From assembly GCA_051715425.1 (NCBI GenBank), contig JBPXJS010000011.1:132215-196214 (forward strand): a stretch of 64,000 bases of DNA, read 5' to 3'. Below the pieces are notes generated by a model that was given only the letters and a program-made list of their open reading frames with translations, was not told the DNA's origin and did no database searches. Below, piece by piece: positions 1 through 64,000 of the stretch; within the stretch, counting starts at the first letter, position 1, and each line of letters begins with the position of its first letter. The position numbers and the translations under genes are program-made. This stretch comes from Bacteroidota bacterium (lineage in GTDB: Bacteria > Bacteroidota > Bacteroidia > UKL13-3).

Positions 1-1932
1 AAAGAAAGCCAGGAAGTGTATGATTTCCTTGCTTCTGTATCCAATAAATATGGAATTGGTTTCTGGAAGCCAGGTGCAGGTATTATTCACCAGGTAGTGC
101 TGGAGAATTATGCTTTCCCGGGCGGAATGATGATTGGAACCGACTCCCACACCGTAAATGCAGGTGGATTGGGAATGGTGGCCATTGGTGTTGGTGGAGC
201 TGATGCCTGCGATGTAATGGCAGGTTTACCATGGGAGCTTAAATTCCCTAAACTGATAGGGATAAAACTAACCGGTAAATTAAATGGCTGGACCTCTGCA
301 AAAGATGTGATTCTGAAAGTAGCAGGTATTCTTACCGTAAAAGGCGGAACCGGTGCCATTGTTGAATATTTTGGTGAAGGTGCTACCAGCATGAGTTGTA
401 CCGGAAAAGGAACCATTTGTAATATGGGTGCCGAAATCGGAGCAACCACTTCTACTTTCGGATATGATGAAAGCATGGAGCGCTACCTGAGAGCTACCGG
501 CCGCAGCGCAGTGGCTGATCTGGCCAATGGCATTAAGCACCATTTAACTGCAGATGCAGAAGTATATGCCAACCCTGAATTGTATTTTGATCAGATAATT
601 GAAATAAACCTGAATGAACTGGAGCCGCATATTAACGGACCATTCTCTCCGGATCTGGCTACGCCTGTAAGCAAAATGAAAGAAGCTGCTGCAGCCAACG
701 GATGGCCAACCAAAGTAGAAGTGGGTTTAATTGGTTCATGTACCAACTCTTCCTACGAAGATATTTCGCGTGCGGCTTCTCTTGCACGTCAGGTGGCTGC
801 CAAACATCTGAAAACAAAAGCAGAGTTTACCATTACACCGGGATCTGAGCAGGTGCGATATACCATCGAGCGTGATGGATTTATCAGCACATTCGATCAG
901 ATTGGTGCCAAGGTATTTGCCAATGCATGCGGACCATGTATTGGTATGTGGAGCAGGGTTGGTGCTGATAAAAAAGAAAAAAACACCATCGTGCATTCGT
1001 TTAACAGAAACTTTCAGGCACGTCAGGATGGAAATCCAAATACCTATGCCTTTGTTGCTTCTCCTGAATTAACAACAGCATTGGCCATTGCAGGAGATCT
1101 TACTTTTAATCCTCTTACCGATTCGCTGCTGAATGAAAAAGGCGAAATGGTAAAACTTGATCCGCCAACAGGTGATGAGTTGCCTACCAAAGGATTTGAT
1201 GTGGCTGATCCGGGTTATCAGGCTCCTGCTGAAGATGGTTCTAAAGTAACGGTTGCAGTAAGCGAAACATCAAGCCGACTGCAATTGCTCGATCCGTTTA
1301 AGGCCTGGGAGGGAACAGATTTATCTGGTTTAAAACTCTTAATTAAAGCCAAGGGAAAATGTACAACAGATCATATTTCACCTGCGGGTAAATGGTTAAT
1401 GTACCGTGGTCACCTCGATAATATTTCCAATAATATGCTCACAGGTGCTACCAATTTCTTTAACGAAAAAATCAACTCGGTTAAAAATCAGTTAACCGGA
1501 GAGTTTGCCGAAGTACCTGCCGTGCAACGTGCATACAAAGCTCAGGGATTGGGTTCTCTGGTGGTGGGTGACGAAAATTATGGCGAAGGTTCTTCACGTG
1601 AGCACGCTGCCATGGAGCCACGTCATTTAGGTGTGCGTGCGGTGCTGGTAAAATCATTTGCACGTATTCATGAAACCAACCTGAAAAAGCAAGGTATGCT
1701 GGCATTAACATTTGCCAATAAAGAAGATTACAATAAAATTCAGGAAGATGATACCATTGATATTATCGGTTTAACATCTTTTGCCCCTGATCAACCCCTT
1801 ACCCTGGTATTCACCCATAAGGACGGAAGTAAAGATCAAATCAATGTAAACCATACTTACAATGCTCAGCAAATAGAATGGTTTAAAGCCGGTGGTGCTT
1901 TAAATATTATTCGTGCCGGTGTTGCAAAATAA
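1..1932 (+). CDS. acnA: aconitate hydratase (aconitase A family), 5'-truncated at window edge
   Basis: Frame is open from base 1. Translation carries aconitase hallmarks (IGTDSHT, GSCTNSS, Fe-S cluster-binding Cys motifs, C-terminal swivel domain). Followed by a hairpin terminator. Confidence 0.9.
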
Positions 1933-1954
1933 TTCACATTTATAATCAGATAAA

Positions 1955-1987
1955 GGAAAGCAGCTTTCGGGCTGCTTTCCTTTATTT
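1955..1987 (+). terminator. rho-independent terminator after acnA
   Basis: 10-bp stem ggaaagcagc/gctgctttcc, 6-nt loop, then TTTATTT. Confidence 0.7.
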
Positions 1988-2049
1988 GAAATATTTTTGT
2001 TGGAAAAGTAAATTATGATTTTAACTTTGTATCGCAAAGTACTTTTAAA

Positions 2050-2673
2050 ATGAACAAAGAATCAAACTTCGAAAACGACCTGGCATCCATCCGTCATATC
2101 ATGGAGCGCTCTACCAGGTTTATATCGCTTAGCGGTATATCAGGTGTGTTGGCAGGGGTTTATGCCCTTATTGGTTCGGTAGTAGGGTACATGCTTATTT
2201 ATTATCCCAATTCACCTTTCGGGTACAGGTTTTATTATGTAAATGAGCGGCTCGCTTTATTTTATCTGTTGCTCACCGCAGTTTTGGTTTTATTTTTTTC
2301 TATCTCAACTGGTTTATTCTTTACCATCCGGAAAGCAAAAAAATCAGGCCAACACTATTGGGACAATAATGCCAGGCGTTTTTTTATCAATGCATTTATA
2401 CCGCTGTTTGCCGGAGGAATTTTTATTTTGATACTTATTTTCAGAGGCTACCTTGGAATAGTAGCGCCATCGTGTTTGTTGTTTTATGGAATTGCTTTAC
2501 TAAATGCCAGCAGTTATACACTCAGCGATATCCGTTACCTTGGTTTGTGTGAAATAGCTTTAGGTTTATTGTGTGCTTTTTTCCCTGGTTATGGTCTTAT
2601 ATTCTGGGCAACCGGTTTTGGTATATTACATATTGTTTACGGCCTTATGATGCATAACAAATACGACAAGTGA
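2050..2673 (+). CDS. hypothetical multi-pass membrane protein
   Basis: 207-aa ORF with several hydrophobic helices. 4-bp overlap (ATGA) with the downstream regulator suggests an operon. Confidence 0.55.
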   Translation: MNKESNFENDLASIRHIMERSTRFISLSGISGVLAGVYALIGSVVGYMLIYYPNSPFGYRFYYVNERLALFYLLLTAVLVLFFSISTGLFFTIRKAKKSGQHYWDNNARRFFINAFIPLFAGGIFILILIFRGYLGIVAPSCLLFYGIALLNASSYTLSDIRYLGLCEIALGLLCAFFPGYGLIFWATGFGILHIVYGLMMHNKYDK

Positions 2674-2972
2674 AAGACGAGTTCGCAAATTTTGATAAGG
2701 CATTTGAAAATAAAATAAGGCTGCAAATTATGTCGGTGCTTGTTGTGAATGAGTATTATGAATTTAATACCTTAAAGGAATTGCTGCAGGTAACAGACGG
2801 AAACCTGGCATCGCACCTCAAAGCATTGGAGAAAGAAGGATATATTAATGTAGTGAAGGGTTATAACGGACGCAAACCCAATACAAAATACCTGGCCACC
2901 AAATCTGGCAGGCAGGCTTTTATAAAGCACCTTGATACATTAGAAAAATTAATAAAAATAAAGAGACCATAA
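2670..2972 (+). CDS. small winged-helix transcriptional regulator (ArsR/MarR/PadR-like fold)
   Basis: 100 aa with a wHTH-like core (LKELLQVTDGNLASHLKALEKEGYI). Translationally coupled to the upstream membrane protein. Confidence 0.5.
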   Translation: MKDEFANFDKAFENKIRLQIMSVLVVNEYYEFNTLKELLQVTDGNLASHLKALEKEGYINVVKGYNGRKPNTKYLATKSGRQAFIKHLDTLEKLIKIKRP

Positions 2973-3015
2973 TTTTTTTGTCTAATCACTTTGAAATGCA
3001 AAGTACTTTTTAAAT

Positions 3016-4383
3016 ATGAATAATTCAAATACATCTCTGCTCGACCGCATGAATAACTGGCTCCGGGAGTCGGTTATGGTCAAAGTAGTATCCATCGGGA
3101 TACTCGTTCTTATTTTACTTATTCCTAAAACATGGGTAAACTCCATTTTAGATGAAAGGGAGTGGCGTGCTTCAGAAGCTATCAATGAGGTTTCGCAAAA
3201 ATGGTCGGGCACACAGAACTTAACAGGTCCGGTGTTGGTAATACCTTATAAGAAAAAAGTGGTAAGGCAAATCACTACCGCTGATAAAAGGATTGTGGAG
3301 CGCATTGATACCACCATATCGGAAGCTTACTTTTTGCCGCATGAGCTAAATATAAAAGGAGAACTAAATCCACAGAACCTGCACCGGGGAATTTTTGATG
3401 TAGTGGTATACCATTCTTCTATCATGATGGATGGGTACTTTGAGAAACCCAATATAGAAGCCCTTGGTTTAAAAAATCAGGATATGTTATGGAGTGAGGC
3501 TTATCTGATTAACGGATTAAGTGATTTAAGGGGAATAGGAGAGAACCCTCAGATAAAATGGAACAACCAGGTTTATCATGCAGAACCTGTAAACAAAGAA
3601 GGCAATGAAGGGCTGTTCAACAAAAATATTGCAGTTAAGATAAAAATTAATCCGGAAGATAGTATGGTTCCATTCTCAACCTCCCTGTCGTTAAAAGGTA
3701 GCAGCCATTTGTATTTTTATCCCTTGGGGAAAACCACAAAGGTGAGCTTAAAAGGTACCTGGGGTAATCCAAGTTTTGATGGTTTTTATCTTCCCGAAAC
3801 AAGAAACGTAGATGCAGATCTTTTTTCTTCTACATGGAAAATACTCAGTTTTAACCGCCCTTTCCCGCAGCAATGGGCTGATCAGGTTTCAGGAGTGGAG
3901 GGTACGGCATTTGGGGTAAACCTCCTGATGCCGGTTGATCAATACCAAAAAAGTATCCGCACATCAAAGTATGGCATACTCATTATCGTACTCACTTTTG
4001 TATCTCTTTTATTAATGGAAATTATTGTAAAAATACGCATCCATCCTTTCCAATATACCCTCATTGGTGCTGCATTAATTATCTACTATACGCTGCTCCT
4101 TTCTTTCTCCGAACATATCGGATTTAACCTGGCTTATCTTATTTCCGCTGTGGCCGTGGTGGTATTAATCAGTTTATATTCTCTTACCTTTTTCAGGAAA
4201 ATAAAAGTTGCAGGCCTGCTCGCATTTTTACTTACCTTATTTTATGCATACATATTTGTGATTACCCAACAACAGGATTATGCCTTGCTGCTGGGTAGTA
4301 TTGGTTTGTTCCTCATTATTTCTGTTTTAATGTATGTATCAAGGAAAATAAACTGGTACGGACAATCACATCAACCCGAATAA
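3016..4383 (+). CDS. creD: cell envelope integrity inner-membrane protein CreD family
   Basis: 455 aa. N-terminal TM, periplasmic domain with the conserved LIPxxWVNSILDEREWRxxEAINEVSQKWSGxQNLTGPVLVIPY block, and a C-terminal cluster of TM helices typical of CreD. Confidence 0.75.
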   Translation: MNNSNTSLLDRMNNWLRESVMVKVVSIGILVLILLIPKTWVNSILDEREWRASEAINEVSQKWSGTQNLTGPVLVIPYKKKVVRQITTADKRIVERIDTTISEAYFLPHELNIKGELNPQNLHRGIFDVVVYHSSIMMDGYFEKPNIEALGLKNQDMLWSEAYLINGLSDLRGIGENPQIKWNNQVYHAEPVNKEGNEGLFNKNIAVKIKINPEDSMVPFSTSLSLKGSSHLYFYPLGKTTKVSLKGTWGNPSFDGFYLPETRNVDADLFSSTWKILSFNRPFPQQWADQVSGVEGTAFGVNLLMPVDQYQKSIRTSKYGILIIVLTFVSLLLMEIIVKIRIHPFQYTLIGAALIIYYTLLLSFSEHIGFNLAYLISAVAVVVLISLYSLTFFRKIKVAGLLAFLLTLFYAYIFVITQQQDYALLLGSIGLFLIISVLMYVSRKINWYGQSHQPE

Positions 4384-4390
4384 AAAACAA

Positions 4391-4436
4391 AGGGCAGGGT
4401 GATTATTGAATTCCCTGCCCTTCTCTATATTTTTAC
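4391..4436 (+). terminator. hairpin terminator after the creD-like gene
   Basis: agggcaggg...ccctgccct stem with a long loop, followed by a T-rich run. Confidence 0.45.
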
Positions 4437-4453
4437 TCTTTAATTAAACAATC

Positions 4454-4963
4454 ATGAAAGCAGCACAAGAAGTATATATTAAAAAAATCAGGCTATGGAT
4501 TTTGTTTTTTATTGTAGGTCTGGTATTAAGTGGTATAACAGCTTTTCCGCTAACTGCAGAACTAAAAGTGCTGGTGCAATACACCTCCTGGTTACCTGAA
4601 TCAATAGCCATATTTATTAAGCATGTTTATGAAGTTTTATTGTTGGTAGATACACAATATCCGTTTCTGGCTTATGGCACAGACTGGCTGGCTTTTGCTC
4701 ATATCGTTATTGCCATTGCTTTTTACGGGCCTTACAAAGATCCTGTTAAAAATATCTGGGTTATAGAATTTGGGATGATCAGTTGTGTGCTTATTATTCC
4801 GCTCGCATTCATCTGCGGACCCATCAGGCAAATCCCTTTTTACTGGCAACTCATTGATTGTTCTTTTGGGGTGTTCGGTATTTTGCCTTTGTATTATGTA
4901 CACAAACAAATTAAAAAACTAGAATTACTGATTCATCAGCAACAACACCATGAAGTTAACTGA
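4454..4963 (+). CDS. hypothetical membrane protein
   Basis: 169-aa ORF with 4 predicted TM helices. Overlaps the next ORF by 14 bp, suggesting an operon. Confidence 0.5.
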   Translation: MKAAQEVYIKKIRLWILFFIVGLVLSGITAFPLTAELKVLVQYTSWLPESIAIFIKHVYEVLLLVDTQYPFLAYGTDWLAFAHIVIAIAFYGPYKDPVKNIWVIEFGMISCVLIIPLAFICGPIRQIPFYWQLIDCSFGVFGILPLYYVHKQIKKLELLIHQQQHHEVN

Positions 4964-5648
4964 AAGGGGTATTTACCTGAATATATTACATGTTGTTGTT
5001 TTCAGCATCGCTATGGGGTTTCTGGAAACAGCAGTGGTGGTTTACCTGCGTAAAATATATTATCCGGAGGGTTTTTCTTTCCCTCTCAAACAGATGTCAA
5101 CCGATATTGTGATTACCGAATTGCTGCGTGAAGCGGCTACCATCGTTATGCTTCTGTATATTGGTTTTTTCTGCGGTAAAACATTTATACAACGGTTTGC
5201 TTTTTTTCTGCTGAGTTTTGCCGTATGGGATATTTTTTATTATGTATTTCTTAAACTGCTGCTCAATTGGCCACTCACTTTTTTTGAATGGGATATCCTG
5301 TTTCTTATTCCCTTACCCTGGCTTGGCCCGGTATTGGCCCCATGCATTATATCTGCTACCATGATATTGCTGGCGGTATTTATTCTCACTCAACAAAAAT
5401 GTCCGGTTAAACTGAAACATACAGATTGGTTGCTCTTGATTCTCGTAAGCTTATTATACATCTACACCTTTGTTAAAGATCAGTTTCATTTGCTTGAGCA
5501 AAAAAACGGGTCGGATATTTCGGGAGTGTATGTGCCTCAGTCCTTCGACTGGCCTTTTTTTATGATACCTCTTACCCTTTTTGCTCTTTGGTTTATTGTT
5601 TTTGTGAAACGGGAATTAAAACGGGAAACCAACACAGCGGTTGGATAA
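4950..5648 (+). CDS. hypothetical multi-pass membrane protein
   Basis: 232 aa and highly hydrophobic. Confidence 0.5.
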   Translation: MKLTERGIYLNILHVVVFSIAMGFLETAVVVYLRKIYYPEGFSFPLKQMSTDIVITELLREAATIVMLLYIGFFCGKTFIQRFAFFLLSFAVWDIFYYVFLKLLLNWPLTFFEWDILFLIPLPWLGPVLAPCIISATMILLAVFILTQQKCPVKLKHTDWLLLILVSLLYIYTFVKDQFHLLEQKNGSDISGVYVPQSFDWPFFMIPLTLFALWFIVFVKRELKRETNTAVG

Positions 5649-5701
5649 CAATAATACCGGTTTGTTTGTGGTTCACCCATATTATTTCATTTCTTTGAAG
5701 C

Positions 5702-7126
5702 ATGAATTTTTTCAAACCGGTTTTATATTTTCTGTTTATTGTAATAGCGTTTACTGCCTGCCGCACCACCAAGGTTAATCCTGCGTATACACCCGTATCT
5801 GACGATTCTGCTTATGTAAAACCTGTTTCCATTATTGCCGTGCCTGTTCAACTGGATTATAAAACACTGGAAAGAACCATCCACTACCAGTTGTCGCCCG
5901 TATTATACGAAGACCTGAGTTACGAGAATAACAATACCGATGATTTAATGATTCGTATTACCAGAAAAGATACCATTCGGGTTGACGGGCAAGGCAACAG
6001 GCTGAGGTTACAGGCGCCCCTTCACCTCTGGATAAAATACCGTTTCAGAAAAAAAATACTGGGCATCAACCTGGAAGAGCAAATTGAAAAAGACCTCGAT
6101 GTGTTTACCATCATTCAGTCTCAGCTTTCGGTAAACAACAAATGGCAACTTACCGGAAATACACAAACCAGTATTGATACCCGCTTATTACCCGCTATTA
6201 ATATGCCTGGTTTTGTTATTGATTTAAACAACCTGCTTACACCGGTAATACGTGCGCAGGAGAAAAAAGTATCTAAACTGATTGATGAAGGATTACCCAA
6301 ATGGGTTGACCTGAGAACGCTGGTGAATAAACAATGGATGGCTTTGCAAAATCCGCTTTCTCTTGATACGGCTTATAAGGCATGGCTCATTGTGCAACCG
6401 GATATGATCACCATGTCGGATATAACGTTTGCTCCTGACCATGCGAAGTTTGGTTTCAACTTTTTACTTTCAGGAGAAATAAGAACAAGCGAGGGTATTC
6501 CATATGTAAGTAAAAAAATGCTGCCTGATTTGCAAAGAACCCAGGGAATCAATAACGGGTTCAATATTATTATGCCGGTAAGGTTATTATACAAACAGCT
6601 TACCCAAAACTTAAACGCCCAGCTGGCCAATAAGCTTTATACTTTTGAAAACAACAAACACCAGATATTTATTGAGCAGGTACTCGTTTTTCCTGATAAG
6701 GGCAAGTTGGGTGTAGCAGTTGATTTTCATGGGTTATCTGAAACGGGTGTGATGAAGAAAAAACTAAAAGGCAAACTCATTTTAACCTGCGAACCCAAAT
6801 ACGATGCTTCTACCAAAACCCTGCGGTTTCAGCATTTGGAATACAGCGTGGCCACCAGGGATATTTTGCTTAAAACAGCTTCGTGGTTATTACAGGGAAA
6901 AGAGTTTAAACAAAACCTGGAACAAAAATTAGTGCTGCCTTTGGGCAATCAGCTAAGCCAGTTGCGCGAGCTGGCGGGTAAAGCCATCAATACCCAACCG
7001 GCAAAAGATATTTATCTGCAGGGCGATGTAACGGCTGTGGATATAGACGATATCCGTTTGCTAAACGAGTCATGCATTGTGTATCTAAGGGCAAAGGGAA
7101 AAGTGCATTTGTTTTTTAGGCAATAA
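5702..7126 (+). CDS. hypothetical lipoprotein (DUF4403-like)
   Basis: 474 aa. Signal peptide with a lipobox-like FTAC. No catalytic motif recognised. Confidence 0.6.
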   Translation: MNFFKPVLYFLFIVIAFTACRTTKVNPAYTPVSDDSAYVKPVSIIAVPVQLDYKTLERTIHYQLSPVLYEDLSYENNNTDDLMIRITRKDTIRVDGQGNRLRLQAPLHLWIKYRFRKKILGINLEEQIEKDLDVFTIIQSQLSVNNKWQLTGNTQTSIDTRLLPAINMPGFVIDLNNLLTPVIRAQEKKVSKLIDEGLPKWVDLRTLVNKQWMALQNPLSLDTAYKAWLIVQPDMITMSDITFAPDHAKFGFNFLLSGEIRTSEGIPYVSKKMLPDLQRTQGINNGFNIIMPVRLLYKQLTQNLNAQLANKLYTFENNKHQIFIEQVLVFPDKGKLGVAVDFHGLSETGVMKKKLKGKLILTCEPKYDASTKTLRFQHLEYSVATRDILLKTASWLLQGKEFKQNLEQKLVLPLGNQLSQLRELAGKAINTQPAKDIYLQGDVTAVDIDDIRLLNESCIVYLRAKGKVHLFFRQ

Positions 7127-7143
7127 TCATCGATTATAGTAAA

Positions 7144-7794
7144 ATGAATTTTACTACTGCCTCCTCGCTTGTGCGCAGGTCTTTTAAAGAGAACCTGTTG
7201 CTTAAAATTTACCTCGTTGTTTTTGCCATCTGCTGGGTTGTTACTTATATCAATACCACCGATATGGCTAACTGGTGGACAGAAAATGCCCTTACCATTT
7301 TATTTCTGGTTGGTATTACCACTACTTATCGCAAGTTTAAATTCAGCGACCTGAGTTATTCCTTTATTTTTGTGTATATCCTGCTGCATATTTATGGTGC
7401 CGAGTATACTTATGCCGAAAACCCTTTTGGCTACTGGCTTAAAGATGCCCTGCACCTGGAGCGCAACCAATACGACCGGATTGTTCATTTTAGTTTTGGC
7501 TTTATGCTCGCCTATCCCATGCGCGATTATTTTAAGAACTGGTTTCAATGGCCTGTTTGGGTATGTTGGGTGCTTCCCTGCGAAATTACCCTCTCTTTTA
7601 GCGGCATGTATGAATTAATAGAGTGGGGGGTGGCCGATATTTTCTTCCCTGCTCAGGGGCATGCTTACCTCGGTTCTCAGGGTGATGTATGGGATGCACA
7701 AAAAGATATGGGACTTGCTTTTCTTGGTGCCGTATTAATTATGCTTTTGGCATCAACAGTTAAAAGGATGTTTGATAAAAGAAACCTCGCCTGA
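7144..7794 (+). CDS. hypothetical membrane protein (DUF2238/YjdF-like)
   Basis: 216 aa, multiple TM helices, rich in aromatic residues. Confidence 0.5.
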   Translation: MNFTTASSLVRRSFKENLLLKIYLVVFAICWVVTYINTTDMANWWTENALTILFLVGITTTYRKFKFSDLSYSFIFVYILLHIYGAEYTYAENPFGYWLKDALHLERNQYDRIVHFSFGFMLAYPMRDYFKNWFQWPVWVCWVLPCEITLSFSGMYELIEWGVADIFFPAQGHAYLGSQGDVWDAQKDMGLAFLGAVLIMLLASTVKRMFDKRNLA

Positions 7795-7807
7795 GCGAAA
7801 CAGGTTG

Positions 7808-8038
7808 TTAGTGATAAATCAGTTTTATTTTTCCAAGGATCTCGTCTAATCCGTTTATTTTAATATCATAAACCGTTTCCACCATCATACCCAGTTTCCC
7901 GCTGGGGAATCCTTTTCGTTTAAACCATTCGAGGTATGAAACTGGAAGATCGCATATAAGGGTACCTTTGTATTTGCCAAAGGGCATTTTGGTGTTTACC
8001 GTGGCTTTTAGTATTTCCGGATCGGGCTGTTGTTGCAT
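7808..8038 (-). CDS. DUF3820-family small protein
   Basis: 76 aa with the conserved MPFGKYKG...L..LP..YLEWF motif. ATGA overlap with the upstream CvfB-like gene. Confidence 0.6.
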   Translation of the reverse strand: MQQQPDPEILKATVNTKMPFGKYKGTLICDLPVSYLEWFKRKGFPSGKLGMMVETVYDIKINGLDEILGKIKLIYH

Positions 8039-8865
8039 CAGTTTAGCTTAATTCCTTCAGGCGTAATGCTTATCTTTTTTTGCCTGTACAAATTACCAAT
8101 ACTCATTTTAAAGGTTTTTTTGCTGATGCCAAATGCCTTGTAAATTTCATCTGCCGGTGTTTTATCATGATAGGGAAGAAAACCTTTGTGCTCCTTCAGC
8201 ATCAGGATGATTTTATCCGTTTCATCAGCTGCTTTTACATGTCCGGGTTTTCCGGGCATAATATCCAGCTTGTGGTCTTCTTTTATTTTTTTTACAAAAC
8301 CGGTAAGCTCATCTCCGGGGAAATATTCTCTAAAAATTTCATTGTGGTGAATCAACCCCAGGTGTTTGCCATTTACCACCACCTGATAACCCAAATCTGT
8401 ATTGCGGTATATGATGAGCTTTACCAGTTCCATTTCTTTTACCGTAAGCTCTTCATTATTTAACTCATCATCCAGCTTCTCTTTAGCCAGCTCGCGCCCG
8501 GTTACCGGATCGTGAATGATTTTTACAAAACAGGTATCTCCCACTTCAGGGTCGGGAAAATGAAGCGAGCGGGGCATAAACAGATCTTTGGCAATACCCC
8601 AATCCAGAAATACCCCGTGTGGTGTAATATCTATTACTTTTAAGGTGGTTAACTCACCCACACAACCTTTGGCTTTTTTAGTGGTGGCTACTACCTGTTC
8701 ATTATTATCGTGATAAAGAAAAACAAGGAGATCAGACCCTCTCAATATATTGGCAGGTGCTTCTTTGCGTGGCAGCCATACCCCGTCACCACCAGCATCA
8801 AGCATAATGGCGCTTTCTGTTATTTCTTTTACCTTAAGTGTGTGATATGTACCTGTTTGGATCAT
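8038..8865 (-). CDS. cvfB: S1-like RNA-binding protein, CvfB family
   Basis: 275 aa. N-terminal tandem S1-like domains (GxYxxLKV..., GVFLDWGIxKDLF) and a C-terminal winged-helix region. Confidence 0.7.
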   Translation of the reverse strand: MIQTGTYHTLKVKEITESAIMLDAGGDGVWLPRKEAPANILRGSDLLVFLYHDNNEQVVATTKKAKGCVGELTTLKVIDITPHGVFLDWGIAKDLFMPRSLHFPDPEVGDTCFVKIIHDPVTGRELAKEKLDDELNNEELTVKEMELVKLIIYRNTDLGYQVVVNGKHLGLIHHNEIFREYFPGDELTGFVKKIKEDHKLDIMPGKPGHVKAADETDKIILMLKEHKGFLPYHDKTPADEIYKAFGISKKTFKMSIGNLYRQKKISITPEGIKLN

Positions 8866-8973
8866 AAGCTGAGATCACGTTGAACAAACAAAGGTAATAC
8901 AGGAACTACAGCTTTGTGTATTCCTGATTATTTTAAGGGAATTATTAAATTAATTTTCTCTTAAAGGGCAGGT

Positions 8974-10365
8974 CTATATCTCCTTTTCCCACTTGGCTAT
9001 CACGTAGGTGGCCAGGCAATTACCAATCAGGTTCACCGAGGTACGACCCATATCCATAATGGCATCAATAGCCAGTATAGCAAATGCCTTTTGCGGATCC
9101 AAACCCAACGAAGCAACAGTACCTACCAGAATTAAAAACGAGGCACCCCGCACTCCGGCTACCCCTTTTGAAGTAAGCATCAGGATTAAACACATCTGAA
9201 TCTGCTCACCCAAACTTAAATCTACCCCGCATACCTGCGCCACAAACACCGATGCCAGCGAAAGGTAAAGCGTAGTGCCATCCAGGTTAAAACTATATCC
9301 TGTTGGCAATACAAAAGAAACCACCTTACGTGGGATACCCATTTTTTCCAGGTTCTCCATGGCTTTGGGCAAGGCCGCTTCTGAACTTGCCGTAGCAAAT
9401 GCTATAGATAAAGGTTCTGAGATATGTTGTATAAATGTTCGGAACGGTAGCTTTACCAGCAAACCTATAGGAACCAATACCAGCAATATAAAAGCAAACA
9501 AGGCAGCGTATAAAGTAACAACAAGCTTAAGCAGGTTTTGCAATACCCCGTAACCCATGGTGGCAATGGCATAACCAATGGCTCCCCCCACAGCAAGCGG
9601 TGCCATATACATCACCAGGTTGGTAAATTTAAACATCACCTGAGCCAGCCCTTCAATAGCATCCACCATTTTATCCTTTCTTTCGCCCTTTACCTGAGCC
9701 AGCCCTATGCCAAATAAAATACTAAACACCACAATCTGCAGAATCTGATTATCGGCCACTGATTTGGCAATATTTTCCGGAAAAATATCAAGTATCACGT
9801 TATGTGTATGTTTTTGCTCCAGCAACTGTGCGGCCTTCTCTACCTGCGCCTGCCCGGCCTGAAACTCAGCACCCACACCCGCCTGCGATAAGTTAATGGC
9901 CACCAATCCTATAACCAGAGCTACAGTGGTTACCAGCTCAAAATAAATAATGGATTTTAAACCCATACGCCCTACCTGTTTTAAATCGGAATGACCCGCA
10001 ATGCCCACCACCAAAGTAGAGAAGAGCAGGGGAGCAATAATGGTTTTAATCAGGCGCAGAAAAATATCACTGAAAACTTTTAACTCTTTGGCCGCAGCCG
10101 GAAACCACTCAGCCACCTCAATACCCAAAAACATGCACAATAAAATAGAAGCCGTAAGCGATTTTAACCTCCAGGTATAAACACCCATTAAGATGATAAA
10201 TGCCCAGCGAACCAGGTGCAGCAACACAGAAGGAAAAGTGGTTATTTCCATCCACTGCATCACATGCAGGGAAGAATCGAGAAAAAATACGCCTAAAACG
10301 GCAAACAACAGGTTACGGTTTTCTTTCATGCCGCTCAAACCTAAAACAAAGCAAGGTAAAAACAA
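8974..10365 (-). CDS. dicarboxylate/amino acid:cation (Na+/H+) symporter, DAACS family
   Basis: 463 aa with ~8–10 TM segments and GltP/DctA-like signature blocks (LPTGYSFNLDG, MLTSKGVAGV). Confidence 0.85.
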   Translation of the reverse strand: MFLPCFVLGLSGMKENRNLLFAVLGVFFLDSSLHVMQWMEITTFPSVLLHLVRWAFIILMGVYTWRLKSLTASILLCMFLGIEVAEWFPAAAKELKVFSDIFLRLIKTIIAPLLFSTLVVGIAGHSDLKQVGRMGLKSIIYFELVTTVALVIGLVAINLSQAGVGAEFQAGQAQVEKAAQLLEQKHTHNVILDIFPENIAKSVADNQILQIVVFSILFGIGLAQVKGERKDKMVDAIEGLAQVMFKFTNLVMYMAPLAVGGAIGYAIATMGYGVLQNLLKLVVTLYAALFAFILLVLVPIGLLVKLPFRTFIQHISEPLSIAFATASSEAALPKAMENLEKMGIPRKVVSFVLPTGYSFNLDGTTLYLSLASVFVAQVCGVDLSLGEQIQMCLILMLTSKGVAGVRGASFLILVGTVASLGLDPQKAFAILAIDAIMDMGRTSVNLIGNCLATYVIAKWEKEI

Positions 10366-10389
10366 AGAGAATGTGCAGATGTGCAGATG

Positions 10390-10760
10390 TTGAGAAGACT
10401 TGCGGGTTAGCCACGAATGACCACGAATTTATTTATTGAGAAGACTTCCGCGTATTGCCACACGCGTCAAGCCGCAGGCATGAGATTTCACAGATATACT
10501 TTTGAGAAGACTTCTGAGAGTAGTAGCTGCGCCTGTCAAGCTGCAGGCATGAAATTTCCACGAATTTTATTTTAAGACTTTTGCTCCCACTATGGCGGGT
10601 CTATAACCAATGTCTAATGTCCATTGACCAAACCAAGCCGCGCCTGTCAAGCCGCAGGCATGAAATTTCCACAAATTGTATTCACGAATTTTATTTAAGA
10701 TATTAACGCCCGCAATGGACAAGCGAGCCTTGACTCTCGAATTGCCGTACAGGGATGACA
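10390..10760. repeat. cluster of 'E' interspersed repeat units (left island boundary)
   Basis: 3–4 units of ttgagaagactt(c/g)cg...cgcctgtcaagccgcaggcatgaaattt(c)cacgaatt, each with an 8-bp-stem hairpin (catgcctg/caggcgtg). Reverse-complement copies at 31100–31560 and 63220–63372. Confidence 0.85.
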
Positions 10761-10785
10761 ACACTCTCATTCAACATTTCCTCAA

Positions 10786-11608
10786 CTTCGAACTTCCAAA
10801 CCAATAAAACTCCGGGAAACGCAATATCCTAACTTAACATTTAAAATTTAACATTTAAAACTCAGCATTCAACATTTCAATAACTTCGAACTATTGAACT
10901 TCGAATATCTTAAATAATATGATGTTTTCTTAATTAGAAAGCCCTGAGTCGTTTTGCTCACAGATTTCACAGATTTGCACAGACCCCTTAGCCAAACCCG
11001 GCAAACAGAAAAATAAAACTTCCTAACTTCGAACTACCCAACTTCGAACTTCTTAACTTAACGCAAAGGGCGCAACGGTTTCGCAAGGAACGCAAAGAAA
11101 TATCGGTTGTAAACCAGATTTTCCGCTATGCGCAACTTCCCAACTCAACATTTAAAATTTAACATTCAAAATTTCGAAATCTTCGAACTCCCAAACCAAT
11201 AAGATTCCGGGAAGCGCATCATCCCAACTTAACACTTAAAATTTAACATTTAAAATTCAGCATTCAACATTCAGCATTCAACATTTCAAAAACTTCGAAC
11301 TTCCAAACCAATAAGATTCCGGGAAGCGCAACACCCCAACTTAACATTTAAAATTCAACATTTAAAACTAAAAGATCCGCATTCAGCATTCAACATTTCA
11401 AAATCTTCGAACTTCCAAACCAATAAGATTCCGGGAAGCGCATCATCCCAACTTAACACTTAAAATTTAACATTTAAAATTCAGCATTCAACATTCAACA
11501 TTTCAAAAACTTCGAACTTCCAAACCAATAAGATTCCGGGAAGCGCAATATCCTAACTTAACACTTAAAATTTAACATTCAAAACTCAACATTCAGCATT
11601 CAACATTT
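10786..11608. repeat. 'F' tandem minisatellite (about 105–112-bp unit)
   Basis: Four near-perfect units beginning cttcgaacttccaaaccaataagattccgggaagcgca at 11181, 11293, 11405 and 11510. Degenerate copies from 10786. One inverted copy at 30978–31071. Confidence 0.9.
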
Positions 11609-12148
11609 TCATCCCATTTCATTTTCCAGTAACGAAAAAAGAATCGAATCTTCATAATTGCCAGCAGTATAAACGTGTTGTCTTAGTATGCCTTCTTTGG
11701 TAAAGTGGTTGTTTTGCAGGATGCTGATGGATGCGATATTATCAGTTGCGGTGATGGCTTCTATTCTGTGCAGTTTTAATTCGTTGAAACCGTAAGCGAT
11801 GATGGCTTTAACGGCTTCGGACATTAATCCTTTTCTTTTATAGGAATCTTCGTGCATGATATAGCCTATTTCTGCGCGGTGGTGGTCTTTGTTCCAGTTG
11901 TGCAGGCCGCAGCGACCAATAATGCGGCCGGATTCTTTATCTGTGAGCAGAAATAATAAAAAGCTGCGGTTATAGGCAGCATATCCGTTCAGGTGTTTGT
12001 ATTCTTCGTTGCGGTATTCTTCTTCGGAGCGGTGACCCAATACTTTTTTAATTTCTTCTTTGGGGAGGGTGGTAAAAATGGTATTGATATCAGCAGGCGA
12101 AAGTCCTGTGAGAAAGAGTCTGTTGGTTTCGAGGGTTACAAGGTTCAT
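11609..12148 (-). CDS. GNAT family N-acetyltransferase (RimJ/RimL-like)
   Basis: 179 aa with acetyl-CoA binding motifs (RGKGLMSEAVKAII, HRIEAITATDNIASISIL). Confidence 0.8.
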   Translation of the reverse strand: MNLVTLETNRLFLTGLSPADINTIFTTLPKEEIKKVLGHRSEEEYRNEEYKHLNGYAAYNRSFLLFLLTDKESGRIIGRCGLHNWNKDHHRAEIGYIMHEDSYKRKGLMSEAVKAIIAYGFNELKLHRIEAITATDNIASISILQNNHFTKEGILRQHVYTAGNYEDSILFSLLENEMG

Positions 12149-12197
12149 TGGGGGAAGGATGTTATGTTGAAATTGGTGTTTTTTTATTCAAATATGC

Positions 12198-13079
12198 TTA
12201 CTTTTTAAAATACTTGTAGTCATAACTAAAAGCTTGTTCAAAAACAGGTTCACCGGAAGTGTTGATGAGAAAATGCTTTTCTGATAGGATATTACCAAAA
12301 TGATCAAATTCGCAAAAGATACGTTCAGCATGTATGTAATGATTGTTATTTTTATTCCTAAATGCATACCGGTTTACAGTAACTGATTTGTAATCTCTGC
12401 TATAATGATACGTTGTAACCCACTTAACAGGTATACTGCCAACTGTTCTTGTTATCCAGCGATTTATTATTCCCCTTTCTGTTTTAGTATGTTTCACAAG
12501 ATAACCCAAACTATCAAAGATATATTGCTCTTGTGAGTAGCGTGTTTTAATCGTTTTCTTAGGTTCATGGGAAGTTGTTTTTTTTGCGATATCAGGTTGT
12601 TTGCTGCAATCTAAAAAAATTGTATCAGGGTTTATTGCGGCATATGAAAACCAACCGATCTCCGGGTTTATTTTTTTAATAAATCCGTCCGGACTATAAT
12701 AGATTTCGCGCCATAAAAATGAGTCGTTAGCCATTTTCGAGTGGTATATGAATAGTTCTTTTATGCCTTGTTTTCGAATGCGGCATATATTAAAAGTGTC
12801 TATAATAACTGAATGCGGAGGCTTCATGTTTTTATTATTCCGGTCAATAACCAACGTATAAATTTCATACCGGCAGTTGAAAATAGGATTGGTTTTGTCT
12901 GTTTCTATGATGGCGTGTTGGCTCTTTAATTGCTTTGGAAGGAGAAATAGAACCAAAGATAAAATCAATACAGTGTGCGCTCTTGCAATCACATAATATA
13001 TCTGAGATTTGGTAGGTAAACTCTTCAATTTGATCAAATCATACATAAACGTTATTTCGCTAATCAGTTTTTTTAACAC
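12198..13079 (-). CDS. hypothetical protein with YD/MORN-variant (YwqK-like) repeats
   Basis: 293 aa. N-terminal hydrophobic segment, then repeated YxxDxxGxL-type motifs. Resembles the neighbouring 14075–15259 protein. Confidence 0.45.
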   Translation of the reverse strand: MLKKLISEITFMYDLIKLKSLPTKSQIYYVIARAHTVLILSLVLFLLPKQLKSQHAIIETDKTNPIFNCRYEIYTLVIDRNNKNMKPPHSVIIDTFNICRIRKQGIKELFIYHSKMANDSFLWREIYYSPDGFIKKINPEIGWFSYAAINPDTIFLDCSKQPDIAKKTTSHEPKKTIKTRYSQEQYIFDSLGYLVKHTKTERGIINRWITRTVGSIPVKWVTTYHYSRDYKSVTVNRYAFRNKNNNHYIHAERIFCEFDHFGNILSEKHFLINTSGEPVFEQAFSYDYKYFKK

Positions 13080-13103
13080 CTATAAGTTCTGATGAGTTAA
13101 TTC

Positions 13104-13778
13104 TTACTGAAACCTAAAAACAATAGGTACTATAAGGCAGAAACTTTGGGGTATTCCATTGAGCTTAGGCGGACTTGAAAACTTCATTTTTCTAAGGACC
13201 CTTGCTGCTTCTTTATTCAGGGAAACATGATCTCCTTTTATAATGGCTATTTTTTCCATGGTTCCATTAACACTTAAGGTACATGATAAGATAACTCGCC
13301 CCTCAATACCATTTTCTCTGGCATAAACCGGATAATTTAATTTTCCGGACAAATATTCGCTAAATTTTTTTTCACCACCTGCCAAAACGGGTGCTGTATA
13401 TCCTAAAGAATCATTATCTTCAAATGTATTCACATATCCTGCATTAAATCGGTTAGCATTACAAGCGGTGTCCTTATAGTTCAACTCAAAATCAAAGTTC
13501 AGTTTTTCCAGCCCAAAGTTTGTTTCAATGTACCAGATGCCGAAAGGTTCACCATAATTATCCTCACATCTAATCGTGATATCTTTTTTAATATCCCGAA
13601 TTTCATTAAGGGTTCTTCCATCAAGCAGCTTGGTGGTGGTAAGGGAATAACTGGCTTTTTCTGCAGTTGTTTCTTTTCTCAGGTATTGGTCCTTATAATA
13701 AGTAGTTGTTTGGGCATAAACATGGAAACTAAATATAAACAGTAGAGCAATAAGGAATAGTTTGTTCATGTTTGGCAT
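13104..13778 (-). CDS. secreted protein with C-terminal TonB-C-like domain
   Basis: 224 aa. Signal peptide (…HVYAQ). C-terminal ENGIEGRVILSCTLSVNGTM...IIKG motif typical of the TonB C-terminal domain. Confidence 0.55.
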   Translation of the reverse strand: MPNMNKLFLIALLFIFSFHVYAQTTTYYKDQYLRKETTAEKASYSLTTTKLLDGRTLNEIRDIKKDITIRCEDNYGEPFGIWYIETNFGLEKLNFDFELNYKDTACNANRFNAGYVNTFEDNDSLGYTAPVLAGGEKKFSEYLSGKLNYPVYARENGIEGRVILSCTLSVNGTMEKIAIIKGDHVSLNKEAARVLRKMKFSSPPKLNGIPQSFCLIVPIVFRFQ

Positions 13779-14074
13779 GTTATGCTAATGGTTGATATTA
13801 ATAGAAAGGTAAAATTAAGGAAATGGGTTTGGGAAACAAAGAGGGATAACCAAAATCAAACCCTTAAACCGATGCAGAAAAGGACGCACCTGAAATTGAA
13901 AACCCATAAGGGATAACTGGAAAAGTCTTTCACCCAAAAAGCAACCGAAACACCCCGAAATATAACCAGATATGCATCCCGCTGCTTAAGCAGGATTCGT
14001 TTAAACCTTATGTGTTGGCGGCAGTTTTGCTTTCACCACGAAGCTGTCTCGGTTCAATTTTGAAGAGATGCTTA

Positions 14075-15259
14075 TTAATAGTAGTATCTAGTTAGTTGGG
14101 TAATTTTGTTGTTGTAAATTACTTTGCTCTCATACAGTAGTCCCTTTAAATTGTAACGGAAATAAGTTTCTGATTTGTTGTTCTTATTGTCAACTGAAAT
14201 TTCAGAAGTCAATTTCTCTTTTTCGTAAGTATAAAAGTAGTTGGTGCATGTTTCTGATGAATTCCTTATGGAGCATTCACTTGTGATTTGGTTTTTGCTA
14301 TTAAACTTTGTAACGATTTTATTTGTGCTGCTTCCAAATCTTGCTTCGGTATTATATATATTTGTTACGACTTTTCCCGAATCAGAATATTCAAATATTG
14401 TTGTAGATTCCCAGTAAGGAAGAATGGTCGTGAAATACCAACCAGTTGAATCAACTTGCTTAATTAAATTTCCGATGTTGTCGTAGTAATAATATTTTTT
14501 GGAATGAACTTTGCCTTCTTTTGTATACCAAATCCATGTTCTCACTTTCCCGTTTTCGTAATAAGTGTAATCATCGTTTAAATATCTTGGGTCACAATAG
14601 ATACACTTAACTGAACCTGTGTCGGGTTTGTAACTGCTGGTTGGTAAATACCTCGTGCTGTCTCTTGTGAAGTAGCGACTAATCTTCTGTCCTTTCTCAT
14701 TGTAATAGGTTTCGTAAATCTCAGCTTTTACTGAACGAAAATGGAAAGTGTCCTTTGTGTATTTTGAAATTGATATGTAGTCATCAAAATATTGAAAGCA
14801 ATCATAAGTTTGGTTTCCTAAGCTGTCATATTTGTATGTTGTAATGTTCTGATAAATGTTGTATCGAAGTGAACCATATTCTTTTCTTTTCTCTATGCCT
14901 AATGGGCTGTCAATGTCAATAACAACCCTTCCGTTTTTGTCATAGTAAGTTTGAAAGGAATACCAGGTCAAATATGAAGGTCCATGTGATTGAAAAACTC
15001 TATTGTATTTCTTGCCTGAAACTTTGCTACTATCTTTATCAAACACCTGTCTGTAAAGAAGTAAACTATCTTTTGAAACTTTGCCGTTCTTTTTTATTTG
15101 ATAGGAGTATGCCTCAATTTTCTTCACATTGTTTTTGATAAAGTCCTGATAAGTCCAACCCTGAAACTCGTCACCACTGAAACTGAAAATGGTATTGCTC
15201 ATTTGTCCGAACAGGTATGTTGTTGTCAGTGTCAATATGCTTGCTAAAATTAATTTCAA
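14075..15259 (-). CDS. MORN-variant repeat protein (YwqK-family antitoxin/immunity-like)
   Basis: 394 aa. Signal peptide, then Tyr-rich repeats of the YYENGKV / YYDKNGRV / YYYDNIGNL type. Confidence 0.5.
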   Translation of the reverse strand: MKLILASILTLTTTYLFGQMSNTIFSFSGDEFQGWTYQDFIKNNVKKIEAYSYQIKKNGKVSKDSLLLYRQVFDKDSSKVSGKKYNRVFQSHGPSYLTWYSFQTYYDKNGRVVIDIDSPLGIEKRKEYGSLRYNIYQNITTYKYDSLGNQTYDCFQYFDDYISISKYTKDTFHFRSVKAEIYETYYNEKGQKISRYFTRDSTRYLPTSSYKPDTGSVKCIYCDPRYLNDDYTYYENGKVRTWIWYTKEGKVHSKKYYYYDNIGNLIKQVDSTGWYFTTILPYWESTTIFEYSDSGKVVTNIYNTEARFGSSTNKIVTKFNSKNQITSECSIRNSSETCTNYFYTYEKEKLTSEISVDNKNNKSETYFRYNLKGLLYESKVIYNNKITQLTRYYY

Positions 15260-15472
15260 TGTCTGTCTGTTTTATGCAGTCCGTTCAGTGTTTGCAGGAC
15301 GCCCAAAAAATTGCAACCAATCGGGTCAGGCCGGGGAATTTCACCCTTACCTTCCAACGGGGGATGACTACGTCCGCGACAACTGGGGCAAGCCAAGTTG
15401 CTTTGTCAAGGTCGTTTTCAGTCGCAAGATTTTTATAATATCGTTTTAGTCCTCTTTGCTTCTTCATTAAAG

Positions 15473-15817
15473 TCAAATTTGATAACTGATTTTCAAAGTA
15501 TCATTTATTTTGTCCGTTAGCATTTCAACTAGTTCTTCATTCATAAATTCATAGTCGTCCGCAATATTTAGAATTTCAATTATTGGCAACTCCAAATGTT
15601 TGTAAAGCCCCCAAATTTTTGCTCGTTGTCCCGGTTCCATTACAAAAACCAAGTCAGCCCAATTCAAATCATTCTCTGATATTTTCCTATCACTTTTTGG
15701 GCTAAGTCCAGCTGAACGAATATTGAAACGATTGTCATTTTTAAAAATGTGTTCCGCTGTCCTGCTACGCTTTTTATTTCGTCCACAAACTACAAGTATG
15801 TTAGGTCTTTCTGTCAT
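15473..15817 (-). CDS. low-molecular-weight protein-tyrosine-phosphatase / ArsC-like family protein
   Basis: CX5R(S) P-loop (VCGRNKKRS) near the N-terminus. Start chosen at MTERPNILVV; the ORF track extends to 15856. Confidence 0.6.
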   Translation of the reverse strand: MTERPNILVVCGRNKKRSRTAEHIFKNDNRFNIRSAGLSPKSDRKISENDLNWADLVFVMEPGQRAKIWGLYKHLELPIIEILNIADDYEFMNEELVEMLTDKINDTLKISYQI

Positions 15818-15979
15818 TGTTGTTGGTCGTCTTAAAATTGGGCATAACGGTGGCAATATGGCCTGAAAGGGATTGCGGAGAACGTCCCTATCAACTTACA
15901 ACGAAATTGATGCGGCTGATGAGCTTCGCATACCACTAAAGCCCTTTTGGGCTATATTGCATGTTGTACACCATTTATT

Positions 15980-16483
15980 TTATACTATTTTTCCTACTTT
16001 CTTTAAATAAATAATCAATCCACCAAGTAAAATGCCTAGGCCAATAAAAAAGTATCCACCATTTTTATCTTTACAACCGCGCATAAAATAGGGTTTCCCA
16101 TCTTTATCAATGAATTGGATCAGTCTATTCAATCTATTATCTGTCTCTTTTGGATCTTCATCAAAATACACAACAATCTCATCTCCAACTTTCAAATCAT
16201 CTATTTTTTCTAAATGTGGTTTAAAATCACCAAAATCCTTTCCAACAAATATTGTAAAAACCTTGGAGTAATTATCAATTAATAAATATCTAAATTTACC
16301 AATATGTCGTAATGGCAATTCTTCGAAAGTCTTATCGAGAAAGACTATCCTACCTGTCAACTGGTTAAATTCAGTTTTATCTTTTGTCCCACGAATCATA
16401 ATAATGGAACCTAAAATCAAGATTGTAATTATACCAGCTATCGATTTTTTAAATATTGGATATTGTCGCTTTGTATTCATCAA
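15980..16483 (-). CDS. hypothetical membrane protein
   Basis: 167 aa with N- and C-terminal TM helices. Confidence 0.45.
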   Translation of the reverse strand: MMNTKRQYPIFKKSIAGIITILILGSIIMIRGTKDKTEFNQLTGRIVFLDKTFEELPLRHIGKFRYLLIDNYSKVFTIFVGKDFGDFKPHLEKIDDLKVGDEIVVYFDEDPKETDNRLNRLIQFIDKDGKPYFMRGCKDKNGGYFFIGLGILLGGLIIYLKKVGKIV

Positions 16484-16787
16484 TCAAATATTTTTCTTAT
16501 TAGTACGCTGAGTTCTTTTTTAAATGGTGTACAACGGCAGACTCCCGCAATCATGCGGGACAAGTTGTGAAATAAGCTATCCACAGCCCTGTATGTAAAT
16601 GTTGGAATAAAACGTCACAAATGCAAGATAAAAAAGCATCACCTTAGATTGAAAACCATAAGAAATAACTGGAAAAGTCTTTCACCTAAAAAAGCAGCCG
16701 AAACTTCCCTGCATGTTGCTGGGCGGGCATCAAACATAGCTCAAATCGAAGTAAAACTTCGTTTGAACCTTATTTGTTGCAGTTTTG

Positions 16788-17558
16788 TTATTCGCCATTA
16801 TCGTCATCATTATATTCGTCAACATTATTTTGGTTTTTGAAACCAATTATTTTTGTCAAGCCATTATTTTTTACGTTGAAAGTCTTAAATTCGATTTTAT
16901 CCAGTTCATTTATTTTTAAATTTAATTGCTCCTTTGTCAAGAGTTTAAGGTTGTAAAGCCAGACCAAATTATTATACAGTTGGTCGTAGGGCAAGTATTC
17001 ATTAAGGGTGGAGTATTTGCCAACTAGATATTTATCGCGTCTTTGTAACAATTCTTTTATAAATTCATCAACACTTTGTTTGTATCGCTTCGTCCCGATA
17101 AATTCTATTGCATTTGTATTATCTGATTGTGTAAGATGAATAGTGTTTTTCTTTGTTATCAGATATACAATTAAAAAAAATACACTTGTTGTTAAGTGAA
17201 ATATTTCAGCGCCATTTCCCACGTGTCCACCATCAAGTCTTTTAAAAAAAACTGAAATAGCAATGATTAGAAATAAAAGGGATATAACTAACCAGAGTAG
17301 CTTTCGTGATTTTTCAATAATAATTTTTGAACCTATGTCTTCAAAATCAACAAAAGTATCAGAGCTTGAAGCTATTCTTTTCTTAATAAGCCTTAATCCA
17401 GTGTCTTCAATTATATATTTGAATCTATCGAAATTTGTGTCAAACTGTTTGAATTCCATATTTGAAGGTGTCATTAAAATTGCAACTAACGTCAGACGGT
17501 GAAATAAACTATCCACAACCTTGTTTGTAAATGTTGCAATAAAACCCCAAAAATGCAA
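16788..17558 (-). CDS. hypothetical membrane protein
   Basis: 256 aa with two central TM helices and an acidic C-terminus. The first ~25 codons overlap repeat D, so the true start may be the internal Met near 17474. Confidence 0.45.
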   Translation of the reverse strand: MHFWGFIATFTNKVVDSLFHRLTLVAILMTPSNMEFKQFDTNFDRFKYIIEDTGLRLIKKRIASSSDTFVDFEDIGSKIIIEKSRKLLWLVISLLFLIIAISVFFKRLDGGHVGNGAEIFHLTTSVFFLIVYLITKKNTIHLTQSDNTNAIEFIGTKRYKQSVDEFIKELLQRRDKYLVGKYSTLNEYLPYDQLYNNLVWLYNLKLLTKEQLNLKINELDKIEFKTFNVKNNGLTKIIGFKNQNNVDEYNDDDNGE

Positions 17559-17647
17559 GTGAAGGCAGGATTAAGTTTCCTGTAATCTCAGATTGAGTTA
17601 AACAAGACAATACTGTAACTTACCCTATCCCACTCTGTTCGAGCATT

Positions 17648-17860
17648 TCACTTTTTATGCAGCTCAACATTTTCAATATCTGCTGTCGTTAAGTGTTCGT
17701 TGTCTAAAAGAATAAGATATGTTGAATTAACAACTCGTCTGTCCGTTAAAACTTGTCCATTTTTAAGGGTAACATTTACTACTTGGTAACCCATACCTTG
17801 TTCAGGTAAATCAGCAAGTTTGTCAATTAAGTTTGTTGGTAATTCAACTTTTTCAGTCAT
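17648..17860 (-). CDS. small 'GMGYQ'-domain protein
   Basis: Start taken at MTEKVELPTNLIDKLADLPEQGMGYQ..., which sits 1 nt after the stop of the upstream paralogous gene. The ORF track gives a longer 17648–17959 ORF. Confidence 0.45.
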   Translation of the reverse strand: MTEKVELPTNLIDKLADLPEQGMGYQVVNVTLKNGQVLTDRRVVNSTYLILLDNEHLTTADIENVELHKK

Positions 17861-17861
17861 A

Positions 17862-18548
17862 CTAATATGGTTTTCGTTCAATGTAAGTTCCATCTGAAGT
17901 TCCGTTGTCAAAAAGTGCTTCAATGCCACCACCGTTATGATTGTTGGCTGGTTGAACAATCCCAGATTTGTATTTGTCGTAAGATTTTGGTTTTACAAAA
18001 AATGCCCACTTAATCGTCTCATCGTTTGGCAATGCATATCTGTCAATAGGGTCATCGTTGTATCTTTTACAAGCGAGATAGTCTGCTTCGGTGGTAGTAT
18101 AAGTTCCATCTTTCAATCTCATTTTCACGAAGTCAATTCTTTTATCGTCAGCATACGCTGAAAGCCGAACAAAAAGGTCTGTCCCGTTTGCATAGATTGG
18201 AGCATTGTCAACAGCACCAGTACCGCCAGAGTGTCTCCCCTTGGTGTTCATATTACTTTCCGACAACATTCGCACATTGCTTAATGCAGAACGTCTTACT
18301 AAAGTTGGGCTTTCCAAAGTAATGAAATCTGATTGGCTGAACATTCTTGTGTAGCTCTCATTAACAATTTGTTTTTTGTATGAGGCAAAATTGCTGTCAT
18401 AGTCAACAATTAGTTCGCTGTTGTAAACAATGAACCTGTCAGTTGTATAACGTCCTTGTCTTTTAGCGTCAATAATTTGGTAACCCATTCCTGACTCAGG
18501 TAATGAGAGAAGCGATTGTGTAAATTGCGATTGTGCTTTAAAAATCAT
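17862..18548 (-). CDS. hypothetical protein with N-terminal 'LPExGMGYQ' domain
   Basis: 228 aa. The N-terminal ~50 aa are paralogous to the downstream small protein (LPESGMGYQIIDAKRQGRYTTDRFIV vs LPEQGMGYQVVNVTLKNGQVLTDRRVV). Confidence 0.55.
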   Translation of the reverse strand: MIFKAQSQFTQSLLSLPESGMGYQIIDAKRQGRYTTDRFIVYNSELIVDYDSNFASYKKQIVNESYTRMFSQSDFITLESPTLVRRSALSNVRMLSESNMNTKGRHSGGTGAVDNAPIYANGTDLFVRLSAYADDKRIDFVKMRLKDGTYTTTEADYLACKRYNDDPIDRYALPNDETIKWAFFVKPKSYDKYKSGIVQPANNHNGGGIEALFDNGTSDGTYIERKPY

Positions 18549-18756
18549 TTTTCTATTTTTTAATTGTTACTAATTTTTTGTCCGTTTTCCTTATTGTGCT
18601 GTGTCGTAGTAGCCTTGCCGCCAACGTCAGACTGTGAAAATACTAAAAAACTAACCCTTTAGAATCGAATATTCGAAAAATCTTCAGATGGGTATCCGAA
18701 TATATCAGCATGGAATTCTAGTTTTTTCACAACCTAACGTTTTGCAGCTACCCGAA

Positions 18757-18870
18757 GGTGGCGATTTCGAAGCACTTCACTGTCAACCAAGCACAAGCTT
18801 TGATAGATGCACAAAGCTTCATTTAACCACTGAACCGCCACTTTTGGGTAGGTGCTGTTATAAGCCGTTT
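18757..18870. repeat. repeat B copy (3'-of-gene module)
   Basis: ggtggcgatttcgaagcac...gcacaaagcttcatttaaccactgaaccgcc. Homologous copies at 22170–22272, 24030–24150, 28001–28125 and 29410–29530. Confidence 0.8.
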
Positions 18871-19830
18871 TTATTTGTTGAATTGTGGGTCGAAATTGTC
18901 ATAAAAATGAGAGCAAATGCCAGATTTGTTTATGATTTTAAGAACTTTCATCATTCTAACATGATGGTCATGGTCGTGGTCATGTTGTCCAAGAGTCATT
19001 TCTTTTTCTGCGTCAACCGACAGAATTGAATGCAACGAATGTGGTGCTGGATGTCCTGGCATATCTCCAAGCCATTTTCCAATCCATTGAATTTCACCAA
19101 CAACATTATTTGCTACTTTCCAATCTTCAATTCTGTCGTCTACCCATCCGTGTAATTTCCAAAAAGTCGGATGAACATGGCTTGAATATGTGTCACCAAG
19201 CCAGTCATAATTTGGGTCGTCCCATTTAGGGTCAATGTTTGTTGAAAATTCGTCTGGGTCAGGTCTGATTTCGTCTATCTGTGAACAAAATCTCATATGC
19301 AACCAGTTGTGAATTGTAAATTCTAGTCTAGCACCCAATTCGCCTAATGACACCGTCTTCAAATAGCCTTTGTCGGTAAATTGAGTTTCTAACGGTTTAA
19401 TCCTTTGATTATAAAAGTCATCTGATTTTACATTTCTCAAATAATCATTTAAACCTTGGTCACCTGTTTCCCAAGTTGGAGGAACAGGATATTCACTATC
19501 ATTAGGAGTAGGAATTGATTTCCATCCTTCAACTTTTGGATAGGTTGCATCTCCAATTTCTCGAAGTCTTTGATTAACACTTGCAATCATAACTCTGTGC
19601 ATATATAAAAAATCTTCCCCCGAGTTGTTAGATACATCTAGTTGTCTCGGATTTGAGTTTCTTACATAAGCAGGTCTTGGCGGCTCCCAACCTAGCTGTC
19701 TAATTTGATTTCTTTCACTGTCGGAATATAGCCACCAGCTATTTCTTACTTGATGCCATAGGTAGTGATGAAGTCTGTGGTCGTGTGACGCCATCATCGT
19801 AATAATATGTCTTGGTAATTTGTTGCTCAT
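18871..19830 (-). CDS. hypothetical His/Trp-rich protein
   Basis: 319 aa with HDHRLHHYLWH and HDHDHDHH motifs. 25 bp downstream of the Fic gene. Confidence 0.55.
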   Translation of the reverse strand: MSNKLPRHIITMMASHDHRLHHYLWHQVRNSWWLYSDSERNQIRQLGWEPPRPAYVRNSNPRQLDVSNNSGEDFLYMHRVMIASVNQRLREIGDATYPKVEGWKSIPTPNDSEYPVPPTWETGDQGLNDYLRNVKSDDFYNQRIKPLETQFTDKGYLKTVSLGELGARLEFTIHNWLHMRFCSQIDEIRPDPDEFSTNIDPKWDDPNYDWLGDTYSSHVHPTFWKLHGWVDDRIEDWKVANNVVGEIQWIGKWLGDMPGHPAPHSLHSILSVDAEKEMTLGQHDHDHDHHVRMMKVLKIINKSGICSHFYDNFDPQFNK

Positions 19831-19854
19831 ATTCTTCTGATTTTTGTAGATTTT

Positions 19855-20955
19855 TTATTCCCTGATAAGTGCTGTGAAAATGTCATTAAGGCTTTTTCCA
19901 TTTCCTTGTCGTGCAGTTTGTAATGCTTTGTAGTATTCTATTCGTTCAATTTTTTCAAATGTAACGTCTTTGTCAAGCAAGTCTTTAAATTGAATTGAAG
20001 CTAAAACTCTTGCTATTCTTCCGTTGCCGTCTAAGAATGGATGTATTGTTAAAAACTTCTCGTGAAATGTTGCAATTGCAGTTATTTTATTGTCATCCGA
20101 ACCATAAGCTACCTTCATAAATTCATTTCTCCACCATTCTAATAATTCAAAAGTTAAAGAAGGAACGTCTGCTGGTGATACTGGAACAAAGTCTGCACTT
20201 TCCTTTTCTTGACCAGGACTACCAATCCAAACATCTAATTTTCTAAAGCCTAAGAGACTATGATATTCTTGCCCTTGGGTTTCCATTAAAATTGTCTTGT
20301 GAAGAACAAGGAGGTCTTCAATTGATAGTCTAGATGAAAATTTCACACCCGCAATAGGTAACGAGGATAATTTAGAATAACCAAAGTCACGCGAATAAAT
20401 TTGTCCTGCGAGCTTATTTGTTACCTTGTTTAATTCTGCAAGTGCATTTTTAATTTCATCGAAGTTTTGCTTTAAGTCGAGATGAGAACTTAAAAAAGAT
20501 ATTTGTTCTGCTTTATTTAGTTCAATACCTAAATATTCTAGTCTTACACCATAGCCTTTGGGGCTGTCAAGAATACCACAAACACTTTCTCCGTGTAGGA
20601 TTACTGTTTTGAATGTTCTATTTTGACAAAGAGTGATTCTTTCACCGGGCGTAATTTTTTGATTTGTAACAAAAACGAAACCTTGAGCATTATTTTTAGT
20701 CACGCCCAAAATGTCTCTTTCAAATTTTTCTTGAATGTCTTTAAACTCCTTTTGTCCATTTGGGAAATAACAGCCAACAACAAATTTTTCTCCTTCTTTA
20801 TAACAGATAATATCTTTTGTTCCATCAGGTCCACCCACAGGACTTTGAGGGTCAATTTCTTGGTAACCTTCAATTCCAATTACTTTAGCAGCCATTCTTT
20901 CCGCAAATGCCTGTCCTTTGTCCCAGTTGATTAATATTTGATATGTATTTGTCAT
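19855..20955 (-). CDS. Fic/DOC family protein
   Basis: Canonical Fic motif HPFLDGNGRIAR in the C-terminal half. ~200-aa N-terminal extension. Confidence 0.85.
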   Translation of the reverse strand: MTNTYQILINWDKGQAFAERMAAKVIGIEGYQEIDPQSPVGGPDGTKDIICYKEGEKFVVGCYFPNGQKEFKDIQEKFERDILGVTKNNAQGFVFVTNQKITPGERITLCQNRTFKTVILHGESVCGILDSPKGYGVRLEYLGIELNKAEQISFLSSHLDLKQNFDEIKNALAELNKVTNKLAGQIYSRDFGYSKLSSLPIAGVKFSSRLSIEDLLVLHKTILMETQGQEYHSLLGFRKLDVWIGSPGQEKESADFVPVSPADVPSLTFELLEWWRNEFMKVAYGSDDNKITAIATFHEKFLTIHPFLDGNGRIARVLASIQFKDLLDKDVTFEKIERIEYYKALQTARQGNGKSLNDIFTALIRE

Positions 20956-21208
20956 TAGTTACGGTGTCTCTTTAAAATGGCTTATAACTCATAAATATAC
21001 GCAATGCACAATTTAGTATTCGCACAAATTCAGTAAGTTATCTATTGCGCTTTTTTAATATTTATTTTCCTTCACAAACGTGTATAAACATTTATACCCG
21101 TTTATACCCATTTGAACACGTGTACACCTCCACGACCTTCCCTAACCTCCTCATCAAAATCAAAAGAGCGAAATACTCTATTTTCGTGGTATGGTATAGG
21201 AATTATAT

Positions 21209-21532
21209 TTATGTTATTCGCATTTTGTCTGTTAACTCTCGAATAGCGAAGTTAATGTTGTCCATATATTGTCTGTCATTGTTATCTATTGCCATTATCT
21301 GCAATCGCTGTAGGATACTGATTGCAATAAAATCAGGCTCTACGTACCATGTTGGATTTCCACCCAGACTCGGATAACCAATACCATCCTCTCCATTCCA
21401 ACGTGCACCTAAAGCTCCTGCACTTTCAAATTGTCCCCAAATGAAAGAATATTCTCCATCATCATACAGTATTCGTATGGGGTAGTTTTCATTTTGGAGC
21501 CACTTCTGTGGCCTCACGTTAATCGCTTTCAT
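21209..21532 (-). CDS. hypothetical protein
   Basis: 107-aa ORF immediately downstream of a short Pro-rich ORF. Confidence 0.45.
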   Translation of the reverse strand: MKAINVRPQKWLQNENYPIRILYDDGEYSFIWGQFESAGALGARWNGEDGIGYPSLGGNPTWYVEPDFIAISILQRLQIMAIDNNDRQYMDNINFAIRELTDKMRIT

Positions 21533-21548
21533 ATTTAGCTTATTTCTT

Positions 21549-21684
21549 TTTAGGTGATGGTGAAGGAACTATTGGCTTAGTAGGAGTTGTCTTTGGTGGA
21601 TTGTTTCCTCTACCTGGCCCCGAGGGTTGTCCTGGATTTTTGCTTGGAAAATTCGGGTTTGGAGATGGTGCTTTTTTGCTCATG
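21549..21684 (-). CDS. possible small Pro/Lys-rich peptide
   Basis: ATG at 21684 to TAA at ~21549. Reads MSKKAPSPNPNFPSKNPGQPSGPGRGNNPPKTTPTKPIVPSPSPKKK and ends 17 bp before the next start. Low-complexity sequence, so uncertain. Confidence 0.25.
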
Positions 21685-21799
21685 ATATTGTTTGTTTAAT
21701 TAGTTTTTGTTTGCAGCTTGAAGAATTTGCCTTCATTTCAAATGAGATTATAAGTTTTTAATTATTATGGATAAAAAGTTATTGCCTCCTCAATTATCT

Positions 21800-22100
21800 A
21801 CCTACCACAAACCTCCCCAACCTTCCCATCAAAATCAAGAGTGAAAACACTCTTTTTTCATAGGGAAAACATTCTTTTTTTTGGAAGTGCCTAACGGGTG
21901 TTTGGCGGCTGTAAGTATTGTATTTATTAGCAAATAGGGCAAAATGGAGGCAAATGGCCAATTTTTTTTCCGAAACCCCTGTTTTAGTTTGTGAAAGGGG
22001 AGAAAGGGTTTGCTAAGGTGAAAATTGGAAGAAAATTTGGTGGTGCTTTTAAGGAGATTTGGGAGCATAAAATGATCTGTTTATATGTCGGTATTTGAGG
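21800..22100. repeat. repeat A copy 1 (~300-bp 5'-of-gene module)
   Basis: acaaacctccccaacc(c/t)tcccatcaaaatcaagagtgaaaacactcttttttcataggg...ggcaaaatgg...gtgaaaggggaga... Contains hairpin aagagtg-aaaa-cactctt followed by a T-run. Other copies at 27680–27990 and 30735–30895 (truncated), plus a degenerate copy at 21120–21200. Confidence 0.85.
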
Positions 22101-22169
22101 TCAAAGCTTACGCGGATGATATGTCTTTAGGTACGACTTTAAACTATTTGGATAGTTGCAATGAGAGAA

Positions 22170-22272
22170 ACTTACAAGCACTGTACTTTATACGAAGCAC
22201 AAATGTTCATTTAATCACTGAACCGCCAATTTCTTGTAAGTTCAGTTAGCTGCTGTGGTTCTATCTCGTGTC
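22170..22272. repeat. repeat B copy
   Basis: ...tacgaagcacaaatgttcatttaatcactgaaccgcc...agctgctgtggttc. Directly 3' of the stop of gene 22276–23994. Confidence 0.8.
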
Positions 22273-22275
22273 ATT

Positions 22276-23994
22276 TTATGCGTCAATTTCTTCATCTGTT
22301 TCTATTGTTACTGGGTCAATTTGCAGTTGATGTTGTTCCCATTCAAGTTGTTTTTGCTTGTCGTTTGAGATAGCTTGTTCAATAGCTAAACTTTCTCTGT
22401 AATGTCGTGCCTCTGCCACCATTGTCCACTTTGCGTTAATGTTCATACTCTCTACTTCCGCTTTAATGTCTGCAAGTGTTACTTTGAAAAATTCTTTTCG
22501 CGGGTTTACTTTATTCATTTGTAGTCGCAGGAATTTCTTGTGTAATTCTCTTTCAAGTCCTGGAGCATTGTCGCTAAATATCATTGAATGGACATCAAAC
22601 TCAAATGGAACGCTCGCATCTCCTAATTCTTTCACTCTGTCAAGAGGTTCAAGTCGTCTTGTCATTCCGATTTTATAAACGTTTTCCCCGAAAGAACCAA
22701 TGTTAGAAATAATATAAACGTTTCCAGATTTTGTCTGTTGTGCCATTGATATTGCTCGTTGATTTTTGTCTTCCGCAATTTTTAATTTTCCTTCAAGTTC
22801 TCTTAATTTTTCTTCGTATTTAGATTTTTGGTCTTCGCTTGCTTGTGCTACTTCTTTTTGAACTTTTTCAATCAGTTTCTTTAAAGTTTCTTCTTCTTTT
22901 TGAGCTTCTTTTATTGCTCTTTCAAAATCTCTTCGGGCTTTTTCTTCTTCTCTGATTTGTTCTTTTATTCTTCTTTGTTCTTCTTGTTCTTCCCATTTTA
23001 ATTCTTGGGCAATAACAGCCCATTTCAATTCGTCTATTCTTGCGTTTAAATATTCTTGTGTTATGATTGCATTACGAAACGCTTTACCATTATTGTTTAC
23101 AACTTGGTAAGCATCTTTAATTTTTTGTTCTAATGTTCCGTAATTGTCTTTTTTTACTTTTGAAAGTATGGAGTCAACTTTACCATTAAATGCGTCAAGG
23201 ATAAAATTGATTGCAGTTTCTTTTCGATTTGCTTCTACATAATCACATTTGGCAGATGTCCCGTTTTTAATCATTAAACGAGTTTTTTCTCTTGAAAATT
23301 TTAATTTTTCTCCTGCTTCCGTATGTCTAAATTCTTCTGCTAAATCGTCAAGTAGACTGTAAGTTGGGATTAAGTATCTGTCGCCATAACCCTCAATAAT
23401 ATTCTTCATTGCCTTTGCAGTTTTTTCTAGTTCAGTTGCATTTTGCATTGCTTTGTATGCATCACCTGCAATTTCTTGTGCTTTCTTGTCTGCTCGTTCA
23501 ATAATTAGTTTAGCTTCTTTCGTAGCATTGTCTAATTGTGCAACTGCATTTTGTTTAAATGCAGTTGCATCAATATTTGCTTGTGTCTTAATTGTATTTG
23601 CTGAAATAGAAGCTTGGTCAAGTTCTTTCTGTGCTTGCAATTTTAGTTCATTGGCTTCTGAAGTTGCAGTGTCGAGTTGTTGTTTAGCGTTATCAATAAT
23701 TGAGTTTGCATTTTTTTCTGCATCTGAAAGAATTTCCTTTGCTTTCAGTTCTGTGTCAACAATACCTTGATATTTATTTAATGCTGCATTTTTTTGTTCA
23801 AGGTCTGAAACTTGCCCAATTAGAACAATACTATTTTGTTTTAGGTCTGTAAGTTGGTCGGATAAATTTTTTCTTTCCTTTTCATTAAAAGCCAAACTGT
23901 TTGTCAAGTCGTTAATAATAGTTTGTAGTTTCTTGCGGTTTGTAAGCCAAAGAATAGCTAAAATGATTATTACTATAATTAAAATTGCAGTCAT
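22276..23994 (-). CDS. DUF4041 domain protein with C-terminal T5orf172 (GIY-YIG-like) domain
   Basis: 572 aa. N-terminal TM helix, long coiled-coil, then GNVYIISNIGSFGENVYKIGMTRRLEPLDRVKELGDASVPFEFDVH, characteristic of T5orf172/MUG113. Confidence 0.75.
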   Translation of the reverse strand: MTAILIIVIIILAILWLTNRKKLQTIINDLTNSLAFNEKERKNLSDQLTDLKQNSIVLIGQVSDLEQKNAALNKYQGIVDTELKAKEILSDAEKNANSIIDNAKQQLDTATSEANELKLQAQKELDQASISANTIKTQANIDATAFKQNAVAQLDNATKEAKLIIERADKKAQEIAGDAYKAMQNATELEKTAKAMKNIIEGYGDRYLIPTYSLLDDLAEEFRHTEAGEKLKFSREKTRLMIKNGTSAKCDYVEANRKETAINFILDAFNGKVDSILSKVKKDNYGTLEQKIKDAYQVVNNNGKAFRNAIITQEYLNARIDELKWAVIAQELKWEEQEEQRRIKEQIREEEKARRDFERAIKEAQKEEETLKKLIEKVQKEVAQASEDQKSKYEEKLRELEGKLKIAEDKNQRAISMAQQTKSGNVYIISNIGSFGENVYKIGMTRRLEPLDRVKELGDASVPFEFDVHSMIFSDNAPGLERELHKKFLRLQMNKVNPRKEFFKVTLADIKAEVESMNINAKWTMVAEARHYRESLAIEQAISNDKQKQLEWEQHQLQIDPVTIETDEEIDA

Positions 23995-24029
23995 ATTCTG
24001 AGATGTTTCGTTATGTTTCCTGTTGAGTT

Positions 24030-24150
24030 TTGCAGTCTGCTACTATGCAACTTTTATTTTAATGAGGTGGTGATTTCGGAACGCCATACTTGATACGAAG
24101 TAAAATGCTCATTTAAACACTGCACTGGCTATTTCTTCTGTCTATAAGAT
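24030..24150. repeat. repeat B copy
   Basis: ggtgatttcggaacgccatacttgatacgaagtaaaatgctcatttaaacactgcactggc. Confidence 0.75.
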
Positions 24151-24163
24151 TTTGAGTTGTAAT

Positions 24164-25180
24164 TTACACTGTTAGGTTTATTTTGTGCCGTTTCCCGTTT
24201 AGTAAAAAGTCAATTTGTATTTTGTTGTGAAGTATAATTTCAAGATGTCCAAAGTCAAACTCTTTATGATGATTTGGACAAAGTAAAATTATGTTCTCAG
24301 GTGTTTCTCGTCCTTTTAAGTATTTGGCTTTTATGTGTGCAGCTTCAATATACTTGCTTCCGTTTTTTTTCATTATTGTAGTAGAACAAATTTGGCATTT
24401 AAAGTCCCGGAGAATTTTTATTTGTGTTATTGTTTTGTTGTCGCGTTTATATCTTTTGTGATTGACAATAATTTCTTCAGGGTCGTTGTCCTTTAGATTC
24501 TTTAGGTCTTTTAGAATGTCTGCCTTTGATTTATTCTTTTTGAAGTATATTTCAAGTTCGATTTGTTCCTTTTCGTCATTTGAAACAAAGGTCAATTGAA
24601 ACTTTTTACCTGTATAGTATTCATAAATAGATAAAAGTTTCTTAAAATCTATTTCGTTTGTTCCAACTTTCGATAATTCAGTTAATTCGTCAAAAAGTAT
24701 ATGTTCAGCGAATTTATCATCTTTATAGGTGAAACCAATTTGCCCAACCATTCTTTCACTTGAATTGTCTTTGTAATTGTTCGCGTCAAGTGGTAAAGGA
24801 AATAAAATTGAAAAATCCCTTTCGGCCTTGATGTTTGCCCAATAAGCATTCTTTTGAAATGCAGTCGGAAGTTTTCTTGCTTCATTAAACGTTTCCGCTT
24901 TGCCATATACTCCAACAATTTGTCCTTTGTTTTCGTCAGTGTTCCTTGTGTAAAATATTATGAGTCCGCCCTTTTCGAATTTCACTGGAGCATTTTTCCA
25001 TTTAACGAAACCGTTTATAAACTTTTCGGTGTCAACTGCTTTTTTGTTGAAGTTGAAATTTAATGATTCACCACCAACATTGTCTTGAGCGTATTTATGC
25101 CCTGCTTTAGGATTTATATAGCTGTTGTTTCTCCAACCAAATGGATTCCAAGTAATGTTTGCGATTATTATTTTACTCAT
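24164..25180 (-). CDS. HNH endonuclease with N-terminal PUA/EVE-like domain (putative modification-dependent restriction enzyme)
   Basis: C-terminal HNH (CQIC...AHIKAK...LLCPNHHKEFDFGH). N-terminal beta-barrel-like signature GGLIIFYTRN...GQIVGVYGKAE resembling EVE/PUA. Confidence 0.6.
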   Translation of the reverse strand: MSKIIIANITWNPFGWRNNSYINPKAGHKYAQDNVGGESLNFNFNKKAVDTEKFINGFVKWKNAPVKFEKGGLIIFYTRNTDENKGQIVGVYGKAETFNEARKLPTAFQKNAYWANIKAERDFSILFPLPLDANNYKDNSSERMVGQIGFTYKDDKFAEHILFDELTELSKVGTNEIDFKKLLSIYEYYTGKKFQLTFVSNDEKEQIELEIYFKKNKSKADILKDLKNLKDNDPEEIIVNHKRYKRDNKTITQIKILRDFKCQICSTTIMKKNGSKYIEAAHIKAKYLKGRETPENIILLCPNHHKEFDFGHLEIILHNKIQIDFLLNGKRHKINLTV

Positions 25181-25184
25181 TTCG

Positions 25185-26378
25185 TTAATTTTGTGTTGCT
25201 ACAATAGTTAATGTTGTTCGCTGGAGTTTTGCCAAATCGTTCATTGTTTGAGTAAATACTGTACGTGCATGTTCATAATTGTAGTTACACAACAAAAGAA
25301 TAACGGGACCTTTTCCTTGCCATATCTCAGAGTACTGTGAAACCTGTCCTTTTGCTCGTTGAATTGCTCCCGCACTTGAATCTCTTTTCATCTCTATCAA
25401 AATGGTGTCATTCACTACAATATCTGCTCGTCCTCTGCCTGCCTTATCAGCAATAGGGTACTCTAATTCAATTGATGCACCTGGCAAATGCTTTTTCAAA
25501 TGGCGGTATAACCTGTCTTGATACTCGTACTCGTAGTATGCTCCTTTGGGATGCCAATTTTGTAAAGCAATCACAAAGTCATTAAAGAGGTTTGAATTGC
25601 TTTTTGCAATAACAGCACTTACTTGTTCCTCTTGTTTTGCATTAATGACTAATTCACTTTCCACTTGAGTTTGGATAGTTGCAGCTTGGTTAGTGTATTT
25701 TGAATCCGCTTTATTTTTATAATCAAAAAGTTGTCGCAGTTCTGATTTGATTCGTATAAATATCTGTTGATCTCTTTTGTAGAGATAAAATAAGATTGCT
25801 ACACCAAACAGAATAGCAACCCAGTAGTAGTGGTTTGTAAATCTTTCGAACTCACGGAAAGATGAAAGTCGTATGTTGAACAAATTTTCAATCGGCTTGC
25901 GAACAAAAACAGATAAATTTTGAAACGCTTTCCAACTGATACCACCAACAAATAAAACTCGTCCAATTTTGTAGATGTTCTCATTTTGTCCGTTTTTCTT
26001 GGTTACTTCAATTTCATCTTTCATTATTTCGTAGTAAGTTAATAATCTAGATTTTGCTCTTTCCCAAGTCCAGTTGCCTTTGTCGTCACGCCATGAACCT
26101 ATAAAAGCAAGAACAATTACTAAGGTGAAAAGGAGAAAGATTAATGTTGAATAGTAGGTCAGTCGATCAGAGTCAACACCGAGTAGCTCGTCAAGAAGCG
26201 GTGCAATTATTAAAACCCATACGCTACCCCAAATAGAAAATTTTATACGTTTGCCATAAAGTTTACGATCTATGTTATCAACTGTATCAAATAGTTTAGT
26301 AACGGCAGTCTGAGTCTGCACTAAGGTTAAGTTTAAATAATCTTTAGCCCCTTTTTGTTGTTCGGTCATATTGTCCAT
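25185..26378 (-). CDS. membrane-anchored protein with C-terminal PD-(D/E)xK (Mrr-like) nuclease domain
   Basis: 397 aa with 3–4 TM helices in the N-terminal half. C-terminal ...RADIVVNDTILIEMKRD... (D...E-x-K). Ends 5 bp before the EVE–HNH gene. Confidence 0.5.
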   Translation of the reverse strand: MDNMTEQQKGAKDYLNLTLVQTQTAVTKLFDTVDNIDRKLYGKRIKFSIWGSVWVLIIAPLLDELLGVDSDRLTYYSTLIFLLFTLVIVLAFIGSWRDDKGNWTWERAKSRLLTYYEIMKDEIEVTKKNGQNENIYKIGRVLFVGGISWKAFQNLSVFVRKPIENLFNIRLSSFREFERFTNHYYWVAILFGVAILFYLYKRDQQIFIRIKSELRQLFDYKNKADSKYTNQAATIQTQVESELVINAKQEEQVSAVIAKSNSNLFNDFVIALQNWHPKGAYYEYEYQDRLYRHLKKHLPGASIELEYPIADKAGRGRADIVVNDTILIEMKRDSSAGAIQRAKGQVSQYSEIWQGKGPVILLLCNYNYEHARTVFTQTMNDLAKLQRTTLTIVATQN

Positions 26379-26552
26379 TTTAAAATTGTTTATTTGAGCT
26401 TGTTGTATGATGTAAGCACAGCAGTCAATGCTTTCATTATAGCTTGAGGTCTTTCAACACTGAAGTTTTGTTTATAATGGTTTGCCTGAAAGGCGCTGAC
26501 CCAGCTGTAGCGAATTACTTCCTTAAGATGGTTTACATTGCTCAGTCATTTG

Positions 26553-27581
26553 TCAGCCAGTTATTTTTTTTAACTCGTCCACCAATAGTTTACTTTCCAT
26601 TTTAGATAGATAAGGTGTCTTTAAGGTTCTTGCCCAAAAGAATCCGTGCTCCAATAATTCTGTCACTTTGTAGAATGGCAGATAGTTTGTAATTCCATTT
26701 TCTTTGCTTGGGGGTTTTGTAAGCCATTTAACACTAACAAAACCTTCGTCATCGTCTAAGTCCTCATTGTATTCTTCTTTAGTATTAGTGAGCACTTCAC
26801 CTGCAGCGATAATTCCATGATGTTTATGAGAAAGGAAAACAATGTCCCCCTTTTTTAAATAGTAAGCAAAGTATGCTTGTCCTCCATAGGCTGAAGCTCT
26901 TTTTTTATTAAGCATATCCCATACACAGTCTTCGTTGTAAGTTCTATTTGTATCTAGGATTACGCCTTTTTGTTGGTTTGGATTAATGTGTGTATCGTGA
27001 GGTTTCGCGAAGAATTCAAAGTATAATTCATTACCAAGACTATAAATCCTATAAGGAATGAACTCAACTGAAAGTCCTTTAGTTTTCCAATATGTCAAAG
27101 ATTTTGCTAACGTCTCGTTAGCGGCACTTCCAACAACATAAAGATGTTGGTTTCTGTTAAACTCTGCTGGAGTTAATGCCCTGTCAAGTTGGAAGTCCTC
27201 TTTGTGAGCATCCAAAAGCTCCTTTTCAGGATTTTGTTTTTTGAAATAGTAATTTAATTTGTCATAACCCCATTGCCCAGCGGTTTGTGTATAACGTAAA
27301 ATTTGAACCATAGCATCGTCACCAACTACACCACGCTTTAATTCAAAAATTACAAGGTCTCCCTTTTCTGTAACTGCATAGATGTCCGCTTCGCCTTGAA
27401 AACTTCTTTCTTGGTGGATTGGCATTAATGCGTTGTCTTCGAAAAGTTTATTCAATAAATTATTAGCAAGTAGATTTTCTAGATCCTTTTCGATTTTGCT
27501 TAACTGGGAAAAGTCGTAAAACGGCAGTGGCTCCAGCCCGTTAGGGGTATTGTTGTTTTCAAGTGATAATTTGTATAGCAT
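26553..27581 (-). CDS. PD-(D/E)xK nuclease fused to C-terminal EVE domain (putative type IV restriction endonuclease)
   Basis: N-terminal GEADIYAV...GDLVIFELKRG (D...ExK). C-terminal KKGDIVFLSHKHHGIIAAGEV matches the EVE GDLVFFYHS...GIVGIAEV core. Confidence 0.6.
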   Translation of the reverse strand: MLYKLSLENNNTPNGLEPLPFYDFSQLSKIEKDLENLLANNLLNKLFEDNALMPIHQERSFQGEADIYAVTEKGDLVIFELKRGVVGDDAMVQILRYTQTAGQWGYDKLNYYFKKQNPEKELLDAHKEDFQLDRALTPAEFNRNQHLYVVGSAANETLAKSLTYWKTKGLSVEFIPYRIYSLGNELYFEFFAKPHDTHINPNQQKGVILDTNRTYNEDCVWDMLNKKRASAYGGQAYFAYYLKKGDIVFLSHKHHGIIAAGEVLTNTKEEYNEDLDDDEGFVSVKWLTKPPSKENGITNYLPFYKVTELLEHGFFWARTLKTPYLSKMESKLLVDELKKITG

Positions 27582-27679
27582 AGTGTTTTTGTCTTTAAGT
27601 TGCTAAAAACTAGTTATATATTCTCCACATATACACCTTTCCTTTATCCGCCTGCATAGATTTACATCAGGATCCAGTT

Positions 27680-27990
27680 ACCTCCACAAACCTCCCCAAC
27701 CCTCCCATCAAAATCAAGAGTGAAAACACTCTTTTTTCATAGGGAAAACATTCTCTTTTTTGGAGTGCCTAACGGGCGTTTGGCGGCTGTAAGCCATGTA
27801 TTTATTAGCAAATAGGGCAAAATGGTGGTAAATGGCCAATTTTTTTTCTGAAACCCCGGTTTTAGTTTGTGAAAGGGGAGAATGGGTTTGTTAAGGTGAA
27901 AATTAGAGGAAAATATGGTGGTGCTTTTAAGGGATCAGGGAGCATAAAAGATCTGTTTATATGCCGGTATTAGTTGTCAGAGCTCAACGT
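27680..27990. repeat. repeat A copy 2
   Basis: About 88–90% identical to 21800–22100 by inspection. Immediately upstream (5') of gene 26553–27581. Confidence 0.85.
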
Positions 27991-28000
27991 TTCTGGGGTT

Positions 28001-28125
28001 TAATAAGTTGGCAATTTCGGAGACAAAAACTGTCTGCCAGTAATAGACTTGATACTAAGCACAAAGCTTCATTTAAGTACTGAGCCCGCTTTTTTGCCTA
28101 ACCCGTGTTAGCTGCTTGTGCTTCT
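28001..28125. repeat. repeat B copy
   Basis: ggcaatttcggagacaaaaactgtctgccag...ctaagcacaaagcttcatttaagtactgagcccgc...agctgcttgtgcttctgtc. Confidence 0.8.
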
Positions 28126-28131
28126 GTCACG

Positions 28132-29043
28132 TTAAAAGAATTGGAGGAATGTGGTACTAAACTTTACTGTTATCGTTCCACCGTATTCCACTTTATTAAA
28201 GTCATCTGTGCCTGCGGTTCTAATGCTCATAAAAGGGGTAACTCCAATCTTTCCATTGGGATTGTCTTTGACTAGTGGATAAAAAAACACCCAGCTTTCA
28301 AGTCGTAATCTATTCAAATTGTCAAACGGATTGTTAGTGCCTTTTTTGCCAGTGAAGTCATAATATACTGTTGGTGAATAACTAAAACTACCTTTTCCTG
28401 AATAGATTTGTAATGAGAAAGCAGGTGAGAATGTTGGTTTGACACTTGGTGCATCTATTGTCATGTTGATAGTAGTAACCACTCCGTTACTATTTGGAGG
28501 GTTCACAACTCCAACCTCATTTGCCGCTTTCCAATCGTATGAATACCTTAGTCTAAATTGAGGAGAAAATTGTTTAGCCTCATTCGCACCTTTTGTGAAG
28601 AAACCAATATATTTTAATTCGAATGCGTATGAACTCTCAGTATTTTTAAGTTCGTTTGTTTTTGAACCTGAGGGATAATATTTAAACTCACTTGAGCCAT
28701 ATTCAAATTGTGCTCCTATGGAATGTCTTGCAATTCCACCAGTCTCAGCAGTATTGTCTTTGGTGTATTGAATAGCAAGTATGCCCCGCCAAGTAGATGA
28801 AAACCTATCTAATTGTAAAACATTGTCGGACTTTGATGTCAATGGCATCCTTACTGTTGGTCTTAAAATAAATGTATTTCCTTTCTCAACCTTTTCCCAG
28901 TTGAGTTCGGGTCCAGCTTCAATTTGTCCATCTTTTATTGAAGTTGTTCCATTAATGAATGGAAGTATTTTGAATTTTGTGTCTTGAGCAAATCCAATTG
29001 TTGGCAGAAGCATTAAAATGCTATAAACTAATTTCAGTTTCAT
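28132..29043 (-). CDS. putative outer-membrane beta-barrel protein
   Basis: 303 aa. Signal peptide (…IGFAQ), alternating amphipathic beta-strand pattern, C-terminal aromatic residue (…LQFF). Confidence 0.55.
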   Translation of the reverse strand: MKLKLVYSILMLLPTIGFAQDTKFKILPFINGTTSIKDGQIEAGPELNWEKVEKGNTFILRPTVRMPLTSKSDNVLQLDRFSSTWRGILAIQYTKDNTAETGGIARHSIGAQFEYGSSEFKYYPSGSKTNELKNTESSYAFELKYIGFFTKGANEAKQFSPQFRLRYSYDWKAANEVGVVNPPNSNGVVTTINMTIDAPSVKPTFSPAFSLQIYSGKGSFSYSPTVYYDFTGKKGTNNPFDNLNRLRLESWVFFYPLVKDNPNGKIGVTPFMSIRTAGTDDFNKVEYGGTITVKFSTTFLQFF

Positions 29044-29335
29044 AATATCCTCCTTGTAGTTTTAAAGTTAAACTTTGGTCGTCTGCCGTTCCTGGCAAGT
29101 CAATACCAAATTTGAAAGAAGCGTTGTCAATTCCAACGACCCTAATTTTTAAGCGAACTTGTGCATCAGGAATTTTTCCTGTCCAAGTTCTTTTCTTTGT
29201 TCCGTCTGATTGAATTACCTTAACTCCATTTACAAATGCATAAAACATAGTCAGACTACCAGTAACTGGTTCAAGTGTCAATGTAAAGTCTCTTGTAGCT
29301 TCCATTGAGAGTGTAACATTTTTTTTCTTCGCCAT
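29021..29335 (-). CDS. hypothetical protein
   Basis: 104 aa. 23-bp overlap with the downstream OM protein gene. Confidence 0.45.
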   Translation of the reverse strand: MAKKKNVTLSMEATRDFTLTLEPVTGSLTMFYAFVNGVKVIQSDGTKKRTWTGKIPDAQVRLKIRVVGIDNASFKFGIDLPGTADDQSLTLKLQGGYYETEISL

Positions 29336-29409
29336 TTTATTATTTGTTTAAATAGTTTTTATGAGGTTTGATAGCATAGCAGCTAACGGTTTGCAACTAC
29401 AAGAAGTTG

Positions 29410-29530
29410 GTGATTCCGGAGCACAAAACTGTCTACCAGCACCAAGCTTGTTACGAAGTACAATACTTCATTTAACCACTGACCCGTGAATTTCTTGTAG
29501 GTGCTTTTAGCTGTAGTGCTTCTTCTCATT
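29410..29530. repeat. repeat B copy
   Basis: ggtgattccggagcacaaaactgtctaccag...ttacGAAGTAcaaTACTTCatttaaccactgacccgtg...agctgtagtgcttcttctc. Confidence 0.8.
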
Positions 29531-29541
29531 GTCGACTAAGT

Positions 29542-29781
29542 TTAGTTTTTAGCAAGAGTAACCTTTACTTTGTCAATAATGGTTTGCTTTTTGTCGCCAG
29601 CCGATATTCTTTTTACCATTACTATAAAACTGTCAACTTCTGTTTGGAACTTTTCTGCTGAAACACTAACTCGCTTTAAGATGGCATCTCTGTTAGTATT
29701 AGTCCAAGGCATTTGAGATTGAAGTTCCCAAATGTCGTCTGTGGCAAGCTCTTTAGAATTGTTGTTGTAACCCAAAGCCAT
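29542..29781 (-). CDS. hypothetical protein (possibly a 3' fragment of an interrupted gene)
   Basis: 79 aa. An upstream in-frame 18-codon ORF (ATG 29928) ends at a TAG and the frame then continues into this ORF. Confidence 0.35.
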   Translation of the reverse strand: MALGYNNNSKELATDDIWELQSQMPWTNTNRDAILKRVSVSAEKFQTEVDSFIVMVKRISAGDKKQTIIDKVKVTLAKN

Positions 29782-29929
29782 AATGTCGCTAAGAAAACTA
29801 TCAATAGCCTCAAACTTTGCAACACCTCTTTCCTTAATATCTGTGTCGTTAAGTTTTGATGAAATGCTGTCCTAAATTAACTCTTTAACAGTAGTTTCAA
29901 CTTCTTGTCTTTCTTGTTGTGAAATCATT

Positions 29930-30544
29930 TTATCTTATTTTTCGTTTGTGATTAGTTCCTGTCAACTTGCTTAATTTTGATATGGATGTTTCCAAATGCT
30001 TTTTTAGGATTCTTTTTAGTTCTTTTATTTCTTCAATGTCATTCACATTATTAAGTGATATTATTTCATCAAAATTTATTCCGTGTCTATATGTCCTCGC
30101 TGAAATTGGACCTTGTATTAAAAAGAGGAATTGACAATATGGAAAAATGGTTTTTATCATTTCTGCTTTTTGAGAATAGGTCAGAATTTCATGTGTGTTA
30201 GGCTGTCCTTTTTTAACTTCAAGTATTACAAATGGAAGTCCAACATGGTGTGAATTTTGTCCACTATCTTTTTCGAGTATTACATCAATAATTGTGTGTT
30301 CTTCTTTAGAAATTCGGCTGTCTTTTTGCTTTACTGTTTTGTCAAATAGAACTTTATAAATAGTAATATCTTGTTTGAAACACCATAATTCAAGTTTTGT
30401 GTTATTGTCTGTCGGGATATAGATGTGTTTGTAGGGAACCGGAACCTCCGTGCCAATTTGATACGGAAATTTTACAACGTCTTTAAGTTGCTCAATTAGT
30501 CTATCTCTAAGTTCTGTTTCTGTCAAATGTTGTGTTGTCGTCAT
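29930..30544 (-). CDS. hypothetical protein with PD-(D/E)xK-like motif
   Basis: 204 aa. ...HHVGLPFVILEVKKGQ... resembles a restriction-endonuclease-fold E-x-K motif. Confidence 0.45.
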   Translation of the reverse strand: MTTTQHLTETELRDRLIEQLKDVVKFPYQIGTEVPVPYKHIYIPTDNNTKLELWCFKQDITIYKVLFDKTVKQKDSRISKEEHTIIDVILEKDSGQNSHHVGLPFVILEVKKGQPNTHEILTYSQKAEMIKTIFPYCQFLFLIQGPISARTYRHGINFDEIISLNNVNDIEEIKELKRILKKHLETSISKLSKLTGTNHKRKIR

Positions 30545-30734
30545 ACGTTATTTTTAGCAATATTGATTTTATTTTGCACCGTCACCATAGCATTACAGCC
30601 AACTCATAAATATAAGCAACACATAATTTTGTATCTTTACATATTCACTAAGTTACCTATTGTACTTTTTAATATTTATTTCTCTTCATAAATTGAACAA
30701 ACCTTTATAACCGTTTCTGACAATTCATACCTGT

Positions 30735-30895
30735 TTGCAAACACAATACAAACCTCCCCAACCCTCCCATCAAAATCAAGAGTGAAAACACTCTTTTTTC
30801 ATAGGGAAAACATTCTTTTTTTTTACAGAGCCTAACAAGCGTTTGATGGCTGTAAGCATTGATTTTATTAGAAAGCAGGGCAAAATGGGAGCAAA
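30735..30895. repeat. repeat A copy 3 (truncated)
   Basis: The first ~160 bp match the other copies (caaacctccccaaccctcccatcaaaatcaagagtgaaaacactc...) and then diverge. Confidence 0.8.
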
Positions 30896-30977
30896 CGATG
30901 AATAGACATTCTTAAATGGTATAATTTATTACCACCCCATAACTGGTTTTTAGTGCTCAGTGCTTGGTGCACGGTGG

Positions 30978-31071
30978 GAATGGAATGTTGAATGCTGAAT
31001 TTTGAATGTTAAATTTTAAATGTTAAGTTAGGATATTGCGCTTCCCGGAATTTTATTGGTTTGGAAGTTTA
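30978..31071. repeat. single inverted 'F' unit (right island boundary)
   Basis: Reverse complement of the 11181–11608 unit (…gaatgttgaatgctgaattttgaatgttaaattttaaatgttaagttaggatattgcgcttcccggaattttattggtttggaagtt). Confidence 0.85.
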
Positions 31072-31099
31072 TTTTCATAGTTCTACTTCATTCTACCTG

Positions 31100-31560
31100 C
31101 GCCTCAACCTTTGCGTCTTATGCGTCTCTGCGAGAGTCATTGCCTGTTCCGCAACGCAAGAGTCAAGGCTCGCTTGTCCATTGCAGGCGTTAATATCTTA
31201 AACAAAATTCGTGAATACAATTTGTGGAAATTTCATGCCTTCGGCTTGACAGGCGCGGCTTGGTTTGGTCATTGGTCATTGCCTGTCTCGCTATTGCGGG
31301 AGTCATTAGTCAATGCCTGCTTTGCTATTGCTGGAATCATTTTAAAATAAATCTGTGGCTAACCCGCGCAAGTCTTCTCAAAAAATCATCTGTGGAATCT
31401 CATGCCTTCGGCTTGACGCGTGTGGCTTGATTTGGTCATTTGTCAATGGGCATTGGTCATTGGACAATGGTTAATGATTAGTTTTTCTCGCAAGTCTTCT
31501 CAATAAATAAATTCGTGTTCATTTCATGCCTGCGGCTTGACAGGCGTGGCTTATTAGTGG
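31100..31560. repeat. cluster of inverted 'E' repeat units (right island boundary)
   Basis: Three units of gcaagtcttctcaa...aattcgtg...atttcatgcct(g/t)cggcttgacaggcg(t/c)ggc. 31140–31270 is a near-exact reverse complement of 10620–10750. Confidence 0.85.
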
Positions 31561-31596
31561 GTATTACCTAAGCACTGTGCACCACGCACTAAGCAC

Positions 31597-32142
31597 TCAT
31601 TTAACAGTAGTGGAGTCTTTCTTTTTGAAGTCGAGGGAGAGGGAGTTTACGCAGTAGCGGAGTCCGGTTTTATCTTGTGGGCCATCGTTGAATACGTGTC
31701 CGAGGTGGCCTCCGCATTTGGTGCATGTAATTTCTATGCGGGTCATGCCGTGGCTGTTGTCCATTTTTTCGGTGATTTTGGTTTTATCCAGGGCTTCATA
31801 AAAACTGGGCCATCCACATCCTGCATCAAACTTGGTGGCCGATTGAAACAACTCATTACCACAGCCTGCACAGGTATAAACACCCGGTTCCCAGTGGTCT
31901 TCAAACTTACCGGTAAAGGGACGTTCTGTTCCTTTCTCGCGTAATACGGCATATTGTTCTGGTGTGAGTTGTTTTTTCCAGTCGTCTTCGCTTTTTACTA
32001 TTTCAAATTCAGCCATGGTATCAGTTTTTAATGAGTTTGGTGTTTTTGCTGTTTCCGCTGGCTGATTTGATTTGCAGCCAGTATAAGCCAGGGTGCAGAT
32101 GCCCAAGGCCAGTAATAATAATTTCGTTTTTAGTTGTTTCAT
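31597..32142 (-). CDS. msrB: peptide-methionine (R)-S-oxide reductase MsrB
   Basis: Two CxxC zinc motifs, the catalytic Cys and the GTERPF/HLGHVF signatures. The ORF-track start encodes a lipoprotein-like signal peptide but overlaps the upstream gene by 122 bp. The alternative ATG at 32016 (MAEFEIV...) would give a cytoplasmic form. Confidence 0.85.
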   Translation of the reverse strand: MKQLKTKLLLLALGICTLAYTGCKSNQPAETAKTPNSLKTDTMAEFEIVKSEDDWKKQLTPEQYAVLREKGTERPFTGKFEDHWEPGVYTCAGCGNELFQSATKFDAGCGWPSFYEALDKTKITEKMDNSHGMTRIEITCTKCGGHLGHVFNDGPQDKTGLRYCVNSLSLDFKKKDSTTVK

Positions 32143-34120
32143 ATTCGTATTGTTTTAGCAACACTTTTCCGCTCATATCATAAAGGGTAATCTCCAGCGG
32201 TTGGGTTTGTGTGCTGAAAGATATACGCAGGTTATTGCTAAACGGATTTGGGGAAAGCTGAAAAATGTCTTCAGGCAAATGTCCAATGCCGGTATTGGTG
32301 CTAATGGTTTCTGTATCGCTGAAACTAAAAGCCCCGTCAACATCCAACTGTTTAATGCGGTAATATAAAGTGCCTGAAAGGTTGGGATTGTTTTTTAATG
32401 TATCATCCGAAAACACATACTGCTTAGGGGTATTGCTGTTTCCTGCACCGGCTACTTCACCAACTTTTTCAAAGTTCAGTTGGTTTACGCTGCGTTCAAT
32501 ATCAAAATGGTGGTTGTTTAATTCGCTTGCAGTTTGCCATTGTAAGGTGATCTGCTTATCCAATTCTTTGGTGGCCGTAAACCCCATCCACTCCACAGGC
32601 AGGGTAGAAGAGTTGCTGCTTAAGGCTCCGGTGGTTTGATAATTGGAGGTAGAGTACCATCCGTTGTATTCATAAACAGTGATGGTATAATTTACACCCA
32701 TGGTAAGTCCGGTAACAGTTACCGTGCTTCCGGAACCATTGTAGATCACGTAATTTCCTGCTCCTGTTTGAGAGCCGCTGCCAAAAACGGTATTGGCAAT
32801 ATAACGTGTACTGTCGGCAGGAGGAACTGCGGTGGTAGTGGATGCCCTCATTACCACCAATCTGTTGGAACCATTGCCACTTGCCCAGTTGATTTGCATA
32901 GAGGTATTGGTTTTATTGCTAAAGCTTAATGAAATGGCGCTTACAGTTGGTTCGGCAGGAATTGCTCCTCCCCATATTTTTTTAACAAACTGAGGGCTGT
33001 CAATAAAAGGGTTTCTGTTGTTTTGCAAAGCATAAATGGCATTGTTTCGTTTAATCTCTTTATCGCTTACCGGATCAAGATTATGCCAGGTGATAAGCAG
33101 GTTTAAAAACCATGCATCGTAAGCCGGAAAGGTGGTGCCATCAAGTACATTATCAGCAGTGGCATTGGGTTGCCAGGAAGCAATTACATTATCGTATCGG
33201 GTAGCCATATATAACTGTGCCCTTGCCACATCGCCTTTATATTCATCAACCGGTTCAAATACGGTTCCTGTATATGATCCGCTGGTATTAGGTCCGCGTT
33301 TGCCACCAATGGAAGAAGTCCAGTTGGGAGTGGAAACAGTGCCATACGGTAAATCCCCTCTCTGGCCATTTACATATTTATCTGTAGCAAAAACATGGTG
33401 CATATCGGAAACCATAGGTGAGCTGGATCCGAACCAGCTTTGAGGAAAAGAATGTTCGCGGTTGTATTTCTGGCCTTCGGAAGAGCCACCGGAACCATTG
33501 TCCTGATCGGTAACCAAGGTAAACTCGTAAGGCGATGCTGTTTCAAAACGGGTGGAATAGATATCCCATACTTTTCCGTTTGGTTGAATATCGGTGGTGG
33601 CAAATGCATTCCATACACCGGGCGTATAACCCTGTGCTGAATGTCCGGTAATTTTATTGTACAAGGCTGTTTTTAAACTTGCGCCTGTTCCTGTTGCCGT
33701 GTTATAATAATTAGATGGGGAGGTGGGAATGGCCCAGTTTATTCCCGTGCCGCTTACGGCTATGTTTTGTGAAGTTGATCCTGTGCTGCTGTTTACCACA
33801 TTGCTGCTAAAGCTGCCGGTGGCCGATGGACTGAAACGGATATAAACCGTGGTGGTGGTAATATTACCGGAAACAGGAACAAGGGTAACAGATGAAGAAT
33901 AACGTTGTTTGTATTCAAGAGAAACTTCAAATCCGTTTGGTGCGGTAATCAACAGGTTGGCTGTAAGTGCTGTGGCAGAAACAGTATAACGTTGTGCCGT
34001 AGAGCTATGAAAAGGATAGCAGTTGCCAAACGAAGATATACTGCCTGAACCGATGGTAATGGTTCCACCAATACAGGTATGGGAGATGGCTGATAAAAGG
34101 AGTAATATGATAATACGCAT
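32021..34120 (-). CDS. secreted endonuclease I-family nuclease with T9SS C-terminal sorting domain
   Basis: Signal peptide. Endonuclease_1 signature (KYNREHSFPQSWF...DMHHVFATD). Ig/Fn3-like region and a C-terminal Por-secretion tail (...LYWLQIKSASGNSKNTKLIKN). Confidence 0.7.
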   Translation of the reverse strand: MRIIILLLLSAISHTCIGGTITIGSGSISSFGNCYPFHSSTAQRYTVSATALTANLLITAPNGFEVSLEYKQRYSSSVTLVPVSGNITTTTVYIRFSPSATGSFSSNVVNSSTGSTSQNIAVSGTGINWAIPTSPSNYYNTATGTGASLKTALYNKITGHSAQGYTPGVWNAFATTDIQPNGKVWDIYSTRFETASPYEFTLVTDQDNGSGGSSEGQKYNREHSFPQSWFGSSSPMVSDMHHVFATDKYVNGQRGDLPYGTVSTPNWTSSIGGKRGPNTSGSYTGTVFEPVDEYKGDVARAQLYMATRYDNVIASWQPNATADNVLDGTTFPAYDAWFLNLLITWHNLDPVSDKEIKRNNAIYALQNNRNPFIDSPQFVKKIWGGAIPAEPTVSAISLSFSNKTNTSMQINWASGNGSNRLVVMRASTTTAVPPADSTRYIANTVFGSGSQTGAGNYVIYNGSGSTVTVTGLTMGVNYTITVYEYNGWYSTSNYQTTGALSSNSSTLPVEWMGFTATKELDKQITLQWQTASELNNHHFDIERSVNQLNFEKVGEVAGAGNSNTPKQYVFSDDTLKNNPNLSGTLYYRIKQLDVDGAFSFSDTETISTNTGIGHLPEDIFQLSPNPFSNNLRISFSTQTQPLEITLYDMSGKVLLKQYEYETTKNEIIITGLGHLHPGLYWLQIKSASGNSKNTKLIKN

Positions 34121-34153
34121 ATAAACAAAAGTAGGGGTTTAATATGAACTTAA

Positions 34154-35731
34154 TTATTTAGACCATTGGTGCTGAGAAAGGCTGATTTTTTCTGCGCAGC
34201 GCTCCCCGTCAATAGCAGCACTGATAATACCTCCCGCATAACCAGCGCCTTCCCCACATGGGTACAGTCCTTTGATCTGTGTATGTTGAAGGGTTTCTTT
34301 ATCACGCGGTATTCTCACAGGGGAGGAGGTACGCGATTCTGTTGCCACCATTACGGCATCATTGCTTACATAACCTTGCAATTTTTTGCCAAATACGGTA
34401 AGTGCATCTCTCAGGGAGTTGCTTACAAACGGAGGCAGCACTTCATACAAATCGTGGCTTTGAATACCCGGAATATAAGAGCAATCGGGCAACATGGCCG
34501 ATTCTTTTTTATTTACAAAATCGAGTACCCGCTGTGCAGGAGCTTTGAGTGAGTTTGTTTTTTGAAAAGCCGTTTGCTCTACCTGCGCCTGAAAAAACAT
34601 GCCGGCCAGTGCACCATATTTTTCGTAAGGTTTAAAGTCGGCAAGCTCAATGGAAACCACCAGTCCGGAGTTTGCAAAGGCATTGTTTCTTTTGCTGGGA
34701 CTCCAGCCGTTTACCACAATTTCTCCCGGTGCTGTAGCTGCAGGTGCAATAATTCCACCCGGGCACATACAAAAAGAAAATACTCCTCTGCCCAATGATT
34801 GATTAACCACCGAGTAGGAAGCAGGAGGTAAAAACTCCCCTCTGCTATCGCATTTGTATTGAATGGAATCGATCAGTTCCTGTGGATGTTCAATGCGCAC
34901 ACCAAGGGCAAATGGTTTGGCTTCAATTAAAATGCCTTTGCGGTGCAGGAGTTCAAATATATCGCGGGCAGAGTGTCCGGTGGCAAGTATAAGGGCCGAA
35001 GTGTTGATGGTGTTTTCAGCAGGACTCAATGTGTTTCCTGTAGTTACTTTTACACCTTTTACCTCCCCGTTTTCAATAATGATATCGGTAAGTTTTGTAT
35101 TAAAATGAACCTCACCACCGCAATCAATAATGGTTTGTCTGATATTGGTGATAATGCCCGGTAACTTATTGGTACCAATATGCGGATGAGCCTCGTAAAG
35201 AATTTGATCCTGGGCCCCATGTTTTACCAGCAGTTTTAATATACGTCCCACATCTCCTCTTTTGGTGGAGCGGGTATATAATTTACCATCGCTGTATGTG
35301 CCGGCACCACCTTCACCAAAACAATAGTTCGACTCCGGATTTACGGTATTGTGTCTGGTAATAAGAGCCAGATCGCGCCTGCGTTCTTTTACATCTTTTC
35401 CCCGCTCAATAATCACGGGTTTAATTCCTTTTTCAATGAGTTTAAGTGCGGCAAATAAACCGGCCGGACCCGCACCCACCACTATAGCATGCGGAGCCTG
35501 ATGCACATCTTTGAAATCAAAGTCAAAACTGTTTTCAGCAGGAGTTTCATCCATATAAATTTCCAGTTGCAGGTTATATCGGATGGGTTTTCGTCTGGCA
35601 TCAAGGGATTTGCGCAGAATCTGTACACCGGAAAGTTTGCCCTGGCCCAGTTGGCGTTCTGTGTAAAACTTTACCAGTTCGGCAGTGGCGCACTGCTCTG
35701 GCAGCAGGCTTATTTCAATGAGTTTATGCAT
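34154..35731 (-). CDS. NAD(FAD)-utilizing dehydrogenase family protein (COG2509-like)
   Basis: 525 aa with an FAD Rossmann motif (VVGAGPAGLFAALKL) and a conserved C-terminal GEGAGYAGGI. Confidence 0.75.
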   Translation of the reverse strand: MHKLIEISLLPEQCATAELVKFYTERQLGQGKLSGVQILRKSLDARRKPIRYNLQLEIYMDETPAENSFDFDFKDVHQAPHAIVVGAGPAGLFAALKLIEKGIKPVIIERGKDVKERRRDLALITRHNTVNPESNYCFGEGGAGTYSDGKLYTRSTKRGDVGRILKLLVKHGAQDQILYEAHPHIGTNKLPGIITNIRQTIIDCGGEVHFNTKLTDIIIENGEVKGVKVTTGNTLSPAENTINTSALILATGHSARDIFELLHRKGILIEAKPFALGVRIEHPQELIDSIQYKCDSRGEFLPPASYSVVNQSLGRGVFSFCMCPGGIIAPAATAPGEIVVNGWSPSKRNNAFANSGLVVSIELADFKPYEKYGALAGMFFQAQVEQTAFQKTNSLKAPAQRVLDFVNKKESAMLPDCSYIPGIQSHDLYEVLPPFVSNSLRDALTVFGKKLQGYVSNDAVMVATESRTSSPVRIPRDKETLQHTQIKGLYPCGEGAGYAGGIISAAIDGERCAEKISLSQHQWSK

Positions 35732-35832
35732 GGTTAGGTACTTATCCTAAAATTGTGGGAAACAAAAGTCTTAAAAATTTGGCTCATTTTTTACTTTTGA
35801 CCATCATTCTACTACAATAATTTTATTCCAAC

Positions 35833-36681
35833 ATGCCTGATATCAATAAATTAAATCAGCTTTCTTCACAAATCCGCAGAGACATTTTACGCATGGTACA
35901 CGGCTGCAAGTCAGGCCATCCGGGAGGTTCCCTGGGTTGTGCTGATTTTTTTGCCGCCCTCTTTTTTGAGGTAATGGATCACAATCCCGCGTTTCATATG
36001 GATGCCAAAGGAGAGGATTTATTTTTCCTTTCAAACGGACATATTTCACCGGTTTATTACAGCACCCTTGCCCGTGCAGGGTATTTTCCGGTAGAAGAGT
36101 TAAAAACATTCCGCAGGCTAAACTCCCGCCTGCAGGGGCACCCGGCCACGCATGAGCATTTGCCAGGTATCCGTATTGCCACCGGATCGCTTGGGCAGGG
36201 ATTATCGGTTGCTGTAGGTGCGGCTTTGGCCAAAAAGATGAATAAAGACAGCAAGATGGTTTATGCATTGATGGGTGATGGGGAGATACAGGAAGGACAA
36301 TGCTGGGAGGCGCTGATGTTTGCTTCGCATCATAAAGTAGATAACCTTATCGTTACCATAGATAGCAACGGGCAGCAGATTGATGGTTCTACCAGAGAGG
36401 TGGCCGGAATAGGCGGAGATGATATTGAGGCGAAGGTTAGGGCATTTGGCTGGGAAATATTAAAAATGAACGGGCATGATATGCAGGATATACTGGATAC
36501 CATGGCCAAAGCAAAAACACTGGCCGGAAAAGGCAAACCTGTTTTCATTATTATGAAAACGGAAATGGGATATCCGGTTGATTTTATGATGGGATCGCAT
36601 AAATGGCATGGGGTTGCTCCTAATGATGCTGAATTGGAAAAGGCCCTTGCTCAGTTGCCTCAAACACTTGGAGATTATTAA
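35833..36681 (+). CDS. transketolase, N-terminal (TPP-binding) subunit
   Basis: 282 aa with GHPGGSLGCADF and GDGEIQEGQCWEA TPP-binding motifs. Split transketolase architecture. Confidence 0.85.
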   Translation: MPDINKLNQLSSQIRRDILRMVHGCKSGHPGGSLGCADFFAALFFEVMDHNPAFHMDAKGEDLFFLSNGHISPVYYSTLARAGYFPVEELKTFRRLNSRLQGHPATHEHLPGIRIATGSLGQGLSVAVGAALAKKMNKDSKMVYALMGDGEIQEGQCWEALMFASHHKVDNLIVTIDSNGQQIDGSTREVAGIGGDDIEAKVRAFGWEILKMNGHDMQDILDTMAKAKTLAGKGKPVFIIMKTEMGYPVDFMMGSHKWHGVAPNDAELEKALAQLPQTLGDY

Positions 36682-36682
36682 T

Positions 36683-38071
36683 TTGGTATTTCGCACCACA
36701 TATCGCGCTTTCTTTATTTTTTGTTTCTTATTCCTTGTTGCGGGTAAAACCACCTTGTTTGCCCAACAGGAAAAAGTAAAAACAAGAATCCTTTTTTTGT
36801 TTGATGCTTCAGGCAGCATGTATGCGGTAATGGAAAATGATAACCGGATAAGTGTGGCCAGAAGGATTTTAACCAAACTGATGGACAGCCTTGAAAAAGC
36901 CAAAGGGGTAGAGGTGGCGCTAAGGGTGTACGGCCATACCAGCCCTCCGGCAAAAAGAGATTGTAAGGATACCAGGCTTGAGGTGCCGTTTAAGCCAAAG
37001 AACCACGATGAGATTAAGAAAAAAGTAGCATCAATAAGTCCTAAAGGAACCACCTTGATTGCATACTCCATGCAGCAGGCCGCAGGCGATTTTCCAAAAG
37101 AACCGGGCGTGCGCAATGTGGTGGTGTTAATTACCGATGGTATAGAAGAGTGCCAGGGCGATCCTTGTGCGGTATCCGAAGCATTGCAAAGCAGCGGTGT
37201 TATACTGAGGCCATTTATTATTGGTTTAGGTGGAACAGAAGATTTTCGTAAAGCGTTTGAGTGTGTGGGCAGGTATTACAATGCGGCCACAGAAGCGGAT
37301 TTTGATCTGGTATTGAACGTGGTAATCAGTCAGGCCATAAACAATACCACTGCACAGGTTAATTTGCTTGATGTATATAGCAAGCCTACAGAATCGAACG
37401 TGGATATGACATTTTACGATATGCACTCAGGGCAAATGATCTATAATTTTGTGCATACCATTAACGAAAAAGGTGTGCCTGATACGTTGTTGCTTGATCC
37501 GATTTATAAATACCGCATGGTGGTGCACACCATTCCTCCGGTAGAAAAAACAAATATTGAAATTACACCCGGCAAACATACCACCATTGGTGTTGATGCT
37601 CCGCAGGGTTCATTAGTTCTCAAAACCCAGGGACTTACCAATTACGATCGCTTGCATTTTATTGTACGCAAACAAAATGATGGAAAAACATTACACGTGC
37701 AGGATGCCAATACCACAGAAAAATATTTGGTAGGTAAATACGATATAGAAATTCTTTCCCTTCCACGCATACATCAGAAAGGGGTGGAGATTAAACAAAG
37801 TTATACCACCGCCATTGAGATTCCGCAACCCGGAAGATTAACGGTGATGGCCGTTACACAAAACTATTATGCAGATATATACCAGATGAACCGCAATGAG
37901 CTGGTTTGGATATATAAGATACCAACCGAGGTAAGGATGCAAAATATCCTGATGCAACCGGGTAAGTATAAAATCATTTATCGCGCAAAAAATTCATATC
38001 GTTCAGGACAAACATTTGAACGGGAGTTTGAAATAAAATCTGGCGCAACCACCAACTTTAATTTGAATTAA
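36683..38071 (+). CDS. secreted von Willebrand factor type A (vWA) domain protein
   Basis: vWA MIDAS motif (LFLFDASGSM...T..., ITDGIEE). Signal peptide ...TTLFAQQ. Probable TTG start at 36683 directly after the transketolase stop. The ORF track shows an overlapping frame from 36608 with no ATG in the signal-peptide region. Confidence 0.65.
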   Translation: MVFRTTYRAFFIFCFLFLVAGKTTLFAQQEKVKTRILFLFDASGSMYAVMENDNRISVARRILTKLMDSLEKAKGVEVALRVYGHTSPPAKRDCKDTRLEVPFKPKNHDEIKKKVASISPKGTTLIAYSMQQAAGDFPKEPGVRNVVVLITDGIEECQGDPCAVSEALQSSGVILRPFIIGLGGTEDFRKAFECVGRYYNAATEADFDLVLNVVISQAINNTTAQVNLLDVYSKPTESNVDMTFYDMHSGQMIYNFVHTINEKGVPDTLLLDPIYKYRMVVHTIPPVEKTNIEITPGKHTTIGVDAPQGSLVLKTQGLTNYDRLHFIVRKQNDGKTLHVQDANTTEKYLVGKYDIEILSLPRIHQKGVEIKQSYTTAIEIPQPGRLTVMAVTQNYYADIYQMNRNELVWIYKIPTEVRMQNILMQPGKYKIIYRAKNSYRSGQTFEREFEIKSGATTNFNLN

Positions 38072-38081
38072 TTTTATCTCC

Positions 38082-39035
38082 ATGAAAAAATTTGATATAC
38101 AAAATACAAAAGACACCAGATCCGGTTTTGGAGCAGGTTTACATGAACTGGGAAAACGCAATGAAAACGTTGTTGCCTTATGTGCCGATCTCACGGGATC
38201 ACTTAAGATGGATGCATTTCAGAAAGATTTTCCTGAACGTTTTATTCAGGTGGGTATAGCAGAAGCCAATATGATAGGACTGGCAGCAGGTTTAACCATT
38301 GGAGGTAAAATACCATTCACGGGTACGTTTGCCAACTTCAGCACAGGCCGCGTGTATGATCAGATCCGTCAGTCAGTGGCATACTCCGGAAAAAATGTAA
38401 AAATTTGTGCATCGCATGCAGGTTTAACCCTGGGTGAAGACGGAGCCACACACCAGATATTGGAAGATATAGGCCTGATGAAAATGTTGCCTGGTATGAC
38501 GGTGATTAATCCATGCGATTATAACCAAACCAAGGCCGCAACTATAGCTATTGCAGATTATAACGGCCCTGTTTACCTGCGTTTTGGCCGCCCTGCTGTT
38601 CCTAATTTTACACAGGAAGATCAGGTGTTTCAAATTGGCAAAGCACTGATGTTAAACGAAGGAACCGATGTAAGTATTTTTGCTACCGGGCACTTGGTAT
38701 GGAAAGCCATTGAGGCCGGCCATATGCTTGCAGAAAAAGGAATCAATGCAGAGATTATTAATATACATACCATTAAACCTCTTGATGCAGCAGCGGTGCT
38801 GGAATCGGTACGTAAAACACGTTGTGTGGTAACGGCCGAGGAGCACCAGATGAATGGCGGACTCGGTGATAGCATTGCTCAACTGCTTTCAAGGAACCTG
38901 CCTGTACCTCTGGAAATGGTAGCTGTAAATGATAGTTTTGGTGAAAGCGGAACACCGGATGACCTGATGAAAAAATACGGACTGGAAGCGGCCAATATTG
39001 TAACAGCCGCAGAAAAAGTGATTAAAAGAAAATAA
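38082..39035 (+). CDS. transketolase, C-terminal (pyrimidine-binding) subunit
   Basis: 317 aa with Pyr-binding and C-terminal transketolase domains (GIAEANMIGLAAGL, GEDGATHQ). Confidence 0.85.
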   Translation: MKKFDIQNTKDTRSGFGAGLHELGKRNENVVALCADLTGSLKMDAFQKDFPERFIQVGIAEANMIGLAAGLTIGGKIPFTGTFANFSTGRVYDQIRQSVAYSGKNVKICASHAGLTLGEDGATHQILEDIGLMKMLPGMTVINPCDYNQTKAATIAIADYNGPVYLRFGRPAVPNFTQEDQVFQIGKALMLNEGTDVSIFATGHLVWKAIEAGHMLAEKGINAEIINIHTIKPLDAAAVLESVRKTRCVVTAEEHQMNGGLGDSIAQLLSRNLPVPLEMVAVNDSFGESGTPDDLMKKYGLEAANIVTAAEKVIKRK

Positions 39036-39053
39036 GTACAAGGTGTTATAAAC

Positions 39054-39089
39054 AAAAAAGAGGCTGCCTTAAAAGCAGCCTCTTTTTTT
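39054..39089. terminator. bidirectional rho-independent terminator
   Basis: aaaaaag-aggctgc-cttaaaa-gcagcct-ctttttt between convergent genes. Confidence 0.75.
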
Positions 39090-39110
39090 ATGTGAGGTTT
39101 TTACCTCTGA

Positions 39111-40721
39111 TTATTTTTTTGTACTTCTCTCTTCTGCCAGTTTAATGGCCGTGTAAGCATTTACAATAGCGCCTGTGCGGCATAGTTCAGTCATTTTTAT
39201 TTTCTTCTTTTTCTCTCCCGGAATAATTACTTTTTTCTTTACCGGAATAGCCGAAGTAAGGATAATATCCTTTACCTGTGCTGCAGTAAATTGCGGATAA
39301 TAAGACCTTATCAATGCAGCAACACCGGCAGTTACCGGAGAAGCCATACTGGTACCATCATAACTTGCATACGATGATACAGGAATACAGGAGTAAATAT
39401 CTACACCGGGTGCAAATACATCCACATTTGTTTTACCATAGTTAGAGAAGGTAGCAGTAATATGTTTACCGGTTTTCCATGAAGAGGCTCCAACCTCAAT
39501 CCATGTTTTAGATTCGGCACCTGTTTCATACACATCTCTTGGGAAATTATTGGTTGTATCAGAATTTTTGCTGTCATTTCCTGCTGCATGAATCATTAAA
39601 ACGTCTTTGCTTTCTGCGTATTTAATAGCCTCATCAACCGCCTTTTTGTATGGAGAGAATGATTTTCCGAAACTCATATTAATTACAGAAGCCCCGTTAT
39701 CTGCTGCATAGCGGATGGCATTGGCTACGTCTTTATCACGCTCATCACCATCAGGTACCACACGCAATACCATAATGCGAACATTATCGGCAACACCATT
39801 CATCCCTGTATTGTTATTTCTTACCGCGCCAATAATTCCGGCAACATGTGTTCCATGCTCGCCTTTTGGTCCGCTCACATAGTTGCTGCCATAATACCTT
39901 TCGTCCACATTGGTATAATTATCTCCAACCAGTACACGTGGATCAAATGAAGTATTGTAACCGTATTTTAATCCTTTGCCATAATGATCAACAGCTCCCT
40001 GCAACTGATCTGCAACTGTTGAAAGCGGAACCTTCTTTTTTGAAAGTCCTTCAATGGTTTTAAGGGCAATTGCTTCCACAGATGTGGTTGGAATCATTGA
40101 TTTAACCTGTTCCGGTGTGGGTGTTTCTGTACCAAATTGTTTAATAACGCGGTTAATGGTTTGAGAAAACGTATTATAAATATCAAACATTTTTTTGCTT
40201 TCGTTATATTTTTCCTCAAATAGTTTTTTGGCCTCATTAAACATTTCGTACTCCTTTTTTTCCTCAGCGTTTAATGCAGCCGGGTTTGCATTTTCGTACT
40301 TGGTTTTAAACGATGCATAAACCCTGGTCAGTTCATAAGAATCTTCTACCACGTTGGTGTCTTTGCCTCCAATAAAACTCCAGCCATTGATATCATCCAC
40401 ATAGCCGTTTTTATCATCATCAATTCCGTTTCCTGCCACTTCTTTAGGGTTTACCCAGATCACCGTTTTCAGGTCTTCATGGTTTACTTCGGTTCCACCG
40501 TCTATTACCGCAACAACAACTGTTTTAGACGTTTTGCCTTTTAGCAGCTCGTTGTATGCTTTTTCGGTACTTACACCGGGAACTCCGTTGTCTTTTGCAT
40601 CCAGGTTAAACCAGTTTGGCGGAGCGGTTTTTTGCGCAAAAGAGTAAACAAATGTCAGCGTTAACAATACGCTAAGGAATGATTTTTTAATAGTCATAAA
40701 ATAGTTATCTGTAAATATCAA
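39111..40721 (-). CDS. S8 family serine peptidase (subtilisin-like)
   Basis: D/H/S triad motifs (VAVIDGG, HGTHVAGIIGA, GTSMASPVTAG) and an N-terminal signal peptide. Confidence 0.85.
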   Translation of the reverse strand: MIFTDNYFMTIKKSFLSVLLTLTFVYSFAQKTAPPNWFNLDAKDNGVPGVSTEKAYNELLKGKTSKTVVVAVIDGGTEVNHEDLKTVIWVNPKEVAGNGIDDDKNGYVDDINGWSFIGGKDTNVVEDSYELTRVYASFKTKYENANPAALNAEEKKEYEMFNEAKKLFEEKYNESKKMFDIYNTFSQTINRVIKQFGTETPTPEQVKSMIPTTSVEAIALKTIEGLSKKKVPLSTVADQLQGAVDHYGKGLKYGYNTSFDPRVLVGDNYTNVDERYYGSNYVSGPKGEHGTHVAGIIGAVRNNNTGMNGVADNVRIMVLRVVPDGDERDKDVANAIRYAADNGASVINMSFGKSFSPYKKAVDEAIKYAESKDVLMIHAAGNDSKNSDTTNNFPRDVYETGAESKTWIEVGASSWKTGKHITATFSNYGKTNVDVFAPGVDIYSCIPVSSYASYDGTSMASPVTAGVAALIRSYYPQFTAAQVKDIILTSAIPVKKKVIIPGEKKKKIKMTELCRTGAIVNAYTAIKLAEERSTKK

Positions 40722-40775
40722 ATGTAAGAATATTGATTACTTAATCCACCCTACACTTACATAAAAGGTTAAATT

Positions 40776-41129
40776 TCAGGTTAACTGAAGAATTTCATGG
40801 ATGGTTTCGGCATCTCGGGTTATCCAGGCCTTATCGCCTTTAATAACAATCGGGCGTTCAATTAATTCGGGGTACGTTATCATGGCCTCAATTATTTGCC
40901 GGTCGGTTAAGTTTTTGCCTTCATACAGGGCCTGAAAAACCGGTTCTTTTTTGCGCAATAGTTCTTCCGGCCTCTTGTTAAGTTTTTTTAAGAGGGCAAG
41001 CAACTCTGCTGCATCAGGCTTTGTATTCAGGTAATCTATTATATGAATTTCTTCACCCGAAGAAATCAGGCTATCCAGAGCAGCTTTGCTTTTGCTGCAG
41101 GTAGGGTGGTGGTAGATGGTAAAAGCCAT
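40776..41129 (-). CDS. ArsC/Spx family protein (glutaredoxin-like arsenate reductase fold, YffB-like)
   Basis: 117 aa. N-terminal IYHHPTCSKS redox Cys. Confidence 0.7.
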   Translation of the reverse strand: MAFTIYHHPTCSKSKAALDSLISSGEEIHIIDYLNTKPDAAELLALLKKLNKRPEELLRKKEPVFQALYEGKNLTDRQIIEAMITYPELIERPIVIKGDKAWITRDAETIHEILQLT

Positions 41130-41192
41130 GCAGCAATAATAAAAAAAGCACGGAGAATAATTTCCGTGCTTTTAGAATAAAATATACCTGCG

Positions 41193-42083
41193 TTATCGGA
41201 TCATTATTTTCCGTGCCTGGTTTTTATCTCCCTCACTGATCATCAGCACATACATTCCTTTATTCAGGTGAGAAATATCTATACCGGTTTTGTTAAAACC
41301 CTGTATGGTGGCTACGTTTTTGCCAGTAATATCAGCAAGTGTGGCTGTAAATTTTCCTTCCAGCTCAATGTAAAGCATATCATCAGCCGGGTTCGGATAA
41401 ACAACAAAAGGGGTTGATAGCTGGTGTTTGATACCTGTATTTACCGATCCGCTTTGGCTTACCGTAATGGCTACAGAAGCACTGGTATTGGTGCTGTCAA
41501 CAGTAACCGAACGTGGTGCCGGATCTACTGTATTCACGATATCTGTACGAATCTGGTAAGTGCCCACAGGCAGGGATGTAGCATTAAATTTACCCGAATC
41601 ATTGGTATTGAGCATTTTAATCAGCACGGAATTGTTATATAACAATACCCTAACATTTTTTAACGGATCGCCCTCGCCTTTTAATAAACCTTCGGTTAAA
41701 GTGCCCGAAATGGAACAGGGGCCCATAGCTGCTGGATTTGGCAGCAGGCCTTCGTTGGAAAGAAATGAATCAGTATTGTTCAGGTTTATATCGGCTGCAT
41801 TCTCCCATAATTCTTTGCGTGGATGCCAGGTAGGCAGGTATTTATTATAGCGTGGATCAACATGAACACGGTAAATACCGGAAGAAAGGCTGTCGAATAA
41901 ATAGGTGCCCGTGTTTACAGTTCCCGTTTCTACAGATTGAAAAGTACTGTCGGCCTGTTTTTTATAGAGGGTAAAATCCATTAAGGTACCTCCAACGGCT
42001 GTTTCAACACGAATAAATTTTGTTTGGGCAAAAGCGCCAAAAGCGAAAGTGGTAAGGCAAAGAGAGAGTAGTGTTTTTTTCAT
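41193..42083 (-). CDS. T9SS C-terminal-target-domain secreted protein
   Basis: Signal peptide plus C-terminal Por sorting domain (VYPNPADDMLYIEL...GMYVLMI...KIMIR). Confidence 0.65.
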   Translation of the reverse strand: MKKTLLSLCLTTFAFGAFAQTKFIRVETAVGGTLMDFTLYKKQADSTFQSVETGTVNTGTYLFDSLSSGIYRVHVDPRYNKYLPTWHPRKELWENAADINLNNTDSFLSNEGLLPNPAAMGPCSISGTLTEGLLKGEGDPLKNVRVLLYNNSVLIKMLNTNDSGKFNATSLPVGTYQIRTDIVNTVDPAPRSVTVDSTNTSASVAITVSQSGSVNTGIKHQLSTPFVVYPNPADDMLYIELEGKFTATLADITGKNVATIQGFNKTGIDISHLNKGMYVLMISEGDKNQARKIMIR

Positions 42084-42161
42084 ACAAGGATTAATTTAAA
42101 GTTTTCGAAGTTAATCCTGCCTGGAAAAAGAGGCAATACGTTATAAAACGTATAAAAATAC

Positions 42162-42185
42162 AAAACCCCCGCTCCCGGGGGTTTT
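42162..42185 (-). terminator. GC-rich palindromic terminator (copy 1 of a duplicated ~80-bp segment)
   Basis: aaaaccccc-gctccc-gggggtttt. Second copy at 42366–42385 (ccccccc-gctccc-ggggggg). Both are followed by T-runs on the minus strand, downstream of the RND operon. Confidence 0.6.
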
Positions 42186-42571
42186 GCTACCCTATGAAAC
42201 ATTGCACCCCTACTCAAAAGGCGCAAAATCTTTATGCGATTGTTTTGATACTACATTGACAAGATTTGAGTCAATCCCGTTGCATGGAGTTCATTTTTTA
42301 TTTTTTTTTAAGAATTGAGGTTTCAAAAAAGGTAATAAATGTTGGTTACCCGACTAAAAAATGAACCCCCCCGCTCCCGGGGGGGTCACCTAGCCTATGA
42401 AACAATTGCACCTCTACTCATTGATGCAATATCTTAATTCAGTTGATCAAACGAATAACACTGCAAATGTATTGTGTTTTCTGTTAACTCACTATTAAAT
42501 GATTCAATTTTTGACTTAATAGTTGCTTAAAGTTTTTAAGTAATCTTAAGTTGTTTATTTCAATCTGTAAA

Positions 42572-45500
42572 TCAGTGAGAAGTTTTTATACCCAGTTTCG
42601 ATTTTAATTTCTCAGTAAGGTATAACATAACAGGCACCAGTATTAAAGTTAAGAACGTTGCAAATCCCAATCCGAATATCATGGTCCAGGATAATGGTCC
42701 CCAGAAGGCAACACTATCACCACCAAAGAAAATATGCGGATTACCTTCGGCAAATAATTTCACAAAATCGATGTTCAGTCCAACAGCCAGTGGCACAAGG
42801 CCTAAAATAGTTGCTGTTGCTGTAAGCAATACCGGTGTCATACGTGTACGTCCGGCTTCCACAATAGCCTCTCTTAAAGGCATTCCCTGTTTCATCAAAA
42901 TTTCAGTGAACTCTACCAGTAATATACCATTACGAACTACGATACCGGCCAATGCCACAATACCAACTCCGGTCATAATGATTGATATTTCCATTTTAAA
43001 GATGGAGAAGCCTAACAATACCCCTATGAGTGATAATAAAATTTCACTTAAAATAATGATAGGCTTTGATACAGAGTTGAATTGAGTTACCAGAATAAGG
43101 AAAATAAGTCCGAGTGAAACCAATAATGCTTTACCCAGGAAAGATCCTGTTTCTGCCTGTTCTTCCTGTTCTCCACCCATTTTAGTGCTTACACCAACAG
43201 GGAGGGGATAACGTTTTACGAGCTTATCAATTTTACCTACAATCTCATTGGCATTGTATCCGGATAAAACATTGGATGCTAAAGTAATAATTGGTTTTTC
43301 GTCAAGCCTTTTAATACCGCCAAATGTATTGCCGTATTGAATAGACGCTACTGAAGAAAGAGGTATTTGCCTGATTTGTCCACCCATATTCATATCACGG
43401 AAAGTGATTTTTAAGTTCATTAGCGCATCAATATTATTACGCTGATGTTCTTTATAACGGATTTGAATAGGATAATCATCATTGGCATCTTTAAATTTGG
43501 ATGCTTCAACACCAAACACTGCTCCGCGTAATGCCTGACCAACCTGAGCAGTAGAAATTCCTTCCCTGTTTGCACGTTCTCTGTCAACCACCACCAACAC
43601 TTCAGGTTTGTTTGATTGCACATCGGATTTTAACTCTTCTACTCCGGGAATTTGCAGCGAGTCGAGGTACCTTTTCAGATTACCTGCTGTGCTGGTAAGT
43701 TCATCAATATCATCACCACGTATTTCAATAGCAATTGGTTTACCGGTAGGAGGTCCGCCTTGTTCCTGTTCTACTGTAATTTCAGCACCGGGAACTCCCT
43801 TTACCGATTCACGGATAAGATCCAGGTATTTAGCGGTTGATTCTCCATTCCTCTTGGCAAATTCTACAAAAGCAACAGTAACTTTACCTAAATGCGGATT
43901 TGTATTAAAATTATTTTCAAACTGAGAAGGATCACCCGCACCCACGGCAACGTTGGAGATAATGGATTCCACTATCGGGTTACGTTCACCCACCACTTTA
44001 TATACACGGTCTTCTACAATTTTTGTGATAGAGTCTGTATAAGCCTGATCTGTTCCTATAGGTAAAGTGATATAGGTAAACACAAAGTTTGGATCGGCCT
44101 GAGGGAAGAATACCACTTTAGGGGCCCTTACGGCTGTAAAGAAAATGGTAAATATAAATAACCCAACGGTTCCTAAAATAAGCCATACCGGCCTGCGTTT
44201 GTGCAGCGACCATTCAATAATGGATTTATATTTATCCTGAACCTTTGGCCATGTTTTATTCTGAAACGTTTGAATCCATTTGTATAATACAAACCTGTTT
44301 AATGCATACAATCCAAATAAAGTAATGGCAAAATTGCCAAGGCCAAAGTTTCCACTCAGGTAAGATAATAGGGTAATCACTCCAAAAATGATGGCGGTGA
44401 ACCTGAATTTTTTTGTATTTTTTCTTTGGCGTTCTTCTTCTTCATGGGTTTTCATAAAATCAACAGCAAACACCGGGTTGATAATATAAGCCACCACAAG
44501 AGAGGCCAGCAAGGTTACAATTAAAGTTACCGGAAGAAAAAACATAAACTTACCAATTACACCTTGCCAGAATGCTAAAGGAATAAAAGGAGCAAGGGTG
44601 GTGAGTGTTCCTGAAAGTACCGGAAGAAATACTTCTCCCGCTGCCAGTTTTGCCGCCTTCTTAATTGGCATTTTTCCATTCCCGAAAATCCGGTGTGTAT
44701 TTTCAATTACCACAATGGCATCATCAACTACAATACCCAGTGCCAGCAGGAAAGAGAATAATACGATAAAGTTTAATTTAAAACCAATAACCGGAAATAC
44801 AAGGAAGGCTACAGCACAGGATAATGGAACCGACATAGCCACAAAAATGGCGTTGGTTGTTCCCATAAAAAACATCAGGATAAGTGTTACCAGTACAAAA
44901 CCAATAATAATGGTATTGATCAGGTCGTGCAGGGTTACACGCGTTTTTTCAGATTGATCTCCTGTAACCGTTACTTTTAATCCGGGAGGAAAAACTTCTT
45001 TTTCATAACGTTCAGAGATTTCACGGATTTTATCTGAAGCATCCAGCAGGTTTTCACCACTGCGTTTAATTACATTCAGGGTAATTACATTTTTATGATC
45101 GAGGCGGGCATAACTTTCTTTTTCTTCATACCCGTCAACAATATCAGCAATATCTTTTAAGTATACAGTGGCACCTGTAGAACCGCGGATCACGATATCG
45201 CCAATTTTTTTAGCGTCTTTGTACTGACCTATCACATTAATGGAGCGTTTTAGTCCATCCATATTTACAAGTCCGCCAGAGATGGTTACATTTTCACTCG
45301 AAATGGCACCAATAATATCCTGAAATGTAATATTAGCTACTTCCGCTTTATAGATATCCACGTTCACCTGAATTTCGCGTTCCAGTGCACCCACCATATC
45401 GGCACGGGTAATTTCCTTCAAACCTTCCACTTCATCTTTCAGGTCTTCGGCATATTTTTTCATTTTATCCAAGGGCAGGTCACCGGAAATGTGCACGTTC

Positions 45501-45940
45501 ATAATTGGCATTTGAGAAACGTCAATATCAGTTACACCCGGATCATCGGGCAGGTTATTGGGAAGATCGTTTTTTGCTTTATCCACCGCATCTTTTACGC
45601 GTTGAAGGGCAAGGTCCACATTCTGATCCGTATTAAACTCTACGTTAATCAGGGTAAAATCCTGAACGGAATTACTCTTGATCTTTTTAACACCGGTAAT
45701 GGTTTTTAATTGCTTCTCAAGTGGTTTGGTTACCAGTTGCTCCATATCTTTTGGAGAAGTACCAGGGTATACACTGGTAATTAAAATACTCGGAAATTTT
45801 ACTTCCGGGAATTGCTCTTTAGGCAAAGCTATATAGGAGAACAGGCCGGCCAGGGTAATGATAATGGTGAGTATATAAACACTCGTTTTATTATCAATTG
45901 ACCAGCTTGATGGTTTAAATTCTTTTTCCAGGTCTTGCAT
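42572..45940 (-). CDS. efflux RND transporter permease subunit (AcrB/CzcA family)
   Basis: 1122 aa, 12-TM RND architecture with two large periplasmic loops. Confidence 0.9.
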   Translation of the reverse strand: MQDLEKEFKPSSWSIDNKTSVYILTIIITLAGLFSYIALPKEQFPEVKFPSILITSVYPGTSPKDMEQLVTKPLEKQLKTITGVKKIKSNSVQDFTLINVEFNTDQNVDLALQRVKDAVDKAKNDLPNNLPDDPGVTDIDVSQMPIMNVHISGDLPLDKMKKYAEDLKDEVEGLKEITRADMVGALEREIQVNVDIYKAEVANITFQDIIGAISSENVTISGGLVNMDGLKRSINVIGQYKDAKKIGDIVIRGSTGATVYLKDIADIVDGYEEKESYARLDHKNVITLNVIKRSGENLLDASDKIREISERYEKEVFPPGLKVTVTGDQSEKTRVTLHDLINTIIIGFVLVTLILMFFMGTTNAIFVAMSVPLSCAVAFLVFPVIGFKLNFIVLFSFLLALGIVVDDAIVVIENTHRIFGNGKMPIKKAAKLAAGEVFLPVLSGTLTTLAPFIPLAFWQGVIGKFMFFLPVTLIVTLLASLVVAYIINPVFAVDFMKTHEEEERQRKNTKKFRFTAIIFGVITLLSYLSGNFGLGNFAITLFGLYALNRFVLYKWIQTFQNKTWPKVQDKYKSIIEWSLHKRRPVWLILGTVGLFIFTIFFTAVRAPKVVFFPQADPNFVFTYITLPIGTDQAYTDSITKIVEDRVYKVVGERNPIVESIISNVAVGAGDPSQFENNFNTNPHLGKVTVAFVEFAKRNGESTAKYLDLIRESVKGVPGAEITVEQEQGGPPTGKPIAIEIRGDDIDELTSTAGNLKRYLDSLQIPGVEELKSDVQSNKPEVLVVVDRERANREGISTAQVGQALRGAVFGVEASKFKDANDDYPIQIRYKEHQRNNIDALMNLKITFRDMNMGGQIRQIPLSSVASIQYGNTFGGIKRLDEKPIITLASNVLSGYNANEIVGKIDKLVKRYPLPVGVSTKMGGEQEEQAETGSFLGKALLVSLGLIFLILVTQFNSVSKPIIILSEILLSLIGVLLGFSIFKMEISIIMTGVGIVALAGIVVRNGILLVEFTEILMKQGMPLREAIVEAGRTRMTPVLLTATATILGLVPLAVGLNIDFVKLFAEGNPHIFFGGDSVAFWGPLSWTMIFGLGFATFLTLILVPVMLYLTEKLKSKLGIKTSH

Positions 45941-45980
45941 ATCTTTCTTTGTTTAAAATCGTTTAGTAAAAAAGCACATC

Positions 45981-47141
45981 TTAGAATCTTACAGCCTGGT
46001 TTTCGGTAAGGTCCTGAAACCCTGTTGTAATCAATTGTTCTCCCGAAGTAAGTCCGCTTATGATTTCTGCTTTCCCGTTGTACATGGCACCTACAGCAAC
46101 TTCACGTTTTTGAGCCACTTTACCTTTGCCTTTTTCAACCGCAACAAATACCACATCTTTACCATCAATTTTTTGCACGGTATTAATTGGTACCACAATG
46201 CTGTTTGGTTTTTTGTAATCAATTACCCGAACCTGCACCACCATATTGGGGCGGTATACATTTTCTGAAGGAAGGTCTATTTCCACAGCAAATGTGCGTG
46301 TCATCGGATTAATTACTTTGGCAGTATAGCTCACCGATGATTTAACTGATTTGTTGATATCAGGGAATACAAGCAATGTTTCGTCACCTGTTTTGATATT
46401 GCTGGAGTATGATTCCGACACATCGGCTTTTACTTTGAGCTGACCAAAATTAACCACGCGGGCACAAGGCATTCCAGGGCCAACTACCTGTCCGGGTTTA
46501 ATGTTTACCTCATCTACTGTTCCGTTGATAGGAGAAATAATTTTATACATTTTTTCATTCTCCACCAGTTGATTTAGTTTTTGCTCCAATGATTCTTTAT
46601 TGGTTTTGGCTTGTAAAAACTGGATTTCAGTTCCAACTTTTTGTTCCCACAGATTTTTTTGTTTGTTGTAAACTTCTGTTGCCAGTTTCAGGTTGGTTTT
46701 CAGATCAGCAATTTGCGCATCGGTCATTTCATGTTCAACCTCTGCCAGAATTTGACCTTCTCTTACGATGTCGCCAGCTTTTACATTTATTCTGCTGATG
46801 CTGCCACCCATTTTAGCGGTAATGGTTACATTCTCATCACCCTCTACACGTCCCTGCACATCAATGCTGTGTTCAAAAGTTTCTGCGCTTACAGGTGTTA
46901 CTGCAATATATTTTGCTTTGGCATCTTCCGCGGAGGTTGTGTCGCCCGAAGAGGCAATTTCCACTTCCAGGGTTTTAATCTGTTCGGCAATTTCTGCCTG
47001 TTTTGCTTTTAGTTGTTCCAGTTCGGCTTTTTTAGCTTCGATACCTTTATCGCCACCGCATGAAGTGATTGCGGTTAAGATGGCTAATCCGATCATTAAA
47101 TGAATAAGTGTTTTCATATATGTTTTGTTTGTAATTTCCAT
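45981..47141 (-). CDS. efflux RND transporter periplasmic adaptor (MFP) subunit
   Basis: 386 aa. Lipoprotein signal, coiled-coil hairpin, biotinyl/lipoyl-like and beta-barrel domains. Confidence 0.85.
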   Translation of the reverse strand: MEITNKTYMKTLIHLMIGLAILTAITSCGGDKGIEAKKAELEQLKAKQAEIAEQIKTLEVEIASSGDTTSAEDAKAKYIAVTPVSAETFEHSIDVQGRVEGDENVTITAKMGGSISRINVKAGDIVREGQILAEVEHEMTDAQIADLKTNLKLATEVYNKQKNLWEQKVGTEIQFLQAKTNKESLEQKLNQLVENEKMYKIISPINGTVDEVNIKPGQVVGPGMPCARVVNFGQLKVKADVSESYSSNIKTGDETLLVFPDINKSVKSSVSYTAKVINPMTRTFAVEIDLPSENVYRPNMVVQVRVIDYKKPNSIVVPINTVQKIDGKDVVFVAVEKGKGKVAQKREVAVGAMYNGKAEIISGLTSGEQLITTGFQDLTENQAVRF

Positions 47142-47152
47142 AGTTGTTTAGT

Positions 47153-48526
47153 TTATTTAATATTACCTGTTGCCTGTTTTAGTTTTAGTTGAGCCAGAAA
47201 ATAATCATACATGGTGGCTAAATAATTGGTGCGGGCATTGTCCAGGTCATTTTGAGATACAGTTAGTTCCAAACTTGAGCCAACGCCATTGTCAAACTTT
47301 ATTTTGGTACGGTTGTAAATTTCCTGTGCCAGTTGCATATTTTTTTCCTGAATACTCAGTTGCTGTGCCGCTCTTTCCAAAGTGAGTTTTGATTCTAAAA
47401 CTTCCTGATCAATGAGGTTCTCCATTAATTGCATGGTGTTTTCTGTTTTTTTCAGATTAATTTTAACCTGCTGTATTTGCGATGATTTGCGTAGACCATC
47501 AAACACAGGAATACTTAGATTTAATCCCCAAACTGTTCCTGGATACCAGGTTTTACCTAGTTCGCCAAAAGATTGTCCGAATGAATTTTGCTGATGAGAA
47601 ATAAAACCTGCAAATGAGGGTGCATATCCAAACTGATATCTTTTTTTGTTGAGGTTGTGAAGTTTGTATTGTTGCTCGAGCATTTGGTACTCAATCCTGT
47701 TTGAGTAGGCAGTTTTTGTATCAGGTAAAGGTGTTGAAGAAGCAGATTTGTAAAGTTCATCAAGGTTGTCTGTTAAAACAATTGGCTCATTTACGTTCAT
47801 GCCCATTTGAAGCTTAAGAAGCATTTCAATGATTTTTTCCAGGTCAATTATTTTATCTCTTTGCAATTGAAGATTTGATAATTGAAGTGTTAACCTGTCG
47901 AGTTCTGTTTTTTCAACAAAACCGTTTTTATAAAGTTGTTCAACATCTGTTTTGCTTTTAGTGAGCGTAGTGATGTTGCTTTCCATTAGTTGAACATTGG
48001 TTTTGGAAAGTAATGCCAGGTAATATGCTTTACTTACGCTTACCTCAGTTTCAATCTCGGTGCGTTGTGTGTTCAGGCGTGAAAGATTCACGAATTCCCG
48101 GGAGGCTTTTACACCCATCAAAAAACCACCATCAAACAAAAGTTGGGATGCGGTGATACTTCCACTTGCCGAAAATTTCTGTCCAAATTGAGCTTCAATA
48201 ATGTCGGGAATACTGGCTGCAGAAGCTGGATTGGCTGCTACCAGAGAAGGTTTTAAAAAATTGGGTAATACTTGTGTAGGTATCTGTAAATTGTTATTGA
48301 AAGAACCACTTGCATTTACCTGAGGAAGTCCGTTTGCAAGAACTTCATTTACCTGTTTTTGAGCAGACACTATATCCAACTTTCCATTTTTTATATCGGT
48401 ATTGTTCTGTCTCGCAAAAGCTACCGCTTCCTTAAGCGAGAATTTTTTGGGTTCTGATGTGGCTTGTTGAGCTTGTATTGAATAAATACAGCTTGTTACT
48501 AGAATAAAAATGATCAATCTTTTCAT
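47153..48526 (-). CDS. TolC family outer-membrane efflux protein
   Basis: 457 aa. Signal peptide and tandem coiled-coil repeats typical of OEP/TolC. Confidence 0.85.
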   Translation of the reverse strand: MKRLIIFILVTSCIYSIQAQQATSEPKKFSLKEAVAFARQNNTDIKNGKLDIVSAQKQVNEVLANGLPQVNASGSFNNNLQIPTQVLPNFLKPSLVAANPASAASIPDIIEAQFGQKFSASGSITASQLLFDGGFLMGVKASREFVNLSRLNTQRTEIETEVSVSKAYYLALLSKTNVQLMESNITTLTKSKTDVEQLYKNGFVEKTELDRLTLQLSNLQLQRDKIIDLEKIIEMLLKLQMGMNVNEPIVLTDNLDELYKSASSTPLPDTKTAYSNRIEYQMLEQQYKLHNLNKKRYQFGYAPSFAGFISHQQNSFGQSFGELGKTWYPGTVWGLNLSIPVFDGLRKSSQIQQVKINLKKTENTMQLMENLIDQEVLESKLTLERAAQQLSIQEKNMQLAQEIYNRTKIKFDNGVGSSLELTVSQNDLDNARTNYLATMYDYFLAQLKLKQATGNIK

Positions 48527-48538
48527 ATACGTGGTTTT

Positions 48539-49162
48539 TTATTTTCTGTGTTTTAATTTTTCTTCAAGCAGTTCTAATCCTTTTGGTGTACATACCGAGC
48601 GGAGGTGGTATTTAATCATCTCCAGGTGCAGGGTTTTAAAATCCATATCAGCCCTGTCGTAACTTTCCGGGTCGGTAATAAAACCTACCAGATACACATA
48701 CAGGCGCGAAGTCATATCGGTATCAATTTCCTTGCGGTACAATCCTTTCTTTTTACCTGCTTCTATATTTCCTTGTATGGAATTAAAAATAAACTGCCTG
48801 CGGTTGGCTTCCAGTTTATCCCAGTTGGATTTAAAATACTTTTTTAAATCGTACATGGCACTTGGGTTCAGGTTACGTATGGTATTTCCCACAAAATCTG
48901 TAATGGCAAGCATGGCACTTATGGCATCATCACTTTTCTCCATCATCTCATCACAGTTGCAGTTCATGTCGTTAATCTGCTGATCAACGCACTGATCCAC
49001 CAGGTCGTTTTTATCCTGAAAATGCTGGTAGAGTGTTTTTTTGGAAATGCCCAGCTCTCTGGAAATATCGTCCATGGTGATACTCTTGAAACCGTAACGC
49101 ATAAAGAGCATCTTGGCTTCCAGCAGTATTTTTGTTTTAATTTCCTGTTCTTTTTCCATCAT
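48539..49162 (-). CDS. TetR/AcrR family transcriptional regulator
   Basis: N-terminal HTH (FMRYGFKSITMDDISRELGISKKTLYQHF). First gene of the efflux operon. Confidence 0.85.
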   Translation of the reverse strand: MMEKEQEIKTKILLEAKMLFMRYGFKSITMDDISRELGISKKTLYQHFQDKNDLVDQCVDQQINDMNCNCDEMMEKSDDAISAMLAITDFVGNTIRNLNPSAMYDLKKYFKSNWDKLEANRRQFIFNSIQGNIEAGKKKGLYRKEIDTDMTSRLYVYLVGFITDPESYDRADMDFKTLHLEMIKYHLRSVCTPKGLELLEEKLKHRK

Positions 49163-49347
49163 TTCTGATTTTGAGGCGACAAAGGTAGAAACTATTTTCT
49201 ATTTGGAAACTATTTTTGCATCAAAAGTTTCTTGGATGTCAAAAGTTTCGGTAAATCGCCTGAACCTGTCGGTAAGCAGCTTTTTATTACGTTTGAAATT
49301 ATGGACAGAAATGCGCTAATTGCACATCGGATTGAATAACCGGTACG

Positions 49348-49977
49348 ATGCAAAAGAAGCCTTATATAGTTGGAATTACAGGAGGGAGTGCCTCGGGAAA
49401 GACAAGATTTTTAAGGGATCTGGGTGCTTTATTTTCTCAGGATGAGGTATGTATTCTCTCACAGGATAATTATTATAAAACCGCAGATAACCATGTTCGG
49501 GACGAAAACGGACATATTAACTACGATTTACCTGAATGTATTGACCTTGATGCTTTTCAGGAAGATATTACCCGGCTTTCCAAAGGTGAGGTGGTAAAAA
49601 GAAGGGAATACCGGTTTCAACATGAGGAGCAGCAAGGCATGTGGCTGGAGTTTTATCCTGCACCCATTATTATTATCGAAGGGCTTTTTATTTTTTACAG
49701 GGAAGATATTTTTAACCAGTTCGACCTGAAAATATTTATTGATGCCCAGGATGATATTAAACTGAACCGCAGAATCAGCAGGGATACGCTGGAAAGGAAT
49801 ATACCGGCAGATTTTGTTTTATACCAGTGGGAAAACCACGTAATGCCCGCATACAGGCAGTTTTTATTGCCATACCGGGAGAAGGCCGACCTGATTATTA
49901 ATAATAATGAGCACTTTAATAATAGCCTGAAAGTGATTGAAGATTATTTCAAATTCAGGCTTCATTCGGGTGTTTAA
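49348..49977 (+). CDS. udk: uridine kinase
   Basis: P-loop IVGITGGSASGKT. ~209 aa PRK/uridine kinase fold. Confidence 0.8.
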   Translation: MQKKPYIVGITGGSASGKTRFLRDLGALFSQDEVCILSQDNYYKTADNHVRDENGHINYDLPECIDLDAFQEDITRLSKGEVVKRREYRFQHEEQQGMWLEFYPAPIIIIEGLFIFYREDIFNQFDLKIFIDAQDDIKLNRRISRDTLERNIPADFVLYQWENHVMPAYRQFLLPYREKADLIINNNEHFNNSLKVIEDYFKFRLHSGV

Positions 49978-50120
49978 ATCATAATAAACTCATTATCAGT
50001 GCCGAGGCTAATAATTACTTGGCATTGCAAAATCTTACCTCATCCCTTATATTTGCCCGCTTTGTAAATTTTGAAATAGAAATATTTAAACAGCATATAG
50101 TTAATAATTAGAAATAGCAA

Positions 50121-53060
50121 ATGAAAAGTAAAGGAGCAGTAAAGTTATTCGCGATTGCATTAGCCGTTGTATCGGTGTTTCAGCTTTCGTTTACCTGGGT
50201 AACTTATCGAATTGAAAAAGAGGCAAAAGAGTTTGCCGGTGGAGATTCCGCAAAAGAAAGAGCATATCTTGACTCTATTGCCCGCGAGCCGGTTTATAAC
50301 CTGGGTTTTGCCGAGTATACTTATCTGCAATGTAAAGAACGGGAATTAAACCTGGGTCTGGATTTGCAAGGTGGTATGAACGTAACCCTGGAAGTATCTC
50401 TCGGAGATATGGTACGCGCATTGGCAAACAACAACCCTGATCCGGCTTTTAATAAAGCCATTGAGCAGGCCAATGAAAAAATGAAAAGCAGCCAGGCCGA
50501 TTTTGTAACCCTGTTTGGTGAGTCGTATAAAGAAACCGCTCCTGAAGGCCGACTGGCAGCTATTTTTGCCAATCAAACCAATAAAGACAGAATTAAAGTA
50601 AGCTCTACCAACGAAGAGGTACTTTCCTACCTGCGTCAGGAAGCCAATCAGGCAATCGATCGTTCATTTCAGATCTTACGTGCCCGTATTGATAAGTTTG
50701 GTGTAACACAACCAAATATTCAGAAACTGGAAGGCAGCGGACGTATTCTGGTGGAGTTACCGGGTGTAGATAATCCTACCCGTGTACGTAAACTCCTGCA
50801 GGGAACAGCCAAGCTCGAGTTCTGGGAAACATTTGATAATGCAGAGGCATACAAATACCTGGAAACAGCCAATCTCACCATGTCTAAATTGCAAAAGGCA
50901 GAAGGAACATCTCCAATGTCGGCTGATACCGCTGCTGCAGATACAACCGAAAGTGCGCTTGCCGGTTTAGCTTCTTCCTCAACTGCAAAACCCGACTCTA
51001 CCAAAAAAGATACAGCAGCCGCAAAAGAAAAAACATTTGAAGAATTCTCAGCAGAGAATCCACTGTTTGCTTACCTGCGCCCTTATGCCGATGAGAACAA
51101 TATGCTTGTAGCCAAAGGTTCTGCCTGCGGTATTGCCATGGTAAAAGATACAGGTAAAGTAAACGCCATTCTTAACCGTCCGGAAATTAAAGCGGCATTG
51201 CCATCAACCATTAAGTTCTTCTGGGCTTATAAAGGTTTTGGTAACAACAACGAAGCCGTAATTCTTCACGCCATTAAGGCTTCTAAAGATGGTAAGCCAG
51301 CTCTTGAAGGAGATAAAATTACAGATGCCCGCGGAGATATTTCTCAAACAGGAGAAATCGAAGTGGCCATGAATATGAATGCAGAAGGTGCACATGTATG
51401 GAAAAACCTTACCCGCCAGAATATCGGAAAAAGTGTTTCTATTGTGTTGGATGATGTAGTGTATTCTTCACCAACTGTTCAAAATGAAATTCCTAACGGA
51501 CGCTCTTCCATTACCGGAAGCTTTACCAATGAAGAAGCATCCGATTTGGCCAATATCTTAAAATCGGGAAAACTGCCTGCTCCTACACGTATTGTAGAAG
51601 AAGCTGTGGTTGGTCCCACATTGGGTCAGGAAGCCATTAATCAGGGTTTGTTATCCATGATTATTGCTACCATCGTTATTCTTATATTCATGGTTGTTTA
51701 TTACAACAACTCCGGATACATCGCTGATATAGCAGTGGTAATAAACGTATTCTTTATCATTGGTGTATTGGCCTCTCTGGGTGCGGCACTTACCTTACCT
51801 GGTATTGCAGGTATTGTGCTTACCATTGGTATGGCGGTAGATGCCAACGTACTGATTAATGAGCGTATAAAAGATGAACTGCAAAATGCAAGAAGCATTA
51901 AAAATGCAGTTTCAGACGGATACGCCCATGCCAACTCTTCCATTATAGATGCCAACTTAACTACGTTGTTAGCCGGTTTCGTACTTTATGCATTTGGAAC
52001 TGGTCCGGTACAAGGATTTGCCATTACCCTTATTATTGGTATTCTTTCTTCCATGTTTACTGCGGTATTGCTTTCAAGGGTAATGACAGAGTGGAGAATT
52101 GAAAAAGGACAAATTGTAAAATATGCCCGTTCATTCTCTGAAAAAGCTTTCCAGAATATCAGCTACGATTGGGTAGGTAAAAGAAAAATATTCTACCTCT
52201 TCTCTTCTACCATTATTGTAATAGGCTTAATCTCTATGTTTACCAAAGGATTTAGCCTTGGTGTAGATTTTAAAGGTGGTTGGACCTATGTGGTGCAGTT
52301 TGATGGCGATCAGACAAGTGATGGAATCCGCGAAAAACTTACACCAACATTTGGCACTGCACCAGAAGTGAAAACTTTTGGATCAGGTAATAAATTCAAA
52401 GTTACTACCACCTACATGATTAATGAAACATCAGAAGGTGCAAGTGATATGGTGGAAACCAAACTAAAGGAAGGTTTAGCCGGAATGGGTAATGCCCAAA
52501 TCCTGAGCTCTGCAAAAGTGGGTCCTACCATTGCAAACGATATTAAAGTGGCTTCAGTTTGGGCGGGTATTATAGCCCTTCTGGGTATCGGATTGTACAT
52601 CCTTATCCGTTTCCGCAAATGGCAGTATGCTTTAGGTGCAATTATTGCCCTGGCGCATGACGTGTTGATGATGATGAGTTTCTACTCTTTACTGGATGGT
52701 ATTTTACCATTTGCTATGGAAGTAGATCAGAACTTTATTGCTGCGGTGCTTACCATTATTGGTTTCTCCATTAATGATACCGTGGTTGTGTTCGACCGTA
52801 TCCGTGAGTTCCTAGGAACACACCACCATGAAAACAACAAGAAAATGGTTATCAATAACGCCTTGAATAATACCCTGAACAGAACAATTATTACCTCATT
52901 AACCGTATTTATGGTTACGTTGGTATTGTTCCTTTTCGGTGGTGAGGTAATTAAAGGATTTACCTTTGCCCTGTTGGTAGGTATAGTATTTGGTACATAC
53001 TCATCAATAGCAATTGCAACTCCAATTGTAATTGACTTTGATAAAAAGAACAAAGAGTAA
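50121..53060 (+). CDS. secDF: protein translocase subunit SecDF (fused)
   Basis: 979 aa. SecD periplasmic domain plus two 6-TM SecD/SecF bundles. Confidence 0.9.
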   Translation: MKSKGAVKLFAIALAVVSVFQLSFTWVTYRIEKEAKEFAGGDSAKERAYLDSIAREPVYNLGFAEYTYLQCKERELNLGLDLQGGMNVTLEVSLGDMVRALANNNPDPAFNKAIEQANEKMKSSQADFVTLFGESYKETAPEGRLAAIFANQTNKDRIKVSSTNEEVLSYLRQEANQAIDRSFQILRARIDKFGVTQPNIQKLEGSGRILVELPGVDNPTRVRKLLQGTAKLEFWETFDNAEAYKYLETANLTMSKLQKAEGTSPMSADTAAADTTESALAGLASSSTAKPDSTKKDTAAAKEKTFEEFSAENPLFAYLRPYADENNMLVAKGSACGIAMVKDTGKVNAILNRPEIKAALPSTIKFFWAYKGFGNNNEAVILHAIKASKDGKPALEGDKITDARGDISQTGEIEVAMNMNAEGAHVWKNLTRQNIGKSVSIVLDDVVYSSPTVQNEIPNGRSSITGSFTNEEASDLANILKSGKLPAPTRIVEEAVVGPTLGQEAINQGLLSMIIATIVILIFMVVYYNNSGYIADIAVVINVFFIIGVLASLGAALTLPGIAGIVLTIGMAVDANVLINERIKDELQNARSIKNAVSDGYAHANSSIIDANLTTLLAGFVLYAFGTGPVQGFAITLIIGILSSMFTAVLLSRVMTEWRIEKGQIVKYARSFSEKAFQNISYDWVGKRKIFYLFSSTIIVIGLISMFTKGFSLGVDFKGGWTYVVQFDGDQTSDGIREKLTPTFGTAPEVKTFGSGNKFKVTTTYMINETSEGASDMVETKLKEGLAGMGNAQILSSAKVGPTIANDIKVASVWAGIIALLGIGLYILIRFRKWQYALGAIIALAHDVLMMMSFYSLLDGILPFAMEVDQNFIAAVLTIIGFSINDTVVVFDRIREFLGTHHHENNKKMVINNALNNTLNRTIITSLTVFMVTLVLFLFGGEVIKGFTFALLVGIVFGTYSSIAIATPIVIDFDKKNKE

Positions 53061-53080
53061 GTAATTACAGGCAATATATT

Positions 53081-53118
53081 CAACAAAGGCTGCTCTCAGG
53101 GCAGCCTTTGTTGTTTCC
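53081..53118 (+). terminator. hairpin terminator after secDF
   Basis: 13-bp stem caacaaaggctgc/gcagcctttgttg with loop tctcagg. Weak U-tract. Confidence 0.55.
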
Positions 53119-53191
53119 ACAGGTGTGCAGAACTATTTAAAAATTCGTTCTGTATCTGCTCTAATCTTGAAATACTTATAATCAAGTATCT

Positions 53192-53866
53192 ATGACCAAT
53201 ATGCTATTACAGGCAACCGTGCAGGTTGTACCATCAGATCAGGAAGGACTTTCGGTATTAGGATTAATTTTAAAGGGGGGCCTTATTATGGTGCCTATTC
53301 TGCTTTTGTCGTTAATCTCCGTTTTTCTCATGATTGAAAGGAGCTTGTTTATCAGCAAGGCCAGTAAAATAGATGCCAACCTGGTAAACAATGTGAAAGA
53401 TTTGTTGCATAAAGAAGACATTAAAGGGGCACTTACCTATTGCGAGCGCATTGGTTCTCCTTTTGCCACCATCGTTCATAAAGGCTTATCCCGCCTTGGT
53501 TCTCCAATACGAGATATAGAAAGCGCTATAGAAAATACGGCAAGGGTAGAGGTTTATAAAATGGAAAAAAATGTGAACCTGCTGGCTGCTATTGCCGCGC
53601 TGGCTCCAATGTTTGGCTTCTTGGGTACCGTTATCGGAATGATACGTGCTTTCTACGATATTTCTCTTGCTGATAATATCAGTATCGGTGTTATTTCAAG
53701 CGGTATTTATGTAAAGATGATTACTTCTGCTGCCGGACTTATTGTTGGTGTGGTGGCATACATTTTTTATACTTACCTCAACACAAGAATTGAACGGGTG
53801 GTAAATAAAATGGAAGTAACCGCTATTGAGTTTATGGATATTCTATATAAACCGGTTGTAAAATGA
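53192..53866 (+). CDS. MotA/TolQ/ExbB proton-channel family protein
   Basis: 224 aa, 3 TM helices and a conserved C-terminal TM pair. Confidence 0.8.
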   Translation: MTNMLLQATVQVVPSDQEGLSVLGLILKGGLIMVPILLLSLISVFLMIERSLFISKASKIDANLVNNVKDLLHKEDIKGALTYCERIGSPFATIVHKGLSRLGSPIRDIESAIENTARVEVYKMEKNVNLLAAIAALAPMFGFLGTVIGMIRAFYDISLADNISIGVISSGIYVKMITSAAGLIVGVVAYIFYTYLNTRIERVVNKMEVTAIEFMDILYKPVVK

Positions 53867-54270
53867 ATTTCAGAAAAAAGAAATATGTTCATGCAGAAGT
53901 TCAGGCAGGAGCCTTATCGGATATCCTGTTTTTTCTCATGCTGTTCTTTCTGATTATCTCTACGCTGGCAAGCCCAAATGCCATTAAGCTGCTATTGCCT
54001 AAAGCACAAACTGGTAAATCAATACCTAATCAGGTAATCAATGTTTCTGTTTCGGCCGACCTGAAATATTATATTGATAAGGGTGAAGTAACACTGGGAC
54101 AACTGGAAACATCTATTCTTTCCAAAGCATCCACACTCCAAAATCCTTCTATTGTATTGCGCATGGATAAAAGCATTTCAGTAGAAAGTATGGTTTATGT
54201 GATTGATGTGCTCAACAGGGCTAAAGTGCCTGTTGTAATTGCAGTTGATAAACCATCGGCAGGCCAATAA
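53863..54270 (+). CDS. ExbD/TolR biopolymer transport protein
   Basis: 135 aa, single N-terminal TM. ATGA overlap with the upstream gene. Confidence 0.8.
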   Translation: MNFRKKKYVHAEVQAGALSDILFFLMLFFLIISTLASPNAIKLLLPKAQTGKSIPNQVINVSVSADLKYYIDKGEVTLGQLETSILSKASTLQNPSIVLRMDKSISVESMVYVIDVLNRAKVPVVIAVDKPSAGQ

Positions 54271-54373
54271 TCCGGCTGTTCTAAAAGTTGTACAATCTGA
54301 TTTCATTCTTAATAAGTAAACCTTTTACAACATGAGGCAGTTGCTGAAATTTGTCAGCTAAACAAGTCGTGTT

Positions 54374-55357
54374 ATGAGAAGATATATTTATGCCATATTG
54401 GTGGTTTTAATGGCAAGTGCCAATGCCTTTGCGCAGTTGGATCCGAAATCGCCTTATGATGAACCGAAAAGTTTTTCAGAGAAATCATACAATTTCTTTT
54501 TATCAAAAAGGCTGAAAAGATCCATCCATCAGCGCGACTCTCTCAACGATCTGGTAATTGCTTTTAATAAAGATACAGCTGAAAGAGGCCGCAATTACAG
54601 GTATCTCGATTCCCTCTTCAGGGCCTTAACATCGAAGTTTAACGAATGCACGGAAAAAAATAATGCATTAAAAGGCCAGTATGCCGAGCTGAATGCACGC
54701 TATAATGAGTTAATGAAAAAGAGCCTCACCGAGGCAGAACGGTTGAACAATGCACTGAAAATAAAATCGGAAGAATTAACGGCAAAATCAGAAGAACTCG
54801 ATAAACAAAGCAAGTTGCTGGAAGAAAGGGAAAGAAGGCTGGCAGAACTCGAAGCAACCCTGCGTGCCAAAGATTCCATTACCAATGCTATAAATGATCT
54901 GGTGAAAAAAGCGCTTTTGGGCTTTAATTCAGATGAAATTTCTGTTGAAATGAAAAACGGAAAAGTATATGTTTCCTTAAGCGATAAACTATTGTTTAAA
55001 TCAGGAAGTGCGGATGTGGAAGACAAAGGAAAACAGGCTTTGAAAAAACTATCAGAGGTGCTTAATAAAAACGGAGAAATTGATGTGGAGATTGAAGGGC
55101 ATACGGATAATGTTCCCATTAAAACAGCCAGGTACGAAGATAACTGGGATCTGAGTGTGCACAGGGCCACCAATATTGTGAGGATTCTGGAACAGGAATA
55201 CCATGTAAATGCAAAACGATTAACTGCTGCCGGAAAAGGAGAGTTTGTGCCTAAAGCAAGTAATGAAACAGCTGAAGGACGCGCCAAAAACCGCAGAACG
55301 GAAATTGTATTGTCGCCTAAGCTGGATGAATTGTTTAAGCTTATTAATAAAAGATAA
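54374..55357 (+). CDS. OmpA-family protein with N-terminal coiled-coil
   Basis: Signal peptide, long coiled-coil, C-terminal OmpA/MotB peptidoglycan-binding domain (GHTDN...NRRTEIVL). Confidence 0.75.
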   Translation: MRRYIYAILVVLMASANAFAQLDPKSPYDEPKSFSEKSYNFFLSKRLKRSIHQRDSLNDLVIAFNKDTAERGRNYRYLDSLFRALTSKFNECTEKNNALKGQYAELNARYNELMKKSLTEAERLNNALKIKSEELTAKSEELDKQSKLLEERERRLAELEATLRAKDSITNAINDLVKKALLGFNSDEISVEMKNGKVYVSLSDKLLFKSGSADVEDKGKQALKKLSEVLNKNGEIDVEIEGHTDNVPIKTARYEDNWDLSVHRATNIVRILEQEYHVNAKRLTAAGKGEFVPKASNETAEGRAKNRRTEIVLSPKLDELFKLINKR

Positions 55358-55375
55358 TATACAAGGAATTGGCAA

Positions 55376-55410
55376 AAGAAAAGGGAACCTGTATATGGTT
55401 CCCTTTTTTG
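55376..55410. terminator. bidirectional terminator
   Basis: aagggaacc-tgtatat-ggttccctt-ttttg between convergent genes. Confidence 0.7.
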
Positions 55411-55456
55411 TAATCATCAAACGTAATCCCTTAATTTATTACATATACATGAATGC

Positions 55457-55855
55457 TTACTTATGATCCTTGCTGATAATGGCAATCAGCTTATCTATCA
55501 GATCAAGAATATGTTTGTTTTGCTCCCTGGTTACCTCCATGGATTTGGTATGTTTTTTCTCAAAATCGTTTAATAACTTAAAAAATAGCTCAGAGTCTAT
55601 ATGATAAACTCCGCGATCGTTGGGGTCAATCATGTCTTCATAAACAGTTCCCCTCAATACGGAGTTCAGGTTTGTTTTATAAGTCTTGCACAGGTTTTGA
55701 AGATTGGATAAGTTGGGAACAGCTATATCGGCCTCCCATTTGCTTAAAGTGGGCTGGCTTACATCGAGCGCTATCACTGCAGTTTGCTGACTAAAATTGG
55801 CTATTTCGCGCGCATGTTTTAGTTTTTCTCCTAATGTTTTATAAGTTGGTTTCAC
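55457..55855 (-). CDS. XRE-family helix-turn-helix transcriptional regulator
   Basis: N-terminal HTH_XRE (LGEKLKHAREIANFSQQTAVIALDVSQPTLSKWE). Confidence 0.7.
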   Translation of the reverse strand: MKPTYKTLGEKLKHAREIANFSQQTAVIALDVSQPTLSKWEADIAVPNLSNLQNLCKTYKTNLNSVLRGTVYEDMIDPNDRGVYHIDSELFFKLLNDFEKKHTKSMEVTREQNKHILDLIDKLIAIISKDHK

Positions 55856-56201
55856 GGGATTTATTTTTATGTTAAACTGTAACCTGATACATTCTCCCCC
55901 CAGGGGAATTGGGGGTTTTCTTTCTTTGGTTGGTTATTGGTGGTTTTCTAAACTTTTTGCTTTCCACAAATTAATCTTAAAATACTCATGTATTTGTCAA
56001 TTATGCTTAAAGTAATAACAACCAAAAAAAGCGAATAATGAAGGTTTAAGTTGCTTGCCCTCAGTGTTAAAGCCCGAATAAATGGGTGAGAAGGGGTAGG
56101 ATTAATGCATAAAATATAGTTAAATGCCTTAAAAAGGGGAGCCAAAGCAACATTTGGAGCCCTGGTTTTTAATATGCCTCCATTCGTTTATTTTTGCTGG
56201 T

Positions 56202-57440
56202 ATGAATACCACTATGCCACTATCAAAAACACAATACTTTATCGACCTTGAAGACCAGTTTGGAGCTCATAATTATCATCCGCTTCCGGTGGTGCTCGAT
56301 AGGGCAGAAGGCATATACATGTGGGATGTGGAGGGAAAACAATACGTTGACTTTTTATCGGCATACAGCGCGGTAAACCAGGGGCACTGCCACCCACGTA
56401 TTGTGAGCGCCCTTACCCGCCAGGCTCAAAAACTTACCTTAACCAGCCGTGCTTTTCACAACAACCTGCTGGGCGAGTACGAACATTACATCACCAGTTA
56501 TTTTGGCTATGATAAGGTGTTGCCCATGAATACGGGGGTTGAAGGAGGGGAAACCGCAATAAAACTGGCAAGGCGCTGGGGTTACATGGTAAAAGGAATT
56601 CCGGAAAACGAGGCCGAAGTGGTATTTGTGGAGGGTAATTTCTGGGGGCGTACGATGGCAGCTATTTCATCATCAACAGATCCCAGTAGTTTCAAAGGTT
56701 TTGGGCCATTTATGCCAGGGTTTAAACTGGTTCCTTATAATTCTCTGGAGGCTATAGAAACATTGTTTAAGGCCAATAGAAATATAGCTGCATTTATGTT
56801 TGAGCCCGTGCAGGGTGAAGCCGGTGTGGTTATTCCTGATGAGGGTTATCTCAAAGGGGTGAGGGCACTTTGTGATCAGTATAATGTGCTGATGATAGCA
56901 GATGAGGTACAAACAGGTTTATGCCGTACCGGAAAAATGCTGGCCTGCGATCATGAGTCGGTAAGGCCCGATTTGCTTATTCTGGGAAAAGCCCTTTCGG
57001 GGGGTATATTGCCTGTATCGGCAGTTTTGGCTGATAATGAAGTAATGTTAACCATAAAACCCGGAGAACATGGCTCAACTTACGGAGGAAATCCGTTGGC
57101 ATGCGCTGTGGCTATGGAAGCTTTGGCTGTATTAAAGGATGAAAACCTGGCTGAAAATGCGGAGGCTATGGGCAAAATTTTCAGAAGCAGAATGAATGCC
57201 ATAAACTCTCCACTAATTACAGAGGTGCGTGGCAAGGGCTTATTAAATGCTATTGTTATCAAACCTTTTGGAGATGGCAAGACAGCTTATGATGTTTGTT
57301 TGGCATTGAAGGAACAAGGGCTGCTGGCAAAACAAACACATGGTGATATTATCCGTTTTGCGCCTCCACTTGTTATCACTGCAGATCAGATGCATGAGGC
57401 CTGTGATATTATTGAGCGTACAATCAAATCACTGGTGTAA
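56202..57440 (+). CDS. rocD: ornithine--oxo-acid aminotransferase
   Basis: Class-III aminotransferase with OAT-specific motifs ([34 protein letters not shown]-binding Lys context). Start chosen at the internal Met; the ORF-track start is 56154. Confidence 0.8.
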
Positions 57441-57463
57441 ACGTTATTATAAAAAGAACGATA

Positions 57464-57487
57464 AGCCGGTTCAGCCGGCTTTTTTTG
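57464..57487 (+). terminator. rho-independent terminator after rocD
   Basis: agccgg-ttcag-ccggct-ttttttt. Confidence 0.6.
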
Positions 57488-57496
57488 TCAAAAATC

Positions 57497-58864
57497 ATGA
57501 TACCATACCAATCCGTTAATCCATATACAGAAGAGGTTTTTGCTTCATTTGAAACAGACAGCTCAGAAGCCCTTTTTAACAAGCTAAGCCTTGCGCACAA
57601 GCAATTTCCTGTCTGGAAAAACCTGACATTTTCAACCAGAGGAGATTTAATGAAACGCCTTGCAGGATTAATCAGTTCACATGCGGATTCACTTGCTGAA
57701 ATGGCCAGTATGGAAATGGGAAAACCCCTCCATGAAGCAAAACACGAAGTACTTAAATGTTTAACAGCTTGTGATTATTATGCATCAGAAGCAGGCCGCA
57801 TTCTTGAACCTCTGCTCACCCGCCTGGATGACGGACGCTCAGTGGAACAAAGGCACGAACCATTGGGAGTGATTATGGGTGTTTTTCCCTGGAATTTTCC
57901 TTACTGGCAGATCATCCGCAGTGCAGTACCCGTGCTTATGGCCGGCAATACCATGCTTGTAAAACCAGCCCCCAATGTGCCTCAGTGTGCGTTATTGTTA
58001 TTAAAGCTATTTGCTGAAGCCGGTTTTCCCGATGGTGTTATTCAAGGCATTTTTGCAGATGATAAGCAGGTTGCAACACTTATTGCAGACGACCGGGTAA
58101 AAGCCTGCACCCTTACTGGTAGCGAAAAAGCAGGTTCTGCCGTGGCTTCCCAGGCGGCAAAGTTTATTAAAAAAGCGGTATTGGAACTTGGCGGCAGTGA
58201 TCCGTTTCTGGTATTAGCAGATGCAGATTTGGACGCAGCAGTGAAGGTGGCTATTACTTCCAGGTTTCAAAACAACGGACAAAGTTGTATCAGTGCCAAA
58301 CGCTTTATTGTTCACCAGGAGATTGCAAACACCTTTGCTCAGAAATTAACTCATGCTGTTGCCGGCTTAAAGTTGGGTAATCCGCTTCATCCAGATACCC
58401 ATATTGGTCCGTTGGCCAGAAAAGACCTGAAAGAAAAACTCTCCAATCAGGTAAATAACGCATTGGAACATGGTGCAGCAATCATGTGGCAACAAGATGC
58501 CGTGCCTGATAAAGGATACTTTTTCCCCCCAACTATTTTAGGTGGAGTTACACCGGAAATGAGTGCATTTACGGAGGAGTTATTTGGGCCGGTTATCAGT
58601 TTTTATATATGTAAAAATGAAGAAGAGATGATCACACTTGCCAATGCTACCTCATTTGGTTTAGGGGGATCGGTATGGAGTTCGGGTATAGAAAAGGCTA
58701 AAAATATAGCTGCTCAGATAGAATCGGGTCAGGTTTTTATCAATAACCTGGTGCGTTCGGATACTCGTTTTCCCTTTGGAGGCGTTAAGAAATCAGGTTT
58801 TGGAAGAGAACTGGGGGAGCAGGGAATTAAAGAGTTTACATATCTTAAAACTGTTTGGTGGTAA
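57497..58864 (+). CDS. NAD(P)-dependent aldehyde dehydrogenase family (succinate-semialdehyde-dehydrogenase-like)
   Basis: ALDH catalytic motifs (ELGGSDP, GQSCISAKR). ATG at 57497. The ORF-track start at 57485 is a TTG inside the terminator. Confidence 0.75.
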   Translation: MIPYQSVNPYTEEVFASFETDSSEALFNKLSLAHKQFPVWKNLTFSTRGDLMKRLAGLISSHADSLAEMASMEMGKPLHEAKHEVLKCLTACDYYASEAGRILEPLLTRLDDGRSVEQRHEPLGVIMGVFPWNFPYWQIIRSAVPVLMAGNTMLVKPAPNVPQCALLLLKLFAEAGFPDGVIQGIFADDKQVATLIADDRVKACTLTGSEKAGSAVASQAAKFIKKAVLELGGSDPFLVLADADLDAAVKVAITSRFQNNGQSCISAKRFIVHQEIANTFAQKLTHAVAGLKLGNPLHPDTHIGPLARKDLKEKLSNQVNNALEHGAAIMWQQDAVPDKGYFFPPTILGGVTPEMSAFTEELFGPVISFYICKNEEEMITLANATSFGLGGSVWSSGIEKAKNIAAQIESGQVFINNLVRSDTRFPFGGVKKSGFGRELGEQGIKEFTYLKTVWW

Positions 58865-58890
58865 CAATAATTATTAGTTGATTTGAGTAT

Positions 58891-59271
58891 ATGGATATTC
58901 CTAAAAAGATATTGCTTGTAGAGGATGATGCGGTTGGCCGTAAGCTGATATCTATTTACCTGAGGGGTATCTGTGATGTTGATTTTGCAGATGACCTGGA
59001 GCAGGGAATTGAAAAACTTTCGGAGCATGATTACGATATGGTAATTACCGATATGAACCTGGGGATGGAAATTAATAACAGTGATGGAATGAAACTGTTA
59101 AAATATGTAAGAAATAAACCAGGTATGGAAAAAAAACCGGTGGTGGGCATCACAGCTCATATGATCATGGCCGATCTTGATTACTACCGGGAGCTGGGGT
59201 TTAATGATTTTATGAAAAAACCCATTTTTAAGCAGGAGTTTATTCATCAGGTAAAAGAGTTGCTGGTTTAA
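58891..59271 (+). CDS. stand-alone response-regulator receiver domain protein
   Basis: CheY-like REC domain (LLVEDD...VITDMNLG...K). Confidence 0.75.
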   Translation: MDIPKKILLVEDDAVGRKLISIYLRGICDVDFADDLEQGIEKLSEHDYDMVITDMNLGMEINNSDGMKLLKYVRNKPGMEKKPVVGITAHMIMADLDYYRELGFNDFMKKPIFKQEFIHQVKELLV

Positions 59272-59618
59272 AATACCACTTCAATCAGGCTCTTGTTATA
59301 CCAAAGGTCGAGATAAAACAAAAACAATACGAAAATCAGAATCACAAAAGCAAGGAGGGTACCTGTAATTTTTCCTGCTGCATTTTTTCCTGCATTAAAA
59401 TAACGTTTGGTTACTTTCTCACTAAAATCATCGAGCCAGTTATATGCCGGATATAAAACAAATACCATAATTACCATTCCCAGAAGCGTGGCTTTTGCCG
59501 GATGCATGGTGTATTTATACCTGAGCAACCAGTTGGTAATTTTATCGGTAAGCAGGTTTACTATAAGAATAGAGACAATAAAAATGAGCAGGTTTACAAA
59601 CTTCCTGTATGTAAACAT
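59268..59618 (-). CDS. hypothetical small membrane protein
   Basis: 116 aa, 3 TM helices. Confidence 0.45.
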   Translation of the reverse strand: MFTYRKFVNLLIFIVSILIVNLLTDKITNWLLRYKYTMHPAKATLLGMVIMVFVLYPAYNWLDDFSEKVTKRYFNAGKNAAGKITGTLLAFVILIFVLFLFYLDLWYNKSLIEVVF

Positions 59619-59619
59619 A

Positions 59620-62241
59620 TCAGGTATTGTTTTGCTTGAATCCGATTGTTCTCGACTCGCTTTGAGCAGCGCTGAAATCTATCTTAAACTCTTCCACGTC
59701 TTCGAACTTTAATTCATGAATCATATCGGTATTGCGTTCAGATGGATCAAGTTTGGCCAAACGCAGGTGTTGATTTTTGATAGCCTCTTCAATTACCTTA
59801 CGCACATTTCTGGCGTTTCCAAAAAAACGGTTTCTGGTTTTATGTAAAAACTCCATGTACTCCCGCAAGTGTTTAGATGCTTTTTCCTCCGCTTTAATAC
59901 TGTTGTTTTCCAGCATTCTGATAGAAATATCAAACAACTGCTCTGAAGAATAATCCTGAAAAAGAAATTCGCGGTCGAAACGTGAGTGTAATCCGGGATT
60001 TGACTCGAGGAACCTGCGCATATTATCCGTATAGCCCGCAACAATCACCACAAATTCACCACGGCTGTCTTCCATTCTTTTGAGGATGGTTTCAATAGCT
60101 TCTTTCCCGTAATCATTTTCTCCACCTTCAGAAAGGGCATAGGCTTCGTCAATAAATAAAACGCCACCCATGGCTTTGTTTAATATTTCAGTGGTTTTAA
60201 GGGCTGTCTGGCCAACATATCCGCCCACCAAAGCCTGTCTGTCACATTCCACCAGGTTGCCCCGCTCAAGTATGCCCAATGCTTTGTATACCTGAGCCAG
60301 CAAACGCGCAACTGTTGTTTTTCCTGTTCCGGGATTGCCAATAAATACAGAATGCAGGGAGAATGTTTGCCTGATATCTTTTCCAATTTCTTTATAAAAA
60401 CGTACCAGCTTCACCAGTTCATCAATTTCGTTTTTGATATTGCCAAGCCCGATCATTCCATGAAGTGCGTTGAGTGAAGACCGCAGCAACTCTTCATCTA
60501 CAGGAATATCTGCAATATTTCTGCTTTTTGCTCCAAAAATTTTCAGAATATCTTCAGAACTGATGGTTGATAGTTGCTCCTTGGAAAGATCTCCCGGATT
60601 GCCACCCTGCATAATGCGCAGCCCCATATTCATTTTACTTTCGTCAATAAGGGAGTTTACATAACGCGCGTTACCAAAGGTTTTATCGCGTTCCCTGTAT
60701 GAATCAACCAGCTTTTTATAAAGGGTATCTCTTGCATCTGCACTGAAAGATATGGCTCTTTTGGCTGCGGTATAATCGGCAATCTGCATCAGTTCCTGAG
60801 GGGTATAATCCGGAAACTCATAATGCATGCTAAAACGTGATTTTAAACCCGGATTTGACTCCAGAAAACTGTTCATCTCTTCCGGATAACCGGCAACAAT
60901 AATAGCCAAATCACCTTCACCGTCACTCATTTCCTTTAGCAGAATTTCTATTGCTTCTTTTCCGAAATCTTTAGAGTCGTCATTTTTACGGGCCAGTGCA
61001 TAAGCCTCATCAATAAAAAGAATTCCGCCCTTGGCTTTTTTTATCGCCTCTTTGGTTTTTGGAGCCGTTTGCCCGATATATTCTGCCACCAGATCTGAAC
61101 GGTCGGCTTCAATCACATGTCCTTTGCTTAATAAACCCAGTTCATGATAAATTTTACCCAGCATTTTGGCAACGGTGGTTTTACCTGTTCCGGGATTGCC
61201 TGTAAAAACGGCATGCAGGTTAATTTTATCTGTATCCTCAAACCCTTTTTCTTTGCGCAGCTTAATAAAATTAAGGTAAGTGGTATACTCCTTTACTTTT
61301 TTCTTGATGGAATCGAGGCCAATTAAATCATCCAGTTCCTTTAATACACCAGCTACGGTAGCATCATCAGCAGGTTTTGTTTTTTCAACAGGTTTAGCTT
61401 TTGCTTTAGGCTGCACAGGTCTTGATGTTTCTTTTTCATCAACAAAGGCTTCTCCCACTTCAAAAGGAATAGATGCAATAATCTGATCCATAAATACCGC
61501 ATCCACAGAGTAAATATCGTTCCCCCAGGTTCCTTTCTGGTCAGCTCCCCATCCAATACTGCATTCAAAGCTGGTATCTGTGCCGTTTACAAAAAATATT
61601 TTATCAATGGAGCCCTTTAACTGCCCGCTATGTGTGCGGAAATTAAAAAACATTTCACAGGCCCAGCTTTCCTTATTCTTCAGCAGGTTTTCTGCGTTTA
61701 CTTCTACCCATACATAACGGGTTTCCCGGCCCTCAAAAGAAACAAGGTATTTACGATCCTTACGTGGCACATTAGAGTCGGGGCCCTCATACAAACGTAC
61801 CGATTGCAGCGTAAAATAAGGGTTGCTGGTATCCGTAACTACTCCCTGCTCTTCAATATAAAATACTTTTTCTGCCACAAAAACATTGTCAATCCAGGCC
61901 TCCCAGCGGTAGTTGCCAGGTTTCCAGTATGCTCCGGGGGTTTTTACTCCCCACCCTTCACGCACATAAACAATATTCTCGTCTTTGCGGATAGACCGGT
62001 CGGCCACCAGGTTACAAATTTCGCTGCCATCAATATTGTTTACACATTTGAGGTTTATACGCACGTCCCAGTCTTCTTCATCAAACAGTTTGTTGAAGAA
62101 GGAAAGCTCACAATATATAAAGGTACATTCGGCTTCATCGTACACCAGCCGGTATTTCTTTTCATTATTGGCCAGCCATTCAGTGGAACCGAAAACTTTC
62201 AGGTCCCTGAATTTATAGTGGGTTGGTTTTTCTTTGGCCAT
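59620..62241 (-). CDS. AAA+ ATPase with two CbbX/SpoVK-type modules and a ~280-aa N-terminal domain of unknown function
   Basis: Two Walker A motifs (GNPGTGKTTVAKML and GNPGTGKTTVARLL), each followed by Walker B (ILFIDEAY/VLFIDEAY). Confidence 0.8.
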   Translation of the reverse strand: MAKEKPTHYKFRDLKVFGSTEWLANNEKKYRLVYDEAECTFIYCELSFFNKLFDEEDWDVRINLKCVNNIDGSEICNLVADRSIRKDENIVYVREGWGVKTPGAYWKPGNYRWEAWIDNVFVAEKVFYIEEQGVVTDTSNPYFTLQSVRLYEGPDSNVPRKDRKYLVSFEGRETRYVWVEVNAENLLKNKESWACEMFFNFRTHSGQLKGSIDKIFFVNGTDTSFECSIGWGADQKGTWGNDIYSVDAVFMDQIIASIPFEVGEAFVDEKETSRPVQPKAKAKPVEKTKPADDATVAGVLKELDDLIGLDSIKKKVKEYTTYLNFIKLRKEKGFEDTDKINLHAVFTGNPGTGKTTVAKMLGKIYHELGLLSKGHVIEADRSDLVAEYIGQTAPKTKEAIKKAKGGILFIDEAYALARKNDDSKDFGKEAIEILLKEMSDGEGDLAIIVAGYPEEMNSFLESNPGLKSRFSMHYEFPDYTPQELMQIADYTAAKRAISFSADARDTLYKKLVDSYRERDKTFGNARYVNSLIDESKMNMGLRIMQGGNPGDLSKEQLSTISSEDILKIFGAKSRNIADIPVDEELLRSSLNALHGMIGLGNIKNEIDELVKLVRFYKEIGKDIRQTFSLHSVFIGNPGTGKTTVARLLAQVYKALGILERGNLVECDRQALVGGYVGQTALKTTEILNKAMGGVLFIDEAYALSEGGENDYGKEAIETILKRMEDSRGEFVVIVAGYTDNMRRFLESNPGLHSRFDREFLFQDYSSEQLFDISIRMLENNSIKAEEKASKHLREYMEFLHKTRNRFFGNARNVRKVIEEAIKNQHLRLAKLDPSERNTDMIHELKFEDVEEFKIDFSAAQSESRTIGFKQNNT

Positions 62242-62462
62242 AGTTTAACGTTTAAATAGATTACGTTGCTAATTTCTTATAAGATTCAGTAATTTTAGCG
62301 TTGGTTTCTAATCAGAACGTAAAATTCATGTTTTCAAACGTATATGTTTTGCACAATTTAAACTAGCTTTTAAGCACTTGTATAAAAAAGTAAAAAAGAC
62401 ATTTAATTTTCTTGCGTTTTTCAGGTAAACACATAGCTTTGCAGTCCCTTCAAAAAAACAAA

Positions 62463-62552
62463 GGAGAGATGGGTGAGTGGCTGAAACCACCGGTTTGCTA
62501 AACCGACATACGCTGTTTAGGTGTATCGAGGGTTCGAATCCCTCTCTCTCCG
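62463..62552 (+). tRNA. tRNA-Ser (anticodon GCU)
   Basis: Manual fold: acceptor GGAGAGA/TCTCTCC, anticodon loop uuGCUaa, long variable arm, T-arm GAGGG-TTCGAAT-CCCTC. Confidence 0.8.
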
Positions 62553-62585
62553 CGTAATTTTCAGGGATATACGCAAAACGTATAT

Positions 62586-62659
62586 TACGGGGTGTAGCGT
62601 AGCCTGGTATCGCGCCACATTTGGGATGTGGAGGTCGTAGGTTCGAATCCTGCCACCCC
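62586..62659 (+). tRNA. tRNA-Pro (anticodon UGG)
   Basis: Manual fold: acceptor CGGGGTG/CACCCCG, anticodon stem CCACA/TGTGG with loop uuUGGga, T-arm GTAGG-TTCGAAT-CCTGC, discriminator A. Confidence 0.8.
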
Positions 62660-62700
62660 GACAAAAGAAGGTTGTTCTCGCAGTTTGCGGGACTGACACC

Positions 62701-62733
62701 TAAAAAAGCCTGACTTAAGAGTCAGGCTTTTTT
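62701..62733 (+). terminator. rho-independent terminator after tRNA-Pro
   Basis: gcctgact-taag-agtcaggc followed by TTTTTTT. Confidence 0.7.
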
Positions 62734-62734
62734 T

Positions 62735-62980
62735 ATGATGTATCAGGTATATATCTTATATAGCTCAAAACTGGATAAATATTATGTTGGATTTACGGTA
62801 GATATCAATCACCGTTTGGTTCAGCACAATGCCGGAATAAGTACGTTTACATCGCGGGGCATTCCCTGGGTATTGGTGCATTGCTTTGAAGTTGCAACAG
62901 AACATGAGGCGAGGTTACTTGAGAAAACGATAAAAGGTCGCGGTATAAAAAGGTATCTCAATGACAAAGGAATTAAATAA
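62735..62980 (+). CDS. GIY-YIG nuclease-domain small protein
   Basis: 81 aa with YxVYILxS...YYVGFT...R..QHN and E....RE...K motifs of the GIY-YIG fold. Confidence 0.7.
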   Translation: MMYQVYILYSSKLDKYYVGFTVDINHRLVQHNAGISTFTSRGIPWVLVHCFEVATEHEARLLEKTIKGRGIKRYLNDKGIK

Positions 62981-62984
62981 AGGG

Positions 62985-63068
62985 ATGTGGAGGTCGTATC
63001 CCGCATGCTGCGGGACTGCCACCCCGACAAAAGAAGGTTGTTCTCGCAGTTTGCGGGACTGCCACCCA
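62985..63068 (+). repeat. direct repeat of tRNA-Pro 3' end plus downstream flank
   Basis: gatgtggaggtcgta...gcgggactgccaccccgacaaaagaaggttgttctcgcagtttgcgggactgccaccc duplicates 62625–62700 (tRNA-Pro 3' half and the following ~40 bp). Confidence 0.75.
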
Positions 63069-63219
63069 AAAAGAGGCTGTCTCAAAAGGTGAAACAGCCT
63101 CTTTTTTATTTGGAGGGGTATCTGAGAAAAAATCTTTTATTCAATTCTAAAGCCCTTCAATTTGACTTTTGAGACAGCCTCTTTTTGTTTATCTGATTCC
63201 GAAAAAAATCACATGAAAG

Positions 63220-63372
63220 AATTTCGTGAAAATTCACGGAAGTCTTCTCAATTAAGTTAATCTGTGCAATCTCATGCCTTCGGCTTGACAAGTGTGGCAA
63301 TCCAACGCAAGTCATCTCAAAAAATCATTCGTGCGAATTTCATGCCTTTGGCTTGACAGGCGTGGCTTTAAT
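63220..63372. repeat. two 'E' repeat units (third locus)
   Basis: ggaagtcttctcaa...ctcatgccttcggcttgacaagtgtggc and gcaagtcatctcaa...aatttcatgcctttggcttgacaggcgtggc. Confidence 0.8.
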
Positions 63373-63376
63373 GGCA

Positions 63377-63613
63377 TTAATAGAGTCTGTCTAATGCTTC
63401 CGCGAGTTTTCTGTCTTTATCGGTAATGGTATTGCCTGCATCGTGTGTGCATAAAGAAACGTGCACCTTATTATACACATTGCTCCACTCCGGGTGGTGG
63501 TTCATTTTTTCAATAATAAATGCGGCTTTTACCATCCATGCAAGCGCATCTGTAAAGGTGTTAAATACAAAGGTTTTTTGTAGTTTGTTATTTTCTTCTT
63601 TCCAGGTATCCAT
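63377..63613 (-). CDS. phhB: 4a-hydroxytetrahydrobiopterin dehydratase (PCD/DCoH)
   Basis: 78 aa with the conserved (E/D)xxxHHPxWxNxYNxVxVxLxTHD motif. Confidence 0.8.
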   Translation of the reverse strand: MDTWKEENNKLQKTFVFNTFTDALAWMVKAAFIIEKMNHHPEWSNVYNKVHVSLCTHDAGNTITDKDRKLAEALDRLY

Positions 63614-63942
63614 TACCCAAAAATATCAATCATTCCGGCAAACACCAACAATATTCCCAATGTGGTAAATCCATAGAGCGAAATATGGTAATTAAAATTC
63701 TCATTGCTAAAACATAAGGTACACAAACAACCTGCACCTAAAAACAATACGCCAACGGTAATTAATGAAAGGCCACGGTTTACACGTTTGTTGCCTCTTA
63801 ACCGTTTTACTTCCTGCATCACCACCTGTATGGTAGATTCATCTGCCCCCTCACTCAGCAGGTGTTGTTCAATATCATGATGGCCAAATTGATCCTCCAA
63901 CATGGTTCTGGCTTTTTTCAGATAGTCGTCCATTGTTTTCAT
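63613..63942 (-). CDS. hypothetical membrane protein
   Basis: 109 aa with two C-terminal TM helices. ATGA overlap with phhB. Confidence 0.45.
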   Translation of the reverse strand: MKTMDDYLKKARTMLEDQFGHHDIEQHLLSEGADESTIQVVMQEVKRLRGNKRVNRGLSLITVGVLFLGAGCLCTLCFSNENFNYHISLYGFTTLGILLVFAGMIDIFG

Positions 63943-64000
63943 AGCGTTTCAATTAATAGAATAACTAAATTAATAAATGGGTTTGACAAATACCAACAAG

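Follow-up and report, generated by a model that had tools for sequence, protein, structure and literature searches.

A small GIY-YIG nuclease gene joined to a hairpin-bearing partial tRNA copy points to a selfish element dwelling in bacterial tRNA genes

We propose that the DNA following a tRNA-Pro gene of a Bacteroidota bacterium carries a selfish cassette of about 0.35 kb, made of a minimal, active GIY-YIG nuclease and of a partial tRNA copy disrupted by a hairpin, and that this cassette behaves in the manner of the phage gene segB, from within a tRNA transcription unit. We give this reading a probability of roughly 0.6; the activity of the nuclease, the target that it would cut, the copying of the cassette and the role of the hairpin are the parts of it which we infer. 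Taken together, the results reported below point to a small selfish element living in tRNA genes, seemingly undescribed. The locus was studied in a stretch of 64,000 nucleotides (the window, in what follows) and compared with related loci, which are designated by L followed by a number.

The features of the locus are collected in Table 1. An earlier reading, made from the sequence alone and called here the sequence-only reading, had listed a tRNA-Pro, a terminator, an 81-aa GIY-YIG ORF and a repeat; all four are present, the tRNA-Pro having the limits given in the table and not 62586-62659. As read from the sequence, TAGCTTTG is the sole promoter-like element upstream of the cassette, and we compared it with TAnnTTTG, which we take to be the promoter consensus of Bacteroidota. 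A motif of the TATATTTGCA type precedes tRNAs and pseudo-tRNAs also in L007, L008, L012 and L033. The first terminator is a 14-bp inverted repeat of 100% identity (62702-62715/62720-62733) whose T run abuts the ATG of the GIY-YIG gene, and between this terminator and the ATG we found no promoter-like motif other than a weak 9/12 match which overlaps the terminator. Since the terminator stands directly before the ATG, the ORF is reachable by read-through only. On the other side of the gene, the pseudo-tRNA-Pro begins 1 nt past the stop codon.

Table 1. Features of the tRNA-Pro locus, in coordinates of the window
Feature	Position	Strand	Basis
Putative promoter -7 element TAGCTTTG, TAnnTTTG type, of the tRNA-Ser/tRNA-Pro unit	62434..62441	+	read from sequence
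tRNA-Ser(GCU), first gene of the transcription unit	62463..62553	+	ARAGORN; Rfam tRNA 56 bits
tRNA-Pro(UGG), intact, putative target or anchor of the cassette; T-loop TTCGAAT (G57)	62588..62661 (62661/2)	+	ARAGORN; Rfam tRNA 66 bits, full model
Trailer unit b, degenerate pseudo-tRNA-Pro 3' unit, hairpin TCTCGCAGTTTGCGGGA	62667..62701	+	repeat family D2
Intrinsic terminator of the tRNA operon (terminator 1), stem AAAAAAGCCTGACT/AGTCAGGCTTTTTT and T run	62702..62734	+	inverted repeat I3
GIY-YIG nuclease gene, 81 aa, stand-alone, Slx1/UPF0213 branch	62735..62980	+	Pfam PF01541
Pseudo-tRNA-Pro 3' part, tRNA positions 36-74, hairpin TCCCGCATGCTGCGGGA at 62999-63015	62982..63027	+	repeats D5, D1; pairwise alignment
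Trailer unit b, second copy, hairpin TCTCGCAGTTTGCGGGA	63033..63067	+	repeats D1/D2
Second intrinsic terminator (terminator 2) AAAAAGAGGCTGTCTCA / TGAAACAGCCTCTTTTT and T run, end of the cassette	63068..63109	+	inverted repeat I2, 17 nt, 94%
Distal inverted copy of the left arm of terminator 2; membership of the cassette uncertain	63166..63187	-	inverted repeat I1

Neither terminator was flagged by a consensus terminator scan, which counted the A/T runs into the stem, and the inverted-repeat output was used instead; terminator 2 also forms in the predicted RNA fold. Its left arm is at the same time the left arm of a 22-nt inverted repeat of 100% identity (I1, 63067-63088/63166-63187, 77 nt between the arms), whose distal region is not conserved in the alignment with L096 and L097. 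A link of this 22-nt repeat with a wider family of repeats (the E family) had been considered; it is not borne out, as the left arm is simply terminator 2 and the window holds two weak matches elsewhere. An Rfam scan of 62200-63500 recognised the two tRNAs only: the other matches were sub-threshold, due to chance and to terminator-like sequence, and the pseudo-tRNA and hairpin units were matched by no family.

The repeat is composed of two blocks. The first, of 17 nt, is identical in both copies (100%, D5: 62623-62639 and 62982-62998), while the second, of 57 nt, is 96% identical (D1: 62650-62706 and 63016-63072), so that the blocks cover positions 36-52 and 62-74 of the tRNA. There is no further copy of the 17-mer of the first block in the 64 kb, and two hits were obtained in 0 of 100 shuffles. 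Between the blocks, the T-loop GGTTCGAATC of the tRNA-Pro has been swapped in the copy for a GC hairpin of 17 nt. Of the 57-nt block, no more than the initial 12 nt belong to the tRNA; the remainder is a trailer which turns out to be a degenerate third copy of the pseudo-tRNA/hairpin unit (D2: 62676-62701, 62999-63024 and 63042-63067). The description of the repeat as a reproduced 3' segment of the tRNA-Pro is right in part only, the copy being unfaithful: the T-loop is replaced by a hairpin and most of the 57 nt is trailer. The first of the trailer units b appears in the alignment as a 42-nt indel with respect to L096 and L097, and is absent from that place in the closest relatives. Folding of the RNA between 62975 and 63112 gave a strongly negative z-score; the structure of minimum free energy pairs both repeated hairpin units with each other and is thus uninformative on function.

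We obtained 57 loci by scanning metagenomes with the N-terminus of the neighbouring AAA-ATPase. In 21 of them the order AAA/tRNA-Ser/tRNA-Pro is followed by at least 500 bp of sequence with neither a GIY gene nor a pseudo-Pro unit. Conversely, every one of the 13 loci with an intact GIY gene after the tRNA-Pro and a readable downstream sequence (the window, L001-5, L037, L041, L090 and L096-99) carries one to five pseudo-Pro units bearing hairpins. Gene and pseudo-tRNA co-occur perfectly over these loci, about 34 in number. The tRNA-Pro itself is the same in occupied and in empty loci, except at position 57, at a C/T position of the D-loop and at a T/C position of the variable region, and on the tree of the host gene the empty and occupied loci are interleaved. 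The pseudo-tRNA-Pro of the window is conserved in L096, L097 and L099, other hairpin sequences being found in L001-L005, L037, L041 and L090; in all the pseudo-Pro copies seen the T-loop is replaced by a hairpin, and a normal T-loop is seen in none. These comparisons support an insertion of which the duplication would be the mark, as the sequence-only reading had supposed: orthologous loci are either empty, with neither part, or occupied, with both the gene and the pseudo-tRNA. The limits of the inserted DNA can be placed in two ways. Judged by eye, the trailer which follows the last pseudo-tRNA of L041 resembles the trailer directly following the tRNA-Pro of the empty locus L056; the terminator of another empty site, L039, resembles the proximal terminator of the window. 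An original trailer in the distal position (L041/L056) and a terminator of the proximal type (L039) leave it ambiguous which part is the element.

The association with tRNA genes extends far beyond this lineage. We retrieved 38 loci of relatives, from Bacteroidota, Ignavibacteriota and CPR, with an alignment of 10 sequences. A tRNA on the same strand lies within 500 bp of the gene in 30 of the 38, and six more loci have pseudo-tRNAs only or are contig ends with pseudo-tRNAs, which brings the loci with a same-strand tRNA or pseudo-tRNA beside the gene to 36-37 out of 38; one relative, L022 (Moranbacteria), lies inside an insertion in helix 6 of the 16S rRNA. The partner tRNAs are Pro-UGG, Pro-GGG, Ser-GGA, Ser-CGA, Ser-GCU, Val, Asp, His, Ala-GGC and Met, to which the orthologue set adds Arg(UCU), in L067. 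A full tRNA is always found on one side of the gene, and on the other side an incomplete copy of that same tRNA: the 3' part is duplicated if the tRNA is upstream and the 5' part if it is downstream, the latter being the case in half of the types. At variable positions the pseudo-tRNAs match the local tRNA (L033 compared with L036). The minimal unit, with 0-5 nt between ORF and pseudo-tRNA, recurs in more than 30 loci and is often in tandem (three times in L041, and also in L099, L016 and L011). Nearly all other members of the GIY-YIG family examined thus adjoin tRNA genes and show a comparable partial duplication. The carriers include three cultured strains, Muriicola marianensis CGMCC 1.12606, Robiginitalea marina 2V75 and Formosa sp. 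S-31. We also observed that contigs often end at the repeats of the cassette.

Integrative elements usually have their att sites at the 3' ends of tRNA genes. The repeat had accordingly been taken for a classical att scar left by an integrase, possibly with the GIY-YIG gene as the last cargo of a larger island inserted at the 3' end of the tRNA-Pro (attL/attR). The direct repeats do include the tRNA 3' end, its T-loop apart. However, the unit which they bound is only 366 bp long, which leaves no room for an integrase, it contains the nuclease gene only, and there is no recombinase ORF between or beside the repeats; this reading of the scar is hence not supported. Moreover, the same minimal unit is found independently in more than 30 loci at eleven tRNA species, often in tandem and nowhere with the involvement of a recombinase, the 5' part of the tRNA is duplicated in half of the types, which is unusual for integrases, and every pseudo-Pro copy has its T-loop replaced. 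We give next to no credence to the remnant of an island. The other possibility offered by the sequence-only reading, a minimal mobile GIY-YIG element, is the one favoured by the empty and occupied loci and by the linkage to tRNAs throughout the family.

It could also be imagined that nothing more than a passive by-product is seen here, i.e. that DNA close to tRNA genes is prone to rearrangement and to tandem duplication, that the gene is an ordinary small host gene and that the repeat has no functional link with it. Frequent tandem duplications around the locus (L041, L017, L090) and the 42-nt unit b, which comes and goes among close relatives, speak in this sense. Perfect co-occurrence of gene and pseudo-tRNA over the orthologous loci speaks against it, as do the tight junctions between ORF and pseudo-tRNA, the recurrence of one architecture at eleven tRNAs in three phyla and the enrichment in hairpins described in the next paragraph. 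We regard such a by-product as very improbable.

In the pseudo-tRNAs of the family at least one arm is swapped for a hairpin of the TCCCG...CGGGA type, always with the C-rich arm first. Up to 700 bp from the genes, hairpins of the form TC-stem-loop-stem-GA reach a density of 1.18 per kb, compared with 0.043 per kb elsewhere, a 27-fold difference. For the hairpin of the pseudo-tRNA-Pro, 98.6% of the cells are paired, with one covarying pair. Three simple accounts of them were rejected. A dispersed repeat of the REP kind does not fit this lower density away from GIY genes, nor the single other instance present in the window (16543-16560); template switching at quasi-palindromes does not fit stems whose sequences, for the most part, have no relation to those of the arms that they replace; and removal of the T-loop is not a general rule, as the pseudo-tRNAs of Val, Ala and Ser retain the T-arm and have lost the anticodon arm or the D-loop. 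In CPR relatives at Asp, Ser-GGA and Ser-GCU, a common double hairpin lies directly 5' of the ORF and the adjoining tRNA fragment is local. The hairpin-bearing pseudo-tRNA might be a specificity module, in which TCCCG...CGGGA would be the binding or cleavage site of the Slx1-like, structure-specific nuclease and flanks of 12-28 nt, always identical to the local tRNA, would guide homologous insertion into the cognate tRNA gene. The shared double hairpin, the lack of a normal T-loop in the pseudo-Pro copies and the constant order of the hairpin arms are hints of such a module, which we nevertheless consider quite doubtful. If it were true, we would be dealing with a new class of minimal elements, which would pair a structure-specific nuclease of about 80 aa with an "address label" of DNA or RNA mimicking a tRNA, and which would be distinct both from homing endonucleases and from elements driven by recombinases or transposases.

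The protein matches PF01541 over residues 2-69 with 46.3 bits (cut-off 22.6, E=5e-12), and this single Pfam domain leaves nothing in the 81 aa beyond the catalytic domain. We found no DNA-binding module, whether NUMOD, HTH or Zn finger, and Pfam, NCBIfam and PHROGs yielded no other match. For the naming of the protein, nothing informative came from NCBIfam, PHROGs or PADLOC, the last of which had no match below E=0.01. Among 28 homologues, Y6, Y17 and G19 are invariant and R27, H31, N32 and E63 are conserved in at least 90%. Catalytic roles may be assigned to the conserved Tyr, Arg and Glu positions by analogy with I-TevI. The AlphaFold model (pLDDT 94.4) has the order E-E-H-E-H-H and the fold of GIY-YIG proteins, a three-stranded sheet with helices. 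The best Foldseek matches are 1ZG2 and Slx1 nuclease domains (TM 0.61-0.70), I-TevI (TM 0.43) and UvrC being weaker, and a profile search against the PDB gave 1ZG2 (1.2e-10), 1YWL (4.7e-8) and SLX1 (3.6e-4). Judging from sequence and predicted structure, the protein is a stand-alone nuclease of the Slx1/UPF0213 type, its activity being putative. The domain had been said to be of the homing-endonuclease type: it is indeed GIY-YIG, but it belongs to the stand-alone Slx1/UPF0213 branch and comes with no DNA-binding domain. The family comprises 4,050 clusters at 50% identity (E<=1e-10), and the subfamily linked to tRNAs has a nearly invariant TSRGIPW motif. In a sample of 180 proteins of the family, peptides derived from the T-arm were noticed in 25 of 59 ORFs that were over-called at the N-terminus.

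As to the way in which the cassette would be maintained, that of SegB of phage T4, a homing endonuclease of the free-standing kind, seems to us the most likely. The gene, seemingly devoid of a promoter of its own, would be expressed at a low level through read-through of the tRNA terminator. Its product would break the DNA of tRNA genes, in the Pro type in or near the T-arm and the 3' end, the segment which is missing from the dead copy, and recombinational repair would then install the cassette with the highly conserved tRNA sequence as homology. The partial duplication of the tRNA would preserve one intact and functional tRNA gene. By the replacement of an arm with a GC hairpin, the leftover copy would be no tRNA, would form no long uninterrupted direct repeat and would probably be no substrate. 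Two facts go against homing: an 81-aa protein lacking a DNA-binding domain, and similar to Slx1 rather than to I-TevI, leaves the choice of a tRNA gene unexplained, and the intact tRNA retains any site which the nuclease may use, so that self-cleavage is not avoided. Furthermore, the GIY tree of the Pro-UGG lineage is roughly congruent with the host tree, and dS between the window and L097 is 0.25 for the GIY gene and 0.18 for a neighbouring gene. As trees and dS are so alike, the patchy distribution could also reflect an old insertion followed by repeated losses through recombination between direct repeats. Neither comparison shows a sign of recent horizontal homing in the Pro-UGG lineage. 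Across wider distances, Flavobacteriales have the Pro-GGG type in common with Flavipsychrobacter, and in CPR bacteria genes that are close relatives of each other occupy Asp, Ser and 16S targets. Searches of IMG/VR viral contigs, GenBank phages and PLSDB plasmids yielded no relatives. The dN/dS ratio of the gene is 0.13 with respect to L097 and 0.10-0.32 overall; by this measure the gene is under purifying selection.

Purifying selection and a roughly vertical inheritance would also suit a system which works at the level of RNA and is no selfish DNA. The nuclease and the transcript of the hairpin-substituted pseudo-tRNA would then cooperate, whether as a pair resembling type III toxin-antitoxin systems, as a non-decoding tRNA decoy or as a factor for the processing or quality control of the adjacent tRNA, at a locus inherited vertically, where local tandem duplication would have given rise to the partial tRNA copies and selection on the RNA would have shaped them later. 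In type III toxin-antitoxin loci (ToxIN), a terminator is located between the RNA repeats and the toxin ORF, and in the window a terminator likewise separates the RNA gene(s) from the ORF, whose ATG directly follows the T run. The pseudo-tRNA units can form tandem arrays (L001, L004, five units in L006, L015), the hairpin has the length of the arm that it replaces (17 nt for 17 nt) and tolerates G-U pairs, and the pseudo-tRNA-Ala of L026 (3600-3686) is full-length, comes with a duplicate of the promoter region and has the anticodon arm alone replaced. A fusion of an Slx1-like domain with TrmH hints at RNA metabolism (Dunin-Horkawicz et al., PMC1564403). On the other hand, the GIY-YIG enzymes characterised are all known to act on DNA (PMC1564403), most pseudo-tRNAs are fragments bounded by the ORF in which one acceptor strand is missing, and no PADLOC defence model is matched. 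Gene and pseudo-tRNA are moreover gained or lost jointly, as a block of DNA, at orthologous sites, and one relative sits, in the manner of selfish ORFs, within an insertion of a 16S rRNA gene. We hold a cooperation of this kind at the RNA level to be unlikely.

If the selfish cassette is confirmed, it would, with its 350 bp or so, be smaller than any other self-contained selfish DNA element described from bacterial chromosomes, and would be a chromosomal counterpart of phage SegB and F-Tfl. A subfamily of Slx1-like/UPF0213 proteins with thousands of clusters at 50% identity, from Bacteroidota, Ignavibacteriota and CPR, is tied to tRNA genes, occasionally to rRNA genes, and thereby receives a testable role. 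GC hairpins of the same length as the tRNA arms for which they stand could reveal how a nuclease reduced to its domain finds its target. There are also consequences for annotation, as many ORF calls in the family bear N- or C-terminal extensions which are translated tRNA, and as tRNA finders miscall the hairpin-bearing pseudo-tRNAs (that of L026 is called tRNA-Gly).

Finally we compare the cassette with known systems. A literature search which took in few subscription journals yielded no description of minimal GIY-YIG genes linked to tRNAs or of hairpin-substituted pseudo-tRNAs. The closest matches in both sequence and structure are the UPF0213 proteins (YhbQ, BH0048 1ZG2, EF2693 1YWL), which are equally minimal and without accessory domains. 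The stand-alone Slx1-like/UPF0213 proteins of bacteria are minimal nucleases whose function has been unknown since at least 2006 (PMC1564403). The tRNA-linked subfamily differs from them by its TSRGIPW motif and its fixed genomic context, and no linkage of UPF0213 with tRNAs is reported in the literature searched.

With phages and ICEs that target tRNAs, the cassette shares the insertion at a tRNA and the direct repeats formed by an intact tRNA and a displaced partial copy. Unlike these integrative elements, it measures 366 bp, has neither a tyrosine nor a serine recombinase, can duplicate either the 5' or the 3' part, and in its displaced copy a hairpin invariably stands in for an arm. Loci of the ToxIN-like, type III toxin-antitoxin kind have structured RNA repeats, a terminator and a small nuclease gene on one strand, and the cassette resembles them in part, as a terminator directly precedes its ORF and its pseudo-tRNA units are at times in tandem. 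Their toxin is however of the ToxN/AbiQ/CptN type, whereas here we have a GIY-YIG fold and no match to a defence-system model; the repeats of the cassette are in addition derived from tRNAs, differ among themselves and can be on one side of the gene or the other.

Non-intron insertions in the rRNA genes of CPR bacteria carry GIY-YIG ORFs (Tsurumaki et al. 2024, PMC11270868). The likeness is clear for the relative in the 16S insertion (L022), and in both cases a minimal GIY-YIG ORF would be a parasite of a gene for a structured RNA; yet that work concerns rRNA only, without tRNA genes, partial duplications or pseudo-tRNAs with swapped hairpins.

SegB of phage T4 is a GIY-YIG homing endonuclease encoded in a tRNA gene cluster and transcribed within the tRNA precursor; it recognises GGTTCRANTCC, in the T-arm, and cuts the 3' end of tRNA genes (PMC2330249). 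Like segB and F-Tfl of phage T5, the gene studied here is inside a tRNA transcription unit, with low expression from the precursor only, which in our case would come from read-through. The motif recognised by SegB is the very segment replaced in the pseudo-tRNA of the window, and both genes are present or absent among related genomes. SegB also shares the problem of self-cleavage, for which low expression is its remedy. But SegB is borne by a phage, is some 220 aa long and includes a NUMOD3 part for DNA binding, while the protein of the window is chromosomal, has 81 aa and the catalytic domain only, and falls in the Slx1/UPF0213 branch, not in that of I-TevI; nor are there partial duplicates of tRNAs, or pseudo-tRNAs with substituted hairpins, on the flanks of SegB. 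The cassette would thus be SegB-like in its working, if at all, and not as a member of the SegB protein family.

The tRNA-Pro locus of the window is laid out in the following table.

Features of the tRNA-Pro locus of the window
Feature	Position	Strand	Remark
AAA-ATPase gene	59620-62241	minus	5' neighbour of the tRNA pair
tRNA-Ser(GCU)	62463-62553	plus	
tRNA-Pro(UGG)	62588-62661	plus	
35-nt unit	62667-62701	plus	3' of tRNA-Pro, after a 5-nt spacer
Terminator, perfect 14-bp hairpin and T run	62702-62734	plus	inverted repeat I3
GIY-YIG ORF, 81 aa	62735-62980	plus	Pfam GIY-YIG match well over threshold
Pseudo-tRNA-Pro	62982-63027	plus	copy of tRNA-Pro positions 36-74; begins 1 nt past the ORF stop codon
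Second 35-nt unit	63033-63067	plus	3' of the pseudo-tRNA, after the 5-nt spacer; same spacer and unit as 3' of tRNA-Pro
Second terminator	63068-63109	plus	3' of the second 35-nt unit

The tRNA gene, the GIY-YIG gene and the repeat described in the sequence-only reading are all present, with coordinates shifted by 2-4 nt. A partial copy of the tRNA-Pro 3' end does exist, as it claimed, but the copy is unfaithful: identity to tRNA-Pro holds over the first 17 nt and the last 12 nt, the T-loop segment GGTTCGAATC is swapped for the 17-nt hairpin TCCCGCATGCTGCGGGA, and the long repeat consists mostly of trailer. The repeats far exceed chance expectation, and the 35-nt unit is a degenerate form of the pseudo-tRNA/hairpin unit (repeat family D2). 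The ATG of the ORF abuts the T run of the terminator with zero gap.

Directly 3' of tRNA-Pro, a 42-nt unit (AAAGAAGGTTGTTCTCGCAGTTTGCGGGACTGACACCTAAAA, 62662-62703), bordered by A runs and present in a second copy 3' of the pseudo-tRNA, is missing from two comparison loci, L096 and L097, whose GIY protein is 94% identical to that of the window. Either mobility on a small scale or gene conversion between the two copies of the repeat accounts for this. A perfect 22-nt inverted repeat (63067-63088 and 63166-63187, arms 77 nt apart), the left arm of which is the 5' half of the second terminator, encloses DNA with no conservation in L096 and L097. The intergenic block 63200-63376 lies 3' of the pterin-4a-carbinolamine dehydratase gene. 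Its conservation in these two loci is good and exceeds that of the DNA immediately 3' of the cassette; the block holds an internal repeat of about 68 nt (63268-63298 and 63336-63366, 87%) and has no Rfam match at threshold. Outside this neighborhood, the window contains no good copy of the "E family" repeat proposed in the sequence-only reading.

Pairwise dN/dS values of the GIY gene are 0.10-0.32 within the lineage associated with tRNA-Pro(UGG), which means that the protein is kept by selection. Across 28 homologues, Y6, S10, Y17, G19 and W45 are invariant, R27, H31, N32 and E63 are nearly so, and TSRGIPW is a family-specific motif. The AlphaFold model of the 81-aa protein is confident (pLDDT 94.4); its closest structural matches are the UPF0213 protein BH0048 and the Slx1 nuclease domain (TM 0.61-0.70), in agreement with a profile search of PDB sequences, its likeness to I-TevI and UvrC being much weaker. 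No second domain was found in the protein by Pfam and further profile searches.

The order AAA-ATPase, tRNA-Ser, tRNA-Pro, GIY is common to the window and to the seven genome loci carrying the closest relatives. We scanned metagenomes with the N-terminus of the ATPase and obtained 57 loci, 21 of which contain tRNA-Ser, tRNA-Pro and at least 500 bp of downstream sequence with no GIY gene. None of these 21 has a pseudo-Pro unit, tRNA-Pro being followed just by its terminator. Conversely, wherever an intact GIY gene 3' of tRNA-Pro and readable downstream sequence are present (the window, L001-L005, L037, L041, L090 and L096-L099), the locus has one to five such units, and all the listed copies carry a hairpin in place of the T-loop. 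In L041 (reverse strand, about 1650-2600), a single tRNA-Pro precedes three tandem units of terminator, GIY gene and pseudo-tRNA-Pro, the third ORF having a premature stop; by eye, the trailer 3' of the last unit is similar to that directly 3' of tRNA-Pro in the empty locus L056. Occupied and empty loci are interleaved in the tree of the host ATPase. This comparison, which the sequence-only reading had called for, supports insertion, the gene and the pseudo-tRNA having been gained or lost together. The locus is not explained by a passive hot spot of duplication, which leaves both this perfect co-occurrence and the hairpins unaccounted for. Recent mobility is not proved: because the GIY and host trees are roughly congruent, and the GIY gene has a dS (0.25) not far from the 0.18 of the adjoining pterin dehydratase gene, one old insertion followed by repeated loss via direct-repeat recombination also fits.

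In all loci whose GIY cassette is intact, the T-loop of tRNA-Pro reads TTCGAAT (G57; window 62644); TTCAAAT (A57) is confined to empty loci and to L009, whose GIY gene is truncated and lacks a pseudo-tRNA (loci listed for this site: L039, L040, L042, L046/47, L056 and L009). A57 may mark a target allele that is resistant or naive, or may simply follow phylogeny, the numbers being too small to tell. L005 (3806-3850) and L009 (3812-3850) each have a pseudo-tRNA-Pro 5' half, its D-loop bearing a hairpin, between tRNA-Ser and the real tRNA-Pro, and both loci also carry the downstream GIY gene.

The pattern is seen throughout the family, which is large (4,050 clusters at E<=1e-10). Copies of the gene do occur beside tRNA genes: 30 of the 38 genome loci encoding relatives have a same-strand tRNA gene within 500 bp, mostly at a distance of about 120 bp or less. 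The hosts are Flavobacteriaceae, Chitinophagaceae, Sphingobacteriaceae, Bacteroidales, Ignavibacteriota and three CPR lineages, and the partner tRNAs are Pro-UGG, Pro-GGG, Ser-GGA, Ser-CGA, Ser-GCU, Val, Asp, His, Ala-GGC and Met, with Arg in L067. Six of the other eight loci have pseudo-tRNAs or lie at contig ends flanked by them; another, L022 (a Moranbacteria CPR MAG), has its ORF (4001-4261) within a 16S rRNA gene (3899-5160), in a helix-6 insertion closed by the inverted repeat CGCCACACCATTCAGC / GCTGAATGGTGTGGCG. The GIY gene always has a full tRNA on one side and, on the other, a partial copy of that tRNA: an upstream tRNA gives the order tRNA, terminator, ORF, pseudo 3' part, and a downstream tRNA the order promoter, pseudo 5' part, ORF, tRNA. 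The copies track the local tRNA at positions variable between genomes (L033 versus L036), and tandem arrays are common (L011, L015, L016, L017, L041, L090, L099). Independently, 25 of 59 over-extended ORF calls in a sample of 180 family proteins contain peptides translated from a T-arm. The classical att scar of an integrative element, advanced in the sequence-only reading, is essentially excluded: the repeat-bounded unit of the window is just 366 bp and lacks a recombinase, half of the types duplicate 5' parts of the tRNA, and the same minimal unit recurs everywhere.

Many database ORF calls of the family (P0012, P0020, P0032-P0180) have N- or C-terminal extensions translated from tRNA or pseudo-tRNA (...GGSNPLAPT, ...RFESxHP, MWRS..., GPIAHSVRATDS), an annotation artefact that reveals the genomic context. 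A more distantly related GIY-YIG gene in L067 (reverse strand, about 2100-2480), two genes 3' of the same tRNA-Ser/tRNA-Pro pair, lies between a real tRNA-Arg and a pseudo-tRNA-Arg(UCU) that has a long GC hairpin (GCCTGCCTGCCGAGG...GCGGCAGGCAGGG) in place of its D-arm/anticodon region. In L014 (880-1290, Mucilaginibacter), a truncated tRNA-Ala 3' half precedes the GIY gene and a hairpin-bearing pseudo-tRNA-Ala follows it; with no intact tRNA detected there, this is perhaps a cassette that has been displaced or orphaned.

In each pseudo-tRNA that we inspected closely, at least one arm is swapped for a GC-rich hairpin, mostly of the form 5'-TC(C/A)CG...CG(G/T)GA-3' and often 17 nt for a 17-nt arm. 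The Pro-UGG type has its T-loop swapped; for Pro-GGG, Val, Asp and Ala it is the anticodon arm, and some have the D-loop swapped too. Hairpin density within 700 bp of GIY genes is 27-fold above the rest (about 310 kb of loci plus the window). Within the Pro-UGG lineage, 98.6% of the stem is paired and one pair covaries, while the loop varies freely. Related CPR genes at different tRNAs have a common double hairpin directly upstream of the ORF, the adjoining tRNA fragment being local. In L026 (3600-3686), a full-length pseudo-tRNA-Ala with duplicated promoter region has the anticodon arm alone swapped, for GCCCCGAAAACTTTCGGGG, and is labelled tRNA-Gly(GCC) by ARAGORN; its transcription, processing and even charging are conceivable (it retains G3-U70), but it would be unable to decode. 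These hairpin features and the terminator layout would suit an RNA-level system of nuclease and pseudo-tRNA transcript, which we consider unlikely. That the pseudo-tRNA/hairpin module serves as a specificity device seems quite improbable; if true, the cassette would be a new class of element. The sole other hairpin of this motif in the window, TCCCGCAATCATGCGGGA (16543-16560), is intergenic between two minus-strand ORFs, remote from any tRNA or GIY gene.

Several pieces of this picture are known: phage tRNA clusters harbor SegB and F-Tfl, insertions in CPR rRNA genes contain GIY-YIG ORFs (PMC11270868), and Slx1-like proteins that stand alone are on record with no assigned function (PMC1564403). 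In the searchable literature, whose coverage is incomplete, we found no description of chromosomal tRNA-linked minimal GIY-YIG cassettes, of their partial tRNA duplications or of hairpin-substituted pseudo-tRNAs, which is absence of evidence only.

The closest characterised system is SegB of phage T4, a GIY-YIG homing endonuclease whose gene lies within a tRNA gene cluster and is transcribed solely as part of the tRNA precursor and kept at a low level; the enzyme recognises GGTTCRANTCC, a T-arm motif, with cleavage at tRNA 3' ends, and the tRNA genes of T4 itself are unprotected (PMC2330249). From the window features that match SegB we adopted the reading, with a probability of about 0.6, that the cassette is a SegB-like selfish one. 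Its ORF would be expressed by terminator read-through, a break would be made in or near a tRNA gene, and recombinational repair would install the cassette and duplicate part of the tRNA, one intact tRNA being kept. The main weaknesses of this reading are that the protein has no DNA-binding domain and resembles a structure-specific nuclease, that the swapped arm varies among tRNA types, that no phage or plasmid vehicle was found in IMG/VR viral contigs, GenBank phages or PLSDB plasmids, and that this lineage shows no sign of recent horizontal movement. As for the features that match SegB, the ORF of the window has no promoter of its own and begins right after a tRNA terminator, and the segment absent from the dead tRNA copy is exactly the T-arm motif of SegB.
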